A DNA stretch of 64,000 nucleotides. It comes from Bacteroidota bacterium (lineage in GTDB: Bacteria > Bacteroidota > Bacteroidia > Bacteroidales > DTGW01). Each line of letters opens with the position of its first letter. Within the stretch, counting starts at the first letter, position 1. The stretch lies in contig JAKPGM010000075.1 in assembly GCA_029550865.1 (NCBI GenBank), positions 952 through 64,951 of the forward strand. The letters are read 5' to 3'. This document shows, piece after piece, positions 1-64,000 of this stretch. Both the position numbers and the translations under genes were made by a program. The notes under the pieces are model-generated. The model saw only the letters and a program-made list of their open reading frames with translations, ran no database searches and was not told where the DNA came from.

Positions 1-1
1 T

Positions 2-640
2 TCCGATGATTGTGAGACATGCGATACGTGTAAAATTGATACAGAAGAGGTTTCATTAGCCTTTATACAGTCGTTACCCGAGATACGCGAAAAGTTATCG
101 AAAGATGTAAAAGCCATGTATATGTACGATCCAGCCTCGAAAGGGTATGGCGAAATTATCTTTGCCTATCCTGGCATTAAGGCATTGACCTATTATAGGG
201 TAGCGCATCGTTTGCATGAGTTGCAGGTACCAATCATTCCTCGTATTATTTCGGAGATGGCCCACAGCGCTACGGGTATAGATATACACCCGGGGGCGCA
301 GATAGGAGAAAGTTTTGTCATCGACCATGGTACCGGCGTGGTTATCGGGGAAACCTGTATTATAGGTAACAATGTTCGTATCTATCAGGGAGTTACGTTG
401 GGTGCCCGTAGCTTTAAGCTCGATAGCGAAGGTAACCCGATGCGTGGATTACCCCGTCATCCTATTGTTGAAGATGATGTTGTGATATATTCTGGCGCTA
501 CTATCCTGGGACGTGTTACTATTGGAAAAGGTTCTGTTGTTGGTGGTAACGTATGGATAACCCAGGATTTACCCCCCTATTCAAAAGTAGTTCAAGGCAG
601 ACCCCGTGAAACACTTTTTGAGTTTGGTGGTGGAATTTGA
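2..640 (+). CDS. cysE: serine O-acetyltransferase, 5' end outside window
   Basis: The frame is open from nt 2 with no upstream stop, so the listed ORF 116..640 is only the distal part. Hexapeptide-repeat core DIHPGAQIGESFVIDHGTGVVIGETCIIGNNVRIYQGVTLG aligns with the E. coli CysE core. Confidence 0.85.
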   Translation, partial: SDDCETCDTCKIDTEEVSLAFIQSLPEIREKLSKDVKAMYMYDPASKGYGEIIFAYPGIKALTYYRVAHRLHELQVPIIPRIISEMAHSATGIDIHPGAQIGESFVIDHGTGVVIGETCIIGNNVRIYQGVTLGARSFKLDSEGNPMRGLPRHPIVEDDVVIYSGATILGRVTIGKGSVVGGNVWITQDLPPYSKVVQGRPRETLFEFGGGI

Positions 641-644
641 TCAG

Positions 645-1148
645 TTATGCTTTCTTTTCTGCGTTTGTGCTATTGAGCTCAAGTGTTTTCATTGGCATCA
701 CTTCTTCACCATTGTCATTGCTATACCCATAAATGTATAGGGTGTGGTGCGAAGGAGTAAAATTATTCATTTCGCAGGCCGTTTTGATAATGAGCTGTAT
801 GCGAGGATCGCAAAACTCTATCACTTTACCCGTTCGCATGTCTACCAGATGATCGTGCTGCAAACATTGGAAGGCACGTTCGAATTGGGCTATGTTCTTC
901 CCAAATTGATGTTTAACTACCAGATTGGCATCTAAAAGCAATTCCATAGTATTGTACAGGGTAGCCCTACTGACGCGGTAGTTTTTGTTTTTCATGAAAA
1001 CATACAGGCTCTCTATATCAAAATGCCCTGTACGAGAGTATATTTCATCCAGAATAGCATAGCGTTCTGGAGTTTTGCGGTGCCCTTTTCTTTCTAAATA
1101 TTCAGTAAAAAGTTTTTTTACCGTTTCCTTCACTTCTTCGTTTACCAT
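645..1148 (-). CDS. Fur-family metal-responsive transcriptional repressor
   Basis: 167 aa. Winged-helix N-terminus [35 protein letters not shown] is typical of Fur/PerR-like proteins. Convergent with cysE, 4 nt apart. Confidence 0.7.
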
Positions 1149-1211
1149 GGCTCTTATAATTTTTCCAATCGGCTAATTTAATCAATTTTTATTTATTCTA
1201 AATAAAAAATA

Positions 1212-2330
1212 TTAAAACTTTTCCATTTTTACAGCATGATTGTTTTCTACATGAAATACATGATGTCCGTTACTTACTCGTTTGAGGATGGGCATCAGGT
1301 GATTGATATCGGTATCGGTAATAAAAATTTGTCCCGAGAGGCTATTCTGGGTAAGATCGATGAGGCGTTCGACCCGCTGATGATCAAATTTGTCGAACAA
1401 GTCGTCGAGCAGCAACAATGGCTTTTTCTGGCTATGTTTGTATATTAGGCTGTATTCGGCTAACTTAAGCGCCACCAGAAATGTTTTTTGCTGTCCCTGT
1501 GAGGCTATGCGTTTTGCGGGAATACCATCGATGAGCAACAATAGATCGTCCTTGTGGATGCCTACTGAAGTATGTTCAAGTTGCCTGTCTTTAGAAAAAT
1601 TCTTTCGCAATAATTGTAGCAAATCCTCCTCATGGAGTTGCGATTGATACGATAAATCTACAGCCTCTGCCTTCCCTGCTATTTGTTGGTACATTTCCAG
1701 GAAGATGGGACGAAATTCGTCGATAAATGTCTTCCTTTCGGTATAAATTATTTTGCCTGCATTAACAAGCTGTTCATCATATATATCAAACATTTCGAGC
1801 AGTGGTGAAGACGACTGGCCGGCAATATCTTTCAGCAAGCGATTTCGTTGTTGTAAAGTCCGGTTGTATAGAATCAATTGTTCCAGATAATTTTTATTGT
1901 ATTGCGATATGATCGTGTCAATTAATCGACGACGTTCTTCGCTTCCTTCCGTAATTAAGGTGCTGTCGTTAGGGGTAATCATTACTACCGGAATAAGACC
2001 AATATGTTCTGAAAGTCGATCGTATTCTTTCTTATTGCGTTTTACAATTTTTCGTCCGTTCTTTTTGTAGCTACAGAGGATTTCTTCGGTATAACCAGTC
2101 TGGGTAATATATTCCCCCTGTACTACAAATAACTCCTCGTTATGCCGGATGTTGTATTGATCGATGTTACTGAAGTACGAACGGCACATCGATAGATAGT
2201 AAATAGCATCGAGCAGGTTGGTTTTTCCTACCCCGTTGTTTCCTACAAAGCAATTAATCCGGTCGGAAAATTCAATGGCCAATTGCTCGTAGTTTTTGAA
2301 ATTTACCAACGATAGCTTGCTAAGAATCAA
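1212..2330 (-). CDS. recF: DNA replication and repair protein RecF
   Basis: 372 aa. N-terminal Walker A FVGNNGVGKTNLLDAIYYLS, ABC/SMC-like signature SQGQQKT and Walker B LLLLDD. The start appears to be TTG at 2330. Confidence 0.9.
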   Translation of the reverse strand: MILSKLSLVNFKNYEQLAIEFSDRINCFVGNNGVGKTNLLDAIYYLSMCRSYFSNIDQYNIRHNEELFVVQGEYITQTGYTEEILCSYKKNGRKIVKRNKKEYDRLSEHIGLIPVVMITPNDSTLITEGSEERRRLIDTIISQYNKNYLEQLILYNRTLQQRNRLLKDIAGQSSSPLLEMFDIYDEQLVNAGKIIYTERKTFIDEFRPIFLEMYQQIAGKAEAVDLSYQSQLHEEDLLQLLRKNFSKDRQLEHTSVGIHKDDLLLLIDGIPAKRIASQGQQKTFLVALKLAEYSLIYKHSQKKPLLLLDDLFDKFDHQRVERLIDLTQNSLSGQIFITDTDINHLMPILKRVSNGHHVFHVENNHAVKMEKF

Positions 2331-2356
2331 TTTTATATGTTTTGCCGAATTCGCAG

Positions 2357-2364
2357 CAAAGATA
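2357..2364 (-). promoter_or_regulatory. candidate Bacteroidota -7 promoter element (TAnnTTTG) for recF
   Basis: Minus-strand TATCTTTG lies 27 nt upstream of the recF start. Confidence 0.4.
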
Positions 2365-2513
2365 GATAAAAGACGGCTAATAAAGCATGGCTGTAAAAAT
2401 AGATTTTATGCCGTGTCGTTAGTTATAGAAATTAATAGTGCTCCTAAAGGATAAAAAAAATGATAGAAGCTCTTGTAATATTCGTTAGTCTCATTAACTT
2501 TGCAGCGAAAAAT

Positions 2514-2587
2514 CGGGGTGTGGCGCAGTTGGCTAGCGCGCCTGCTTTGGGAGCAGGAGGCCCCTGGTTCGAGTCCAGGTACCCCGA
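2514..2587 (+). tRNA. tRNA-Pro (anticodon TGG)
   Basis: Hand-folded cloverleaf. Acceptor CGGGGTG/TACCCCG, anticodon arm CCTGC-TTTGGGA-GCAGG, T-loop GGTTCGAGTCC. No encoded CCA. Confidence 0.9.
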
Positions 2588-2917
2588 CAATACATCAAAG
2601 CTGAATTTTAATATTGGTTAGTAGGTATGCATGTTCTAATTCAGCTTGATTTCTAAATAGGCATGTTCATTTAAGCAAAGGGTACATCCCACACTTTAGT
2701 AAAATTCAAATCAATTCGTAATACATACATTAAAAAGGCTTCCAATTATAGCAACTTATTATTGTTATGATTTTCCCGAAATGTTGAAGTCCCATTGTTT
2801 TTGATTATTACTCCATTGAGACGTGCGCTTCGATGCGTCTATCCGTTATTTAGACTTGTCTTCTAGCGTTTTAACCAAAAGTTGCATGTTATATTTATCC
2901 CAAAAGTTATAGACTGT

Positions 2918-3194
2918 TGAAACGAGCATGTATAGCAGTATTCACAAACGAGTATGAAAATATTTATCATTTTCGTACTTGCCATGTGTAGGAACCTCAC
3001 CACATGCGAGTTCCATCCGGCCTTTTAAGAAAAATTTTTAAAATTATTTTCGGATGAAACGAGCATGTATGGCAGTATTCACAAACGAGTATGAAAATAA
3101 TTTATCAGTTTCGTACTTGCCTATGTGTAGAAAGCTCATCACATGCGAGTTCCATCCGGCCTTTTAAGAAAAATTTTTAAAATTATTTTCGGAT
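2918..3194. repeat. tandem direct duplication, two units of about 137 and 139 bp
   Basis: Unit 1 is 2918-3054 and unit 2 is 3055-3193. Both begin TGAAACGAGCATGTAT and end ATTATTTTCGGA. I count 5 substitutions and 2 single-nt indels between them. Confidence 0.9.
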
Positions 3195-3308
3195 GAAATT
3201 ATTTTGCTTGTTGCTAATTTTTTGGGCTTCTTGGTATGTTTTTTGATAAATTTAAAAATGTAACAACAATTCAAAAAATGGTTAAATATTTTAATTTATT
3301 TGTGAAAT

Positions 3309-3316
3309 TATATTTG
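3309..3316 (+). promoter_or_regulatory. candidate -7 promoter element TATATTTG
   Basis: Matches TAnnTTTG. It lies 14 nt before ATG 3331 and overlaps/precedes TTG 3319, which argues against the TTG start. Confidence 0.35.
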
Positions 3317-3330
3317 ATTTGTTAAAAAGA

Positions 3331-4356
3331 ATGATATTTTTTTTAAAATATATAAAAATGATATTTGTATTCTTATTGTTTGGGTTATCAGGAATGTCTT
3401 TATGGTTATTATTGAGGAACCGGAAATTAATTACAAGGAACTTGAATCTGGTAAATGAGAAAGAACGAATGAGTAATGAGTTACAATTATTAAAAGAAGA
3501 GATAGCAGAGTTAATACAACAAAGAGATTCCTATAAAATATTAGCAGATCTGGTTATTCAAAGTCCTAATGCCATTATGCTAATGGACGATGATGGCAAT
3601 ATTCTGTGGATAAATGAGGGATTTACAAAAATGTATGAGTACAATTACAGCGAATTTACACGTGCACTTGGAAAGAATTACCGACAAACTTCGTTCAGTC
3701 CCAATGTCGAGGAACGAATTACTTTCATCAAAAAATTCAAACGTCCCTATCGTTATGAGGCCTTAAATATTACTAAAACTGGAAAGAAAATATGGACACA
3801 AACTGCGCTGGTTCCCGTAATTGATGAGAAGGGAAATATCCAGCATATGGCTACCATCGATACAGATATACATCAGCGTGTTACACGGAGTGATGAGTTA
3901 GTTCATAAGGTTGATATGATGATTGATAGTTTTGAGGGGTTAAGGGGGCAACTAACGGCTTTTCAGAATGAACTAAGTAATCTGTATCGGTCTATTGATA
4001 AGATGTATATGTTTATCGAGCGAACCGACCAGATTCTCGCATTTATTAAGGAAATATCGGAAAAGACAAAGATACTGGGCATTAATGCCTCCATTGAGGC
4101 ACACATGGCAGGTGAGCAGGGAAGGGGTTTTAGAGTTATTGCTAATGAAATTGTTAGTATTTCACACCATATTCTCGAGCGTATAGGGCAAATTTCTGAC
4201 ATTCTTGAGTCGTTAGCCCAACAACAGACTTTTATGATTACACAAAAAGATAATAGTGCCCAGACCTATGGTAATATCATGAGAACCATCGGTGACCTTC
4301 AGGTTGAACTCAGGAAGATTGAGTCCTCTATCGAAGAATTTAAGTCGCTTGCCTGA
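3331..4356 (+). CDS. membrane-anchored PAS sensor with methyl-accepting-chemotaxis-type signalling hairpin
   Basis: N-terminal TM helix (IFVFLLFGLSGMSLWLLL), coiled coil, then a PAS-like segment (NAIMLMDDDGNILWINEGFTKMYEY...). C-terminal MCP tip motif GINASIEAHMAGEQGRGFRVIANEIVSIS. The start could be TTG 3319, ATG 3331 or ATG 3358. Confidence 0.7.
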   Translation: MIFFLKYIKMIFVFLLFGLSGMSLWLLLRNRKLITRNLNLVNEKERMSNELQLLKEEIAELIQQRDSYKILADLVIQSPNAIMLMDDDGNILWINEGFTKMYEYNYSEFTRALGKNYRQTSFSPNVEERITFIKKFKRPYRYEALNITKTGKKIWTQTALVPVIDEKGNIQHMATIDTDIHQRVTRSDELVHKVDMMIDSFEGLRGQLTAFQNELSNLYRSIDKMYMFIERTDQILAFIKEISEKTKILGINASIEAHMAGEQGRGFRVIANEIVSISHHILERIGQISDILESLAQQQTFMITQKDNSAQTYGNIMRTIGDLQVELRKIESSIEEFKSLA

Positions 4357-4361
4357 ATAGG

Positions 4362-6125
4362 TTAGCAATTCTTCTCGTCAGTTACCACTTTAATTCGCAG
4401 TTCATTGAGCTGGGCCTCGGTAAGATAGGATGGGGAATCAAGCATAAGGTCGCGGCCTGCGTTATTTTTGGGAAATGCTATCACATCGCGGATGCTTTCG
4501 AGTCCGGCAAAAAGACTTACCAATCGGTCGAAACCAAAAGCTATACCCGCGTGAGGGGGTGCCCCATACTGGAAGGCGTTCATGAGAAAACCAAACTGAT
4601 ATTCTGCTTCTTCGCGTGTAAAGCCCAGTGCTTCGAACATTTTGGCCTGAAGATCCTTCTGGTGAATACGTACCGAACCTCCACCGACTTCTACTCCGTT
4701 GATTACCATATCGTAAGCTTTTGCACGTATTTTGGATGGATCGGTGTTGAAAAGGGGAATATCTTCGTCCACGGGGGCAGTAAAGGGATGATGCATGGCA
4801 AAATAGCGCTGCATTTCTTCATCCCATTCAAGCAATGGAAAATCGATTACCCAAAGGGGCGCATAAATATCCTGCTTTCGTAAGCCTAACCTATCACCCA
4901 TTTCAAGTCGCAAATTACCCAGGGCTTTCAACGTTTTTTCCCGTGCTCCGCTGAGGATTAGTAGCAGATCGCCAGGCTTTGCACCGGCAGCTTCGAGCCA
5001 TATACGTAGTTCGTCAGCGGTGTAAAACTTGTCGATCGAAGATTTAATGCTGCCGTCGCTCTGATATTTGACGTATACCATACCCGAAGCGCCTATCTGG
5101 GGTCGTTTTACGAATTCGGTCAGCGCGTCAATTTCTTTTCGGGAATAGTCGGCACAGCCAGTAGCATTGATTCCACCAATGTATTCGGCCTGGTCGAAAA
5201 TGCCAAATCCTTTTCCTTTAGCCTTCGAGGTAAGCTCCACAATTTTCATGTCGAAGCGGATGTCGGGCTTGTCGCTTCCGAAGTAAGCCATGGCATCGGC
5301 GTAGCTCATGCGTTGAAAGGGTTCAGTAAAGTCGATGCCTTTGATGGTTTTGAATAGGTGCTTGATTAGTCCTTCAAAAGTGACAAGGATATCGTCGCGG
5401 TCGACAAACGACATTTCGCAGTCGATCTGGGTAAATTCGGGTTGACGATCGGCTCGTAGATCTTCGTCCCTGAAACATTTTACAATTTGGAAGTAGCGAT
5501 CGTAGCCGGCTACCATGAGTATTTGCTTGAGTGTTTGGGGCGACTGGGGTAGGGCATAAAATTGACCCGGGTTCATACGCGAGGGTACTACAAAGTCGCG
5601 GGCACCCTCGGGGGTCGATTTCATCAGCACGGGCGTTTCTATTTCAATGAATTGCTGCCCATCGAGATATCGACGTACCTCCTGCGCCATGCGATGGCGT
5701 AGCAGTAAGTTGTTTTTTAATGGATTACGTCGTAGGTCAAGGTATCGGTATTTCATTCGTAGTTCTTCCCCACCATCCGTTTCATCTTCAATAGTAAAAG
5801 GCGGAATAGCTGAGGGGTTGATAATTTTTAAGGTTTCGACCAAAATTTCAATGTCGCCTGTCGCGAGCCTGGGATTTTTGTTTTCGCGTTCGGCTACGGT
5901 GCCTATTACCTGAATCACATATTCGCGACCAAGGGCACGAGCTTCCTCACATAGCTGGCTATTCTTTTCCATGTTGAATACCAGCTGGGTAATTCCATAA
6001 CGGTCGCGCAGGTCGATGAAGGTCATGCCTCCTAAATTTCTAATACGTTGAATCCAGCCAGCCAGGGTAACTTGTTGACCGACATTTTTCATCGTAAGCT
6101 CGCCACAGGTATGGGTTCGGTACAT
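4362..6125 (-). CDS. aspS: aspartate--tRNA ligase
   Basis: Class II aaRS motifs ([18 protein letters not shown]; GGGSVRIH; GIAFGFDRL). The canonical N-terminus [10 protein letters not shown] starts at ATG 6125. The TTG at 6155 lies inside the predicted promoter motif. Confidence 0.93.
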
Positions 6126-6152
6126 AGGTAAATTGTTTTGATGAATGGTTTG

Positions 6153-6160
6153 CAAATTTA
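6153..6160 (-). promoter_or_regulatory. candidate -7 promoter element for aspS
   Basis: Minus-strand TAAATTTG lies 28 nt upstream of ATG 6125. Confidence 0.4.
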
Positions 6161-6197
6161 GCTGAATCTTTTTTGTACTAATGCATTTGGCATAAAA

Positions 6198-7007
6198 TTA
6201 TTCTGCTTTATCCAGGTAACCAGTGTCAATCTTCGCCTTATTTTCATATTGGTTGGGAATATAATGAGGCATTTTAAGGTAAAATGGATAAGTAAGCTGT
6301 CGGTAGGCTTCGGTGGGTTCTTGCGGGTTATTTTCGTAAAGCGTAAGGCTGTCTTCCTCGATGGGTTGAGGCTCTTTGCCGAAAGTGACAAGACTCCGAA
6401 TGAATGGCGATTGAGTGGTCGAACGTACGCTGGTGTAGCGGATACAAAATAATTCCCGTTTTAAGCACTCCCGTATAAAATAATCTTTTTCAGCAAAGGG
6501 GATAATTACCGAAAGTTTTCCTTTATCCGACAGTATGGCTGCTGCCCCCTCTATCAGTTCGCTAAAACTAAGCAAATGGGCGTGTTTAGCAATTGTGCGA
6601 TGTGGATGGGGGGATTGTAAATCTTGCTGATAGAAGGGTGGATTGGATACGATATGGTCGTATTTTATTAAGGTCTGCTGAACAAATTCTTGAAAACTTA
6701 GATGAAAGGTATAGATACGGTCTGCCCATGGGCTTCTGCGTATGTTATCGAGTCCCTGCTGGTGGCTTTCGTAGTCAATCTCAACGGCTTCGATGGTGCA
6801 GTTAGGGTTGCGTTGTGCAATCATAAGACTTACGATTCCGCTACCCGAACCGACATCAAGTAGATGTTGGTCATTGTTCACGTCAACCCATGCCCCCAGC
6901 AGTACGCTGTCGGTGCTCAGTGGCATTGCACATCGGTCGTGATATATGGTAAACTGCTTAAATACAAAAGGTCGTCTTTGCTTATGCCGTGTAGGGGTCA
7001 TGGTCAA
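6198..7007 (-). CDS. tRNA1(Val) adenine37-N6 methyltransferase-like SAM-dependent methyltransferase (TrmN6/YfiC family)
   Basis: FKQFTIYHDRCAMPLSTDSVLLGAW N-terminus, SAM motif LLDVGSGSGIVSLM, and catalytic NPPF (IVSNPPFY). Confidence 0.75.
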   Translation of the reverse strand: MTMTPTRHKQRRPFVFKQFTIYHDRCAMPLSTDSVLLGAWVDVNNDQHLLDVGSGSGIVSLMIAQRNPNCTIEAVEIDYESHQQGLDNIRRSPWADRIYTFHLSFQEFVQQTLIKYDHIVSNPPFYQQDLQSPHPHRTIAKHAHLLSFSELIEGAAAILSDKGKLSVIIPFAEKDYFIRECLKRELFCIRYTSVRSTTQSPFIRSLVTFGKEPQPIEEDSLTLYENNPQEPTEAYRQLTYPFYLKMPHYIPNQYENKAKIDTGYLDKAE

Positions 7008-7780
7008 TTAATTAACAACGTACCAACCCCCGTGACCTTTGAGGGTTCTACTTGTATCTCTTCTATAATCTTTGTGGGTGTGGCATCTTCCTCATCTTCC
7101 GATATCAATAGCCAGAGCGAATACTTGCCAGGGCGTACATAAAGTATGTGAAAGAATCCATCTTTTTGTGGAAGTGTGCTTAAAGTATCTGAGGTCGAAA
7201 TGAGCCAAACAAAGGGCATTTTTCCCAATGTCTTTACCTTTCCCCTTACAGAGCCAGTGCTATCGGCAGTTCGTAACTTTACTACCGGATTTAGTTCCCA
7301 GGTGTCTTTCCGCTTTTGTAAAGAAAAGTAACAATCAAAATCAAGGTAAAGCTTGTTGAGTTCTGCATTTTTAAGCACAATGGCTTTATTGAGCAGGAGG
7401 GTATAAATGCTATCTTTTAGGTTAATGGCTATACTTTTATTTTTTCGGTAGAGGGTATGTGATGATCCAAAAGTGATGGTAATACGTTCCAACGAAGGGG
7501 CATTGAAAAAGAATTCGCCTAACAATGTATCTTTTTCGTTGGTATATTGCAGGATGTTAATGGGTTTTGCCTGTTTAACTGTAATTTTCTCACTATATCG
7601 AGAGCTGTCGGAGATGAGTTCAATTGAAAAAATACGGATGAGAAGCGAATCGAAGTCAGCCGGACTATCCTTTAGGTATAGCTGAATGCGGGCATAGGGT
7701 TCTTTTTCTTTTTTACAGCCCGTTGCTATCATCAATGTACTAAGTATGATTAGCTGACAAATATTTTTAATCTTTTGCAT
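7004..7780 (-). CDS. DUF4382-like lipoprotein with C-terminal carboxypeptidase-regulatory-like domain
   Basis: Lipobox LMIATGC. The pattern IQLYLKDSPADFDSLLIRIFSIEL resembles the DUF4382 N-terminus. C-terminus GSVRGKV...DGFFHILYVRPGKYSLWL. Its stop overlaps the downstream methyltransferase start by 4 nt. Confidence 0.55.
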   Translation of the reverse strand: MQKIKNICQLIILSTLMIATGCKKEKEPYARIQLYLKDSPADFDSLLIRIFSIELISDSSRYSEKITVKQAKPINILQYTNEKDTLLGEFFFNAPSLERITITFGSSHTLYRKNKSIAINLKDSIYTLLLNKAIVLKNAELNKLYLDFDCYFSLQKRKDTWELNPVVKLRTADSTGSVRGKVKTLGKMPFVWLISTSDTLSTLPQKDGFFHILYVRPGKYSLWLLISEDEEDATPTKIIEEIQVEPSKVTGVGTLLIN

Positions 7781-7840
7781 AATAACGCACACTTATTATG
7801 CAAAGTAACACTATTTCAGCTTAAAATGAAAATATTTAGT

Positions 7841-8506
7841 TTATTTAAAGGAGTTTTCGGGTGGGCTGCATGAATTTTTACAATAGCCATAGATAGTGCT
7901 GTAATAGGTTTTTGTCAGGAAAGTTTTTGGGGTTGTGAAGGCGGAAGCCGAACCACAGTTTGAGATACAACCTCCACAGAATTGTAAGGCATAACTATGA
8001 CTTGTTGTCAATAAAAATCCTGTATTGTACCATTCCCCCGGAATAGCATTATCTAAGTTTCGGCAGTTTTGATCAATGACAATGTAGCTTGCATTGCAAC
8101 CATCAAAAAAATTGGGGCAAAGATATATCATCAGGGTGGCTGATTCGTAGGTAGGCACATAGATGATGTTGGAGGGTTCCGATTCACCTGATATATTCCA
8201 TGCTGTTACCCGGAAGGATGGGTGAGGATATACCTGATTTACATTCATTTCGTATGTGGTAACATTGGCAGGCGTACGCCAGATAGTTACCCAATCATCG
8301 TCGAAGTCGCTTTTGCGTTCGATACGAAACTCGTCCTCGTTGGTTGAGTTATCCTGCCAGGTTAGAACAAGTTTCTGCGAAGTTACAGAATACTGAAGAT
8401 TATCTGGTGCAGCGGGTAGGTTGCCTGTCGTATTTTCTTTATTATCGCAAGCATTCAATGCGAATATGAGGAGTATTGCTATAATATCCAATAATGCAGT
8501 TCTCAT
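7841..8506 (-). CDS. lipoprotein with fibronectin type III-like domain and Cys-rich C-terminal region
   Basis: Lipobox FALNAC from ATG 8506. PDNLQYSVTSQKLVLTWQDNSTNEDEFRIERK is FN3-like. The C-terminal third carries 10 cysteines. Confidence 0.5.
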   Translation of the reverse strand: MRTALLDIIAILLIFALNACDNKENTTGNLPAAPDNLQYSVTSQKLVLTWQDNSTNEDEFRIERKSDFDDDWVTIWRTPANVTTYEMNVNQVYPHPSFRVTAWNISGESEPSNIIYVPTYESATLMIYLCPNFFDGCNASYIVIDQNCRNLDNAIPGEWYNTGFLLTTSHSYALQFCGGCISNCGSASAFTTPKTFLTKTYYSTIYGYCKNSCSPPENSFK

Positions 8507-8559
8507 GGTAAAAATTTTTTTAACCACCTTAAAAAGGTGAATTTTTGAAAAATCAACAT

Positions 8560-9120
8560 TTATTCTATCGTAGAGCTATTAAATTTTCGGAGTAACTTAA
8601 AGGCTTTAGTATCGGAAACGCGTCCGCCCCAGACAGCAGAAGAATTGATGATTTCACCTTCCATACCATCGGGAGTATAGGTGAAATGAAATATCTCATG
8701 TCCCGAAAAGTCTTCTCCCTTATCGATGTAAAACTCGAAATCGCCCGAAGGAAGTTTGCTTACAGAAGTTACATTTTCCCAGTTACAGAGTAAGTCAACC
8801 GACCCGTACAGGCCAAGCCTGGAGGAATAGCCGAAGTTGCCAGCCGACAGAAACGGTTCGGGAATAGCGCCTTCTACACCTTCAAGATATTCATTACGCG
8901 CATCGTATAAGCCAAATTCAACGCTGATAGGATACCCATTGATGGGATTGTATTCCATTATCATGTATGGTTTTCCTACTACCTTTTGTAATGGTTGGTT
9001 GTTCATGTCGAGAATGTAATAATAGTTTTCAATATCGCCCTTCCAAAAAGAATATCGGTCGGTTTCTTTTTTGTCACTGGCACAGCTGCTTAATACAAAG
9101 AATATAAACCAATAGTACAT
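8560..9120 (-). CDS. hypothetical lipoprotein
   Basis: Signal/lipobox FIFFVLSSC if translation starts at ATG 9120. No recognisable domain. Confidence 0.45.
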   Translation of the reverse strand: MYYWFIFFVLSSCASDKKETDRYSFWKGDIENYYYILDMNNQPLQKVVGKPYMIMEYNPINGYPISVEFGLYDARNEYLEGVEGAIPEPFLSAGNFGYSSRLGLYGSVDLLCNWENVTSVSKLPSGDFEFYIDKGEDFSGHEIFHFTYTPDGMEGEIINSSAVWGGRVSDTKAFKLLRKFNSSTIE

Positions 9121-9551
9121 CCCTTTTGATAACCTGCGTAATTTACACAATGTGTAGGTGCTTGTTGTCTGATTCAACAGAGGTTGGGTGATAATTGAGA
9201 GCCATTTTTTCTTTTTCATGGTTTGCACGTTTTTGGGGAACTAAATCAAAAAAGCATCAATATATAATTTAGAGATTATTTTTACAATGATCAAATTGTC
9301 CTTTATTGCAAGGTATAAAAATAAATCATTTTTTGTATGTAATTAAAAATTTGGTTATGTTTTACAAAATAATACTTTATGTTAAAGTTGCTAAATGGCG
9401 TTTTTAAGTATAAGCAAGGTATGGTTTGAAAATCACCTGAATGGTTGGATGTCGAATACCAATACGGTTTGTATGGGCTTTATTAAGTCTTTTCCGGTAG
9501 ATGTATTGCCTGGCAAAAGGTCGGGATACTAATCATGTTGTTGTATGAAAG

Positions 9552-9580
9552 AAAAAAAACGCTGTCCTGTAGACAGCGTT
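9552..9580 (-). terminator. rho-independent terminator after the TonB-dependent receptor gene
   Basis: 8-bp perfect stem ACGCTGTC/GACAGCGT with a 5-nt loop, followed on the minus strand by a run of 8 T, about 25 nt after the stop at 9605. Confidence 0.75.
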
Positions 9581-9604
9581 TTAAAAGAAGAGGATGTGAT
9601 ATGA

Positions 9605-12079
9605 TTAGTACATCATTTCGGGATTCATATCGTCCGAGGGTTCGTTGTTGTTATTTTTACGGGCTTGGTTGCGGTTATTGTTATTCTGACCGAATTTATA
9701 GGTTAACCCAACGGCAATGGCCTGTGAGTCGAATTGACGGTAAAGTTCGCCAATTTGCTGATCGCTACTCATTCTCATGCCGAAGTGCATGGTGCGAAAT
9801 ACATCGTTAAAGGCGAGCGTTCCTGTGAGTTTTCCCTTAAAAAAGTCTTTTCGAACCCCCATGTTAATGGCATAAAAGGGATCGGATTCACCTTGAGGGG
9901 TGATGAAAGGTGAACGATAGAAGGCCGAAAGCTGGATGGCCAGCCCTCCTGGTAGCATGGTGTTCGACATAATTTTTCCGTTATAACCCAGTTTCTGTTT
10001 TACCGCATTATTCAGATTGGAGGAGTTCAACTCCATCTGGTATACCGATATTCCGGCGTTGATGAACCAAAAGCGCAGCGGCTGGTAGGTAATGGATAGT
10101 TCAGATCCCCAGGAAGAGGATTTCTGGGAATTTTGGAACGATATTACGCTTATTTGCCTGATGGTGTCGACGGTCACCAATCGGCTAAACATGTTGTCGG
10201 TGTATCGATAAAACAGGGTGGGTTGCCAGTTCCATTTACCTATTTTGTAGTTATATCCTATTTCAAATGAGTTGATGTATTCGGGATGTAAGTGTGGGTT
10301 ACCGATACGGAGATTCTTGGGATCGGTATAATCAGGGAAGGGGTTAATCATCATGGATCGTGGACGGTTTACCCTGCGTGTGTAATTAAGGGTAAGCTCA
10401 TTGTTTTCGTTAAACTTGTATGAGGTGTGAATGGTGGGAAACAAGCCAGGGAAGGTATTGGTATACGAAGGTTGATTACGTAAATGAAAGTTATTAACGA
10501 AATGCTCGTAACGTAACCCCACCATGACTCCTATTTTTTCGCCCATATATGAGAGGGTTGAATAGCCAGCATAGTTGTTTTCATCATAGTAAAAGGCTGA
10601 AGTGCGTGTAGTGTCTATGGTATAGATTTGATTATTAAAATCATATAGCCAGCCGTCGAGGATATTTTCTGTTTGGAGCAGCATGACTTTTATACCCGCT
10701 TCAAGTTTAAATTTATCGTTGATAGGCCAGGTATAGTCACTCTGAATGGTATGGCGTTTGTTTTTCGAGGAGTTCGCCTCCTTTTCATTACCAAAAATCG
10801 AATCATTCAGAAAATATTGGTTGAGGTACAAATTGTTTTCGTCCTCATTTTCGGAATTGTAGCTGTAATCGAAGCGCCATTCATGGCCGTTGGTGTCAAA
10901 TTTTTTCAGCATGTAAGCTGTGTACTCGCTACGAAACATATTCTCTTTTTCGTCGGAGGTTCTGAGCCATAGATTCTGGTACGATTGCACAATGTCGGTG
11001 TAGTTGACCTTTTCATCATTGAGCCTATCCCCCCAGTTAAGATTTGTACCGACCCCTGCAGAGAAGAGACGGGAAAAGCTATAGTCTACACTCAAACGAG
11101 CCATTTGTGACTGCATGTGCCGTTTTTCAACGTTATCGGTATTATGAATGGAGTTGTCAAAAAGATAGGTGCGTTTACTCCAGCCATCTGAGTTTCTTTT
11201 ATCGTCGCGCAGGCTGAACGAACCATTTAGCGTTAATTTGCCAGGATTATACGTCAAATTTGCAGTGGCGTTATATTGCTCATTGGTGGTAGCATTTACA
11301 GCAACCGAACCATTGGTGCCAGTATTCGAACCTTCCTTAAGCACGATATTGATAATACCACCAGTACCCTCCGGGTCATACTTGGCTGAGGGATTGGTGA
11401 TAACTTCAATCTTTTCTATAGTGCTGGCTGGAAGTTGTTGTAACAATACTGTCTTGTCAATCATTGAAGGTTTACCGTTGATTAGGATATTTACATTCTC
11501 TGATCCACGTAGTGAAACATTACCTTCGGCATCAACCTGTACTGAGGGTACCTGTTGCAGTACATCTGTAGCATTACCCGACTGCGCAAGTACGTTTTTA
11601 TCGACGTAAAATACCTTTCGGTCTATTTTACTTTCAATCATCGGTCGTTCGCCTTTAACAACTACCTCGCCAATCTCTTCGGCAGTGGAGTGTAAAGAAA
11701 TAGTACCTAAATGTACTGGTTGGCCTGGAGTAACTCGCAGCGAATCGACAAAGTAATTTTTGTACCCAACAAAGCTTATTTTAACTACATAACGTCCCGG
11801 TGGAATATTCTGTACAGCAAAACTTCCATCGCTATTGGTACTACCCACCCCCACCGCACTGGAGTCGCGTATACGTAGTACGGCTATTGTAGCGTATTCA
11901 ATGGGCTCGTTGCTTGTAGCATCGACTACCTTACCTACTATAATACCCCTTTCACCGGCAGGAATGTTTGGCCTTTGCCCACTTGCGTTCAAAAAAACAG
12001 CCATTGTTACTATTAGTCCAAAAGCTTTTAACATTAATCGATTCGATAGCATATCATTCTTCATCAAATGTTTATACAT
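9605..12079 (-). CDS. TonB-dependent outer-membrane receptor with CarboxypepD_reg-like N-terminal domain
   Basis: Signal peptide, then GIIVGKVVDATSNEPIEYATIAV...DGSFAVQNIPPGRYVVKISFVGY. Plug motifs (VEVITNPSAKYDPEGTGGIINIV) and a C-terminal beta-barrel ending in aromatic residues. The ORF-track N-terminal extension (12080-12295) is AT-rich and probably untranslated. Confidence 0.85.
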   Translation of the reverse strand: MYKHLMKNDMLSNRLMLKAFGLIVTMAVFLNASGQRPNIPAGERGIIVGKVVDATSNEPIEYATIAVLRIRDSSAVGVGSTNSDGSFAVQNIPPGRYVVKISFVGYKNYFVDSLRVTPGQPVHLGTISLHSTAEEIGEVVVKGERPMIESKIDRKVFYVDKNVLAQSGNATDVLQQVPSVQVDAEGNVSLRGSENVNILINGKPSMIDKTVLLQQLPASTIEKIEVITNPSAKYDPEGTGGIINIVLKEGSNTGTNGSVAVNATTNEQYNATANLTYNPGKLTLNGSFSLRDDKRNSDGWSKRTYLFDNSIHNTDNVEKRHMQSQMARLSVDYSFSRLFSAGVGTNLNWGDRLNDEKVNYTDIVQSYQNLWLRTSDEKENMFRSEYTAYMLKKFDTNGHEWRFDYSYNSENEDENNLYLNQYFLNDSIFGNEKEANSSKNKRHTIQSDYTWPINDKFKLEAGIKVMLLQTENILDGWLYDFNNQIYTIDTTRTSAFYYDENNYAGYSTLSYMGEKIGVMVGLRYEHFVNNFHLRNQPSYTNTFPGLFPTIHTSYKFNENNELTLNYTRRVNRPRSMMINPFPDYTDPKNLRIGNPHLHPEYINSFEIGYNYKIGKWNWQPTLFYRYTDNMFSRLVTVDTIRQISVISFQNSQKSSSWGSELSITYQPLRFWFINAGISVYQMELNSSNLNNAVKQKLGYNGKIMSNTMLPGGLAIQLSAFYRSPFITPQGESDPFYAINMGVRKDFFKGKLTGTLAFNDVFRTMHFGMRMSSDQQIGELYRQFDSQAIAVGLTYKFGQNNNNRNQARKNNNNEPSDDMNPEMMY

Positions 12080-12377
12080 AATTTCTCTCCACAAAAAAAA
12101 TTTCTGGATCATATGGTTCAAATTTTCGTTTGAATGTTTAACATTATTATGACACAAAATGTGTGAAAATCTTTTTGAGGGTTTTATGATTTCGTGGGAT
12201 AAAAACTCTTGAACATGCCGAATATCAAAGGAGAACATCATATTGTTAAAAAAAATATAAAAAATCACAGCTTCTTCAATGGCGCCTAAAATCATGTAAT
12301 GGTATGTATTTATAGTTTTGAACCATTGTTGTTTTGTTGAAATTTCGATTACTTTACCGAAAATTCTAAAAAAAAGC

Positions 12378-12385
12378 TAAGTTTG
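12378..12385 (+). promoter_or_regulatory. candidate -7 promoter element TAAGTTTG
   Basis: 25 nt upstream of ATG 12411. Confidence 0.4.
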
Positions 12386-12410
12386 TTCAACTTTTTGAAA
12401 TCATACCCAT

Positions 12411-13421
12411 ATGCTGGACATACAACGTTGTATTGTAACTTTTCTTGAGCAACAGCATGAGCTCTCCTTACCAGGCATAGGGCTTATTCGTTATACCTAT
12501 CAACCTGCAGAGGTATTACGATATACGCGGCGAATATTACCACCACGCTATAAAATTGAGTTTTTCCCTGATGTTGACAAATCTGCTGACGATTTTGTAC
12601 AGTTTTTATCAAAAACGTTTCAGATTGCTCAATCGGAGGCTCAGGAAAGTTTTGCGAATTTCCTGTCAAAGTGCAAGGAAGAACTTGCCGCACATCAGTC
12701 TTTTTATCTCAGCCAATTGGGTACATTTCGGTATGTCGATAATAAAATAGTGTTTGAAGAAGATAAAGAAAGTCGTTTATTGTCATATAATCTTGGAAAT
12801 AAGGATGTTCAACTGCCTCCGCCACCGACGCAGTTTATTTCGGAAGAGTCTAAAAAACCAGTTTCGTCCGTTACCGTCGGTTCTCAGCCAAAGGTAAAAC
12901 GTCAACGTGCCATTCCTTTGTTTGTCAAAATAGGTTTATCCCTTGCTGGTGTAATCCTTATCGTATTTTTTCTGCTTGCTCAAACCAATCTTTCTGAAAA
13001 TATTGATTGGGCAAAGATAAGGGGGACAGTTGAAGGATGGATTTCTGCTTTGCCATGGACAAGTCGTACAAATCCCAGTATAGAGGAATTACGACGAGAA
13101 AACCGTGAGGCGCTTGCTATTCCAGCGAAATCGGCCGATACTGTTGTGTCAGTCCCTACCGATACTACATCGAAAGTTCCTTCCAGACAACTTGTTTACT
13201 ATATTATTGCAGGAAGTTATAAAAATAGGGCTAATGCTGAGCACGGTCTGGCAAGTCTGCGACAATTGGGCTTTAATCCAAAGGTGTTAAATTTTAACGA
13301 TACGTTATTTCGTGTGTCTCTGGCTTCATTTGTCGATCGACAGAAAGCGGTAAACGAATACATTCAAATAACTCAGCAACATCCTGAATTAAAGATATGG
13401 TTTTACAGCCGGTATGAATAA
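12411..13421 (+). CDS. SPOR domain-containing protein (HU-like N-terminal domains, one TM helix)
   Basis: C-terminal SPOR pattern YYIIAGSYKNRANAEHGLASLRQLGFNPKVLNFNDTLFRVSLASF, with a central TM helix. Confidence 0.7.
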   Translation: MLDIQRCIVTFLEQQHELSLPGIGLIRYTYQPAEVLRYTRRILPPRYKIEFFPDVDKSADDFVQFLSKTFQIAQSEAQESFANFLSKCKEELAAHQSFYLSQLGTFRYVDNKIVFEEDKESRLLSYNLGNKDVQLPPPPTQFISEESKKPVSSVTVGSQPKVKRQRAIPLFVKIGLSLAGVILIVFFLLAQTNLSENIDWAKIRGTVEGWISALPWTSRTNPSIEELRRENREALAIPAKSADTVVSVPTDTTSKVPSRQLVYYIIAGSYKNRANAEHGLASLRQLGFNPKVLNFNDTLFRVSLASFVDRQKAVNEYIQITQQHPELKIWFYSRYE

Positions 13422-13422
13422 G

Positions 13423-14196
13423 TTATTGTCCGGCTTTGTTTTTGTTCTGATTGGTACGTTCTATTAGTTCACGGATAGCTTTATTAACAGCCGCTGTATC
13501 GGTGGGAGGGGTATCGCTATAGGCAATGCCCTCAAGCTCCCAGCCAGGTATTTCGCCATATCCGCCTTTCATCTCTGAACGAACCAGTAATACTATCAGT
13601 GCTCCCATGTTGGCTGCCTTTTTTTGTAGCCGAATCATGGCACTTTGTTTGGCTGCCTTAGGGCTGCGACTCCCCGATGATGCATTTGCCTTAATTACCC
13701 CGCGTTGATATAGCCCTGTTACATCAGCAGGGTTTTCGGTAATCATCACTGCCTGCCAATCGAGCTTATCAACCACCGAAAAAATAGGCTTATTGAAAAT
13801 ATCAACCTTTCCCGTCTTGTAGATTATTTTCTCAATATCTTTTCGTAAAATGTCAAGCTGAACGTTGGAATTGGGAAGGCTATATGTGACGGTTGTGGGA
13901 TTTACTTTTTTCACCTGGCAAATAATTCGCTTTCCCCCCAGTTTTATAATGGTATCCATTTTTTCACCCGCTGGCTTAGGTGTTTCTTTGGTTGACATGG
14001 CTTGCGTGGTAGGAGGGTGGCTGGTTTGGGTAGTCTGGTTTTTGGTAGCCTGTGTTTGGGTACTGCTTCGCTTATATGTTACGGTTGCTTCTTTTATCTC
14101 GTTTGTTTTGGTTTGACACAATAATTCCTTTGCAGGCACAGTAAATACTCCCAGACAAAGCACTAATGCAGTAATTCTCAGACCTATTGCATTCAT
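13423..14196 (-). CDS. hypothetical secreted protein (T/Q-rich linker)
   Basis: Signal peptide, low-complexity TQTQATKNQTTQTSHPPTTQ, no recognised domain. Its start overlaps the upstream ORF's stop by 4 nt. Confidence 0.45.
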   Translation of the reverse strand: MNAIGLRITALVLCLGVFTVPAKELLCQTKTNEIKEATVTYKRSSTQTQATKNQTTQTSHPPTTQAMSTKETPKPAGEKMDTIIKLGGKRIICQVKKVNPTTVTYSLPNSNVQLDILRKDIEKIIYKTGKVDIFNKPIFSVVDKLDWQAVMITENPADVTGLYQRGVIKANASSGSRSPKAAKQSAMIRLQKKAANMGALIVLLVRSEMKGGYGEIPGWELEGIAYSDTPPTDTAAVNKAIRELIERTNQNKNKAGQ

Positions 14197-14534
14197 TTAT
14201 TTGTTCCTTTACAGGCAAAGAAAAAACCAAGTGTACAGAATACAAAGAGTGTAGCAAGCGAGGCGTTAAAGCCATTCATCACTTGCATCGCTATGGTGTA
14301 TAACGATAAAAGGCATATAAGTAATCCTGGAAGCACCGTAAGGGTGGGTTTAGAAGAAAAACCTCCCAGGAAAATCAAAACTGACAGTAGTACAAAAATG
14401 GCTGCCACTATAAATTCTCGACTACGATATTCGAAGGCTATTACTTCTTCGCCAAAAGTAACCAGAACTAAGAACAAAAACGAAAGCCTTAGTAACCATA
14501 CCGATATACCAAGGGCACTTTTAATAGGTTTCAT
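14193..14534 (-). CDS. small integral membrane protein (about 4 TM helices)
   Basis: 113 aa, almost entirely hydrophobic helices. Translationally coupled (4-nt overlap) to the downstream ORF. Confidence 0.5.
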   Translation of the reverse strand: MKPIKSALGISVWLLRLSFLFLVLVTFGEEVIAFEYRSREFIVAAIFVLLSVLIFLGGFSSKPTLTVLPGLLICLLSLYTIAMQVMNGFNASLATLFVFCTLGFFFACKGTNK

Positions 14535-14602
14535 AGTTGTAATATTATGTTCATAACTGAACCCCGAAAAATTTAGTCAAACAAAAATATATTATTTGGC
14601 AA

Positions 14603-15733
14603 TTACCTGCCATTTTCAATAATTTTTTTTACCTCATCCAGGCTGTTTCCCTTGTAAAGTATGGTTTTGTTTTCATCCAGCAGGATGTAGTAGGGAATAG
14701 CCCTTACGCCAAAGATACTGGCGGCTTTATTTTTCCAGCCTCTTAAGTCCGATATGTGCTGCCAGTTCAGTTGAAACCTGACAATAGCCTCTGTCCAACG
14801 CCTATAGTTGTTATCTAACGATATTCCCACAATGGTTAAATATTTTTGGTGTTGACGATAGAGGTTAACAACCTCGGGGATTTCTGCTCTGCAGGCATCG
14901 CACCACGAAGCCCAGAAATGCAGTAGAATGTATCGGTTATGAATCGTTTCCAGGGCAATACTTGTGCCGGTTGTATCGGGAAGTACCAGATTATACGCCT
15001 TTTGTCCCACCCGGCTATGTTTCATAATATCAATCTGATGCTCGATATAGTCCATATATCGGCAATCGTATAACGTGGTGTCCATCTGCTTGTAGATTTG
15101 TTCAAATTCTTCTACCGACAGCTCGTTCGAAAGATATTTGTATAGAATATACAGCGACACCACCGACTGACGATGATCAAGAACAAACTTTTTAATGTAT
15201 TCGACTTGTTGTTGGCCAAGACTATCGAGACGATTTTTTAAGGCAATTTTATCGCCATTACTCAATTTAGTATTGCTTTTTAGGGTTTTCAGCAAAGGCT
15301 CTGCGACTTGATTGATGCTATCGATATGGTTAACAAATGTCTGATATAGTTGGTGACTCGTTGAACCACTTACCTTTGCCGCATGAAAATTGCGTAAGGA
15401 TGTATTGATAACGATACGTTTGTTTTCTAAAAAGACCGGGAAATAGTTGTCGCTATTGGCAAGATAAAATCGGAATAGCTCGGGGTGGTTTAATTTTCCA
15501 CTGTACTTAAATTCGCCATTTCGAACCCAAACAGAGTCAATAAGCTGAAAACCCTCCCCATCAAATTTCTTGACAAGCAGAAGTTGGTTTGCAGCCCCTT
15601 CAACGAATCCATCGATGTGAAACTTTTCGGGTGCATTTCTTTGGCACGATACAAATGACAAAAGGGATAGCGTAAACAATGTTTTGAGTAGTAACAAATT
15701 TTTATGTATCAGGAATGATAAACCATAAGACAT
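14603..15733 (-). CDS. TlpA-family thiol:disulfide oxidoreductase with DUF4369-like N-terminal domain
   Basis: Thioredoxin motif LLHFWASWCDACRAEIP. Lipobox-like LLSFVSC after ATG 15733. The longer ORF-track start (15862) runs toward the tRNA-Ser gene and is unlikely. Confidence 0.8.
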   Translation of the reverse strand: MSYGLSFLIHKNLLLLKTLFTLSLLSFVSCQRNAPEKFHIDGFVEGAANQLLLVKKFDGEGFQLIDSVWVRNGEFKYSGKLNHPELFRFYLANSDNYFPVFLENKRIVINTSLRNFHAAKVSGSTSHQLYQTFVNHIDSINQVAEPLLKTLKSNTKLSNGDKIALKNRLDSLGQQQVEYIKKFVLDHRQSVVSLYILYKYLSNELSVEEFEQIYKQMDTTLYDCRYMDYIEHQIDIMKHSRVGQKAYNLVLPDTTGTSIALETIHNRYILLHFWASWCDACRAEIPEVVNLYRQHQKYLTIVGISLDNNYRRWTEAIVRFQLNWQHISDLRGWKNKAASIFGVRAIPYYILLDENKTILYKGNSLDEVKKIIENGR

Positions 15734-15938
15734 GTCGGGTAGCTTTAAATAGGAACGCCAGTGGTACTTTTGGCGAGATTTTATCGGGTAACTCATAGCA
15801 ACATTGTTATGTGATAATGACAAACATCTGATATCTGCTCGTAAGCTTATGTTTGCCGCCAAATATACAATTAAACGGGGAGTTTTGTGCGATTATTTTG
15901 CAGGGTTAAAATATAATATTAATTTTGCAGCAAAATCA

Positions 15939-16027
15939 GGAGAGCTGCCAGAGTGGTCGAATGGGGCAGACTCGAAATCTGTTGACCTGCTTATGTGGGT
16001 CCGGGGGTTCGAATCCCTCGCTCTCCG
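15939..16027 (+). tRNA. tRNA-Ser (anticodon CGA), long variable arm
   Basis: Acceptor GGAGAGC/GCTCTCC, anticodon loop CTCGAAA, long extra arm, T-loop GGTTCGAATCC. Confidence 0.9.
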
Positions 16028-16058
16028 CAAAAGTTAAAGAGGGATAAGATAAAAAGGT

Positions 16059-16090
16059 ACGCTAGATGCAATCTAGCGTTTTTATTTTTA
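16059..16090 (+). terminator. rho-independent terminator after tRNA-Ser
   Basis: 9-bp stem ACGCTAGAT/ATCTAGCGT, 3-nt loop, followed by TTTTTATTTTT. Confidence 0.7.
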
Positions 16091-16474
16091 GGATAGCGAG
16101 TTTTCGAAAATCTTTTTTAGTGCCTGTGTGTTAATGTCTTCTTTAATGATATAGTTACGGGCACCAGCCTCAAGCATTTGCATTACATATTGCATTTCCT
16201 TATGGAAGGAGAGCGCAATAATGACAATAAATCTGTTTTGTTCGGTAGCCAGACGCGTTGCTTCTATCCCATTCATGTCGGGCATTTCAATGTCCATAAA
16301 TACCATATCAATATGGTGTTGTCGAATGAGATCGAGTGCTTCTTTACCACTACCAGCTTCAAAAATTGTTTCTATCCCATCGGGGTTTGATTCTTCAAGC
16401 ATATATCGCAATGCCTCACGAAAATGTTGATTATCATCAACAAGTAGTATATTATATTTTTTTAGCGGAAGCAT
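16088..16474 (-). CDS. stand-alone response-regulator receiver protein (CheY-like)
   Basis: 128 aa. LLVDDN, phospho-acceptor context DMVFMDIEMPDMNG, and a conserved downstream Lys region. Confidence 0.85.
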   Translation of the reverse strand: MLPLKKYNILLVDDNQHFREALRYMLEESNPDGIETIFEAGSGKEALDLIRQHHIDMVFMDIEMPDMNGIEATRLATEQNRFIVIIALSFHKEMQYVMQMLEAGARNYIIKEDINTQALKKIFENSLS

Positions 16475-16559
16475 AGGTGGAATGTTTTGTCAATCAAATA
16501 TCGTTGATATTATCCGAAAAAAAATGAGGAAAATCACCCAATTTTTGTTTTCCTGAATA

Positions 16560-17204
16560 TTATTCCAGATGTACTAAATTGTTTTTGATGGCGTATATGG
16601 CCAGGCTAATAGAATTAGACGAATTGGTTTTTTCGAGCAAACTGGCACGATGTCGTTCTACCGTTCGGTGGCTGATGTGTAATGCTTCGGATATCTGCAT
16701 GGTTGAATATCCTCTACAAATATATTCGAGCACTTCCCTTTCTCTTCGTGACAGCTTGATGGCTGGTGTGGCATTTTTGTCACGAATAAGCTTAAGTAAC
16801 AATTCCTGGGAAAAATAACTTTTGCCATTGAGTACTGTTTTGATGGCATCTTTTAGTTCGTTGGCATCACAATCTTTAAGAATGAACCCTTTTACCCCAA
16901 TGTCGATCATCGAATTGTAATACGCATCATCACCAAACATCGATAAAACCAGTATTTTTAAATGGGGGTATCTCTCAAGGGCTATCTTCGAAGCTTCTAC
17001 ACCGTTCATCCCTGGCATACTAATGTCCATAAGAACTATGTCCGGAACAATATAGTTGAGTAGGTCAAGGAATTCTTTACCATCTGAGGCCTCGCCAACG
17101 ACCTCAATGTCCCCGCTTTCCTGTAGTATAAACTTTAAACCATCGCGGAAAAGTTTATGGTCGTCAACGATAAATATCTGGGTTTTTTTATTGGGGGTCG
17201 TCAT
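16560..17204 (-). CDS. NarL/FixJ (LuxR-type HTH) response regulator
   Basis: Receiver IFIVDDH...DIVLMDISMPGMNG plus C-terminal LuxR HTH LSRREREVLEYICRGYSTMQISEALHISHRTVERHR. Confidence 0.9.
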   Translation of the reverse strand: MTTPNKKTQIFIVDDHKLFRDGLKFILQESGDIEVVGEASDGKEFLDLLNYIVPDIVLMDISMPGMNGVEASKIALERYPHLKILVLSMFGDDAYYNSMIDIGVKGFILKDCDANELKDAIKTVLNGKSYFSQELLLKLIRDKNATPAIKLSRREREVLEYICRGYSTMQISEALHISHRTVERHRASLLEKTNSSNSISLAIYAIKNNLVHLE

Positions 17205-17400
17205 AGGAATATTTTTGTTATCGCATTCGAATTATTTTCAATTATTATTTGCCTATATAACTATTGAACAAACAGCTTTTTTGTCCGATGGCATGCTTGC
17301 TTGATTCAAAAATAATAAAATTCACCCAACAATGCAACCCTGATCAATTATTTGATAATATAGAAAAGATAGAGTGGATTGGTGCAATTCGAGGAGGTTG

Positions 17401-17474
17401 TGGAGGATAAGGGAATCGAACCCTTGACCTTTTGCATGCCATGCAAACGCTCTAGCCAACTGAGCTAATCCCCC
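17401..17474 (-). tRNA. tRNA-Ala (anticodon GGC)
   Basis: The reverse complement folds as GGGGGAT/ATCCTCC with the G3:U70 alanine identity pair, anticodon loop ATGGCAT and T-loop GGTTCGATTCC. Confidence 0.88.
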
Positions 17475-17672
17475 GACTTGTGCGCTGCAAAGGTAGAAAA
17501 AAGAATATTTTTTGCAAAAGAAATATTCAAATTTATTCGATTGTACTTTTTGTATAATCCCAAAAATGCAGTTGGAAAGTGCTACTCAGAAATAATCAGG
17601 ATAATGTTGTTCCGGGCGAAATTTTAAAAAAAATGTTGTTATTTTGACAATTAATTTTATCTCCCTTGGATT

Positions 17673-20600
17673 ATGGTAAAGCTGGGTAAATATGTACATA
17701 TTTTCCGTTCCCTTTTAATGGTCTTCATTGCCTTTGGATGGATAAGTCAAGCAGTGCTGTCTCAGCCATTAGACAGGGTAATTTTTGAGCATTCCGCCTT
17801 AACAGCCAGTGCTTCAGTAACTTCAATCAATACTATTGTACAGGATAGAGCGGGTTTTATCTGGCTCGGTACTCACGATGGGCTTTTTCGTTTCGATGGC
17901 TATGACTTTAAGATTTTCAAAAATGTGCCAAATAATCCAAATAGTCTTTCAAACAATCAGATATTATCACTGGCCATTGATAATAAGGGTCGCCTATGGA
18001 TTGCTACGTTGGGAGGAGGTATAAATATTTATTTGCCTGAATCGGAGAAAATTATTCATGCTCAGAATAGTCCTCAGATATTCCAGCGCATACGCAGCAA
18101 TGAAATTTGGTGTTTGTATCTCGATAAGGATAATCAAATGTGGATAGGTACCTCCGATGGATTGTATCGGGCTGAGGTGAGTGAAAAAGAGGGCGAAATA
18201 GTTAAAATACAATTTAAAGAATACAATAATTTTAGTACTTCTGTTCCCAACCAGCGATTTTGGGTACGTTGCCTGTTCCAGGACGAACGACAGGTTTTTT
18301 ATGTTGGTACGCTTTCCGGACTATATCAACTCGATCTATCGCGCAACCTTCTAAGCCCTGTGAGCATTCCCATCGTGAGCTACAAAATGGTGACGACTAT
18401 TTGCATGGGTAAGAAAGATGATATATGGCTGGGTACCATTGAGGATGGGGTTTACCATGTTAACTTTGATAAAAGTGGGAATGTTATTGGAGTAGAAGAA
18501 ATGGCTTCTCCAAACAGCAAAATATATATGCCCCTTAAACGCATCGAAAAAATGATTGTTGATAGATTTGGAAATTTGTGGATTGCTTCGCGTCAGGGGC
18601 TTGGACGCATTAATTTACTGTCTGGTCAGCATACCATTTATTTTGCAGATGTCAACGATCGTACCAGTTTGAGTGACAACCGTTTGAGTTCGGTGTACGA
18701 GGACCGCAATGGGGTGGTATGGATAGGTACCGAAAATAGTGGTGTCAATAGAGTCGACCTGTATCAAAAGCAGTTTATTACAATACGAAAAACGCCTAAG
18801 CAACAGTATTCGCTCAGTGATAATTATGTTACAGCACTGATGGGGCGTAACGATCAGCGCATCTGGGTAGCTACCGATGGGGGTGGTATCGATCGAGTGA
18901 TGTTTAAGGACGGAACTTATATGGTTGAAAAACCCGCCTGGAATAATCAATTGCTAAATAAGAATATTCTTAGCATATACGAAGGTGAGGGAGGAACCCT
19001 GTGGTTTGGCTCAACCCGCAATGCCTTTGGTAGAGTTAATCTTAATACTGGCCAGGTAAGCTATAATTATATTTTTGGATACGTATTTTCCATTTTGGAG
19101 GATAGCAATGGGATGGTATGGCTGGGTACCTGGGGCAGTGGTCTGTATCGTTACGACAAAAAAAATGGACGACTCGACAATTTTAGAAAAAATTACAAGG
19201 ATTCCACCTCTTTGAGCAGTGATATTGTAATTGCGCTATACGAGGACCGTAATGCCCAGCTATGGATTGGCACCAAAGGAGGGGGGGTGTGCAGAATTAT
19301 GAATGATGCCAATGAAGATAACTTACAGTTTGAGGCCTATACCAATAGGTATAATGATACCACAAGTCTTTCGCATAATGATGTTTATTGTATTTTGCAA
19401 AGTTCAAAAGGTGACCTCTGGTTGGGTACAGGCGGTGGCCTTAATAAAATGATTGTTAAGCATACACCCGAAGGTACGCGCGTGCTCTTTAAAGCTTACA
19501 TGGAAAAAGATGGATTACCCAATAATACCGTCTACGGAATTCTTGAAGACAAAGAGGGTAACTTCTGGATGAGTACCAATAAAGGTATTTCTCGTTTTAA
19601 TCCTACACAGTCTGTTTTTACCAATTTCGATATTCACGACGGTATTCAATCGAACAAGTTTCATCTTAATGCTTATATGCAGGACAATAAGGGTAGAATA
19701 TATTTTGGTGGCAGTGGCGGGGTTACAGTTTTCGACCCTAATGCTATCCAGTACAATCCCTTTGTTCCTGAGGTAATTTTTACGGCTTTAAAAATTCAAG
19801 GCAACGAGGTTAATGTTGATCAAAAAATCAATGGTAGGGTGGTACTCTCGCAAGCAATCAATTATACAAAAGAGCTTGTCATTACTTACAAGGATAAAGA
19901 ATTTACCCTGGAGTTTTCGTCAACGCACTATGCTATTCCCGAGAAAAACAAATTCCGCTATCGTCTGGTGGGTTTCAATGACAAATGGCAGGAAATACCC
20001 AGCAAATATCGGTCGATTACCTATACAAACCTCAGTCAGGGCGATTATGTATTGCAAATAATGGCCTCGAACAATGATGGTGTTTGGCCCGATAAACCGC
20101 GAGAGCTGAAAATTAAAGTTCTGCCACCTCCCTGGCTTACAATATGGGCATTCCTTATTTATGCCGTATTGTTTGCGTTGGCTGTTGTACTGTTTAAAAA
20201 ATATACCCTCATTAAAGTCACCCGTAAACATCAACTCGTTATCGATAGCCTCGAAAAAAGTAAGATAGAGGAACTATCGAAAATGAAAATTCAATTTTTT
20301 ACAAATATCTCTCACGAGCTACGTACTCCTTTAACCCTTATCAGTAACCCACTTCAGGATTTGCTCGCCAGTAAAAAAATAGATGCCACTGTTAAGAAAG
20401 AACTCTCGGTAATTCAACGCAATGTCGATCGACTACTTCAACTGGTAAATCAGTTGCTCGATTTCCGAAAAATTGACAGTGGCGAGTTGAAGTTGAAAAT
20501 AACCCAGACCAACCTGGTGGAATTGCTTGGCGAAATTTGTAATTCGTTCGAACAATACGCTACTTCAAGGAATATCAACCTACAATATTTGCACAAGGAT

Positions 20601-21905
20601 GAAGAAATAATTTTATGGCTCGATAGGGAAAAAATTGTTACCGTGTTTTTCAATATCATCTCTAATGCATTCAAATATTCGCCTGATAACTCAACCATAA
20701 CCGTTGAAATCGAGCGTTTGCATTCTTCCGATGGGGATATCGATTCATTTGTTGCAGTTAAAGTGATTGACGAGGGCATTGGGATTGAAAAAGAGTATCT
20801 TTCCCATATTTTTGATCGTTTTTACCAGGTTCAAGGTCCTCACCAGCATGGTAAGGCAGGTACAGGCATTGGACTGGCTATTTCGAAAGAATATGTCGAA
20901 GCTCATCAGGGTAAAATTACCGTTGAAAGTATCCCCTGTCATGGAACTACCTTTACGGTTATCTTACCCCTTCGAAAAGAACAATTGACAGATTTTATTG
21001 AGCTATCTCCCGATACGCTTACAGAAAATGAAAATAAGGAAGCTACTGCCCAACTTATTAATGCATTGTCTGCTACCATCGATTCGGGTTGGTCGTCGTC
21101 AATGAGTGAAGTCAAAAAATCTATGCTTATCGTGGAAGATAATGCCGATTTGTTGCATTATCTTGCCAATCGGTTCTCAGGTAAATATCACGTTACTGTG
21201 GCAGATAATGGTACAAAAGGCTTTCAGCTGGCTGTTGAGAAAAACCCCGATATCATCATTACCGATATTATGATGCCCGATATCGACGGAATAACACTCT
21301 GCCGAAAACTAAAAAATGACCTGCGTACCAGCCATATACCCATTATCATCCTTACCGCTCGGACAACCGAAGAAAGCAATATCGAAGGACTTGAAGCCGG
21401 TGCCGATGTTTATATTCAAAAACCATTTAACTTCGACATTTTAAAGGCACAGGTTAAGTCGCTACTTGAATCACGGGAGAAAATACGAATCAATTTTAGC
21501 AAAAATATTATTCTACAACCCCGTGAAGTTGTTGCTACTTCGCTTGACGAACGTTTTATGATGAAACTGATGGAGGTGATTGAAAAAAATATTGCTAATC
21601 CTGATTTTGGTATTAAGCATCTTACCGATGAGATGAACATGAGCCACTCGGTAATATTTAGAAAGGTGAAAGCCCTAACCGGTTCTAATGTAATTGAATT
21701 TATCCGTTCGGTACGTCTGAAAAAAGCTGCACAACTATTACAAAAACAAAAACTGCCCGTCTCGGAGGTAAGCTTGATGGTCGGTTTTAATGATGCTAAA
21801 TATTTTAGCAAATGTTTTATTAAAGAATTTGGCGTATCTCCGCGAGAATATGCTAAAGGAATAACTCCAGACAAACCCTCGCAAGAGGAAGAGAACCAAC
21901 AATAA
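17673..21905 (+). CDS. hybrid two-component system sensor/regulator (beta-propeller repeats, Y_Y_Y, HisKA, HATPase, receiver, AraC HTH)
   Basis: 1410 aa. Repeated ...W(I/L)GT..GL propeller motifs, TM helix, H-box FFTNISHELRTPLTLI, receiver LIVEDNADL...DIIITDIMMPDIDG, and AraC-type HTH at the C-terminus. Confidence 0.92.
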   Translation: MVKLGKYVHIFRSLLMVFIAFGWISQAVLSQPLDRVIFEHSALTASASVTSINTIVQDRAGFIWLGTHDGLFRFDGYDFKIFKNVPNNPNSLSNNQILSLAIDNKGRLWIATLGGGINIYLPESEKIIHAQNSPQIFQRIRSNEIWCLYLDKDNQMWIGTSDGLYRAEVSEKEGEIVKIQFKEYNNFSTSVPNQRFWVRCLFQDERQVFYVGTLSGLYQLDLSRNLLSPVSIPIVSYKMVTTICMGKKDDIWLGTIEDGVYHVNFDKSGNVIGVEEMASPNSKIYMPLKRIEKMIVDRFGNLWIASRQGLGRINLLSGQHTIYFADVNDRTSLSDNRLSSVYEDRNGVVWIGTENSGVNRVDLYQKQFITIRKTPKQQYSLSDNYVTALMGRNDQRIWVATDGGGIDRVMFKDGTYMVEKPAWNNQLLNKNILSIYEGEGGTLWFGSTRNAFGRVNLNTGQVSYNYIFGYVFSILEDSNGMVWLGTWGSGLYRYDKKNGRLDNFRKNYKDSTSLSSDIVIALYEDRNAQLWIGTKGGGVCRIMNDANEDNLQFEAYTNRYNDTTSLSHNDVYCILQSSKGDLWLGTGGGLNKMIVKHTPEGTRVLFKAYMEKDGLPNNTVYGILEDKEGNFWMSTNKGISRFNPTQSVFTNFDIHDGIQSNKFHLNAYMQDNKGRIYFGGSGGVTVFDPNAIQYNPFVPEVIFTALKIQGNEVNVDQKINGRVVLSQAINYTKELVITYKDKEFTLEFSSTHYAIPEKNKFRYRLVGFNDKWQEIPSKYRSITYTNLSQGDYVLQIMASNNDGVWPDKPRELKIKVLPPPWLTIWAFLIYAVLFALAVVLFKKYTLIKVTRKHQLVIDSLEKSKIEELSKMKIQFFTNISHELRTPLTLISNPLQDLLASKKIDATVKKELSVIQRNVDRLLQLVNQLLDFRKIDSGELKLKITQTNLVELLGEICNSFEQYATSRNINLQYLHKDEEIILWLDREKIVTVFFNIISNAFKYSPDNSTITVEIERLHSSDGDIDSFVAVKVIDEGIGIEKEYLSHIFDRFYQVQGPHQHGKAGTGIGLAISKEYVEAHQGKITVESIPCHGTTFTVILPLRKEQLTDFIELSPDTLTENENKEATAQLINALSATIDSGWSSSMSEVKKSMLIVEDNADLLHYLANRFSGKYHVTVADNGTKGFQLAVEKNPDIIITDIMMPDIDGITLCRKLKNDLRTSHIPIIILTARTTEESNIEGLEAGADVYIQKPFNFDILKAQVKSLLESREKIRINFSKNIILQPREVVATSLDERFMMKLMEVIEKNIANPDFGIKHLTDEMNMSHSVIFRKVKALTGSNVIEFIRSVRLKKAAQLLQKQKLPVSEVSLMVGFNDAKYFSKCFIKEFGVSPREYAKGITPDKPSQEEENQQ

Positions 21906-21981
21906 ACAATATTAGTTTTATCTTATACGACACCTGAAAGTTTATGGTGTTATGAGCTATGTAATTTGATACTACTTCATG

Positions 21982-22881
21982 CTATGTGGCCTGAACCGTC
22001 TGCACATTGCCAATTAAAAGGGAATAGTTTGAAAATGAATCAATAACACGGATATTCGAAGGAAAACTAAAATCACTGTAGTCGATGGAATGTATTAAAA
22101 AAAGATAAATATCTGCTGTGGTTAACTGTGCGAGTTTGACAAGAAAATTTTGAAACGATTCTGTAATAATGGGCAAGGAAAGACTGGTAATTATCCGATG
22201 AAAGGTTTTTTGTTCAATGAGTTTTTCAAGGTCTGAAAAAGAAGCAACACGACCAAGATATAGGCTTGGGAAACCATTTTTTCGCAAAATGTACTGCAAA
22301 AAAAGTGGCCATATTTCGTTCTTTTCCGGTTCAAAAATAAAGACCAGGGGTCGATCGGCCGATGGATTGTATTTTTCCCTCTGTGAATCGATAGCAACTA
22401 TAAGTCGTTGACGTATAAGATAATATGCAAACTTCACCTGTGGAATAGAGAGGGTATTGGTTTGCAAGAGAATATCCAGTCGATTCTGAAGGGGTATAAT
22501 GAGCTTGATAAATGTTTCCTCTAATCCATACTTCAAAATATGATTGAGTAAATAACGTTCTATATTTTCCTCGTCGTATTCCATTATGCTCACAATCATA
22601 TTTTCAATAACATCATCGGCCTTGCCCGACTGCTGGGAAAGCATTAACACCTTTTCCCCTATCTCATTTTCTGAAAGTTTTGCTATTTGCGAGATTTTAA
22701 AGCCATGACGAACCAGGATGGAAATATTCAATAAGCGTCTCAACTCCTGATCGTTATAATAACGAATGTTGGAAGTGGTACGACAGGGTTGTATAAGTCC
22801 GTACCGCTTTTCCCATATACGAATTGTATGTGCTTTTATACCACTTAGTTTTTCTAAATCCTTTATAGAAAACTTGCCCAT
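21982..22881 (-). CDS. MerR-family transcriptional regulator with CarH/LitR-like C-terminal domain
   Basis: MGKFSIKDLEKLSGIKAHTIRIWEKRYGL is a MerR HTH. The C-terminal Rossmann-like segment LVFIFEPEKNEIWPLFLQYILRKNGFPSLYLG resembles a B12-binding domain. ATG at 22881. Confidence 0.75.
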   Translation of the reverse strand: MGKFSIKDLEKLSGIKAHTIRIWEKRYGLIQPCRTTSNIRYYNDQELRRLLNISILVRHGFKISQIAKLSENEIGEKVLMLSQQSGKADDVIENMIVSIMEYDEENIERYLLNHILKYGLEETFIKLIIPLQNRLDILLQTNTLSIPQVKFAYYLIRQRLIVAIDSQREKYNPSADRPLVFIFEPEKNEIWPLFLQYILRKNGFPSLYLGRVASFSDLEKLIEQKTFHRIITSLSLPIITESFQNFLVKLAQLTTADIYLFLIHSIDYSDFSFPSNIRVIDSFSNYSLLIGNVQTVQAT

Positions 22882-23020
22882 GTAACACTTGAAATTTAAT
22901 GTCATTAACAAAATTTAGGACAAAAAAGTTTAATAAATCCTTAATTCCTTTTTGCCTACACAAATACCACCGTTGTAGTTGGGTTAAGTAAAAGTCATGA
23001 ATCAATTCATGATAATTGCC

Positions 23021-23028
23021 TATTTTTG
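23021..23028 (+). promoter_or_regulatory. candidate -7 promoter element TATTTTTG
   Basis: 22 nt upstream of ATG 23051. It lies inside the longer ORF-track prediction (22997), so it supports the shorter start. Confidence 0.4.
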
Positions 23029-23050
23029 CAGCGCTAAACAATGTATCGTG

Positions 23051-24214
23051 ATGCAGCAAAACAATACGCCTATTGACTGGGAAAAAATTCCTTCTCCAGC
23101 TTATGTTATATCCGAGGAATTGCTTCGAAAAAATCTTGAAACAATTGCCAAAGTACGGGAAGAAGCCGGTGTTAGCATTATACTTGCGCTGAAAGGCTTT
23201 GCTATGTGGAAAGTCTTTCCCATTATACGGGAATACGGTTTTATCTATGCCACTGCCAGCTCATACAATGAGGCTCAACTGGCCTTTGATACCATGGGAA
23301 CACCGGTACATACCTACTGCCCGGCATATGCTGACATTGATTTTGAGGCTATTGCCAGAATGAGTAGCCATTTAACTTTTAACTCATTATCGCAGTACGA
23401 GCGCTTTGCTGCTACTGCTCGAACCATTAATCCGACTATAAGCCTTGGATTGCGCGTTAATCCCGAGTACTCTGAAGTCAAAACACTCCTATACAATCCC
23501 TGCGCCCCGGGATCACGTTTGGGAATTAGTGCTGATGAGCTTGGGCAAAAAGGTTTACCCGATGGAGTAGAGGGGTTACATTTTCATTCTCTTTGTGAAT
23601 CTACCTCCTATGCGCTCGAAAATACTTTGAAAGCTTTTGAAACAAAATTTGGCCAATATCTGCATCGGATGAAGTGGTTGAATATGGGAGGAGGTCACCT
23701 GATGACCCGAAAAGATTACGATCGCCAACATCTGGTTAAGGTACTCCGCAATTTTAAGGATCGTTATCCTCACCTCGAAATTATCCTTGAACCTGGAGCA
23801 GCCTTTGTTTGGGAAACAGGATATCTGATGGCGACGGTTCTCGATATCGTTGAAAATCATGGTATAAAAACCGCCATGCTCGATGTTTCGTTTACTGCTC
23901 ATATGCCCGACTGTCTGGAAATGCCCTATAAGCCTGTAATATTAGGAGCTACCGACGAACTGGAAGGATTACCTACCTACAGGATGGGGGGAAATAGCTG
24001 CCTTGCTGGTGATTATATGGGTAACTGGTCATTCGATCATGAATTGTCGATCGGCGAAAAAATAATTTTCAACGATATGATCCATTACACCATGGTAAAA
24101 ACTACCATGTTTAATGGAGTGCGTCACCCCCACATTGGCATGTGGACACGTGATGGAGAGTTTAAACTTTTCCGTACCTTCGACTACAACGATTATAAAA
24201 ATCGCATGTGTTGA
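23051..24214 (+). CDS. nspC: carboxynorspermidine/carboxyspermidine decarboxylase
   Basis: N-terminus IPSPAYVISEELLRKNLE and the overall alanine-racemase-fold decarboxylase pattern (GGGHLMT, CLAGDY) are typical of NspC. Confidence 0.8.
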   Translation: MQQNNTPIDWEKIPSPAYVISEELLRKNLETIAKVREEAGVSIILALKGFAMWKVFPIIREYGFIYATASSYNEAQLAFDTMGTPVHTYCPAYADIDFEAIARMSSHLTFNSLSQYERFAATARTINPTISLGLRVNPEYSEVKTLLYNPCAPGSRLGISADELGQKGLPDGVEGLHFHSLCESTSYALENTLKAFETKFGQYLHRMKWLNMGGGHLMTRKDYDRQHLVKVLRNFKDRYPHLEIILEPGAAFVWETGYLMATVLDIVENHGIKTAMLDVSFTAHMPDCLEMPYKPVILGATDELEGLPTYRMGGNSCLAGDYMGNWSFDHELSIGEKIIFNDMIHYTMVKTTMFNGVRHPHIGMWTRDGEFKLFRTFDYNDYKNRMC

Positions 24215-24225
24215 GCAATAAATAC

Positions 24226-25473
24226 TTACTCGAGCGAATGTAGGAATAAGCCACTGCGCAACTTGGGTTCAAACCAGGTGGTCTTGGGAGGCATAATATT
24301 TCCGGTGTCGGCGATATCGATAAGTTGTTTCATCGAAACTGGATAAAGGGCAAATGCCGCTGCCATTTCACCGCTATCGACCCGTCGCTTGAGTTCTCCC
24401 AGTCCTCGGATACCTCCAACAAAGTCAATACGTTTCGAATTTCGCAAATCGGTAATGTTTAATAAGGGCGTAAGCACCAATTCCGAGAGTATCGTTACAT
24501 CAAGACAACCAATAGGATCATTATCGTTGTAAAGTCCTTCTTTGGGTGTTAACGAATACCATTCGCCTTGCAGATAAAGGCTAAAATTGTGTAACCGTTG
24601 GGGCTTATATTCTTGTGCTCCTTTGTTCTCAATTATGAATGACTGCGAAAGTTTTTCAAGAAACTCGCTGGCAGAGTATCCATTCAAATCGGTTACTACG
24701 CGGTTGTAGTCGATAATAGTAAGCTGGCTGGCTGGAAAGTGAACAGCCATAAAATAATTGTATTCCTCGTTTCCAGTATGAAAAGGATTAGCCTTTCGAC
24801 GTTCCAGACCAACATGTGCGGCTGCTGCAGTACGATGGTGTCCGTCGGCAACGTAGGTGTAAGGAATCTCTGTACGAAACAGCGTCTCAATTCTTTCAAT
24901 ATCTTTGTCCTCATTTATCACCCATAGATGATGCCCAACACCATCCTCGAGCGTAAAATCGTATTCGGGCTGTTTTTTAATGTATTGCTCCATGATAGAC
25001 CATAGCTCCGTATGATCGGGAAAGGCAAAAAATACGGGCTCGGCATTGAAGTTGGTGATACGTATATGATTCTTACGATCTTCCTCTTTATCAACACGGG
25101 TCAACTCATGCTTCTTGATAATATTCTGCATGTAATCATCTACGGAAGCACAACCTACTATGCCATATTGCGTTTTGCCCCACATGGTCTGGGCATATAT
25201 GTAATAGCAAGGCTTGGATTCTTGAAAAAACCAGCCTTTTTGTATCATCTTATTTAAATTCTCCTTGGCTTTCTGATAGACCTCTGGAGCATGAATGTCA
25301 ATTTCAGCGGGTAAATCAATCTCCGATTTTGTGACATGCAAAAAAGAATATTCATTCCCCTGCGCTTCTTGTCTGGCTTCTTCCGAATTTAGTACATCGT
25401 AAGGACGTGAAGCAATTTTAGCTGCCAGTTCTTTTAACGGCCTATAAGCACGAAAAGGTTTAACTATTGCCAT
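24226..25473 (-). CDS. DUF1015 domain-containing protein
   Basis: Characteristic N-terminus MAIVKPFRAYRP...ASRPYDVL and ADGHHR motif. Confidence 0.8.
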   Translation of the reverse strand: MAIVKPFRAYRPLKELAAKIASRPYDVLNSEEARQEAQGNEYSFLHVTKSEIDLPAEIDIHAPEVYQKAKENLNKMIQKGWFFQESKPCYYIYAQTMWGKTQYGIVGCASVDDYMQNIIKKHELTRVDKEEDRKNHIRITNFNAEPVFFAFPDHTELWSIMEQYIKKQPEYDFTLEDGVGHHLWVINEDKDIERIETLFRTEIPYTYVADGHHRTAAAAHVGLERRKANPFHTGNEEYNYFMAVHFPASQLTIIDYNRVVTDLNGYSASEFLEKLSQSFIIENKGAQEYKPQRLHNFSLYLQGEWYSLTPKEGLYNDNDPIGCLDVTILSELVLTPLLNITDLRNSKRIDFVGGIRGLGELKRRVDSGEMAAAFALYPVSMKQLIDIADTGNIMPPKTTWFEPKLRSGLFLHSLE

Positions 25474-25491
25474 TTCAAAAAAATTTGGCTG

Positions 25492-25499
25492 CAAACCTA
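25492..25499 (-). promoter_or_regulatory. candidate -7 promoter element for the DUF1015 gene
   Basis: Minus-strand TAGGTTTG lies 19 nt upstream of ATG 25473 and overlaps the alternative TTG start at 25494. Confidence 0.35.
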
Positions 25500-25607
25500 C
25501 ATGTTTTTTTTTAAAATTTTAAAAAAAAATTATTAACACAATATTTTACATTTTTTTATTTCGTTTTTCGATACTAATTTCGTGTCAGAAAAAATAGAGG
25601 GGGAAGC

Positions 25608-26054
25608 ATGCAGGTGTATTCGCTACAAATAGCATGGATAGTGGTTTCTACATTTTTTCTTTCTTGTACCAGGGTGCCCATTGAATTGGGTAAAATTGAA
25701 AATTTTCGTGTAGAGCGTGTAACCACCGAATCGATATCTTGCAGTATGGATGTTCCCATTACCAACCATTCAATATTTCCTTTTACGGTTGAAAAAGGGG
25801 AGCTAAGCGCTTATTTTGAAAACGAGCGTATTGGGAGTGCTCACATTACCGAGGCGGTACGTATAGCATCGTGGGGTACGAGGACTTATCCCATTAAGTT
25901 ACACCTGATGCTCGAAAATCCTGAAGCCAGTACCCATATGGCGGTAAATGCCCTAATGGGGCGACGAAATACGTATTTTATTCGTGGAACTGTGAACGCT
26001 CGTTCCATAATTTTTCAGCGAAAGATTGCCATCGAAAAAACCATTGTCAAATAA
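25608..26054 (+). CDS. LEA type-2 / NDR1-HIN1-like lipoprotein
   Basis: Lipobox FFLSC. The alternating beta pattern FRVERVTTESISCSMDVPITNHSIFPFTVEKGELSAYFENERIGS matches the bacterial LEA_2 architecture by eye. Confidence 0.45.
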   Translation: MQVYSLQIAWIVVSTFFLSCTRVPIELGKIENFRVERVTTESISCSMDVPITNHSIFPFTVEKGELSAYFENERIGSAHITEAVRIASWGTRTYPIKLHLMLENPEASTHMAVNALMGRRNTYFIRGTVNARSIIFQRKIAIEKTIVK

Positions 26055-26315
26055 TTTTGGCTAACTTTGCTGGGCAAAATGAAACACTTTTATGCTTTTA
26101 GTTAGCAACAAAGCATTAAGTGTTGCATTCATTGTAAAAAAGTCGAATGGCTGAAGCATGTTAGTAGTAAACACAGGCAAAAAGTTAAGCATTAATGTAG
26201 ATGTCTGTGATTGTGTTACAAACTTGTATTCCAAAATATCAATAAGTGGAGTATACCATGCTTTCATGCTTAAACAATCATTCGACCGTTATTTAAAAAT
26301 TAAAAATATTTACGG

Positions 26316-26777
26316 ATGAAGATATTCCTCAGCTGGTTTGGCGTGTTTATTACAACGCTGGTTTTTGCCCAGAATTCAGAGACTTCCTCCCATCAGGTAA
26401 ATATTTTTTCCACCCTCATGCAACCGTTCCCACAGCAGGGAAAAGTCAGTATTCATCAGGATAAAAGTATTGAGCAACTTATGCTTAGGTATGTTGCTTA
26501 TCGAAATACTTTTACGCAGCTTTCGGGCTATCGCATAAGAATATTTTCGGCATCTGGTTCTTCGGCTCGTACCCGAGCTTATGCCGAACGCGACCGTTTC
26601 GCATCATTATATCCTCGCTATCCTATCTATCTCGAATATGAGGCTCCAAATTTTAAAGTGTATATTGGCGATTTTCGTAATAGGCACGAGGCATTTCGAG
26701 TTTTTAAACAAGTATCCGTTGATTTTAAGAATGCTTTTATTGTTCCTGCAAATATAAATTTACCCAAAATTGATTAA
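26316..26777 (+). CDS. SPOR domain-containing protein
   Basis: Signal peptide plus GYRIRIFSASGSSARTRAYAERDRFASLYPRYPIYLEYEAPNFKVYIGDFRNRHEA. Confidence 0.7.
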   Translation: MKIFLSWFGVFITTLVFAQNSETSSHQVNIFSTLMQPFPQQGKVSIHQDKSIEQLMLRYVAYRNTFTQLSGYRIRIFSASGSSARTRAYAERDRFASLYPRYPIYLEYEAPNFKVYIGDFRNRHEAFRVFKQVSVDFKNAFIVPANINLPKID

Positions 26778-26783
26778 TTTTCC

Positions 26784-28676
26784 ATGAGTGAACTCATAAA
26801 ACACGAATGCGGAATTGCTCTGATACGGCTACTCAAACCTTTGGAATATTATCAGTTTAAGTATGGTACCTGGCGCTTTGGGCTTCAGAAGTTGTACCTG
26901 CTCATGGAAAAACAACACAACAGAGGGCAGGATGGAGCTGGTATTGCTTGTGTTAAGCTGAATGCACAACCCGGTACTCCTTATATCGATCGGCAACGAT
27001 CCAACTCTGCTTCCTCCATCGAAGCTATTTTTCAAGCCATCAACACCGAATATGCTCGTTACGATGATAAATTGGTAAACGATCCTACCTGGGCAAAAGC
27101 CAATTTGCCTTTTGCTGGCGAATTGTATATGGGTCACTTGCGATATGGAACATTTGGTGGTAATAATATCGAAAATGTTCATCCTGTACTGCGCGAGAAT
27201 AACTGGCAAACGCGTAATCTTTTGCTTGCAGGCAACTTCAATCTTACCAATGTGGATGAGATTTTTAATCATCTGCTTGAGCTGGGGCAGCATCCCAAAG
27301 ATTTCTCCGATACTGTTACCATCCTCGAAAATGTAGGACATTTTCTCGACATGGAAGTTCAGCGCAAATTTGTTCTTTTTAAAACCCAGGGATACGACAA
27401 TCGGGAAATTTCGGAATTAATTGCTGAACATCTTGACATTCAAAGCATATTGCGCGAGTCGAGTAAACGGTGGGATGGGGGATACGCTATTGTCGGAATT
27501 ATAGGTCATGGCGATGCTTTTGTTATGCGCGATCCAAACGGTATTCGGCCTGCGTATTACTTTTATAATGACGAAGTGGCCGTGGTTGCTTCGGAGCGAA
27601 CAGTAATCCAGACAGTAATGAATGCCTCTTACGAAGAGGTTCACGAACTTCAACCGGGCTATGCTTTTATTGTACGAAAAGACGGTTTCATTTCTACTGA
27701 AGAAATTCGACCCCCACAGGAACGAAGAGCTTGCTCCTTTGAACGAATCTATTTCTCCAGAGGAAGCGATAAAGATATTTATCACGAAAGAAAAAAGTTG
27801 GGAGAATTGCTTACCCCCGCCATCCTCGAGGCAATTGATTACGATATCGAAAATACTGTATTTTCGTACATACCCAACACCGCTGAATCGGCTTTTTATG
27901 GAATGATTGTGGGTATCGATAATTATGTGAAAGAAAAAATTAAACAGCAAATCCTAACAGAAGGGAAAAATCTTACCCCCGAGCGTCTGGAACAGTTAAT
28001 GTCGATTCGACCCAGGATTGAAAAAATTGCGCATAAGGATATTAAACTCCGAACTTTTATAGCCCAGGACAAGGGACGTGACGACCTGGTGGGGCATGTA
28101 TACGATATCACCTACGGAACCATACGCGAAGGAAAAGATAATCTGGTGATCATCGATGATTCCATTGTTCGAGGAACCACGCTCAAACGCTCTATAATCC
28201 GTATTCTTGACCGTTTAAATCCAAAACGAATTATTGTGGTCTCCTCATCCCCTCAGATTCGTTACCCCGATTGCTATGGCATTGATATGGCTAAATTATC
28301 CGACTTTATTGCGTTTCGTGCCGCTATTGCTTTGTTGAAAGAGACTGGGCGTGAAAGCATCATTAACGAGGTATACAAAAAATCGAAAGCACAGCAGAAT
28401 CTTCCCAAAGAAGAAATTGTGAATTATGTAAAAGAAATTTATGCTCCATTTACCGATCAACAGATTTCTGACAAGATTGCCCAAATGCTGCATTCACCTG
28501 ATATTAAAGCTGAAATTAAAATTGTTTATCAGACAGTAGAAAACCTCCACAAGGCCTGCCCAAATCATACAGGTGACTGGTATTTTACGGGCAACTATCC
28601 TACCCCGGGAGGAAATAAGGTGGTTAATACCTCGTTTATTAACTTTATCGAGGGCCGTAATCAAAGAGCTTACTGA
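26784..28676 (+). CDS. purF: amidophosphoribosyltransferase (long Bacteroidota-type)
   Basis: N-terminal nucleophile context HECGIALIR, glutamine amidotransferase class II pattern, and PRTase loop VIIDDSIVRGTT. Confidence 0.88.
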   Translation: MSELIKHECGIALIRLLKPLEYYQFKYGTWRFGLQKLYLLMEKQHNRGQDGAGIACVKLNAQPGTPYIDRQRSNSASSIEAIFQAINTEYARYDDKLVNDPTWAKANLPFAGELYMGHLRYGTFGGNNIENVHPVLRENNWQTRNLLLAGNFNLTNVDEIFNHLLELGQHPKDFSDTVTILENVGHFLDMEVQRKFVLFKTQGYDNREISELIAEHLDIQSILRESSKRWDGGYAIVGIIGHGDAFVMRDPNGIRPAYYFYNDEVAVVASERTVIQTVMNASYEEVHELQPGYAFIVRKDGFISTEEIRPPQERRACSFERIYFSRGSDKDIYHERKKLGELLTPAILEAIDYDIENTVFSYIPNTAESAFYGMIVGIDNYVKEKIKQQILTEGKNLTPERLEQLMSIRPRIEKIAHKDIKLRTFIAQDKGRDDLVGHVYDITYGTIREGKDNLVIIDDSIVRGTTLKRSIIRILDRLNPKRIIVVSSSPQIRYPDCYGIDMAKLSDFIAFRAAIALLKETGRESIINEVYKKSKAQQNLPKEEIVNYVKEIYAPFTDQQISDKIAQMLHSPDIKAEIKIVYQTVENLHKACPNHTGDWYFTGNYPTPGGNKVVNTSFINFIEGRNQRAY

Positions 28677-30305
28677 TTACATTATCTTGATAATCAATTG
28701 TTGGCCTGGTACTATATGGGCATTGGGAGGTAAGTTGTTCCATTCGCGAAGATCCTTAAGGGTAATCCCTGGATATTTACGAGCAATTTCCCATAGGGTA
28801 TCTCCCTGTTTTACAGTATAATATACAATGTTGCTATTGCTGTTTGCTATTTTTTCGTTAGTTTTGTTTGATACAGTTGGTTTAATTTCTTTTTTGTTAT
28901 TTTCTTCCCCAGCTTTTACCTTACTAATATTGCCATTTTTTAGCTGTTGTTTTTCTTCAAGGCTCAAAAGATCAATTTTTCGGTAGTAGGTGGCTTTACT
29001 TGCAGGAACCAGTAGGTGTAGTTTCTGGCCAATTCTAATGCGGGAGCTATACAGTTCGTTCCAGTCGAGTATGTCATTTACACGGCAATCGAACCAGTCG
29101 GCAATAAAACCCAAATTGTCTCCTTCTTTCACACGATAGGTAACGACCGCATAACCTTTGGGTGCCACAAACTTACCTCTTTTTTTATAGGCATATCGGG
29201 TGTAGTTAGGCTCTTTTAACATGTCAGTAGGGTTGAAGTATATCGAGTCTTTATAAGCAAAGATTTTATCCTGCTGATCGATAAACTTTGTTACGTAATC
29301 TGAAGGAAGAATTAAAGTGTAGCTTGCCCCCTTACCGGGAATAATATCGTGGATGTATTGTGGATTAAGATCGCGCAGCAAATCAATAGAGATGTTAAGT
29401 ACTTCGGCTATCTGCATAAGATGAAGGTCGTCGTGAATCACAATGGTATCAACCTTGATGGGAAATCCTGTTTGTTGGGGAATGATGTTGTGCTCGCGAT
29501 AATAGTTCATGGTGTAAACAGCTGCAATAAAAGCAGGTACATGCCCACGTGTTTCCCTGGGTAAATATGGGTAAATATCCCAGAAATTTCTTTTTCCACC
29601 CGATCGACGTATGGCACGAGATACATTGCCTGGACCGCAATTGTAAGCGGCAATTACCAATTGCCAATCTTTAAATACCTCATACAGGTCTTTTGAGAAC
29701 TGGGCTGCGGCATGGGTGGCTTTAATCGGATCCCTGCGTTCATCAACCAGCCCATTGATGGTAAGCCCATAGAGCTTGGCCGTACCGTACATAAATTGCC
29801 ATATCCCAACAGCTCGTGTACGTGACCTTGCCCGCGGATTCAATGCCGACTCAATTATCGACATGTACTTAAGTTCGTTGGGAACCCCATAATAGTCGAA
29901 AATGTCATCAAAAAGTGGAAAATAATATTGTGCCAGTCCAACCATCCGCTGTACCTTATCTTTCTTTCGCTGGGTATACATCTCAATATATCTTCGAACA
30001 ATCTGATTGTAGGTAAGAGGAACACCACTTTTTATTGCCTGTAGCCTGCTGATGTATACCGAATCGGGCAAATGTTGAACTAATGAGTCTTCGTCAGGAG
30101 TATCAATCAACATATCGTCGTTGTTCAAGGTATTGCCCTGTTGCATGTAATATAGATTGAGCAAACTATCTAAATTGTCTTCGAAAATGGGTTGTGTTTG
30201 TTCTACATCATCAAGATATAAGCTATCCTGTAAACCTACCGCACTTACCTGTGACAGACTGAAAATCAGTCCTACTAAAAACATGCCTATTTTGTGGTTC
30301 CTCAT
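28677..30305 (-). CDS. lytic murein transglycosylase with three LysM domains (MltD-like)
   Basis: SLT catalytic region ESALNPRARSRTRAVGIWQFMYGTAK...AAYNCGPGNV. C-terminal LysM repeats (YRVKEGDNLGFIADWF; YTVKQGDTLWEIARKY). Confidence 0.88.
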   Translation of the reverse strand: MRNHKIGMFLVGLIFSLSQVSAVGLQDSLYLDDVEQTQPIFEDNLDSLLNLYYMQQGNTLNNDDMLIDTPDEDSLVQHLPDSVYISRLQAIKSGVPLTYNQIVRRYIEMYTQRKKDKVQRMVGLAQYYFPLFDDIFDYYGVPNELKYMSIIESALNPRARSRTRAVGIWQFMYGTAKLYGLTINGLVDERRDPIKATHAAAQFSKDLYEVFKDWQLVIAAYNCGPGNVSRAIRRSGGKRNFWDIYPYLPRETRGHVPAFIAAVYTMNYYREHNIIPQQTGFPIKVDTIVIHDDLHLMQIAEVLNISIDLLRDLNPQYIHDIIPGKGASYTLILPSDYVTKFIDQQDKIFAYKDSIYFNPTDMLKEPNYTRYAYKKRGKFVAPKGYAVVTYRVKEGDNLGFIADWFDCRVNDILDWNELYSSRIRIGQKLHLLVPASKATYYRKIDLLSLEEKQQLKNGNISKVKAGEENNKKEIKPTVSNKTNEKIANSNSNIVYYTVKQGDTLWEIARKYPGITLKDLREWNNLPPNAHIVPGQQLIIKIM

Positions 30306-30447
30306 GCCTGAAATGGTTATATCATTTTGTTGGTAAAAATAATATTTTTATCAATGAATGCAAGCATTTCTCCCTTTCCATTCCTCGTTTTTATTGACAA
30401 AAATAAATATTTTATCAACAAATTTATTAATAATCAGATATTTAAAA

Positions 30448-31005
30448 TTAAAATCTAAAGGAAACCTTGATTCCGGTTGTGCCCTGTGGTGAAAATGGTT
30501 CTAAAACCGGAGTAATACGCAGGGAAAGATCGGGACTGATGTTATAATCATAAAGGTAAGCATCTACTGTGGCATCCACAATATTGGCCAGATACAAACC
30601 AACGATTCCAAGTACCAACAGATCGCGATTTCGCCTCCAATAATTCATATAGTACAAAATTCGCTCTTCTGAAGCATATCTGAATTTTGGGTCGACAGGA
30701 TTATTGGGGTCGTTTGCAATTTTTCGCAGGTAGTTGTCCTTGTATTCGTGATATTTGTTGTTGTTGAAATTGTAATAGTAAACCAGAACAGCAGCTCCAG
30801 TATAAATTATGGGGACCTTCCATGCCTTTCCATTATATACCTGACCCATTCCGGGTAAAACAGCTGAGTAGAAAGATGCTTTGCGAGGGGATTTTTTATC
30901 ACTTGATAAATAAAACAGGGAATCGCTCCTTAATTGAGCCATTCCCTGTAAACTACCCATCAATAGAGTAAAATAAATCAAATAAATTTTTATGCGAGAC
31001 AACAT
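30448..31005 (-). CDS. DUF5683 domain-containing protein
   Basis: SAVLPGMGQVYNGKAWKVPIIY motif. Sits immediately downstream of parB, as is usual in Bacteroidota. Confidence 0.75.
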   Translation of the reverse strand: MLSRIKIYLIYFTLLMGSLQGMAQLRSDSLFYLSSDKKSPRKASFYSAVLPGMGQVYNGKAWKVPIIYTGAAVLVYYYNFNNNKYHEYKDNYLRKIANDPNNPVDPKFRYASEERILYYMNYWRRNRDLLVLGIVGLYLANIVDATVDAYLYDYNISPDLSLRITPVLEPFSPQGTTGIKVSFRF

Positions 31006-31059
31006 TTTAATGGAACTCTTATCATATCTCTTTTACACCCTTTTGCCGATAAAGGGGAT

Positions 31060-31962
31060 TCAATCTTTTTTAGAGTCGAGCAGGGAGAGAATTTTTTCCA
31101 GCTCAGCATCATTCTTGAAGGTGATAATAATTTTACCCTCACCGTTGGGCTTGCGTTTAAATTCGACGTTACTGTTAAAAAATTGACTTAACTGAGCTTT
31201 TAGTTCGGCGTATTCTGTTGGTTGACTTTGCGCTTCTTTTGCTTTTGTTTTGAGTTCAATAGGCTCAATAGCTTCGGCAGGCTGATTGATTACCCTAACC
31301 ATCTCTTCAACTTCTCGGACCGAGAGCTGCTTTTCGATGATCTGATGGTACACCTCAATCATTTGCTCAACATCATCAATAGCTAATAGCGCTTTGGCAT
31401 GTCCCATCGAGATTTTTTCTTCCCGAATGCCTGCCTGAATTTCGGGGGGTAGTTTCAGCAATCGCAGGTAGTTAGCTACTGTTGCACGTTTTTTACCCAC
31501 CCGTTCGCTAAGCGTCTCCTGGGTTAAATTACACTCATCGATGAGTCTTTGGTAGCTAATAGCAATTTCAATTGGGTTGAGGTCGGTACGCTGAATATTT
31601 TCGACCAAAGCCATCTCGAGCATGCCCTGGTCGTTGGTGGTGATGAGAAATGCGGGTACTGTTCTAAGTCCGGCTATCTTTGCAGCGCGCAAACGGCGTT
31701 CGCCAGCTATAATTTGAAAACGGCCATTGTCGAGTTTCCTTAGAGTTAGAGGTTGTATAATCCCCAATTGCCGTATGGAGGCTGCTAATTCTTCCAGTGC
31801 CTCTTCATCAAAATCCTGCCGTGGCTGAAAAGGATTAACATCAATAAGGTCGATGCTAACCTCATTACTTGCCTCAACTGCCTGTACTATTTCTTTGGGA
31901 AGTATGGCATCATCAATCAAAGCCCCCAGCCCCCTTCCCAGTGCATTTTTTTTAGCGTTCAT
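31060..31962 (-). CDS. parB: chromosome partitioning protein ParB
   Basis: ParB box GLGRGLGALI, QPRQDFDEEALEELAASI, and IAGERRLRAAK. Confidence 0.93.
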   Translation of the reverse strand: MNAKKNALGRGLGALIDDAILPKEIVQAVEASNEVSIDLIDVNPFQPRQDFDEEALEELAASIRQLGIIQPLTLRKLDNGRFQIIAGERRLRAAKIAGLRTVPAFLITTNDQGMLEMALVENIQRTDLNPIEIAISYQRLIDECNLTQETLSERVGKKRATVANYLRLLKLPPEIQAGIREEKISMGHAKALLAIDDVEQMIEVYHQIIEKQLSVREVEEMVRVINQPAEAIEPIELKTKAKEAQSQPTEYAELKAQLSQFFNSNVEFKRKPNGEGKIIITFKNDAELEKILSLLDSKKD

Positions 31963-31983
31963 ATAATTCCAATAGGTTTAGAG

Positions 31984-32760
31984 CTATAGTTGTGCGGTTT
32001 CGTTTTTCTGCATGATTTCCCTCGCCAGATTCATGTAATTGATCGTTCCTTTCGATTCAGCATCGTAAAGTACGCAAGGTTTTCCATAACTGGGTGATTC
32101 GCTGAGTTTAATATTTCGCTGAATGATGGTTTCGAATACCATCTGCTGAAAATGTTTTTTTACCTCATCGACTACCTGATTGGATAATCGAAGACGTGGA
32201 TCGTACATGGTAAGCAGAAAACCTTCAATCTCTAAATCAGGGTTCAGACGGCTTTGAATTAATTTGATGGTTGAGAGCAATTTTCCTATCCCTTCTAGGG
32301 CAAAATATTCGCATTGTACCGGAATAATTACCGAGTGAGCAGCCGTAAGTGCATTCACCGTAATCAATCCCAGTGAAGGCGAGCAGTCGATTAATATATA
32401 ATCGTAGGGCTGTGTAATTTTAGCAATCACTTGCTTTAGTACTTTTTCACGGTTGGGATGGTTCAGCATTTCTATCTCAGCTCCCACCAGGTCGATGTGC
32501 GAGGGGATTAGGTCGAACCCTTTAATTTCTGTTTGCATGATAAGCTCATTGGGGTCGGCTTTATCAATGAAGCACTCGTAAATACTTCGCTGAATGCTTC
32601 GGGTATCAAAACCCGAACCCGATGTTGCATTTGCCTGTGGATCGGCGTCGATCAAAAGTACCTTTCTTTCCAATACAGCAAAACTTGCTGCCAGGTTAAT
32701 TGCTGTGGTAGTTTTTCCTACCCCGCCCTTTTGATTTGCAATTGAAATAATTCTGGCCAT
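31984..32760 (-). CDS. parA: chromosome partitioning ATPase ParA/Soj
   Basis: Deviant Walker A ANQKGGVGKTTTAINLA, plus LLIDADPQANAT. Confidence 0.93.
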   Translation of the reverse strand: MARIISIANQKGGVGKTTTAINLAASFAVLERKVLLIDADPQANATSGSGFDTRSIQRSIYECFIDKADPNELIMQTEIKGFDLIPSHIDLVGAEIEMLNHPNREKVLKQVIAKITQPYDYILIDCSPSLGLITVNALTAAHSVIIPVQCEYFALEGIGKLLSTIKLIQSRLNPDLEIEGFLLTMYDPRLRLSNQVVDEVKKHFQQMVFETIIQRNIKLSESPSYGKPCVLYDAESKGTINYMNLAREIMQKNETAQL

Positions 32761-32917
32761 GGGTGCGTTTTTTTACATTTTGCAACTTCCTGAAGGAAAA
32801 TGAACTTGTTATTAAGTTTGCATTTTTCATCAGTCATGCAAATGTAAAACTAAAAAAAGATTTTCGACAGTTGGAATAAAAAATCTTTTCCTGAAATTAT
32901 TTATTTATAAATCAATA

Positions 32918-33382
32918 TTATAACACAGGAAGTTGTCGTACAAAGCTCTCTTCCAGGCATATAAAAGTTTCGGTACGTGCAATACCCCGTATTGACTGAA
33001 TCTTGTCGGCAAGGATCTCTTTCAAATGCAGATTATCTCGGGTGTATACCTTAACAAAAATAGAATAATTGCCAGTGGTATAATCGCATTGGACTATCTC
33101 AGGAATATCTTTTAGCTGAGCTACAACCTCTTTATATAATCCCGCTTTTTCCAGATATATGCCAATATAGGCGCAGGTATTAAATCCCAACTTTTTCGGA
33201 TCTACTACAAATTCCGAACCCGTAATCACCCCAAGACGCATAAGTCGTTGTACACGTTGATGAATTGCTGCCCCCGACACCCCACATTCTCGGGCAACTT
33301 CCAAAAATGGAATTCGTGCATTTCCCTGAATTATTGACAAAATTTTTTTGTCAAGGCTATCAATTTGAATTTGTTCTTCCAT
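32918..33382 (-). CDS. Lrp/AsnC-family transcriptional regulator
   Basis: LDKKILSIIQGNARIPFLEVARECGVSGAAIHQRVQRL HTH plus a RAM-like C-terminus. Divergent from asnB. Confidence 0.88.
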   Translation of the reverse strand: MEEQIQIDSLDKKILSIIQGNARIPFLEVARECGVSGAAIHQRVQRLMRLGVITGSEFVVDPKKLGFNTCAYIGIYLEKAGLYKEVVAQLKDIPEIVQCDYTTGNYSIFVKVYTRDNLHLKEILADKIQSIRGIARTETFICLEESFVRQLPVL

Positions 33383-33551
33383 GGTAAAATTTTTTAAATT
33401 GTTTTGAAATTTTGTTATTTAATTAAAAATATTAAATAATTTTGCTGATAAAATTAAAAAATAATACTTTTGTTTTGTTTTTGATAATAAAAAAAAGCTA
33501 AAATTATAGTTGGTTAATTAACATGATTACAAATTTAAATTTTTCTTTCAT

Positions 33552-35162
33552 ATGTGTGGTATTTTAGCAGTAATAGGAAAAAAGGACCCTGAAGTTGTGA
33601 GGCAGATGTCGAAAAGAATGAAACATAGAGGTCCGGATGAGAGTGGCTTTCTTCAATTGCCCAATGGATATATTTTGAGCCATGAACGTTTATCGATCAT
33701 GGATTTAAATACCGGTAGGCAGCCGATACGTGGGACAAACAATGCTTACGTTATTCACAATGGTGAGATATACAATTACATGCATTTACGGCGTACCAAG
33801 CTGGCCGATCACCATTTTCGAACCACCTGCGACAGCGAGGTAATAGTTCATCTGTATGAGAAATATGGATATGATTTTTGCAATGAACTTGATGGTGACT
33901 GGGCTTTTGTGGTGGTCGATGGCGATAAATTTATGGCAGCACGCGACCCTATTGGGGTTAAACCATTCTATTATGGTAAGGATGCCAATGGTAATATCTA
34001 TTTTTCGTCGGAATTAAAGGCCATTGAAGACCAGTGTACCTGGTTTGAAGCTTTTCCTCCGGGGCATTATTACACGGGCGAAACGGGATTGGTGAAGTAT
34101 TACAAGCCTAAATATCACGATTATACCCAATGTACCGACCCGGCCGATTTGAAAAAATTGCGTGAGTTTCTTACTGAAGCTACTCGTAAGCGTTTGATGA
34201 GTGATGTACCACTGGGCGTATTGCTTTCGGGTGGGCTCGATTCAAGCCTCATTTCTTCCATTACTAAACGCCTGTTGCGTGGTACCAAGCAGGAGCTTCA
34301 CTCTTTTTCGGTGGGACTCAATCCCGATGTGCCAGATATGAAAGCCGCCCGACGAGTAGCCGAATTTATTGGAACCACGCATCATGAGGTTACCTATACG
34401 ATCGAGGAAGGTATTGCCGCTATTGAGAAAATAATCTGGCACCTCGAATCGTACGATGTGACTACCGTTCGGGCTTCAACACCTATGTATTTTCTGGCTC
34501 GCTACATTACGCAGCATGGTTTTAAGGTAGTACTCTCGGGCGAAGGCGCTGATGAAGTGTTTGGAGGCTATCTGTATTTCCATAATGCCCCTTCCGATGA
34601 GGAATTTACCCAGGAAACTATCCGACGGGTAGGCTTGCTCTCCACTGCCGACTGTTTGCGTGCCGATAAATCGACTATGGCTTTTGGCCTGGAGGTTCGG
34701 GTACCTTTCCTCGATAGGTATTTCCTCGATGTGGCAATGAATATTCGTGGTGCCGATAAACGTCCTGATAGAACGAAGGGTAAACCCGAAAAATATATCC
34801 TACGCGCTGCTTTTGACGACCCTAATGACCCCTACCTGCCCCATGATATACTCTGGCGACAAAAAGAACAATTTTCCGATGGAGTAGGGTATAGCTGGAT
34901 TGACTCGTTGGTGGAGTTTTGCAATAGGCAGGTATCGGACGAGGAATTTGCAAAGGCTGCCGAACGATTCCCGTATAACACTCCTACCACTAAGGAGGCT
35001 TACTATTATCGTACAATATTCGAAAAATACTATCCATCCGAGTCGGCAATCAAATCGGTGTATAAATGGATTCCTCGCTGGCAAAAAAATACCGACCCAT
35101 CGGGACGTGCCAATGAGGTGCACCAGCAAAGTGTTGAAAAAACAAAGGCAAAACAAGTATAG
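33552..35162 (+). CDS. asnB: asparagine synthase (glutamine-hydrolysing)
   Basis: N-terminal MCGI nucleophile and PP-loop LLSGGLDSS. Confidence 0.92.
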   Translation: MCGILAVIGKKDPEVVRQMSKRMKHRGPDESGFLQLPNGYILSHERLSIMDLNTGRQPIRGTNNAYVIHNGEIYNYMHLRRTKLADHHFRTTCDSEVIVHLYEKYGYDFCNELDGDWAFVVVDGDKFMAARDPIGVKPFYYGKDANGNIYFSSELKAIEDQCTWFEAFPPGHYYTGETGLVKYYKPKYHDYTQCTDPADLKKLREFLTEATRKRLMSDVPLGVLLSGGLDSSLISSITKRLLRGTKQELHSFSVGLNPDVPDMKAARRVAEFIGTTHHEVTYTIEEGIAAIEKIIWHLESYDVTTVRASTPMYFLARYITQHGFKVVLSGEGADEVFGGYLYFHNAPSDEEFTQETIRRVGLLSTADCLRADKSTMAFGLEVRVPFLDRYFLDVAMNIRGADKRPDRTKGKPEKYILRAAFDDPNDPYLPHDILWRQKEQFSDGVGYSWIDSLVEFCNRQVSDEEFAKAAERFPYNTPTTKEAYYYRTIFEKYYPSESAIKSVYKWIPRWQKNTDPSGRANEVHQQSVEKTKAKQV

Positions 35163-35240
35163 TTATTTCCTCCTTTTCTTGTTAACCGGTAGTGTCTTTT
35201 TGGGCCTGCCGGTTTTTTTATTAATTTTAGAATATATTGA

Positions 35241-35281
35241 ACAAAAAATACCCCCGGGGTTATAAAACACCAGGGGTATTT
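35241..35281 (-). terminator. probable rho-independent terminator after the GH51 gene
   Basis: 9-bp stem AAATACCCC/GGGGTATTT around an 18-nt loop. The minus-strand 3' side continues TTTTTTGTT. Confidence 0.45.
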
Positions 35282-35311
35282 GTGCGTTTGGTTAAAAAAT
35301 ATTATGGTAGA

Positions 35312-37348
35312 TCATGGACAATTTAGTGATGAACTGCTGATGGGACGTTTTTCGCCTCCAGGAGCGGCCATTAATACGTTAAGTCCCCAACCGCCACCTG
35401 CCTGGAAAAATTCGACTCGAATGGTATGATATCCTTTCTTGAGGAATGTACTTCCCGTTCTTTCAATCATTCCATGAAGGCCATCGTTGATAGCTACCGA
35501 TTCACCATCAATTTCGATGCGGGATCCATCGTCGGAAATGATTGAAAACTCATATATTCCATCTTGATCGACTTTCAAATATCCTTCATATACTACACCA
35601 ACGTTGGTGGCGGGCATATTTTCAGGCAGTACGATTTCTTTAATTACTCCTGAACGAACAGGGGTAAGCGAATTGAAATCGGGCAACTTGTTCCACTGCC
35701 CTTCATATATTTTGTACTGTAGTCCCTGTTGAAGCTTTTGAGGAGGTGTGACGGCTTTTCTACCCTCAAAAGTTCCTTCCACCTGTAGTAATACCACCGA
35801 ATGAGCAGGGATTTTAGCTTCGATATTACCGTTTTTCAGCGATGCCTGTTTGAAATCAGTAATTTTCACCACATTGGGATTATCAAAAGTATTGTGGGCA
35901 TTTAAAGCATCGGCGGTAATTATTTTTCCGCTAATTGAGGTAGCCTTAAAACCTTTGAGGTTACACAGCAGCGGTTGCATCTGCTTTGCGTCGGTGTTGC
36001 AGATGGTAATATTCAGGGTACCATTGGCATCGATAGAGGCCGACATGTTTAATGCCGGGATGCTACTGTTGCCGAAGGTATAGGAATTAGTTTTCAGGTC
36101 AATGGGTACCATTAATGCATCGTGATGAACCTTATAAAGGTCAAATACATGGTAAGTAGGGGTAAGTACCATTTTTTCGTTATCGGTAAGGATGAGAGAC
36201 TGCAATACGTTGACCAACTGTGCTACTGCGGCCATTTTTACGCGATCGCAGTGGTTGTTAAAAATATTCAGGTTTATTCCAGCAATGAGAGCATCACGTA
36301 AGGTATTTTGCTGATACAGAAAAGCAGGATTGGTTCCTGGTTCGACGTTATACCAGGCACCCCACTCATCTACCACCAGGGCAACAGATTTTGAGGGATC
36401 GTATTTGTCCATTACGGCAGCATGTTTGGTTACATACTCTTCCATCCGCATGGTGCGTTGCAGCATGCCAAACCATTTGGATTCATCGAAGTTGGTAGCT
36501 GTTTCGTTGTTCCCCCAGGTGTAGGAATGTAGCGAGAGTCCCCAAATACTGGTGCTCATTTGTTTCATTATTACTTCGGTCCAGTAGTAGTTGTCGTCGC
36601 TTGGACCTACAGCAATTTTATTCAGCGTGTTCTTGCCATAGTTGCGTAAAAAGGTTGCATATTGCATGGCCACATCGGCATAGTACTCGGGACGCATGTT
36701 TCCTCCGCATCCCCACGATTCGTTGCCGAGCCCCCAGAATTTAACCCCCCACGATTTGTCGCGGCCATTTTGTTTACGTAGTTCGGTCATGGGGCTCACG
36801 TTGTCGGAGTTAAGATACTCAACCCATTGCGACATTTCCTGCACGGTGCCGCTGCCCAGATTCCCACTGATGTATGGTTCGGCGCCTACCTGTTGGCAAA
36901 AATCGAGAAATTCGTGAGTTCCAAAGCTATTGTCTTCGGTTACTCCACCCCAGTTGGTATTGATCATGGTTGGACGTTGGTTGCGAGGACCAATACCATC
37001 TTTCCAATGATATTCATCGGCAAAACATCCTCCCGGCCAGCGTATTACCGGCGCTTTTATGCGCTTTAGTGCTTCTACTACGTCGGTACGAATCCCATTC
37101 TTGTTGGGAATTGTTGAGTTTTCACCCACCCATATTCCCCCATAGATGCAGTGCCCCAGATGCTCGGTGAAATGTCCATAAATGTATTTGCTAATACGGT
37201 ACTTTGCCTGTGTGGCATCGAGCGTGGCTGTATTTACCTCCTGGCTAATCCCCTGTGTAGCGTTAAATATGCCGGCTACAACAATACCAATGCCGATGAG
37301 CACTTGTGCCCATCTGTTTTTAGTGAATGTTTTACTACTTATTTTCAT
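35312..37348 (-). CDS. GH51 alpha-L-arabinofuranosidase with C-terminal PA14 domain
   Basis: GH51-like catalytic region ([24 protein letters not shown] acid/base context, VDEWGAWY nucleophile context). C-terminal PA14-like [32 protein letters not shown]. Confidence 0.8.
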
Positions 37349-37536
37349 GGCTAAGTTTTTAAGTGTATTTGGTACAATTATATTGATTTTTACAAAATTT
37401 CGCTAAAATTTCATGCACTAAGCTTTGAAGATAGGTAAAACGGATCATCAATTATCATGTAATCAATAGCTTATAGTATGTATAAATTTAGAATTAATTT
37501 TTTTGATAAAGGTTAGAAAAATGGAAAATTTAAAAA

Positions 37537-37544
37537 TATATTTG
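37537..37544 (+). promoter_or_regulatory. candidate -7 promoter element TATATTTG
   Basis: 28 nt upstream of ATG 37573. Confidence 0.4.
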
Positions 37545-37572
37545 CGTACTTAAATACTTAAATAGAAATTTT

Positions 37573-38805
37573 ATGAGTGAATACATTAATAATTCGGCGA
37601 AGCGTAAGGAGTTGCTAAAGCATATGTTGCTTCAATTGCATCAGGGTGAGGCGCCTGAACAGGTAAAGGGACGATTGAAAGCTATACTACCATCGATACC
37701 TTACAATGAAGTAGTAGAGGTGGAACAGCAGCTCATTGCTGAGGGAATACCGGTGGAGGATATCTTACAGCTTTGTGATGTACATACTCAGGTCCTGGAG
37801 GGTAGCATCGATACCAGCATGGCCAGAGAAATACCTGCAGGCCATCCGGTGGATATTTTTAAACAGGAGAACAGGGCACTGGAAAAGGAACTGGCAAGCC
37901 TGAATGCTTTAGTTGATACGGTGTTAAATAGGCGTTCGACCAACTGGGAGGCAGTTATCCTGCAGATACGGGCTACGTTGAATAACCTGTCGGATGTTGA
38001 AAAACATTATCTAAAGAAAGAGCATCTGCTTTTTCCTTTCATGGAAAGGCATGGACTTACTGGTCCGCCCAAAGTAATGTGGGGGAAGCACGATGAGGTG
38101 CGTCGTTTGTTAAAAACAGCTCGGGAAGCATTGATAGTTGAGGGAAAGGTAGAGCATGAAGAGCTTGCTGTATTGATGCAAGTGGCAGTTCGACCAGTTA
38201 TTGTTGCTATTGAGGAAATGATTATGAAGGAGGAGGAGATACTTTTTCCCATGTGTATGGATACCCTTACTGAAGAGGAATGGTATGAGATATACCGTCA
38301 GATTCCCGAGATTGGATATTGTTTATATGATCCTCCAGTAGCCTGGCGTCCCCAAGGGATCGTGGTTGATGAGCATCGGGGGATTACGACCGATAAAATT
38401 ATGTTGAGTACGGGTGCGTTGCGGGTAGAGGAGCTGGAAGCTATCCTTAGCACACTGCCCATTGATATAACTTTTGTTGATAGTGACGACAAGGTAAAGT
38501 TTTTTTCCAATTCGGCCGATCGAGTTTTCCCGCGTACCAGGGCAATACTGGGTAGGGATGTACGCCTTTGTCACCCTCCAGGAAGTGTGCATGTAGTAGA
38601 GCAGATTCTTTCCGATTTTAAATCGGGGCGCCATAATAGCGCCGCTTTCTGGATTAATTTTCAGGGAAGATTTGTTTACATCGAATATTTTGCGGTTAGG
38701 GACAAGGGGGGGAAATATCTGGGAACACTTGAATTTACCCAGGATGCAACGCATATACGTTCGTTGGAAGGTGAACGAAGAATTTTAAGTTATGAAAAAC
38801 CATGA
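37573..38805 (+). CDS. DUF438 domain protein (hemerythrin-like + C-terminal PAS)
   Basis: N-terminal DUF438 pattern RKELLKHMLLQLHQGEAPEQVK, hemerythrin-like HPVDIFKQENRALE / KKEHLLFPFMERHG, and C-terminal PAS LPIDITFVDSDDKVKFFS...RLCHPP. Confidence 0.75.
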   Translation: MSEYINNSAKRKELLKHMLLQLHQGEAPEQVKGRLKAILPSIPYNEVVEVEQQLIAEGIPVEDILQLCDVHTQVLEGSIDTSMAREIPAGHPVDIFKQENRALEKELASLNALVDTVLNRRSTNWEAVILQIRATLNNLSDVEKHYLKKEHLLFPFMERHGLTGPPKVMWGKHDEVRRLLKTAREALIVEGKVEHEELAVLMQVAVRPVIVAIEEMIMKEEEILFPMCMDTLTEEEWYEIYRQIPEIGYCLYDPPVAWRPQGIVVDEHRGITTDKIMLSTGALRVEELEAILSTLPIDITFVDSDDKVKFFSNSADRVFPRTRAILGRDVRLCHPPGSVHVVEQILSDFKSGRHNSAAFWINFQGRFVYIEYFAVRDKGGKYLGTLEFTQDATHIRSLEGERRILSYEKP

Positions 38806-38809
38806 AGTT

Positions 38810-39319
38810 ATGATACCTATAACGCCGCAGACCAAGGTGGGTGAATTGTTGGAGGCCTATCCACAGCTCGAAGCAAAGTTGCTGGAACTATCACCCAAAT
38901 TTGGGCATTTGAAAAACCCTGTGCTGCGTCGTACGGTAGCTTGAATTGCCACCCTGCAGCAGGCGGCACAGATAGCAGGCATCTCGGTAGAGCTGCTGGT
39001 GAATACGTTAAGAAAATCGGCTGGTCAGGAAGAAATGGGAGGAATCTTGGAACAACATGATCAATCTGTTGTTCCCTCATGGTTTGGGGTTGCCGAAATT
39101 CATACTGAATTTGATATCACTTCTCTTATAGAGGCAGGCGAGCATCCTTTGGGTCTGGTACTCAGGATGCTCGACCAACTGCCCCAAGGGAAGGTACTTT
39201 TAATTATTGCACCATTTTTTCCAGCCCCTCTGGCAGATATAGCCAAAGAAAGAGGAATAGCCGTATATTCCTGCCCAGGTGAGGGTAGCCGGGTGAATAC
39301 TTATTTTTATAAGGGGTGA
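38810..39319 (+). pseudogene. DUF1858-DUF2249 fusion gene interrupted by one in-frame TGA (38942-38944)
   Basis: ATG 38810 gives MIPITPQTKVGELLEAYPQLEAKLLELSPKFGHLKNPVLRRTVA-TGA-IATLQQAAQIAGISVELLVNTLRKSAGQ..., in the same frame as ORF 38999..39319. The conserved DUF1858-like domain spans the stop. The C-terminus (HPLGLVLRMLDQLPQGKVLLIIAPFFPAPL) is DUF2249-like. Confidence 0.65.
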
Positions 39320-39329
39320 ACGTGCTTTT

Positions 39330-41015
39330 TCATATATTCTGCACCCCATAGGGTACCTGTACCAGTTTGGTTCGGACGATAAAATCGCCCAGACGCTCAT
39401 GCTCGAGACGTTGGGTGGCATATTGTTGTAAAATATCGCGAAGTATGTTTAAAATGGTATCCTCGTCGGCCATTTCACGATAGAGTACATTGAGCCGTGA
39501 GCCCTGTGCATTTGCACCAAGGTATAGGTTGTATTTTCCTATGGTACGACCAACCAGGCCTATTTCACCCAGATAAGGTCGTGCACAGCCATTGGGACAT
39601 CCTGTCATACGAATGTTAATGGGCTCGTTTTCGAGATGGAGTTCGAAAAGTATCTGGTCGATTTTGTCGATGAGCGAAGGAAGGTAGCGTTCGGCTTCGG
39701 CAAAAGCCAGAGGGCATTGATTGAGAGCGGTACATGCCAGTGAATGCTGACGAAGTCCTGTAAGCGGCTTGCGGGAAAGGATACCCTGGAGAATGGCATC
39801 TATTTCTTTTCGAGCATTTTCGTTTACATTAGCAATGATAATATTCTGATTACCAGTAATGATGAAGGTGGGTTGAAATTTCTCTGCAATAAGTTTTAGG
39901 CTTGATTTTAATGGATAGTTTTCCGCATCTTTAATTCTACCAGTTTCGACAAAAAGACAGTAGTGCCATAGGTTGTCATCGCCTTGGGTCCAGCCAAAGC
40001 GGTCGTTATTGGAAATAAATTCAAAGGGGCGTGCTGGCTCCAGTTCAATACCCGAACGTTCGGTAAGCTCTTTTTTGAATGCATCGAGCCCCATGGTTTC
40101 GATAGTGTATTTCAACCGGGCAAATTTACGGTCGCTGCGATTCCCTTTGTCGCGCTGGATTTTGAGAATTTCCTCAACGATTTTCAGCATTTTGTCTTTA
40201 GGCACGAATCCCAGTATGTCACCCAGTCGTGGGTGAGTGGCGGGATCTTCAAAGCTCATACCCATGCCACCACCTGCTAAAACGTTATAGCCGACCAAAC
40301 GATTATTTTCGGCAATGGCAATAAGTCCAATGTCGTTTGAGAAAACGTCGGTATCGTTGTAAGGGGGCACAGCAATGGCAATTTTAAATTTTCGTGGCAG
40401 GTAGGTGGGACCGTAGATAGGTTCTTCGTCCGAACCATTACCAGCAACTTTTTCTTTATCGAGCCAGATTTCGTAATAAGCGCTGGTTTTAGGCAACAGA
40501 TGGTTGCTGATGCGAACGGCATCCAGGAAAGTTTCGAAATGTAACCGCGAAAGGTAGGGATTGGGACTACTCATCACATTTCGATTAACGTCACCGCAGG
40601 TAGCCAGGGTGGTAATCATAATCTGATTAATCTCCTGGATGGTTTTTTTTAGGTTCCTTTTGAGGATACCGTGCAGTTGAAAAGTCTGACGGGTGGTAAG
40701 TTTCATGGTACCATTTCCGTATTTGTCGGCTAGTTCATTAATGGTGAGCCATTGACTACTTGAGATGATGCCAGCGGTAAGACGGGCACGAATCATAAAG
40801 TTATACAACGGCTCAAGCTTCTGTTTTTTGCGTTCGCTCGATAGGTCGCGGTCGGTTTGCTGGTAGCTACCGTGAAATTTGAGAATGTTTGTATCGTCGG
40901 GGGCCAGTGCGCCCGTTATTTCTTCATTGAGACTTTCTACAAGCGTTCCACGCAGATAATTGCTGGCTGCTTTGATTTTTTCAACTTCACTTAATTGGTT
41001 GTTATTGTTTGCCAT
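39330..41015 (-). CDS. cysI: assimilatory sulfite reductase (NADPH) hemoprotein beta-component
   Basis: Siroheme/4Fe-4S cysteine clusters ACTALNQCPLAFAEAERY and TGCPNGCARP. Confidence 0.92.
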   Translation of the reverse strand: MANNNNQLSEVEKIKAASNYLRGTLVESLNEEITGALAPDDTNILKFHGSYQQTDRDLSSERKKQKLEPLYNFMIRARLTAGIISSSQWLTINELADKYGNGTMKLTTRQTFQLHGILKRNLKKTIQEINQIMITTLATCGDVNRNVMSSPNPYLSRLHFETFLDAVRISNHLLPKTSAYYEIWLDKEKVAGNGSDEEPIYGPTYLPRKFKIAIAVPPYNDTDVFSNDIGLIAIAENNRLVGYNVLAGGGMGMSFEDPATHPRLGDILGFVPKDKMLKIVEEILKIQRDKGNRSDRKFARLKYTIETMGLDAFKKELTERSGIELEPARPFEFISNNDRFGWTQGDDNLWHYCLFVETGRIKDAENYPLKSSLKLIAEKFQPTFIITGNQNIIIANVNENARKEIDAILQGILSRKPLTGLRQHSLACTALNQCPLAFAEAERYLPSLIDKIDQILFELHLENEPINIRMTGCPNGCARPYLGEIGLVGRTIGKYNLYLGANAQGSRLNVLYREMADEDTILNILRDILQQYATQRLEHERLGDFIVRTKLVQVPYGVQNI

Positions 41016-41039
41016 GGTTGAAACGTTTTTAAGGTTTTT

Positions 41040-42911
41040 TTAATAGAGATCTTCGTGATAACGATGCTGGCGTTTTATATTTTTTAGATATTCTTTTGCC
41101 TGGTCGTTGCTGATATTTTTGGCTTCCTGAATGATATTCAGCAGGGTGTCCTGTACATCTTTTCCCATTTTTTTACCACCGCACAGGTAAATGTGGGCAC
41201 CATCGTCGATCCACTCGAACACCTCTCTGGCTTTTTGACGTAGGCGATGTTGTACGTATATTTTTTCTGATTGGTCGCGCGACCAGGCCAGGTCGATACG
41301 AGTAAGCAGTTTCTTTTTATACCACTGTTGCCAGTCGGTTTGATACAGGAAGTCGGTAGTAAAGTGGGGATTCCCAAAGAAGAGCCAGGTTTTGTTGTGC
41401 CGCCCATTGGCTTCGATATCCTGCATGAATGCCCGATAGGGTGCTATGCCGGTACCCTGCCCAATCATAATGATGGGCGCTTCATCGGAAGGGAGTCGGA
41501 AACTTTCGTTTTCATGCACGAAAGCTGTAATTACATCACCACCTTTAAGGTCGTTGGCTACAAAGCCTGAGCACATGCCTGTTTTGGGGCGTCCATTGAA
41601 CTGGTATTGCAGTTTTCCAATGGTCAAATGCACTTCACCTTCCTGATATAGCGGACTGGAAGCAATGCTGTACAGGCGTGGTTGAATAGGATACAGCATG
41701 TCGACCAGTTGCTGAGCTTTAAGTTTTACCTTAAATTCTTGCAAAACATCTAAAACATCTCGACCATATATGAATTCACTCAACTTTGCATTATCGTTAA
41801 TGATGGTATTGAGTTCCTCTTTACGGGCGACCTCAGCCAGTTTTCCAAGAAACTCGCGGTTAAGCAGGGTCAGCTCTGTTTTTTGTTCCAGACATTCGCG
41901 AACGGATAATTGAACATTTTGATAAATGATCATTTCTTTGCTATCGATTTTTAGATAACTGAGAATGTCGTCTACCAGTGAAGAAGCATTTCGAAAGTAG
42001 ATTCCCAGCGAGTCACCAGGCTGATAGATGATTTGTTGTTTTTCGTCGATGAGTTCTACGTGGAGGGTATCTTTTGTCGAACCTCGACCATTTAGGTGGA
42101 TAATGTCGCTGACAACGAGTGTGCCGGGTTGTTCACGGGTGAAAATATCGATATTTCGTACCTCTGCTGCAGTTGATTTGCTTGAGGTTGCATACGTAGT
42201 AGCCGACGATACCTGGGGACGATTATTTTTTTCAATTAGCGTCGATATCAGTTCGTTGATCCATTTTTCGGCAGTAGGTTTGAAGTTTACATCGCAATCG
42301 GCACGAGAGATAATTCTTTTGGCCCCCAGGGCATGCAAGCGATTATCGATGTCTTTACCTGTTTTGCAGAAATTGACATAACTTTTATCGCCCAGTGCCA
42401 GCACAGCATATTGTAAATGGTCGAGTTTACCGACTTTGTTGCTATGGATATACGCATAAAACTCTTCGGCCGATAAAGGAGGATCACCTTCCCCCTGCGT
42501 GCTGCAGATGATAATAAGATTTTTTTCTTTTTTAATCTGATGAGGTGGGAAATCGGCAATATCCAGAACATTCACAGCGATATTATTTTCATTTGCTTTA
42601 GCTTCGAGCATTTTGGCTACCTTACGGCTGTTACCGGATTGTGTGGCGAATAGTACGGTATACGTTTCGGTGGTTGTAACAGTAAGCATTTCTTCGACCA
42701 GCACAGTGGCTCCAGCTGGGGAGGTAGTAGGGGGGGAGACGGTAGTTGTACCTGTTTGTGCAATCTGTTGGGTACGCGTACCAATAATACCACTCAGTAA
42801 GCCATGCAGCCAGTACAATTCTTCAATGCTGGCTTTCTTAATTACCTCTTCAATAAACTCGTTATTGCCCATAATTTTTAGGGCAGGTTTGTTATTAGTT
42901 GTGTTTTCCAT
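41040..42911 (-). CDS. cysJ: assimilatory sulfite reductase (NADPH) flavoprotein alpha-component
   Basis: Flavodoxin motif VLFATQSGNSRKVA, FAD motif RLYSIASS, and NADPH domain GTGIAPYRAF. The start could alternatively be the internal Met 14. Confidence 0.9.
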   Translation of the reverse strand: MENTTNNKPALKIMGNNEFIEEVIKKASIEELYWLHGLLSGIIGTRTQQIAQTGTTTVSPPTTSPAGATVLVEEMLTVTTTETYTVLFATQSGNSRKVAKMLEAKANENNIAVNVLDIADFPPHQIKKEKNLIIICSTQGEGDPPLSAEEFYAYIHSNKVGKLDHLQYAVLALGDKSYVNFCKTGKDIDNRLHALGAKRIISRADCDVNFKPTAEKWINELISTLIEKNNRPQVSSATTYATSSKSTAAEVRNIDIFTREQPGTLVVSDIIHLNGRGSTKDTLHVELIDEKQQIIYQPGDSLGIYFRNASSLVDDILSYLKIDSKEMIIYQNVQLSVRECLEQKTELTLLNREFLGKLAEVARKEELNTIINDNAKLSEFIYGRDVLDVLQEFKVKLKAQQLVDMLYPIQPRLYSIASSPLYQEGEVHLTIGKLQYQFNGRPKTGMCSGFVANDLKGGDVITAFVHENESFRLPSDEAPIIMIGQGTGIAPYRAFMQDIEANGRHNKTWLFFGNPHFTTDFLYQTDWQQWYKKKLLTRIDLAWSRDQSEKIYVQHRLRQKAREVFEWIDDGAHIYLCGGKKMGKDVQDTLLNIIQEAKNISNDQAKEYLKNIKRQHRYHEDLY

Positions 42912-44202
42912 GGGAATATACTTTTTTTATCGTGTATTCAATTTTATTCAAAGTGTCATCTAATATTTTCTGGTTATGCGCCAGACTAATGAAGTTGGCT
43001 TCGAATTTTGAGGGAGCAAGATATACATTGAGATCTCGCAGTTGATGGTGAAAATCTGCAAAGAGATTGTCGGAAATTTGCGCTACCGACAGGAAATTTT
43101 CCACTTTTTCGGGAGTCAGAAAAATACTAAACATAGTACCCGAGCTATGAAAGCGGAATTGGTACTTGTCGGCCAGCAATGACATGTTTTTTGAAAAATA
43201 TGCTGCATTATCATGAATTTTTTTAAGAATTCGTGGTTGTGCAAGCAGGGAAAGGGTAGCAAAGCCAGCATTGATAGCAATAGGATTGCCCGATAGGGTA
43301 CCGGCTTGATATACGGGTCCTACGGGTGCTAACAAATCCATAATTTCTTTTCTTCCTCCCACCGCGCCAATAGGGAAGCCCCCTCCAATGATTTTGCCAA
43401 GCGTGGTAAGATCGGTTTTAAAGGCATATTCCTGTTGAGCAGTCACCAGACGGTGTCGGAAACCCGTAATTACCTCATCGGCGATGATAAGGCATTTATA
43501 TTGTTCAGACAATTGCTGAATACGTTCAAGGAAATTGCTCTGGGGTATGATAACGCCCATATTTCCTGGTACAATTTCGAGAATGATAGCTGCTACATTT
43601 TGTCCTTGTTGTTCGAAGAAATGGGTAATCTGGTCGACATCATTAAAGGGTAGGCTAATGGTGTGTCGGACGGTATCGTCGGGTATTCCTTTGCTCGAAG
43701 CCTGTGGTAGAGAGCCTACGCCCGACCCGGCATTCACCAGCAATGCGTCGGAATGTCCATGATAGCAACCATCAAATTTTACGATAATATTTTTACCTGT
43801 ATAGGCCCGGGCTAGTCGTATAGCTGTCATTACAGCTTCGGTACCGGAATTGACCAGCCGAACTTTTTCGATAGAAGGTATACGATTGCAAATAAGGCGA
43901 GCCAGTTCAGTTTCCTCCTGTGTGGGGGCACCAAAGCTGGTTCCTTTTTTTAAGGCATGCTTAACACGCTTAATTACTTTCGGATTTCTATGTCCCAGAA
44001 TAAAAACACCCCACGACAGACAATAATCGGTATATTTATTTCCATCGATATCCCATAGGAATGCATCGTTTGCTTTTTGAACGAAAAATGGGGAGGCGCC
44101 TAATTGCTTCCATGCTCGGATTGGACTGTTGACACCGCCAGGTATATATCGGTTGGCTTCTGCAAAGGCCTTTTGGGATAGTATGTTATTGAACACCTTC
44201 AT
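42895..44202 (-). CDS. hemL: glutamate-1-semialdehyde 2,1-aminomutase
   Basis: IPGGVNSPIRAW N-terminus, class III aminotransferase pattern, and the PLP-lysine context LGKIIGGG. Confidence 0.92.
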   Translation of the reverse strand: MKVFNNILSQKAFAEANRYIPGGVNSPIRAWKQLGASPFFVQKANDAFLWDIDGNKYTDYCLSWGVFILGHRNPKVIKRVKHALKKGTSFGAPTQEETELARLICNRIPSIEKVRLVNSGTEAVMTAIRLARAYTGKNIIVKFDGCYHGHSDALLVNAGSGVGSLPQASSKGIPDDTVRHTISLPFNDVDQITHFFEQQGQNVAAIILEIVPGNMGVIIPQSNFLERIQQLSEQYKCLIIADEVITGFRHRLVTAQQEYAFKTDLTTLGKIIGGGFPIGAVGGRKEIMDLLAPVGPVYQAGTLSGNPIAINAGFATLSLLAQPRILKKIHDNAAYFSKNMSLLADKYQFRFHSSGTMFSIFLTPEKVENFLSVAQISDNLFADFHHQLRDLNVYLAPSKFEANFISLAHNQKILDDTLNKIEYTIKKVYSHGKHN

Positions 44203-45178
44203 ATTTTAATAGTTGTTTGGCTAATATGGTTGAGGCATAAGAAATTATAAAATCGGCTCCTGCTCGTTTTATAGCATAGTGGGTTTCCCACAGTACCGAT
44301 AAAGCATCGGCTATTCCTTTCTCGGCAAGTAGATGGAGCATCATGTATTCGCCAGAAACATGGTATCCTACCAGGGGTATTTGGGGAAACAACTGGCGTG
44401 CACGAAGGATCATGTCAAGGTAGGTATGAGCAGGTTTGATCATAATCCAGTCGGCCCCTTCGGCAATATCGGACTCGATTTCCGATATTCCCTGTCGGAT
44501 AGTACGATAGTCGAGTTGATAGCTTTTACGGTCGCCGAAGGCAGGGGTAGAAAGGGCAGCAGTACGGAAGGGTCCGTAGAAGGCTGAAGCATATTTGGCT
44601 GCATAGGCTAAAATACGAGTTTTGTCGTACCCATTCGAATGCAATGCTTTGTGAATGGCCCATACCTGACCATCCATCATGGCCGAAGGTGCCACAAAAT
44701 CGGCGCCTGCTGCTGCATGGCAAACAGCTACCTGCCCCAGCACTTCAATGGTTTTGTCGTTATTGATGGATTCGTTCTCAATAATACCACAATGCCCATG
44801 CGAAGTGTATGAGCAGAGACAAACATCCGTAAAGACCATTAACTCGGGAAAATGTTTTTTTAGCGTAACAATCGAACGCGAGACAATGTTCTGTTCATCG
44901 TAGGCATACTCGGCATATTCCGATTTTTTATGCTCGTCGGGAATGCCAAATAAAAGAATTTTATTGATTCCCTGCGAAATAGCTTTTTCTACCTCTCTCA
45001 GTAGGCTTTCGGGTGTGTGGTGGTAAACTTCAGCGAAATTTTCTACAGGTAATTTCTCGTGTATTCCTTCTCTAACAAATAATGGATAAATAAAGTTTTC
45101 GGCGGTAAGGTGCACTTCCGCATGGCGATTGCGCGATGCTTCATCTAATCGATATGGATGGTGACGCTTAAATTCCAT
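44186..45178 (-). CDS. hemB: porphobilinogen synthase (Zn-type)
   Basis: Cys-rich Zn site DVCLCSYTSHGHCG and the active-site Lys regions (MIKPA). Confidence 0.92.
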   Translation of the reverse strand: MEFKRHHPYRLDEASRNRHAEVHLTAENFIYPLFVREGIHEKLPVENFAEVYHHTPESLLREVEKAISQGINKILLFGIPDEHKKSEYAEYAYDEQNIVSRSIVTLKKHFPELMVFTDVCLCSYTSHGHCGIIENESINNDKTIEVLGQVAVCHAAAGADFVAPSAMMDGQVWAIHKALHSNGYDKTRILAYAAKYASAFYGPFRTAALSTPAFGDRKSYQLDYRTIRQGISEIESDIAEGADWIMIKPAHTYLDMILRARQLFPQIPLVGYHVSGEYMMLHLLAEKGIADALSVLWETHYAIKRAGADFIISYASTILAKQLLKYEGVQ

Positions 45179-45211
45179 ATTTTTTTATTTTACGGTTTGT
45201 TTAAATTCGCA

Positions 45212-47215
45212 TTAAATCACCCAGTCGTCGAAAGGAAGTAGCCCCTGTTCGTAGAGCGCGTTTTTGGTGACATCGCCTTTGGCTATTACCTGTATGTGAG
45301 CGGGTATGCTTTTATAAATCTTTTTAAAGTTCTTCACCCCCGATGGTGAACCAAATGCGATGATGTCGATTTCGGACAGATCGACAGGCTGGACATTTTC
45401 AGGAAGCACATTTTCGTAAACCACAAGCGTATCAACCTGATAGCCCATTTTTCTGAGCAGGTTGGGCATCGTGTTAGGTGAAAGATTTGAGTGTGGAATA
45501 AATACATTTTTGCCTACCAGCGAGTGATTCATAAAAAGGTCGATAATCCCCGACGACGACTCATCGGAAGCTATCCAGTCGGCGTGTAGGTGATATTTTT
45601 CGAGCACACTGGCTGTATTTTTGCCAATAGCGATAATTTGAGCTTTAGCAAAAATGCGTATGTCTTTTTTAACTTTGTTGAGAAGGGATAGGAAGTGCAC
45701 AACGCTCCATCGACTTGTAAATATCAACCAGTTATATTGATCAGCTTTATGAATTATCTGCAGAAGCTGTTCGTTGGGATCAACTTCTTTGATCTGGATG
45801 AGTGGTTTATGGATTACCTTGCCAAGATGTTCGTATGGTTTTGTAGATGAGCTGGTTACCAATATTTTGTTTTGTTTGCTTGGTGTGGCATTGTTTGTTG
45901 GATTAATATGTTCACCTACGATGATAAGTGCAGGAGAATTTACAGTGAGGCTTCCAGAAGCTAAATTTTGAAGTGTAGTGTTTATGGAACGTTCGTTTTC
46001 GCTTCCTGCCGATTCGACGATAATTACTGTGGTATCGGTTTTTTTCCCAGATTCGATTAATTTTTGTGCAATAATCGGAGCATTATGGGCGCCCATATAG
46101 TATACAATGGTATCGGTATTAGGGATGGGCAGATGGTTAGGGTCGTGTGCAGTGCAAAAGCTAACACTTCGAGCTAATTCACGGCGTGTAAGGGGGATTG
46201 CCTGTGTTGCAGCAGCAGCCAAAGCTGAAGTAATACCTGGTATAATTTCGACCTGGACAAACTTTGAAGCAAGGAAATCGTATTCTTCACCCCCACGTCC
46301 AAAAATCATAGGATCGCCGCCTTTGAGCCTAACAACCTGTTTACCGGCTATAGCAGCACGATATATCATTTCATTAATTTCATCCTGTTCGAATGCATGT
46401 TTATCGCGGCGTTTGCCAACATACACCAGTTCTGCTTCGACATTAAGTAAGAATGAGGCATCGAGCAGATCATCGTAAAAAATTATATCGGCTTCGTCAA
46501 TTGCCTGTAAAGCTCGTAGCGTAAGTAAATCGGGATTTCCAGGGCCAAAGCCAACCAGATATACCTTACCATAGTTTTTGCGGATATCGAGCGGATAGAA
46601 AAGGCTTTTCATCTGAGCATTACCGACTCGGGCAACGACCGCCAGATGCCCCTGTAAGGGATGTGTCTTGATAGGAAGCGTTTCTGCAATAAATTCTTCC
46701 AATTCGAGCCGTTTAAGCGCACATTCGGCAACAACCAGGGCGTCAATTTCGCCATTAAAGACCCTGGCAAGTCGCTGGTCGATTGTGCCCCGGATATCTA
46801 CAATTTCGAGGTCGGGGCGGAGTTGACGTATCTGTTCTTGACGACTGGGCGAACTGCAAGCAATTTTAGCACCTGGCTTAAGCTGCGATAATTTTTCCTT
46901 TCGTCGCGAGACCAATACATCGGCATTAGCCAGGCATTCTGTGAGTGCTACCAGTTCCAACCCCTGCGGAAGAGGATAGGGAACATCTTTTGCCGAATGT
47001 ATAGCAATATCGGCTTCATCATTCAGTATGGCTTCATCAAGTTCTTTGGTAAAAAAGTCGGGCATCGTATTTTCTGTCAATGGAATCTCTAAATGTTTAT
47101 CACCGTAGGAAGCTAAAGGAATTAACTTCCAATCAACACCCTTTATTTTTGCCATTACCTCTTGTGCCTGAGCGAGGGATAATCGGCTATTTCTTGCAAC
47201 TACCCTGATTTTCAT
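45212..47215 (-). CDS. triple fusion: HemC-like domains 1-2 (truncated) + uroporphyrinogen-III C-methyltransferase + uroporphyrinogen-III synthase
   Basis: aa 1-205 align with E. coli HemC residues about 5-215 (IRVVARNSRLSLAQA; DIAIHSAKDVP; DIRGTIDQRL). aa about 215-455 are SUMT (VYLVGFGPGNPDLLTLRALQAIDEADIIFYDDL). aa about 460-667 are HemD-like (WLIFTSRWSV; IIAFGSPSGV). Confidence 0.85.
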   Translation of the reverse strand: MKIRVVARNSRLSLAQAQEVMAKIKGVDWKLIPLASYGDKHLEIPLTENTMPDFFTKELDEAILNDEADIAIHSAKDVPYPLPQGLELVALTECLANADVLVSRRKEKLSQLKPGAKIACSSPSRQEQIRQLRPDLEIVDIRGTIDQRLARVFNGEIDALVVAECALKRLELEEFIAETLPIKTHPLQGHLAVVARVGNAQMKSLFYPLDIRKNYGKVYLVGFGPGNPDLLTLRALQAIDEADIIFYDDLLDASFLLNVEAELVYVGKRRDKHAFEQDEINEMIYRAAIAGKQVVRLKGGDPMIFGRGGEEYDFLASKFVQVEIIPGITSALAAAATQAIPLTRRELARSVSFCTAHDPNHLPIPNTDTIVYYMGAHNAPIIAQKLIESGKKTDTTVIIVESAGSENERSINTTLQNLASGSLTVNSPALIIVGEHINPTNNATPSKQNKILVTSSSTKPYEHLGKVIHKPLIQIKEVDPNEQLLQIIHKADQYNWLIFTSRWSVVHFLSLLNKVKKDIRIFAKAQIIAIGKNTASVLEKYHLHADWIASDESSSGIIDLFMNHSLVGKNVFIPHSNLSPNTMPNLLRKMGYQVDTLVVYENVLPENVQPVDLSEIDIIAFGSPSGVKNFKKIYKSIPAHIQVIAKGDVTKNALYEQGLLPFDDWVI

Positions 47216-47226
47216 ATCTTTGTGTT

Positions 47227-48123
47227 TTAAGTATTTGCCAGCAATTGGGTAACATTTGTGCGCGAAAGCTCAGCTTCCTGCCATTGTAAAAATTCCTCAA
47301 CTTGCCTTTCGATGATGTGCATGGCTTCCAGCGATTCTTTCTGGCGGAACGAAAAACTTCGGTTGATAAACTGTTCGATGGTATCGATACCATAATATTG
47401 CACATTGTATCTGCTGGCTACTGCCGGATCGATATTGGGGGGAACGCCAACATCGATAATTTTGTAGGCATTCTGACTAAAGTATGAAGAATCGATGAAG
47501 CTTTCGGGGGCTGCGGCAGCCGCTATCAATATATTGGAATGAGCAAGACCTTCAGTCAGCTGGTTCAGAGGTGCATAAGAGATATTGAGCTCTTTTCCAA
47601 GCATTTCGGCACGCGAAAGGCTGCGATTGAAAAGGGTTAGCTGACGATATCCCTTTTTTAAAAGAAATCGGCAGACATTACGCGTGATTTCGTTTACCCC
47701 TACAATACAAATTGGAGTATCAAGGCTCAGTTGTTCGTAGTATGCAACGATATGATATATTGCATTGGCATAGCTTACCGCGCCTTTGCCAATGTTTGTA
47801 TGACTTCGAACCAGCTTTCCGGTATGCAAAGCACTCTGGAAGAGTCGGTGCATGAACTTGTCAAGTTTTTTTTGCTGACTTGCCTGTAGGTAAGCTGTTT
47901 TTACCTGGTTTTGAATAGATCCATCGCCGGGTACGGGCGAGTCGAGTCCGGCAACAACCCTGTAAAGGTGTCGTACTGTTTCTCGGGCTACTTCGCCACT
48001 TCCCCGGTATATTTCGAGTCGCCAGCAAGTTTTAATGATTACCGTGTAATCCTCGGACTTAAACTTATCAACCCACGGGGAAGGGTCGATATGGCGAACA
48101 TTGTATTGAAGAAGTTGGATCAT
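47227..48123 (-). CDS. hemA: glutamyl-tRNA reductase, short form (298 aa)
   Basis: Catalytic Cys motif KTCWRLEIY (compare TCNRTEIY) and HLYRVVAGLDSPVPGDGSIQNQVK. Ends about 100+ aa before typical GluTRs. Confidence 0.8.
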   Translation of the reverse strand: MIQLLQYNVRHIDPSPWVDKFKSEDYTVIIKTCWRLEIYRGSGEVARETVRHLYRVVAGLDSPVPGDGSIQNQVKTAYLQASQQKKLDKFMHRLFQSALHTGKLVRSHTNIGKGAVSYANAIYHIVAYYEQLSLDTPICIVGVNEITRNVCRFLLKKGYRQLTLFNRSLSRAEMLGKELNISYAPLNQLTEGLAHSNILIAAAAAPESFIDSSYFSQNAYKIIDVGVPPNIDPAVASRYNVQYYGIDTIEQFINRSFSFRQKESLEAMHIIERQVEEFLQWQEAELSRTNVTQLLANT

Positions 48124-48134
48124 ACGATTGCCTT

Positions 48135-48587
48135 TTAGCTGGGTATTTCAAAAAAACGTCGAATGAGATTGCGTACCGAAATAGAACGCAGGACGTCGTT
48201 TCCATTAGAACTCACCGCAATGCTCAGGTACTCTTTGCGGTAAATGGCCGGCGATACAAAGTCGCATTCGGCAGGAGTATCCACCACGTTAATAAGTATG
48301 CCTTTCTGATGGGCATCTTCCTTAATGCGTAGGTTAGTTTCGTGATCGTTGGTGCAGGCATAGATCAAAAAGGCATCGTCGAGGTCCGAAGGTTCGTATT
48401 CTTTTTCCTGCCAGCTAACTTCTTTGAGTTGACGGATTCGAGGGTCTATTTCACGGGCAACGATATGAATTCTATTGGCATAAGGGATCAAGCTGAGTAT
48501 TTTGTGATAGGCTACCCGTCCCCCGCCAATCAGCAATATCTTCTTGTTGTTTACATCAATGGAAATAGGCATGAATGACTTTTTCAT
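48135..48587 (-). CDS. precorrin-2 dehydrogenase / sirohydrochlorin ferrochelatase-like (SirC/CysG N-terminal type)
   Basis: Rossmann motif KKILLIGGGRVAYHKI from ATG 48587. Sits directly upstream of hemA, as in clostridial-type hem operons. Confidence 0.75.
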   Translation of the reverse strand: MKKSFMPISIDVNNKKILLIGGGRVAYHKILSLIPYANRIHIVAREIDPRIRQLKEVSWQEKEYEPSDLDDAFLIYACTNDHETNLRIKEDAHQKGILINVVDTPAECDFVSPAIYRKEYLSIAVSSNGNDVLRSISVRNLIRRFFEIPS

Positions 48588-48644
48588 AATACCTTGTGTT
48601 AAATGTTTGCATGTTATTCTAATACTTACCAGGCTTTTGATCAA

Positions 48645-48866
48645 TCAAATAACATAATCTTCGTCAGCTTTTCTGCCAAATTTGATTTTGTTCCACATCC
48701 GTTCATGCGTATAGTAAAGCAATGTTTTGGTAATTCATTCGGTAGTGCCGATACTAATAGCTAATACAAGTTTACCCGTGATAATCCAAGAAATAATCAT
48801 GGTGTCGAGGGTACCAAGCATGCGCCACGAAATAGCTTTTAACAAACTTCTTTTCCTATTTTCCAT
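48645..48866 (-). pseudogene. DUF2061-like small membrane protein gene with one in-frame TGA (48735-48737)
   Basis: Hand translation: MENRKRSLLKAISWRMLGTLDTMIISWIITGKLVLAISIGTTE-TGA-ITKTLLYYTHERMWNKIKFGRKADEDYVI. The KAISWR...GT and YY.HER.WN pattern matches DUF2061. Each half is under 60 aa, so neither appears in the ORF track. Confidence 0.6.
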
Positions 48867-48890
48867 ATAGGGCTAATATTAAATTCTGGA

Positions 48891-48898
48891 CAAAAATA
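48891..48898 (-). promoter_or_regulatory. candidate -7 promoter element for the DUF2061-sirC-hem-cysJI string
   Basis: Minus-strand TATTTTTG lies 24 nt upstream of ATG 48866. Confidence 0.4.
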
Positions 48899-49105
48899 AA
48901 AAAAAATTCATATAATCCATATATGAATAATGTATTTTTTATTAATTTTGTAAAAAAATATTTTAATACTTTTTTGTATAAAATTATATCATTGAATATC
49001 AGTTTATTGTGTAAAAATGTTAATGTTTGCCCAAAAGATTATCATGCTTTTAATTATTTTCGCAAGCAATTTTAAAGAGGCAATAAATAATAGGTATAAA
49101 ATATT

Positions 49106-50017
49106 ATGGAAAGAAAAAATTGGCGCATTAATCATTTAAGAGAATTGGAATCGGAAGCCATTTATGTAATTCGAGAGGTAGCAGCACAGTTTGAGCGGCC
49201 TACCTTATTATTTAGTGGTGGTAAAGATTCGATTGTGATGTTTCATATAGCGCGCAAAGCCTTCTGGCCAGCAAAGGTACCTTTTCCGTTATTACATATC
49301 GATACTGGGCATAATTTTCCCGAAACGCTCGAGTTTCGCGATCGACTGATGGAAAAAACAGGTGCTACCTGCATTGTACGCTATGTGCAGGATACCATTG
49401 ATGCGGGTAAGGTAGTTGAGGAAAAAGGACCCAATGCGAGCCGTAACGTTCTTCAAACAGTAACATTGCTCGATGCCATAGAAGAGTTTAAATTTGATGC
49501 AGCCCTGGGCGGAGGACGTCGTGACGAGGAAAAAGCCCGTGCGAAAGAACGATTCTTCTCTCATCGCGATGAGTTTGGACAATGGGACCCAAAGAATCAG
49601 CGTCCCGAATTGTGGAATATTTTTAATGGACGAAAGCATGTAGGCGAACATTTTCGTGTATTTCCGTTGAGCAACTGGACTGAGCTTGATGTTTGGCAAT
49701 ACATTTACCTCGAGAACATTGAAATCCCCAGCCTATATTTTACGCACGAACGCGAAATGATTCTGCGCGATGGTGTACTTTTGCCGCACTGTCCGTATAT
49801 AATGCTGAAACCTACCGATAAAATTGTCAAAAAGAAGGTGCGTTTCCGAACCATCGGGGATATGACCTGTACCGGTGGAGTTGAGTCACCGGCCAACACG
49901 CTCGAGGATATCATCAGGGAAGTAGCTGTTTCGCAAACCACCGAACGGGGTACGCGTTGGGATGACAAACGATCCGAGTCGGCTATGGAAGACCGGAAAA
50001 GAGAAGGTTATTTCTAA
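49106..50017 (+). CDS. cysD: sulfate adenylyltransferase subunit 2
   Basis: PP-loop-like LLFSGGKDS, HIDTGHNFPE, and C-terminal RKREGYF. Confidence 0.93.
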   Translation: MERKNWRINHLRELESEAIYVIREVAAQFERPTLLFSGGKDSIVMFHIARKAFWPAKVPFPLLHIDTGHNFPETLEFRDRLMEKTGATCIVRYVQDTIDAGKVVEEKGPNASRNVLQTVTLLDAIEEFKFDAALGGGRRDEEKARAKERFFSHRDEFGQWDPKNQRPELWNIFNGRKHVGEHFRVFPLSNWTELDVWQYIYLENIEIPSLYFTHEREMILRDGVLLPHCPYIMLKPTDKIVKKKVRFRTIGDMTCTGGVESPANTLEDIIREVAVSQTTERGTRWDDKRSESAMEDRKREGYF

Positions 50018-50080
50018 TGGTTTCTTGCCGCTTTGTGTGCATGTACATTAAAATTAATTAACTGAAAAAACGTAGATTCA

Positions 50081-51361
50081 ATGGGAACGATAAATGAATT
50101 GGTAAAAGAATATCTCGACCGAGAACTGCTTCGATTTACCACTGCCGGCAGTGTTGATGATGGCAAAAGTACCCTCATTGGTCGATTGCTCTATGATAGC
50201 AAGGCCATTTTTGTCGATCAGCTCGAAGCACTTGAAATGGCCAGTAAACGTCGGGGCGAGGAGCAAATTAATTTGGCTTTGCTTACCGATGGTTTGAAAG
50301 CTGAAAGGGAACAAGGGATAACCATCGACGTGGCCTATCGTTATTTTTCCACCCCAAAACGCAAGTTTATCATTGCCGATACACCGGGACATATTCAGTA
50401 CACCCGCAATATGGTAACAGGAGCTTCCACCGCCAATGTTGCCATTATTCTCATTGATGCTCGTAATGGTGTGGTAGAGCAAACTATCCGACATTCCTTC
50501 ATTGCCTCACTACTGAATATACCGCACATCATTGTATGTGTTAACAAGATGGACCTGGTTGATTACAGCGAGCATATTTTCAACAAAATTTGCCAGGACT
50601 ACGAGAGTATTTCGTCCAAGATTTCGGTAAAAGATATTCGATTTATCCCCATTAGTGCGCTAAAAGGTGATAATGTGGTGAATAAATCGGACAAAATGCC
50701 CTGGTACGATGGCCCCAGCTTGATGCATCTTCTCGAAACCATTCATATTACTAACGATATCAACTATGATGATCCACGTTTTCCGGTGCAATATGTTATT
50801 CGGCCAAACACTGATGAGTTTCACGATTATCGGGGGTATGCAGGACGCATTGCCAGTGGAATATTTCGTGTAGGTGATGCAGTAACCGTTTTACCGTCGG
50901 GTTTTACGTCGCGAATTAAGTCTATCGATTTTTTTGGCGAAAGTCTTCAGGAAGCCTACGCCCCTCAGTCGGTGGCTATTCAGATTGAGGACGATATCGA
51001 TATTTCTCGGGGGGATATGTTGGTCCGATCGGATAATTTGCCAACGGTAGGACAGGATGTAGAGTTGATGATATGCTGGCTCAACGAAAAACCTATGCAA
51101 GTGGGGAATAAATACTATCTGCGTCATACAACTACGGGGATGCGATGCATAGTTAAGGAAATTATTTATAAGGTTGATATCAATACGCTCGAAGAGCTTT
51201 CAGGTGGAAATACCTTGCAAATGAATGAAATTGCGAAGATACGCATACGTACTTCACAGCCACTTGTGTATAACTCATATCATATCAATCGAACCACAGG
51301 AAGTCTTATCCTCATTGATGAGGGTACCAATGAAACTGTAGGAGCTGGTATGATCAAGTAG
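50081..51361 (+). CDS. cysN: sulfate adenylyltransferase subunit 1 (GTPase only, no APS kinase domain)
   Basis: G1 motif GSVDDGKSTLIGRLL, plus DTPGH and NKMD. At 426 aa it ends before any CysC-like domain. Confidence 0.92.
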   Translation: MGTINELVKEYLDRELLRFTTAGSVDDGKSTLIGRLLYDSKAIFVDQLEALEMASKRRGEEQINLALLTDGLKAEREQGITIDVAYRYFSTPKRKFIIADTPGHIQYTRNMVTGASTANVAIILIDARNGVVEQTIRHSFIASLLNIPHIIVCVNKMDLVDYSEHIFNKICQDYESISSKISVKDIRFIPISALKGDNVVNKSDKMPWYDGPSLMHLLETIHITNDINYDDPRFPVQYVIRPNTDEFHDYRGYAGRIASGIFRVGDAVTVLPSGFTSRIKSIDFFGESLQEAYAPQSVAIQIEDDIDISRGDMLVRSDNLPTVGQDVELMICWLNEKPMQVGNKYYLRHTTTGMRCIVKEIIYKVDINTLEELSGGNTLQMNEIAKIRIRTSQPLVYNSYHINRTTGSLILIDEGTNETVGAGMIK

Positions 51362-53474
51362 TGCGCGCCCCAACGCCAGGGTATTCGATGCGCGTGTGAT
51401 AAATATTCATCAAACGACGCTTGAAGGTATTTCTAAGGATATCAATATCTTTAAGTGTCAGGTTGGTGTCATCGAATTGTCGGTCTCTCATAAGATTGTC
51501 TACAATTGAATCGACAAGGGTGTGAATATCTTTTTCGGTATATTTTTTCAAGCTGCGTGAGGCAGCCTCGATGCTATCGGCCATCATTATTACTGCCATT
51601 TCCCTTGAGAATGGTTTTGGTCCAGGATAGGTAAATTTTTCGGGATTAATTTCTGCATCGGGGTGCAAACGAATATAAGCATGATAAAAGTAGTGTGCCA
51701 TGGTGGTACCATGATGGGTGCGAATAAAGTGGATAATGGCTTCGGGTAAGTGGTATTTCAAGGCCAATTCAACACCCTTGCTCACATGTGCGATGATAAT
51801 TCTTGCGCTTTCTTCAAAAGTTAGCTTTTCGTGTGGGTTCGACTGGTCGGATAGGTTTTCAATGAAATAGGCAGGATTTTCCATTTTACCAATATCGTGA
51901 TATAAAGCTCCAGCTCGTACCAGTAGGGGATTACCGCCAATTTTATAGGCTGCCTCCTCGGCCAGATTAGCAACCTGTAAGGAATGCTGAAAGGTTCCAG
52001 GTGCTTTCTCTGCCAGCATGCGTAGGAGAGGTTGGTTGGTATCCGACAACTCCAGTAAGGTGGCATCGGATAAAAAGCCAAATATTTTTTCAAAAATATA
52101 AATCATGGGTAGCGTTGACATGATCAATAAGCCATTGCCGGCAAAATAAAAAAGGTTGTCGACGCTTAGCTTAAGTAAATTGCCTTCTTGATATAGCGAT
52201 ATGCCTATATACACCGAGAAATAGGCAAAGATGACCCAGGCTGAAGTTAAAAACATCTTGTTTCGGCGGTATACATTACTCAAGCTCATAATAGCTACTA
52301 TCCCCGCAGTAACATTTAAAAAGGTAAATTCAAAGCTATTGGGGACAATAAATCCTGTTAGCAGCATGGCAATAAGATATACAAACAAAGCTATGCGTGC
52401 TTCAAAGAAGGTTTTTAATAATATGGGCATGATGGCATAAGGGACCATGTAAAGTCCTACCGGCCGATATCGTACAATCAAATGGGTGATAAAAGCGAAG
52501 GAAACGACTATGAATAAGATAAATATGATGGCATTGGGCGAATAAAGTAAATTCGGAAAATATTTCCGGAAATAAAAATAGATGAGCAAGAGACAAAATA
52601 CTACTACTATTAGCTGTCCTACTATAACTATCAAATAACCTGTTGAAAATCCCATTCTTTCTTCGTATTCCTTTTTGAGCGATTCAAGGATTTTGAAATT
52701 GCGATTATTGACAATATCGCCTGTAAAAATTATTCGCTCTCCAGCCATTACCATTCCTTCGGTGAGCGAAATATTATCCAATGCGTTCTGGCGTGCTTTC
52801 TCAGTAGTTGCCGCATCATAAAATAGGTTTGGAACAATATACTGGTTAAGTTGTAAACTTTGGAAAAAAGGCATCAGGTTGATACCCGAGGAAAAAACGA
52901 TTTCATCGTTATAGCTTTCCAGCTGGCGTTGCACGTATTCGTATGCCTGCTTAGGGGTAAATATGGTTGACCGATCGGTCTCCTGGGCTACATTGTCCTT
53001 GACGATATTCAACGTTGGTGATTCTTTCGAAAAAGCAGAATTATCTTCTGGAATTTCCAGAATGCCATGTCGATATATCATTTCTAAAAGGTCGAATAAC
53101 TTGCGTTCTGTTTTTTCACGAATATCTGCAGGAATAGGGGATGGGTAGCCAGATACAAATTCATCCCAGGCAGCTGCTATTTTTTTTGATAAAAGCTTTT
53201 GTTTTTCTGACCATATCCGTGGATTATAGACAAAATATGCGGGGAAATTACGTATAATGCTATCTTTTTCTCTGGTCAGGTCTTCATAGGTTTTGTGAAC
53301 GGGAAAATCAAAGGGGGCAATCAGTACTTCATGTAGCCATGGCTTTCCCTTTTGATACTCATACTTAAATTTTCCAGCCCGCGGGAAAAACGATAGCAAC
53401 AGGATACCTGAAAGTATGAAGGTGATAGGTAACCAGTGCTGTTCAACGAATTTTATGAGTTTGTTTTTTTTCAA
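51354..53474 (-). CDS. 7TM-HD membrane phosphohydrolase (PgpH/YqfF-like HDIG protein)
   Basis: Extracellular N-domain, 7 TM helices, and an HD domain HSLQVANLAEEAAYKIGGNPLLVRAGALYHDIGK. Confidence 0.85.
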   Translation of the reverse strand: MKKNKLIKFVEQHWLPITFILSGILLLSFFPRAGKFKYEYQKGKPWLHEVLIAPFDFPVHKTYEDLTREKDSIIRNFPAYFVYNPRIWSEKQKLLSKKIAAAWDEFVSGYPSPIPADIREKTERKLFDLLEMIYRHGILEIPEDNSAFSKESPTLNIVKDNVAQETDRSTIFTPKQAYEYVQRQLESYNDEIVFSSGINLMPFFQSLQLNQYIVPNLFYDAATTEKARQNALDNISLTEGMVMAGERIIFTGDIVNNRNFKILESLKKEYEERMGFSTGYLIVIVGQLIVVVFCLLLIYFYFRKYFPNLLYSPNAIIFILFIVVSFAFITHLIVRYRPVGLYMVPYAIMPILLKTFFEARIALFVYLIAMLLTGFIVPNSFEFTFLNVTAGIVAIMSLSNVYRRNKMFLTSAWVIFAYFSVYIGISLYQEGNLLKLSVDNLFYFAGNGLLIMSTLPMIYIFEKIFGFLSDATLLELSDTNQPLLRMLAEKAPGTFQHSLQVANLAEEAAYKIGGNPLLVRAGALYHDIGKMENPAYFIENLSDQSNPHEKLTFEESARIIIAHVSKGVELALKYHLPEAIIHFIRTHHGTTMAHYFYHAYIRLHPDAEINPEKFTYPGPKPFSREMAVIMMADSIEAASRSLKKYTEKDIHTLVDSIVDNLMRDRQFDDTNLTLKDIDILRNTFKRRLMNIYHTRIEYPGVGARTT

Positions 53475-53544
53475 GAGAATCCTTTTTATTTTGGCTTAAA
53501 GTTATATTATTTTGTTGGGATTTAAAAGGAGGGTCAATTGTAAA

Positions 53545-54330
53545 ATGAAAGCTCTTTGCGCACAAACATTCATTCCCATTCGTGCTGCTGCTTCCGATAC
53601 CTCGGAAATGGTCAGTCAACTGTTGTTTGGGGAAACCTGTCAGGTGATGGCACAGACCGAAAAATGGGTGAAGGTACGTTGCGATTTCGATGGGTATGAA
53701 GGATGGGTTTTTAAACCAGCTCTTACCTTTTTGAGCGAACAGGAATACTTGTTGTTACGGCAATCGCCCCAAAGCATTGTTAACATTCCCATATTGACTG
53801 CTCGTGAGGCTAAAAACCAGCACCCTATTTACCTTACAGCTGGATGTTGTATTTATAATCATGAGCCCAATAAACGTACATTTAGCTTCCTTGACCGGCA
53901 ATATTCCTATGAGGACAATTTTTCGCAATCTTCAAATATGGATGAATCAGCGAAAATTATTCTGGAAACCGCACTTCGGCTGATCAATGTTCCATACCTG
54001 TGGGGTGGGCGTTCCACTTTTGGCATTGATTGCTCGGGTTTGGTACAAACCTGTTTTAGAGTGGTGGGTATTGATTTACCCCGCGATGCACGGATGCAAG
54101 CTATGCTTGGTAAGCCAGTAAACGATTTCGAAGATATTCGTCCCTCCGATCTTGCTTTTTTTAAAAATGCCGACGGAATAATCATTCATGTGGGGATATT
54201 ACTATCGTCATCGCAGATTATTCATGCTTCAAATTTTGTACGGATAAGTGCTTTCGATGAGCGTGGAATACTTCATGATAGTGGACAAGATTATACCCAT
54301 CAACTGGCATTTGTGAAACGATTTTTGTGA
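53545..54330 (+). CDS. NlpC/P60 (C40) peptidase with N-terminal SH3-like domains
   Basis: Catalytic Cys context YLWGGRSTFGIDCSGLVQ and His context IIHVGILL. ATG 53545 preferred over TTG 53512. Confidence 0.82.
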   Translation: MKALCAQTFIPIRAAASDTSEMVSQLLFGETCQVMAQTEKWVKVRCDFDGYEGWVFKPALTFLSEQEYLLLRQSPQSIVNIPILTAREAKNQHPIYLTAGCCIYNHEPNKRTFSFLDRQYSYEDNFSQSSNMDESAKIILETALRLINVPYLWGGRSTFGIDCSGLVQTCFRVVGIDLPRDARMQAMLGKPVNDFEDIRPSDLAFFKNADGIIIHVGILLSSSQIIHASNFVRISAFDERGILHDSGQDYTHQLAFVKRFL

Positions 54331-54407
54331 AAATATTTTGATACTTAACAGTTTTTCTTTGAGTTGCCGTGCATAGAGAATCGTAATCGAACCGAAAATA
54401 TTTTTGC

Positions 54408-54415
54408 TATATTTG
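54408..54415 (+). promoter_or_regulatory. candidate -7 promoter element TATATTTG
   Basis: 35 nt upstream of the tyrS ATG at 54451. Confidence 0.4.
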
Positions 54416-54450
54416 CCCGCACGACATGAAAATAAAATTTTGTAATAGGT

Positions 54451-55743
54451 ATGAATTTTTTTGAGGAATTACGTTGGCGGGGGATGGTGCACGATTTTAC
54501 ACCTGGGTTAGAAGAGTTGCTCGAACGCGAGCAGGTAACAGCTTATGTGGGTATTGATCCAACCGCCGATTCTTTACACATTGGGCATCTGGTTTCTATA
54601 ATGCTCTTAAAACATCTGCAACGTCATGGTCACCGACCCATTGCATTGGTGGGAGGAGCTACAGGCATGATTGGTGACCCATCGGGCAAAAGCGAAGAAC
54701 GCAATCTGCTTTCGCTTGAAACATTACGCCATAATCAGGAGGCAATTAAGCAACAACTTTCCCGTTTTCTCGACTTTACCTCAGATATCCCCAACCGAGC
54801 CATCCTATTGAATAATTACGATTGGATGTCGAAATTTTCTTTCCTCGACTTTATTAGGGATGTAGGAAAACACATTACGGTCAACTACATGATGGCAAAA
54901 GATTCGGTGAAGAAAAGAATTGCTGACGGCTCACGCGAAGGAATGTCATTTACCGAATTCAGCTACCAGCTGGTACAGGGATACGACTTTTTATACCTTT
55001 ATCAAAACTACCAATGTAAACTGCAGATGGGTGGTTCCGACCAATGGGGAAATATTACTACGGGTACCGAACTTATTCGTCGCATTGCTGGAGGGGAAGC
55101 GTATGCACTAACCTGTCCCCTGATTACCAGAGCCGATGGGGGAAAGTTTGGTAAAACCGAGAAAGGAAATGTATGGTTGTCGGAACAATATACTTCCCCT
55201 TACCAGTTTTACCAGTTTTGGCTTAATGTATCGGATATTGATGCTGAGAAATACATTAAAATTTTCACCTTGCTGCCAGTGGACGAAATTAACGATCTTA
55301 TTGAACGTCATCGTCAGGAACCCCATCTGAGAACTTTACAAAAAAAATTGGCTCAGGAGGTAACCGTGATGGTGCATGGGGAAGAAGCCTTTCGTCAGGC
55401 TGTTGAGGCCTCGGAAATACTTTTTGGCAAAGGTACTTTTGAATCCTTGAGCCAGTTGAGTGAGAAAGATTTCCTGGAAATATTTGATGGCGTACCACAA
55501 TTTATAGTTGACCGTTCCGTTATTGAAGCACAGCCAACCGTCATAGAATTATTATGTCAGGCAACAGCTGTATTCCCAAGCAAAGGTGAAGCTCGGCGAC
55601 TGATTGAAAGCGGTGGCTTATCCATTAATAAAGAAAGAATTAATGCACCCGATGAAAAAATCAATGCACATCGGCTTTTGAACAATAAGTATCTGCTTGT
55701 ACAAAAAGGCAAAAAAAATTATCAACTGATTGTTGTCAAATAA
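54451..55743 (+). CDS. tyrS: tyrosine--tRNA ligase
   Basis: HIGH motif (DSLHIGH), KMSKS-type KFGKT, and a C-terminal S4 domain. Confidence 0.93.
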
Positions 55744-55760
55744 CACAAAAACCTTAAAAT

Positions 55761-56774
55761 ATGGGTAAAAATAAACACAAGTCTGATTTTGACATGGGTA
55801 ATGTCATCAAGTACATCATAAAACGTTCACGCATATTACTTTCTGTCACCCTAATAGCTTTTGTTGTGTCAGTAGTAGTATCGTTGATGTTGAAGCCCAA
55901 GTATCGTTCTACAGCGATAGTATTTCCAACCTCTCCGGCTTCGGTAGCGAAATCGATCATGAGCACCCAATATGTTACCTCAAGAGGAGCCGATATTTTA
56001 AATTTTGGTCTTGAGGATGAATGTGATCAATTGTTACAGGTGTTTCTTTCACGAGAATTGAAAGATTCAATGAATGTAAAATTTGGTTTGATGCAGCATT
56101 ATGGGATCAATCCGAATGATAAGTATGCTTTGACCCGTTACTACGATGCATACGACGATAATTTTCGATTTCGTCGGAGCGAATACAATTCCATCATCAT
56201 CAATGTTTATGATACCGACCCGCAGCTTGCTGCTACGTTAACCAGTGAGGTGGTACGATTGGCCGATAGCCTTTACAGTCGTGTAGTTAGAGAGCGAGCA
56301 TTAAAAGCATTTGAGGTCATAAAGAAGGAATATCAGGACATGGATTCGCTTATTGCAGCTAAGGAGCGTCGTCTGATAGAGTTGGCCAATATGGGTGTAT
56401 TTAAATACGATGACCAGAGTAAAGAACTTACCAGGGCGTATTATAAAGCACTTCAGTCTGGAAAGACAGAGTTGGCTAACCAGATTAAGCAAAAAATGGA
56501 GATTGCCGAACGCTATGGGGTGGAATATACAGGATTGCATTACGATTTGCGAGTGCTTCGGATTCAGCGTGGCGATATCCATTACAAGTACACCGAGGCG
56601 CGTGCAGCACTTGAACAACGACTGCCCAATAAATTTATTGTCGAGCATCCCATTCCCGCCGATAAAAAAGCATGGCCTCGACGTAGTATTATTGTTATTA
56701 CTTCTACTTTGGGAGCGTTTCTGTTTACCCTATTACTAATGGTTTTTGTTGATGCACTCAAAAAGTACATTTAA
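55761..56774 (+). CDS. Wzz-like polysaccharide chain-length determinant protein
   Basis: N-terminal TM followed by LKPKYRSTA, a long coiled-coil middle, and a C-terminal TM (IIVITSTLGAFLFTLLLMVF). Confidence 0.65.
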   Translation: MGKNKHKSDFDMGNVIKYIIKRSRILLSVTLIAFVVSVVVSLMLKPKYRSTAIVFPTSPASVAKSIMSTQYVTSRGADILNFGLEDECDQLLQVFLSRELKDSMNVKFGLMQHYGINPNDKYALTRYYDAYDDNFRFRRSEYNSIIINVYDTDPQLAATLTSEVVRLADSLYSRVVRERALKAFEVIKKEYQDMDSLIAAKERRLIELANMGVFKYDDQSKELTRAYYKALQSGKTELANQIKQKMEIAERYGVEYTGLHYDLRVLRIQRGDIHYKYTEARAALEQRLPNKFIVEHPIPADKKAWPRRSIIVITSTLGAFLFTLLLMVFVDALKKYI

Positions 56775-56782
56775 ACGGTTGC

Positions 56783-58261
56783 ATGTACATTTTTAGTAAA
56801 TATACTACATATATTGAAAGGTATTTTGGTAAGAAAGAGTACATCGGTGTCTTTCTGGTATCGGTAGGGTATGTTTTTTTGCATGCATTTCTATTATTGC
56901 ATGGTTTTGAGTATCTCTTTCTTGCCCCAATAGGAATGGCGATACTGTATTTAGCTTTTTTTCATCAGGACAAGCTTTTGCTGTATCTTGCATTTCTGGT
57001 ACCTTTTTCCGTGCCTTTAACCTATTTTAGTGCAAAACTACCTGTAAATCTATCGATTCCCTCCGAACCCATCCTTATTCTTTTGATGATCCTTTTGTAT
57101 ATCAAGGTGCTCATTGAAAAAGGTTTCGACAAGGGTATTCTGTTACATCCTGTTTCACTGGCTATTTATTTTTATCTAAGCTGGATGCTACTTACCTCTA
57201 TTACCAGTGAGATGCCACTTGTTTCCTTTAAATTTTTGACCGCTAAACTCTGGTTTATCAGTGTTTTTTATTTTCTGGCTACCCAGCTGTTTGTAAGGTA
57301 TAAGAATATAGTCCGATATGGAATGTATTACACTGTTGGTTTGCTGCTGATAGTCATTTATGCATTTTCTCAGCTTGCTGTAAAAGGCATCACCAGTCAG
57401 CATGTGGCCAGTAAGGTGGTTCGTCCCTTTTTCAACGATCATACCGACTATGCTGCGGCACTGGCGATGATTCTTATCTTTATAGTGGGCATGTTTTTCC
57501 TTCGACGTAAAGCGTCGGTACTCATTAAAAGCCTGTACGTGGGGATGTCGGTTTTTATTGCAGTGGGCTTAATTTTTTCCTATACTCGTGCAGCATGGTT
57601 GAGTGTCCTGGTTGCCCTTGGGTTTTATGTAGGTTTTAGGTTGAAAGTACGACTAAGAGTAATGTTTATAATATTGGGTACGCTCATTGCTTTATTTTTT
57701 ACTTTTCGTACCGATATTCTTATAGCACTGGAGCGGAATAAGCAGGATTCGCACAAGGATTTCAGTCGTCATATTTCATCGATTACCAATATTTCTACGG
57801 ATGCTTCGAATCGTGAACGGCTTAATCGTTGGGCATGTGCTATCCGCATGTTTAAGGAACGACCCATATGGGGGTGGGGCCCGGGAACATATCAGTTTCA
57901 GTACGCACCGTTTCAGAAACGATCAGAAATGACAATTATAAGTACTCGTCGTGGGGATGTGGGGAATGCGCATAGTGAATACCTGGGACCCCTGGCCGAA
58001 CAGGGTTTTTTGGGAACATTTGCTTTTGTCCTAATCATCATCACTACCATGGCTACTGCCTCAAGGCTTTATTTTCGTGCTAAGCGTCGAAAGGTGCGTT
58101 TAATGGCGCTTATTTTGTTGTTATCGTTGATGACCTACTATGTTCATGGGATTATGAATAATTTCCTCGATGGCGACAAGCTGTCGGCTCTTTTTTGGGG
58201 ATTTACTGCCATGATTGTCGCATTGGACGTCTATCATACGCCATCATTGAAAAAAAAGTAG
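56783..58261 (+). CDS. O-antigen ligase/polymerase family (Wzy_C) membrane protein
   Basis: About 11 TM helices. The loop motif SRHISS...NRERLNRWACAIRMFKERPIWGWGPGTYQ...AHSEY is typical of Wzy_C. Confidence 0.75.
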   Translation: MYIFSKYTTYIERYFGKKEYIGVFLVSVGYVFLHAFLLLHGFEYLFLAPIGMAILYLAFFHQDKLLLYLAFLVPFSVPLTYFSAKLPVNLSIPSEPILILLMILLYIKVLIEKGFDKGILLHPVSLAIYFYLSWMLLTSITSEMPLVSFKFLTAKLWFISVFYFLATQLFVRYKNIVRYGMYYTVGLLLIVIYAFSQLAVKGITSQHVASKVVRPFFNDHTDYAAALAMILIFIVGMFFLRRKASVLIKSLYVGMSVFIAVGLIFSYTRAAWLSVLVALGFYVGFRLKVRLRVMFIILGTLIALFFTFRTDILIALERNKQDSHKDFSRHISSITNISTDASNRERLNRWACAIRMFKERPIWGWGPGTYQFQYAPFQKRSEMTIISTRRGDVGNAHSEYLGPLAEQGFLGTFAFVLIIITTMATASRLYFRAKRRKVRLMALILLLSLMTYYVHGIMNNFLDGDKLSALFWGFTAMIVALDVYHTPSLKKK

Positions 58262-58274
58262 TGATAATTTAGAG

Positions 58275-59987
58275 CTATTTTAAGTTAATAAAGCGATTGA
58301 TGATTTCATACAATTTATTGATGGATATAGGCTTTGATATGTAGTCGTTACAACCAGCCTCAAAAGCTTTTTTGCGTTCGTCGGAAAAGGTGTAAGCTGT
58401 TTGGGCTATGATTGGCAGATTGGGGAAGCGGGAACGAATAATCCGAGTGGCTTCGAAACCATCCATTTCGGGCATCTTCAAATCCATCAAAACTATATCT
58501 ATCGGATTTTTCATAACTTGCTCAACTGCCTGTTTGCCGTCCGTTGCGGTGTGTATGGTTACCGGTTCATTGGCAAACATTTCCGCCAACAATTGGGCAC
58601 TTTTTTCATCATCTTCTACAATCAGGATGCTAATGGGACGTTTAATTTGTAATGTTCCAGTTTTTTCCATCGATGTTTGTTTATGGTTTATGGGTTGATA
58701 GGGTATAGTAAAATGAAAAGTAGCGCCAATAGTATCACGGCTCGATTCTACCCAGATATTTCCTTTTAGTAAGTCAACAAAGGCTTTAGCAATTGCCAGT
58801 CCTATTCCCGCACCTTCGTATTGACGTGCAGTACCTTCCTGAACCTGCCGGAAGCGATCAAAAATAATCTGGTGATATTCTTCTGGTATGCCTATTCCGG
58901 TATCCTCAACATAAAAATGCCAATAATTCCCCTCTAAACGATAGCCTACTTTAATTCCACCCTTGTGGGTAAATTTGATAGCATTTCGTATAAGGTTAGT
59001 TAAAATTTGTCGTAATTTGTTGTAATCGGAGATGATGATGGCATCATCGTCATTCAGCCCTTTATTGCATTCGAAAAACAGATTTTTTTCTTCAGCTTCT
59101 TTCTTGAAATGCTCTGTCAGTTCCTCAAGTATATTATTGACATTTACTTCATTTAACTCAATGTTAATAATTCCTGCTTCGATTTTCGACAATTCGATGA
59201 TATCATTGAGTATGCCTAACATTCGCTTACTGCTTTGCTCGATGATGGCAACAAATTCCAATTGTTTTTCAAGTGATAAATTGGGTCGTTTTAAAAGCTC
59301 AGCAAACCCTATGATACCGTTCATGGGCGTGCGTATTTCGTGGCTTATATTAGCCAGAAACGCCGTTTTCAGTCGGTCCGATTGTTCGGCTTTATCTTTT
59401 GCCTGCACAAGTTCTTCAAGCATCTTTTTTCGTTCCGTTATGTCTTCTTTAATGCCAATTATTCGAAATACTTTGCCATTTTCATCTTTTATTGGCGAAA
59501 TGAGTGCCCGTTCCCAATAAAGTTCGCCCGACTTTGTCTTGTTAAGAAATTCACCCACCCAGTCGTTGCCCGACAGAATGGTTTTCCAGAGCGATTCATA
59601 AAAGGTTTTACTATGATACCCCGACTTAATCACTTGAGGATTTTGGCCAAGTAGTTCTTCTAACGCATACCCTGATAAGGAAGCAAATCGGGTATTGGCA
59701 TACAAAATAGTGCCGCGTGTGTCGGTAACTATAATACTTAGAGGACTCTGGTCTACTATTTTTTTAAAGATTTGCAGTTCTTCGAAATGTTTATGCAAAG
59801 GGGAAGAGTCATCGATAATGGTTAACTCTGGAGTATTGTTTCTAAATTTTGCGCAAAAAGTTTCTATATCAGCGACATGCTCTACTGGAATACCCTCTGA
59901 TTCAAGAAAATTCTTTATTTTTTCCAGCAATGTATTGAGTTGACTGGTAACGATAACGGAATATTTATTTCTCTTTGTCATGCTCAT
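58275..59987 (-). CDS. hybrid sensor histidine kinase (PAS, HisKA, HATPase, C-terminal receiver)
   Basis: H-box FLANISHEIRTPMNGIIGF, G-boxes, and receiver ILIVEDDEKS...DIVLMDLKMPEMDG. ATG 59987/59981 preferred over TTG 59996. Confidence 0.9.
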   Translation of the reverse strand: MSMTKRNKYSVIVTSQLNTLLEKIKNFLESEGIPVEHVADIETFCAKFRNNTPELTIIDDSSPLHKHFEELQIFKKIVDQSPLSIIVTDTRGTILYANTRFASLSGYALEELLGQNPQVIKSGYHSKTFYESLWKTILSGNDWVGEFLNKTKSGELYWERALISPIKDENGKVFRIIGIKEDITERKKMLEELVQAKDKAEQSDRLKTAFLANISHEIRTPMNGIIGFAELLKRPNLSLEKQLEFVAIIEQSSKRMLGILNDIIELSKIEAGIINIELNEVNVNNILEELTEHFKKEAEEKNLFFECNKGLNDDDAIIISDYNKLRQILTNLIRNAIKFTHKGGIKVGYRLEGNYWHFYVEDTGIGIPEEYHQIIFDRFRQVQEGTARQYEGAGIGLAIAKAFVDLLKGNIWVESSRDTIGATFHFTIPYQPINHKQTSMEKTGTLQIKRPISILIVEDDEKSAQLLAEMFANEPVTIHTATDGKQAVEQVMKNPIDIVLMDLKMPEMDGFEATRIIRSRFPNLPIIAQTAYTFSDERKKAFEAGCNDYISKPISINKLYEIINRFINLK

Positions 59988-60224
59988 GATGTTCAATGAT
60001 TATAAATTTAAGGAATTATTTTGTAACGTCCAAGGTGTTTTTTATAGGTTGCTAAGACTGGGAACTAAATGAGACTGCAATAATAATTTGAGACAACATT
60101 TTTTTTCTTACACTATTCTGTTTCTTTTAGCTTTTTCAATAGTTTTATGATGTGGCGTATTTTGTTTTGTGAATCCATTCTGCAGTTTTAACGATTTTTT
60201 AATCTTATTATCTTTTTTATAGAG

Positions 60225-60232
60225 TACCTTTG
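60225..60232 (+). promoter_or_regulatory. candidate -7 promoter element TACCTTTG
   Basis: 26 nt upstream of ATG 60259. Confidence 0.4.
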
Positions 60233-60258
60233 AAAAATAACCTTTAAATCAAATTATT

Positions 60259-61308
60259 ATGAAAAAATTGATATGTATTCAGGTTGTTAGCCTGTTTTTG
60301 TTTTCTGTGTATGTCAAAGGAGCAGTTTTAACGGTTAGCAATAATCCATCTGCACCAGCACAGTACAGTACCGTTTCGGCAGTTATTACAGCCGCGTCTG
60401 TTGGGGATACCATTTATTTATTGGGTTCCAATTCTACTTATGGTGACATTACTATCCCAAAAAGGCTTACTATCATAGGGGCAGGTTACGATGTATTGGG
60501 TACCGATTATAATTTAGCTACTACTGTAGGTACTGTTTATCTCGATAGCACCTTGAGTGGGCCCATAGATGGCGTCAAGTTGATTGGTTTATCGATTTCT
60601 ACCATTTATTATAGTTCGGGCGACAGGGGGTATATCGACAATGTTGCCATAAAACGTTGCAAGATTAATGGTTACATATATGTTTCAGGAAATTACTGGA
60701 ATATAATTAATAATATTATTGGTGGCACCCTTGATATTGGAAATTACGGAAATATTTTTATAGCCAATAACGTATTTTATCAGAGCTACCTATATTATTC
60801 CAATCAGTCGTCGGTGTATGTGATAAATAATTTGTTTCTTTATTATACATCGAACCAATTTAGTAGTGTAAGCAATGCGAATGTTTACAACAATATTTTT
60901 TACGCTAATTCGGTTGCCGTGTATAATTCAATTAATAATGTATTTAATAATAATATTTCGTACAATACGAGTAACTATACCTTACCACCTGCTGGTAATT
61001 CGGGGACTGGAAATATACAGCAAACCGATCCTAAGTTTGTTTCGCAGGCTACTATACCGGCTCCTGGGTCGGGAACCATTGCAATGGTCAATCTGAAAGA
61101 CTACGACTGGCATTTACAGGCAACCTCCCCCGGTAAAAATGCTGGTAGCGATGGTACTGACATAGGCATCTATGGTGGCAGTTATCCGTGGCCTGGTTTC
61201 ACCGGTATGCCTAATCTTCCTGTTATTGAAAGTTTTTATATAAAAAATCCTGTTTTGCATAAAGATAGTACGCTTAAAATCTATATCAAGGCTAAGGTAC
61301 AGCAGTAA
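60259..61308 (+). CDS. secreted right-handed parallel beta-helix repeat protein
   Basis: Signal peptide. Asn-ladder repeats (NNIIGG..; NNVFYQS; NNLFLYY; NNIFYAN; NNNISYN) typical of pectate-lyase-fold proteins. Confidence 0.65.
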   Translation: MKKLICIQVVSLFLFSVYVKGAVLTVSNNPSAPAQYSTVSAVITAASVGDTIYLLGSNSTYGDITIPKRLTIIGAGYDVLGTDYNLATTVGTVYLDSTLSGPIDGVKLIGLSISTIYYSSGDRGYIDNVAIKRCKINGYIYVSGNYWNIINNIIGGTLDIGNYGNIFIANNVFYQSYLYYSNQSSVYVINNLFLYYTSNQFSSVSNANVYNNIFYANSVAVYNSINNVFNNNISYNTSNYTLPPAGNSGTGNIQQTDPKFVSQATIPAPGSGTIAMVNLKDYDWHLQATSPGKNAGSDGTDIGIYGGSYPWPGFTGMPNLPVIESFYIKNPVLHKDSTLKIYIKAKVQQ

Positions 61309-61329
61309 AAATCCCCAAAACCAATCGAT

Positions 61330-64000
61330 ATGAGAACATTTGTTAAAATCATAGTGGCGGGTTTGGTGTTTTGGGGAAAGGTGACGTTGATTAGTGCACA
61401 GCAAGTCAATTATTGTGAGTACTATATCGACAATGACCCAGGTCTGGGACAGGGTACTGCTTTCTCCTTTTCTGCTGATACGTTGATAGAGATATCATCA
61501 CAAATTAATGTTTCAGCGTTTTCTGTTGGACACCATCGACTCGTATTGCGTTGTCGCGACGATTCGGGACGTTGGAGTCAGCAGCAAACCCGTGTATTTA
61601 ATATTTATTTACCTGAATCTTCTGTAAATCAGCTGGTAGCAGCTGAATACTGGACTGGAGCAGATCCCGGTCAGGGCAATGGTAGCTCACTGCCTATTTC
61701 TGCCGATTCGGTAGTTATCCTTCAGCCAAATCTTACGCCAGCGCCAGGTACTCAGCAGTTGTCTATTCGTTTTCGTGGCAACAATGGTATATGGAGTCAA
61801 CCTTATACCCGTGCATATTCAGCTATTACACCTGAGCCTGTAGCAAGCCAGCTCCCTTTGCTTGAATATTATTACGATGATGCACTTACCTCAAAACAGT
61901 TTGTTTCCGTTTCCACAGGTTCGAAAGTTGACACCTCTCTCAGCTTGAGCGTTACTTTGCCAGCAACAGGTAGTCATCGACTGAATGTTGCTTTGCGCGA
62001 CGACCTAGGTAAAAGTAGTCCAGCGGGAGTACGTTGGTTCAATACTATACAGGTAGAACCAGTGGATAGCATGGTGCAGTTTGCTGTTTATGTGGATGAT
62101 ACCATACACATGGATGGTCCAACCAGTACCCTGGGTATTGTCAAAGCATCGGTGTTTAATGATACGTTGAGCCTAAACTTGAACCAGCCGGCAAAGGATT
62201 ATAAGATTTATGTGGCAGGGATTTCCCAATCGGGTAAGTATGGGTTTCCTTCAAAAATTAAAGACTTTACTAGCTGTGATGTTTTGCCCCAGGCCGACTT
62301 TGCTATCGATTCTACGGTGTACGTCAACCTACCTTTTAAGGTACGTAATACCACTCAAAATGGTGATACAACTACCACCTATGTATGGAGCTATAAGGAG
62401 GGTAGTAATGAGCTTTCCAGTTCAAAGTTCGAACCTATTTTTGTATTTGGGTCCCTGGGCAATTACGACATACAGCTTGTTGCCAAAAATGTAGGCAAGT
62501 GTGCCGATACCGTTATGCATATAGTTGCCACCAACGAAGTCTCGGGTTGTCTGGGCGATTTTGTGTATGAAAATGATAATGGTCGTACCTTCAATTTTTA
62601 CAATGTTTCGGTGGCCAGTACAGGTACCCGATGGGATTTTGGCGATGGTACTTTATCGGATGTAAGGAATACTTCTCATACTTTTAAGGCCGATGGTCAG
62701 TATCGTGTATGTATGACAAACTATGAATCGAGTACCAAATGCTTGAAAAGAGTTTGCAAGGATATTGTGGTAGGTCCGGTAAAATGCAAGAGTGTATTTG
62801 GTTATACTGTCGATACCAATAATTCCAATACCCTGCATTTTACAGATCAGTCGCAGGATATGGAAGAATACCTATGGGATTTTGGTGATGGATGGACCAG
62901 TAAACAACAGCATCCCAGCCACACTTATAGTGAGGCAGGTACTTATCGGGTTTGTCATGCTATTAAAAGCGCATCTCTGGGCTGTTATGAACAAAGCTGT
63001 CAGGAGATCACTGTTGGTAATCCAACCTCTTCCCCTTTCAATGCTTATTTTGTATATTATGTCGATCATGCTTCTAAGAGGGTGTATCTGAGCAATAATT
63101 CTTCGCCCGAGGCCAACTCGTATTACTGGACTTTCGGTGATGGTAGCTATGTGTCGACCGAGGATGCCGAACATCAGTATACCACCAATGGTGCTTATGA
63201 GGTTTGTCTGCAGGTTGCTAATTCAAGTACCAAACAGTCGGACCGCTACTGCGAAACAGTGCTCGTAGGGGATACCCTATGCAAAATAGCAGCTAACTTC
63301 AATGCGTTTGTCGATACAGCCAATCGGGTAACCTTTGTCAATCAGTCGAAGGGAACTAACTTACAGTATTTCTGGAACTTTGGCGATGGAACTACCTCTA
63401 CTGCTTTCCAACCCGAACATACTTATGCGCAAAGCGGAAAATATCTGGTTAGCCTGTCGGTGGGAAATGCTTCCTGTTTCGACTATACCTCTGCTTATAT
63501 AGAGGTAGGTATTGTACCATGCAGGGCAAGTTTTGCCTATCAGTATCAACCTGGTACTGGCGAAATGAGCTTTTATAACCAGAGCACTGGAAATAACAAT
63601 GCCTATTTCTGGAATTTTGGGGATGGCAATTATAGTTTTGATGCCAATCCAACTCATACTTATGCCCAGCAAGGTAGCTATCGGGTTTCGCTAACTGTTA
63701 CCAACACTGTAAGCGGTTGCCAGGATATCCAGACTCAACAGGTTCAGGTGGGGGATGCCAATTGTAAGGCATTGTTCAGCTTTTTTGTTGATTCAGCAAC
63801 GCATTCAGTCAGGTTCAACAATCGCTCTACGGGTTCGTACAATAATCTTCTCTGGAGCTTTGGCGATGGCAAGTTTTCGACACAAGCAAATCCAACGCAT
63901 CGCTTTGTTGCTGCCGGTTATTATAAAGTTGGAATTACCATTATGAACACCTCCAATGGTTGTAGCGACTATTACGAGGAAACACTCCTGGTGGGCAATT
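61330..64000 (+). CDS. large secreted surface protein: 3-4 unnamed N-terminal repeats followed by at least 7 tandem PKD domains; 3' end outside window
   Basis: I translated frame 1 by hand codon by codon from ATG 61330 to about 63420 and by direct reading from there to nt 64000, and found no stop. It is absent from the ORF track because it has no stop in the window. Signal peptide MRTFVKIIVAGLVFWGKVTLISA. PKD signature W(D/N)FGDG...H(T)Y...G.Y.V recurs about every 80 aa from about 62290. Confidence 0.85.
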   Translation, partial: MRTFVKIIVAGLVFWGKVTLISAQQVNYCEYYIDNDPGLGQGTAFSFSADTLIEISSQINVSAFSVGHHRLVLRCRDDSGRWSQQQTRVFNIYLPESSVNQLVAAEYWTGADPGQGNGSSLPISADSVVILQPNLTPAPGTQQLSIRFRGNNGIWSQPYTRAYSAITPEPVASQLPLLEYYYDDALTSKQFVSVSTGSKVDTSLSLSVTLPATGSHRLNVALRDDLGKSSPAGVRWFNTIQVEPVDSMVQFAVYVDDTIHMDGPTSTLGIVKASVFNDTLSLNLNQPAKDYKIYVAGISQSGKYGFPSKIKDFTSCDVLPQADFAIDSTVYVNLPFKVRNTTQNGDTTTTYVWSYKEGSNELSSSKFEPIFVFGSLGNYDIQLVAKNVGKCADTVMHIVATNEVSGCLGDFVYENDNGRTFNFYNVSVASTGTRWDFGDGTLSDVRNTSHTFKADGQYRVCMTNYESSTKCLKRVCKDIVVGPVKCKSVFGYTVDTNNSNTLHFTDQSQDMEEYLWDFGDGWTSKQQHPSHTYSEAGTYRVCHAIKSASLGCYEQSCQEITVGNPTSSPFNAYFVYYVDHASKRVYLSNNSSPEANSYYWTFGDGSYVSTEDAEHQYTTNGAYEVCLQVANSSTKQSDRYCETVLVGDTLCKIAANFNAFVDTANRVTFVNQSKGTNLQYFWNFGDGTTSTAFQPEHTYAQSGKYLVSLSVGNASCFDYTSAYIEVGIVPCRASFAYQYQPGTGEMSFYNQSTGNNNAYFWNFGDGNYSFDANPTHTYAQQGSYRVSLTVTNTVSGCQDIQTQQVQVGDANCKALFSFFVDSATHSVRFNNRSTGSYNNLLWSFGDGKFSTQANPTHRFVAAGYYKVGITIMNTSNGCSDYYEETLLVGN

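What the first reader, a model, noticed from the sequence alone, without database searches (positions are those of the whole stretch)
45212..47215. HemC'-CobA-HemD triple fusion in which the HemC part lacks domain 3 and the dipyrromethane cysteine
- **Architecture:** one 667-aa ORF joins three enzymes of consecutive or adjacent steps. CobA-HemD fusions are known, but an N-terminal HemC addition is unusual.
- **Truncation:** by hand alignment to E. coli HemC, the HemC-like segment stops at about residue 215 (GHLAVVARVGNA against GQGAVGIECRLDD) and runs straight into the SUMT start GKVYLVGFGPG.
- **Missing cofactor site:** all of domain 3 is absent, including the GGC loop whose Cys242 covalently carries the dipyrromethane cofactor. 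One of the paired substrate-binding arginines is also changed (SSLRRQ becomes SSPSRQ).
- **Implication:** a canonical hydroxymethylbilane synthase cannot work without that cysteine. Either a separate domain-3 or hemC gene exists, the cofactor is held differently, or this domain has become a substrate-channelling or binding module.
Basis: partly seen in the sequence, partly recalled or inferred. Interest (0 to 1): 0.65.

Follow-up and report, generated by a model that had tools for sequence, protein, structure and literature searches.

The report
Three-enzyme siroheme fusion with truncated HemC
One gene in a Bacteroidales sulfite-reduction/siroheme operon joins three consecutive tetrapyrrole enzymes, and its first module belongs to a large, apparently undescribed group of porphobilinogen deaminases that lack the whole domain that normally carries the enzyme's covalently bound primer, so how they start the pyrrole chain is an open, testable question.

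Summary
ORF 45212-47215 (-), 667 aa, is HemC domains 1-2 + CobA (SUMT) + HemD. It has no Porphobil_deamC domain and no Cys242, and R131 is replaced by Ser.

It is not an artefact or a rarity. More than 120 90%-identity clusters, mostly Bacteroidales, share the architecture, inside a conserved cysJ-cysI-sirC-hemA-fusion-hemB-hemL-cysDN(H) gene set (same genes, order varies).

All 150 nearest HemC relatives in a 1.8-billion-protein library also lack domain 3. They include stand-alone Chlamydiota HemC, HemC'-HemD, HemA-HemC' and SirC-HemA-HemC'.

HemC' is the best-conserved third of the protein. R11, Q19, F62, K83, D84, S128/129, R132, R149, R155, R176 and Q198 are invariant or nearly so (118-120/120).

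The only invariant cysteine in the whole protein is Cys165 (E. coli position 172, lining the cleft). That position is Ala in 182/182 canonical HemCs and Cys in 84/149 domain-3-less ones.

Best reading: an active HMB-synthase module feeding HemD and CobA for siroheme, with primer handling remodelled and possibly anchored on Cys165. Chlamydia-type relatives have no such cysteine, so the mechanism stays unproven. No second hemC or domain 3 lies in the window. The rest of the genome could not be searched.

The parts
45212..47215 (-). 667-aa ORF: HemC(domains 1-2)-CobA-HemD fusion
46571..47215 (-). HemC' module, aa 1-215 (domains 1 and 2 of hydroxymethylbilane synthase; no domain 3)
   Evidence: Pfam PF01379 at 3-203. 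Aligns to E. coli HemC 6-216. The AF2 model superposes on 2YPN/1AH5 over 216 columns at rmsd 1.6-1.8 A.
46985..46990 (-). Lys76-Asp77 = E. coli K83-D84 (catalytic Asp)
   Evidence: K 118/120 and D 120/120 in the family; 149/149 in representatives
46844..46846 (-). Ser124 = E. coli R131 (binds the acetate of cofactor ring c1); never Arg in the close family
   Evidence: Role of R131/human R149 from PMC7959689 Table 2 and PMC3945110.
46721..46723 (-). Cys165 = E. coli A172; the only invariant Cys of the protein and the candidate alternative thiol
   Evidence: 120/120. 84/149 domain-3-less representatives against 0/182 canonical HemCs. A172 contacts the polypyrrole in MD of E. coli HemC.
46856..46858 (-). 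Cys120 in 'ACSS' (E. coli T127); not conserved, rejected as anchor
   Evidence: Cys in only 5/120 family members
45896..46570 (-). CobA / SUMT module, aa 216-440
   Evidence: PF00590 at 169 bits. TIGR01469 at 248.7 bits, above its cut-off of 185. Foldseek hits to CysG, 1VA0 and 1S4D.
45215..45868 (-). HemD / uroporphyrinogen-III synthase module, aa 450-667
   Evidence: PF02602 at 132.5 bits
47227..48123 (-). hemA, short glutamyl-tRNA reductase (298 aa), immediately upstream
48135..48644 (-). sirC / CysG-N-like NAD-binding protein. 169 aa from TTG; probably 150 aa from the ATG at 48587.
44186..45178 (-). hemB (ALAD), immediately downstream
42895..44202 (-). hemL (GSA aminomutase); overlaps hemB by 17 nt
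39330..42911 (-). cysJ (41040-42911) and cysI (39330-41015): the siroheme-dependent sulfite reductase, the client of the pathway
   Evidence: translations; Pfam of the orthologous genes
49106..51361 (+). cysD and cysN (sulfate adenylyltransferase), divergently transcribed

Best explanation
**What it is**
The ORF is the central 'assembly line' of a self-contained siroheme operon that serves the adjacent CysJI sulfite reductase.
- HemA, HemL and HemB make porphobilinogen.
- The N-terminal HemC' module (domains 1-2 only) polymerises four porphobilinogens into the linear tetrapyrrole.
- The C-terminal HemD module cyclises it to uroporphyrinogen III.
- The central CobA module methylates that to precorrin-2.
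- The small SirC-like protein finishes siroheme.

**How HemC' probably works**
HemC' is an active enzyme of a distinct domain-3-less lineage of hydroxymethylbilane synthases.
- The catalytic Asp and the substrate and elongation arginines are unchanged.
- The two elements that hold cofactor ring c1 in canonical enzymes (Cys242 on domain 3, and Arg131) are gone.
- A new, invariant cysteine (Cys165 = E. coli position 172) lines the cleft at the N-terminus of the helix that carries Arg176.
- Most likely this thiol takes over anchoring of the primer or of the growing chain.

**Shown and inferred**
- Shown: the anatomy, the conservation pattern, the operon context, the distribution.
- Inferred: catalytic activity (about 0.75), and Cys165 as the anchor (about 0.5, given activity).
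For: **Gene context**
- Homologues of 46% identity sit in the same gene set: cysJ-cysI-sirC-hemA-fusion-hemB-hemL-cysD-cysN(-cysH).
- An 87%-identity homologue has the window's own order, with cysDN divergent upstream and cysJ-cysI downstream of hemL.
- None of these clusters has any other hemC or domain 3. A domain-3 HMM was negative on the window and on 6 related loci, with 65 controls positive; tblastn was also negative.

**Selection**
- HemC' is the most conserved module.
  - dN is 0.052, against 0.098 (CobA) and 0.102 (HemD), versus an 87%-identity homologue with saturated dS.
  - Mean identity across 61 homologues is 54%, against 51% and 38%.

**Active site**
- R11, Q19, F62, K83, D84, S128, S129, R132, R149, R155, R176, Q198 and G199 are invariant or nearly so (118-120/120).
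- TIGR00212 scores 181.7, above its cut-off of 164, even without domain 3.

**Fold**
- AF2 gives pLDDT 90.7. HemC' superposes on E. coli HMBS at rmsd 1.6-1.8 A over 216 columns.

**Cys165**
- It is the only invariant Cys in 120 full-length homologues.
- The position is Ala in 62 diverse and 120 Bacteroidales-proximal canonical HemCs, so 0/182 carry Cys.
- It is Cys in 84/149 domain-3-less representatives: one large subclade plus 6 separate occurrences.
- It is 2 residues after the Ala whose NH binds the acetate of ring c2.
- It is one helical turn before the Arg that binds the propionate of ring c2 (PMC7959689 Table 2).
- A172 contacts the polypyrrole in MD of E. coli HemC (PMC3945110 Table 1).

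**Loss of R131**
- R131L abolishes cofactor binding in E. coli (PMC3945110 citing Lander 1991).
- Loss of R131 accompanies Cys172: 72 nonR/Cys and 54 R/nonCys, against 23 mixed.

**Related fusions**
- Other domain-3-less HemCs are fused to HemD, HemA or SirC-HemA. They behave as pathway enzymes, not as regulators.
Against: - No enzymology exists for any domain-3-less HemC that I could find.
- The stand-alone Chlamydiota family and most HemC'-HemD proteins keep R131 and Ala172. They have no invariant cysteine at all: position 75 is Cys in 82%, position 145 in 84%, position 218 in 74%. Domain-3-less HemCs as a group therefore cannot depend on Cys172. An Omnitrophota triple fusion has Ser there.
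- In the accepted mechanism the cofactor cysteine sits on a mobile loop that retreats as the chain grows (PMC7959689, PMC8561815). A cysteine fixed on a domain-2 helix could not do that in the same way.
- The R131/Cys172 coupling is largely one phylogenetic event.
- The genome outside the 64-kb window could not be searched for a canonical hemC.
Confidence: 0.6

Rival explanations
1. HemC' is active but uses no covalent protein anchor. The primer or growing chain is held only by the arginine/serine cleft, or the first pyrrole is free. The linear tetrapyrrole (hydroxymethyl- or aminomethyl-bilane) is handed directly to the fused HemD. On this view Cys165 is a clade-specific structural or redox residue.
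For: - The Chlamydia-type stand-alone and most HemC'-HemD relatives lack domain 3 and have no invariant Cys, yet keep every active-site residue at 116-120/120.
- In Chlamydiota it is the protein that sources name hydroxymethylbilane synthase.
- An Omnitrophota triple fusion has Ser at position 172.
- Frequent fusion to HemD would suit direct hand-off.
Against: - It does not explain why Cys165 is 120/120 invariant at a site that is Ala in 182/182 canonical enzymes.
- It does not explain why that is the only invariant Cys in 667 residues.
- In E. coli, loss of cofactor binding (R131L/R132L) inactivates the enzyme.
- No precedent for a cofactor-free HMBS was found in the literature searched.
Confidence: 0.22
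2. HemC' is a catalytically dead porphobilinogen/bilane-binding module (scaffold, channel or sensor). HMB is made by a canonical HemC encoded elsewhere in the genome.
For: - Cys242 and R131, both required in E. coli HemC, are missing.
- Canonical 295-314-aa HemCs do exist in Bacteroidales, e.g. Porphyromonas pogonae.
- The rest of this genome was not available.
Against: - The catalytic Asp84, K83 and all the elongation arginines are invariant or nearly so (118-120/120), and HemC' evolves more slowly than CobA and HemD.
- The operon carries hemA, hemL and hemB, which would be pointless without a HemC step.
- The review-type comparison PMC13096392 says most of the Bacteroidota it analysed lack HemA/L/B/C.
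- No contig-length coincidence was seen between canonical Bacteroidales HemC hits and fusion-bearing contigs. This is weak evidence.
Confidence: 0.13
3. Domain 3 with its cysteine is supplied in trans by a separate small gene.
For: Nothing positive. It is a formal possibility, because domain 3 is an autonomous fold.
Against: - The domain-3 HMM run with --max found nothing in the six-frame window (64 kb).
- It found nothing in +/-10 kb around four triple-fusion homologues (L002, L004, L085, L005) or in two shorter related loci (L086, L078).
- It found nothing in 269 family proteins.
- It hit 65 controls.
Confidence: 0.04

Closest known systems
Canonical hydroxymethylbilane synthase (E. coli HemC, PDB 1PDA/2YPN; human HMBS 3ECR/7CCX)
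   Same: - Domains 1-2 have the same fold (rmsd 1.6-1.8 A).
- The catalytic Asp, K83, S128/129, R11, R132, R149, R155, R176 and Q198 are the same.
   Different: - No domain 3, no Cys242 and no R131.
- G173 is Ala, and A172 is an invariant Cys.
- It is fused to CobA and HemD.
CobA-HemD (SUMT/UroS) bifunctional proteins (e.g. NCBIfam NF005524/PRK07168; described from memory in Desulfovibrio vulgaris, Clostridium josui and Lactobacillus reuteri)
   Same: Residues 216-667 have that architecture and order. In many phyla a separate hemC lies immediately upstream of such a gene.
   Different: Here hemC is fused in frame and has lost domain 3.
Full-length HemC-CobA-HemD fusion in a Prevotella MAG (L059, 852 aa)
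   Same: Same three enzymes in the same order, between hemA and hemB-hemL.
   Different: L059 keeps Porphobil_deamC, Cys242, R131 and Ala172, and sits next to a full-length 415-aa hemA.
Chlamydia-type short HemC (NCBIfam NF002202/PRK01066, 241-position model; Chlamydiota proteins of 215-245 aa)
   Same: Also lacks domain 3 entirely, and falls in the same domain-3-less clade.
   Different: - Stand-alone.
- Keeps R131 and Ala172.
- Has no invariant Cys.
- The query scores 183.6, below the model's cut-off of 251.
CysG siroheme synthase (Salmonella, PDB 1PJS/6P5X)
   Same: A multifunctional siroheme enzyme. The SUMT module is the top structural match.
   Different: - CysG fuses SUMT to the dehydrogenase/chelatase.
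- Here SUMT is fused to the two upstream enzymes, and the CysG-N-like protein is separate and short.
- NF007922 scores 262, below its cut-off of 400.

Membership tests
Hydroxymethylbilane synthase (HemC, EC 2.5.1.61) | Domains 1-2 (PF01379), a periplasmic-binding-protein-like cleft | tested here: met
   PF01379 at 179 bits, profile 1-206/207. Foldseek to 2YPN at rmsd 1.6 A over 216 columns.
Hydroxymethylbilane synthase (HemC, EC 2.5.1.61) | Catalytic Asp84 and the substrate/elongation residues R11, R149, R155, R176, K83, S128/129, Q198 | tested here: met
   All present, and invariant or nearly so (118-120/120) in the homologues
Hydroxymethylbilane synthase (HemC, EC 2.5.1.61) | Arg131/Arg132 pair that binds the cofactor | tested here: not met
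   R131 is Ser124 and is never Arg in the family. R132 is kept.
Hydroxymethylbilane synthase (HemC, EC 2.5.1.61) | Domain 3 (PF03900) bearing the Cys that carries the dipyrromethane cofactor | tested here: not met
   No PF03900 hit. TIGR00212 stops at position 218 of 293. The custom domain-3 HMM is negative.
Hydroxymethylbilane synthase (HemC, EC 2.5.1.61) | Converts porphobilinogen to hydroxymethylbilane; carries a dipyrromethane | not testable with these tools
   Needs an enzyme assay and mass spectrometry
Uroporphyrinogen-III C-methyltransferase (CobA/SUMT) | PF00590 fold and an equivalog-level score | tested here: met
   TIGR01469 at 248.7, above cut-off 185. NF004790 at 256.2, above cut-off 198. 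GxGPG motif GFGPGNPDLLT.
Uroporphyrinogen-III synthase (HemD) | PF02602 (HEM4) two-lobe fold | tested here: met
   132.5 bits against a cut-off of 27.5, profile 12-215/231. The NCBIfam equivalog models are below their cut-offs.
Chlamydia-type short HemC (NF002202) | Score at or above the curated cut-off; stand-alone protein of about 240 aa with a full arginine set | tested here: not met
   183.6, below cut-off 251. Fused, R131 lost, Cys172 gained.
Siroheme synthase CysG | SUMT fused to the NAD-dependent dehydrogenase/ferrochelatase | tested here: not met
   NF007922 at 262, below cut-off 400, matching only the SUMT half. The CysG-N-like protein is a separate gene at 48135-48644.

The most novel reading that the evidence does not exclude
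Domain-3-less HemCs form a mechanistically distinct class of hydroxymethylbilane synthase. This covers the Bacteroidales fusion, Chlamydiota HemC, and the HemC'-HemD, HemA-HemC' and SirC-HemA-HemC' proteins. On this reading they start and count the tetrapyrrole chain without the canonical Cys242-dipyrromethane on a mobile domain-3 loop. In the fusion subclade the anchor would have moved to a domain-2 cysteine (Cys165), perhaps as a transient thioether. In the Chlamydia type there would be no fixed covalent anchor at all.
Probability: 0.4. Interest if true: 0.85.

Novelty: new variant of a known kind. Interest (0 to 1): 0.63.

Why it matters
**Why the absence of domain 3 is surprising**
- The covalently bound dipyrromethane on the domain-3 cysteine is textbook chemistry for hydroxymethylbilane synthase.
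- It is also the basis for how the enzyme is thought to prime, translocate and count four pyrroles.
- Here a large and strongly conserved lineage lacks that domain altogether. It is embedded in otherwise complete siroheme operons, and in Chlamydiota it is the protein annotated as HemC.
- So either the anchor can be relocated, or it is dispensable. Either answer would revise the mechanism.

**Practical consequences**
- It would give a natural 215-residue minimal HMBS.
- It would give a single-polypeptide porphobilinogen-to-precorrin-2 catalyst, useful for siroheme and B12 pathway engineering.
- It bears on annotation. These proteins are named only 'uroporphyrinogen-III C-methyltransferase' or 'methyltransferase/synthase', so annotation that goes by product name will not show the HemC step.

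Tried and rejected
**Hypotheses rejected**
- Cys120 in 'ACSS' (E. coli T127), next to the substrate serines, as the new anchor. Only 5/120 homologues have Cys there.
- A conserved Cys elsewhere in the fusion (linker, CobA, HemD). None exists; Cys165 is the only invariant one.
- A second hemC or a stand-alone domain 3 in the window or next to homologues. tblastn and a custom HMM were both negative.
- Assembly or frameshift artefact. Rejected by the identical protein on 5 contigs and by the conserved junction.
- Cys172 as a universal feature of domain-3-less HemCs. Chlamydia-type and most HemC'-HemD proteins have Ala there.

**Searches that gave little**
It returned mostly adjacent hemC + cobA-hemD genes from other phyla rather than named Bacteroidales. 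Those served instead as a canonical control set.
- Looking for co-occurrence with a canonical HemC by matching contig lengths found none. This is uninformative as a negative.
- The literature searches found no description of domain-3-less HemC or of this fusion.
- The Dailey 2017 review is not held.
- The afdb50 fold library was unavailable.
- Rfam and promoter/terminator scans showed nothing relevant.
- dN/dS proper could not be computed, because dS is saturated.
Full report
**1. The observation**

The ORF is real: 45212..47215 on the minus strand, ATG to TAA, 667 aa.
- Pfam gives three clean domains and nothing else:
  - Porphobil_deam at residues 3-203, covering profile positions 1-206 of 207;
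  - TP_methylase at 217-418;
  - HEM4 at 465-659.
- No Porphobil_deamC match appears, even at E<=1.
- NCBIfam's hemC model TIGR00212 aligns only to its positions 1-218 of 293. Its score of 181.7 still exceeds the 164 cut-off.
- The phmmer alignment to E. coli HemC (PDB 1YPN/1AH5) spans E. coli residues 6-216.
  - It includes SSLRRQ -> SSPSRQ, so R131 is Ser124 and R132 is Arg125.
- In the AlphaFold2 model (mean pLDDT 90.7, pTM 0.64) the last HemC helices end at residue 214. The first SUMT strand starts at 218.
- CobA therefore begins exactly where the hinge to domain 3 would be.
- Foldseek superposes the HemC' part on E. coli HMBS over 216 columns at rmsd 1.6-1.8 A. The TM-score normalised to the target is about 0.63, which corresponds to two of its three domains.

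**2. Not an artefact, not a rarity**
- The identical protein occurs on 5 contigs from several sources. One source names it 'uroporphyrinogen-III C-methyltransferase [Bacteroidales bacterium]'.
- All 120 listed homologue clusters carry the same three Pfam domains and never PF03900.
  - They are 629-709 aa long and 43-100% identical.
  - The named ones are Tannerella, Tannerellaceae, Paludibacter, Candidatus Azobacteroides and termite gut.
- The junction is conserved: F206, D210, R212 and G216 are invariant.

**3. Context**

On the minus strand the order is:
- a DUF2061 ORF;
- sirC, CysG-N-like, 150-169 aa;
- hemA, 298 aa;
- the fusion;
- hemB;
- hemL;
- cysJ;
- cysI.

cysD-cysN are transcribed divergently.

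The same gene set surrounds three homologues.
- An 87%-identity homologue (L085) has the window's own order: cysDN divergent upstream and cysJ-cysI downstream of hemL.
- Two 46%-identity homologues have it rearranged, with cysJ-cysI upstream of sirC. One lies on a 2.56-Mb contig (L002). The other is a Paludibacter MAG (L004), where an extra hydrolase ORF sits between hemA and the fusion and cysN/cysH lie upstream.

This is a self-contained route from glutamyl-tRNA to siroheme beside its client, the sulfite reductase.

**4. Is there another HemC or a domain 3?**
- tblastn with E. coli HemC, and with its domain 3 alone, hits only this ORF in the 64-kb window.
- I built a domain-3 HMM from 56 canonical HemCs of many phyla and ran it without filters against three sets:
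  - the six-frame translation of the window;
  - six related loci (four with +/-10 kb flanks, two shorter);
  - all 269 family and representative proteins.
- It found nothing with E<1, while it hit 65 controls.
- The rest of the genome is not available to me. This stays the main untested point.

**5. The truncation defines a large clade**
- An exhaustive phmmer search with residues 1-215 against 1.84 billion representatives gave 12,408 HemC homologues.
- The best 150 all lack domain 3.
- Their architectures are:

| Architecture | Length |
|---|---|
| HemC'-CobA-HemD | about 650 aa |
| HemC'-HemD | about 400-460 aa |
| HemC'-CobA | – |
| HemA-HemC' | 509 and 558 aa |
| SirC-HemA-HemC' | 698-716 aa |
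| HemC'-NIR_SIR-TusA | 841 aa |
| stand-alone | 210-254 aa |

- Source names place the 558-aa HemA-HemC' form in Elusimicrobia, the SirC-HemA-HemC' form in Armatimonadota and the stand-alone form in Chlamydiota.
- A search seeded with the Chlamydiota protein returned 120 further stand-alone proteins of 213-286 aa carrying PF01379 only.
  - One is from Candidatus Protochlamydia phocaeensis.
  - Several lie on 1-2 Mb contigs.
- NCBIfam's 241-position 'hydroxymethylbilane synthase' model NF002202 aligns to the query over its positions 20-235. It therefore models such a short form.
- In a neighbour-joining tree of domains 1-2, the 149 domain-3-less sequences separate cleanly from 62 canonical ones. 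One caveat applies: the former were chosen as the query's nearest relatives.
- A Prevotella MAG (L059) carries an 852-aa HemC-CobA-HemD fusion with Porphobil_deamC intact.
  - It lies between a 415-aa hemA and hemB-hemL.
  - So the triple fusion exists in both full and truncated forms.

**6. Is HemC' under selection as an enzyme?**
- Against an 87%-identity homologue, dN is 0.052 for HemC', 0.098 for CobA and 0.102 for HemD. dS is saturated.
- Across 61 homologues, mean identity to the query is 54%, 51% and 38% respectively.
- In E. coli numbering, these residues are invariant or nearly so (118-120/120):
  - R11, Q19, F62, K83, D84, S128 and S129;
  - R132, R149, R155, R176, Q198 and G199.
- R131 is never Arg in the family (T, A, L, Q or S).
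- In E. coli, R131L and R132L abolish cofactor binding. The other arginines act in initiation and elongation (PMC3945110, citing Jordan & Woodcock 1991 and Lander et al. 1991).
- In human HMBS crystal structures, Arg149 (= R131) binds the acetate of the ring in site 2. In the holoenzyme that ring is cofactor ring c1, the one attached to the cysteine (PMC7959689 Table 2).
- So the catalytic and elongation machinery is intact. Both elements that hold ring c1 (Cys242 and R131) are gone.

**7. A candidate replacement thiol**
- Cys120 (E. coli T127), next to the serines, is not conserved (5/120).
- Cys165, in 'VVAECALKRL', is 120/120. It is the only invariant cysteine in the whole 667-residue alignment.
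- It aligns with E. coli A172 (human A191).
- That position is Ala in 62/62 diverse canonical HemCs.
- It is also Ala in 120/120 canonical HemCs nearest to Bacteroidales, all of which have R131 and C242.
- Among the 149 domain-3-less representatives it is Cys in 84, Ala in 57 and Val in 7.
- The Cys forms one large subclade (78 of the 84) plus six scattered occurrences.
- The position lies two residues after the Ala whose backbone NH binds the acetate of ring c2.
- It lies one helical turn before the Arg that binds the propionate of ring c2.
- In MD simulations of E. coli HemC, A172 contacts the polypyrrole from the tetrapyrrole stage onward.
- In the model it sits at the first turn of helix 164-169.
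- Loss of R131 and gain of Cys172 go together: 72 nonR/Cys and 54 R/nonCys, against 23 mixed. Much of that reflects a single lineage.

**8. What limits the inference**
- The Chlamydia-type family keeps every active-site residue including R131, has Ala172 in 116/120, and has no invariant cysteine.
  - The commonest Cys positions are 145 (84%), 75 (82%) and 218 (74%).
  - Most HemC'-HemD proteins are the same.
- An Omnitrophota triple fusion has Ser at position 172.
- Domain-3-less HemCs as a class therefore do not depend on Cys172.
- The current mechanism has the cysteine on a mobile loop that retreats as the chain grows. A helix-borne cysteine could not do this in the same way.
- I could not measure distances in the model.
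- I found no paper describing these proteins.

**9. Conclusion**

| Reading | Probability |
|---|---|
| Active HMB-synthase module feeding the fused HemD and CobA for siroheme | about 0.75 |
| Primer or chain anchored on Cys165, given activity | about 0.5 |
| Cofactor-free catalysis with no covalent anchor | 0.22 |
| Dead binding module, with a canonical HemC elsewhere | 0.13 |
| Domain 3 supplied in trans | 0.04 |

- In the favoured reading the handling of the primer is remodelled.
- The protein belongs to the SUMT and HemD families.
- As a HemC it fails two defining features: domain 3 with its cysteine, and R131.
- It is best filed as a new variant, a domain-3-less lineage of a known enzyme.

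Noticed in passing
window 47227-48123 (-): hemA encodes only 298 aa.
- GlutR_N matches only profile positions 89-151.
- The dimerisation domain is essentially absent (TIGR01035 matches 93-345 of 416).
- A 'KTCWRLE' motif at residue 33 looks like the catalytic-Cys motif; that reading is from memory.
- The short form (296-318 aa) is conserved next to the fusion in relatives. The Prevotella locus with the full-length fusion has a 415-aa hemA.
   Followed up: partly
window 48135-48644 (-): The SirC/CysG-N-like protein has only the NAD_binding_7 domain. It is 169 aa from TTG, and probably 150 aa from the ATG at 48587, as in the 87%-identity homologue. It lacks the C-terminal dimerisation and chelatase-associated parts of CysG-B/Met8p. 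How iron is inserted is therefore unclear.
   Followed up: partly
window 48648-48866 (-): A conserved small DUF2061 ORF heads the operon in relatives (73-76 aa). Here it carries an in-frame TGA at codon 44 (TE*ITK against TELLTK). This could be a pseudogene, a sequencing error or recoding.
   Followed up: partly
P0170 (841 aa, representative library): A domain-3-less HemC fused to NIR_SIR/NIR_SIR_ferr (the sulfite/nitrite reductase haemoprotein) and a C-terminal TusA domain. This is a cofactor-pathway enzyme fused to the cofactor's client.
   Followed up: no
P0241/P0263 (Armatimonadota, 698-716 aa); P0198 (Elusimicrobia, 558 aa); P0156 (509 aa): SirC-HemA-HemC' and HemA-HemC' fusions in which the domain-3-less HemC is C-terminal and ends within 3-9 residues of domain 1.
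   Followed up: partly
L059 9995-12553 (+), Prevotella sp. MAG SUG325: An 852-aa HemC-CobA-HemD fusion that retains Porphobil_deamC, Cys242, R131 and Ala172. It is a natural full-length counterpart of the window's protein.
   Followed up: partly
E. coli position 173 in all alignments (query Ala166): Gly173 is invariant in 120 canonical HemCs. It is Ala in 144/149 domain-3-less representatives and in 120/120 Chlamydia-type proteins. This is a second signature of the clade in the helix N-terminus that lines the cleft.
   Followed up: no
L005 9962-12019 (+), Candidatus Omnitrophota MAG: A domain-3-less triple fusion (38% identity) has Ser rather than Cys at position 172, and Leu at position 131.
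   Followed up: no
window 44186-44202 and 42895-42911: hemB/hemL and hemL/cysJ each overlap by 17 nt. This suggests translational coupling along the operon.
   Followed up: no
window 2514-2587 (+), 15939-16027 (+), 17401-17474 (-): Three tRNA genes were the only Rfam matches in the window.
   Followed up: no
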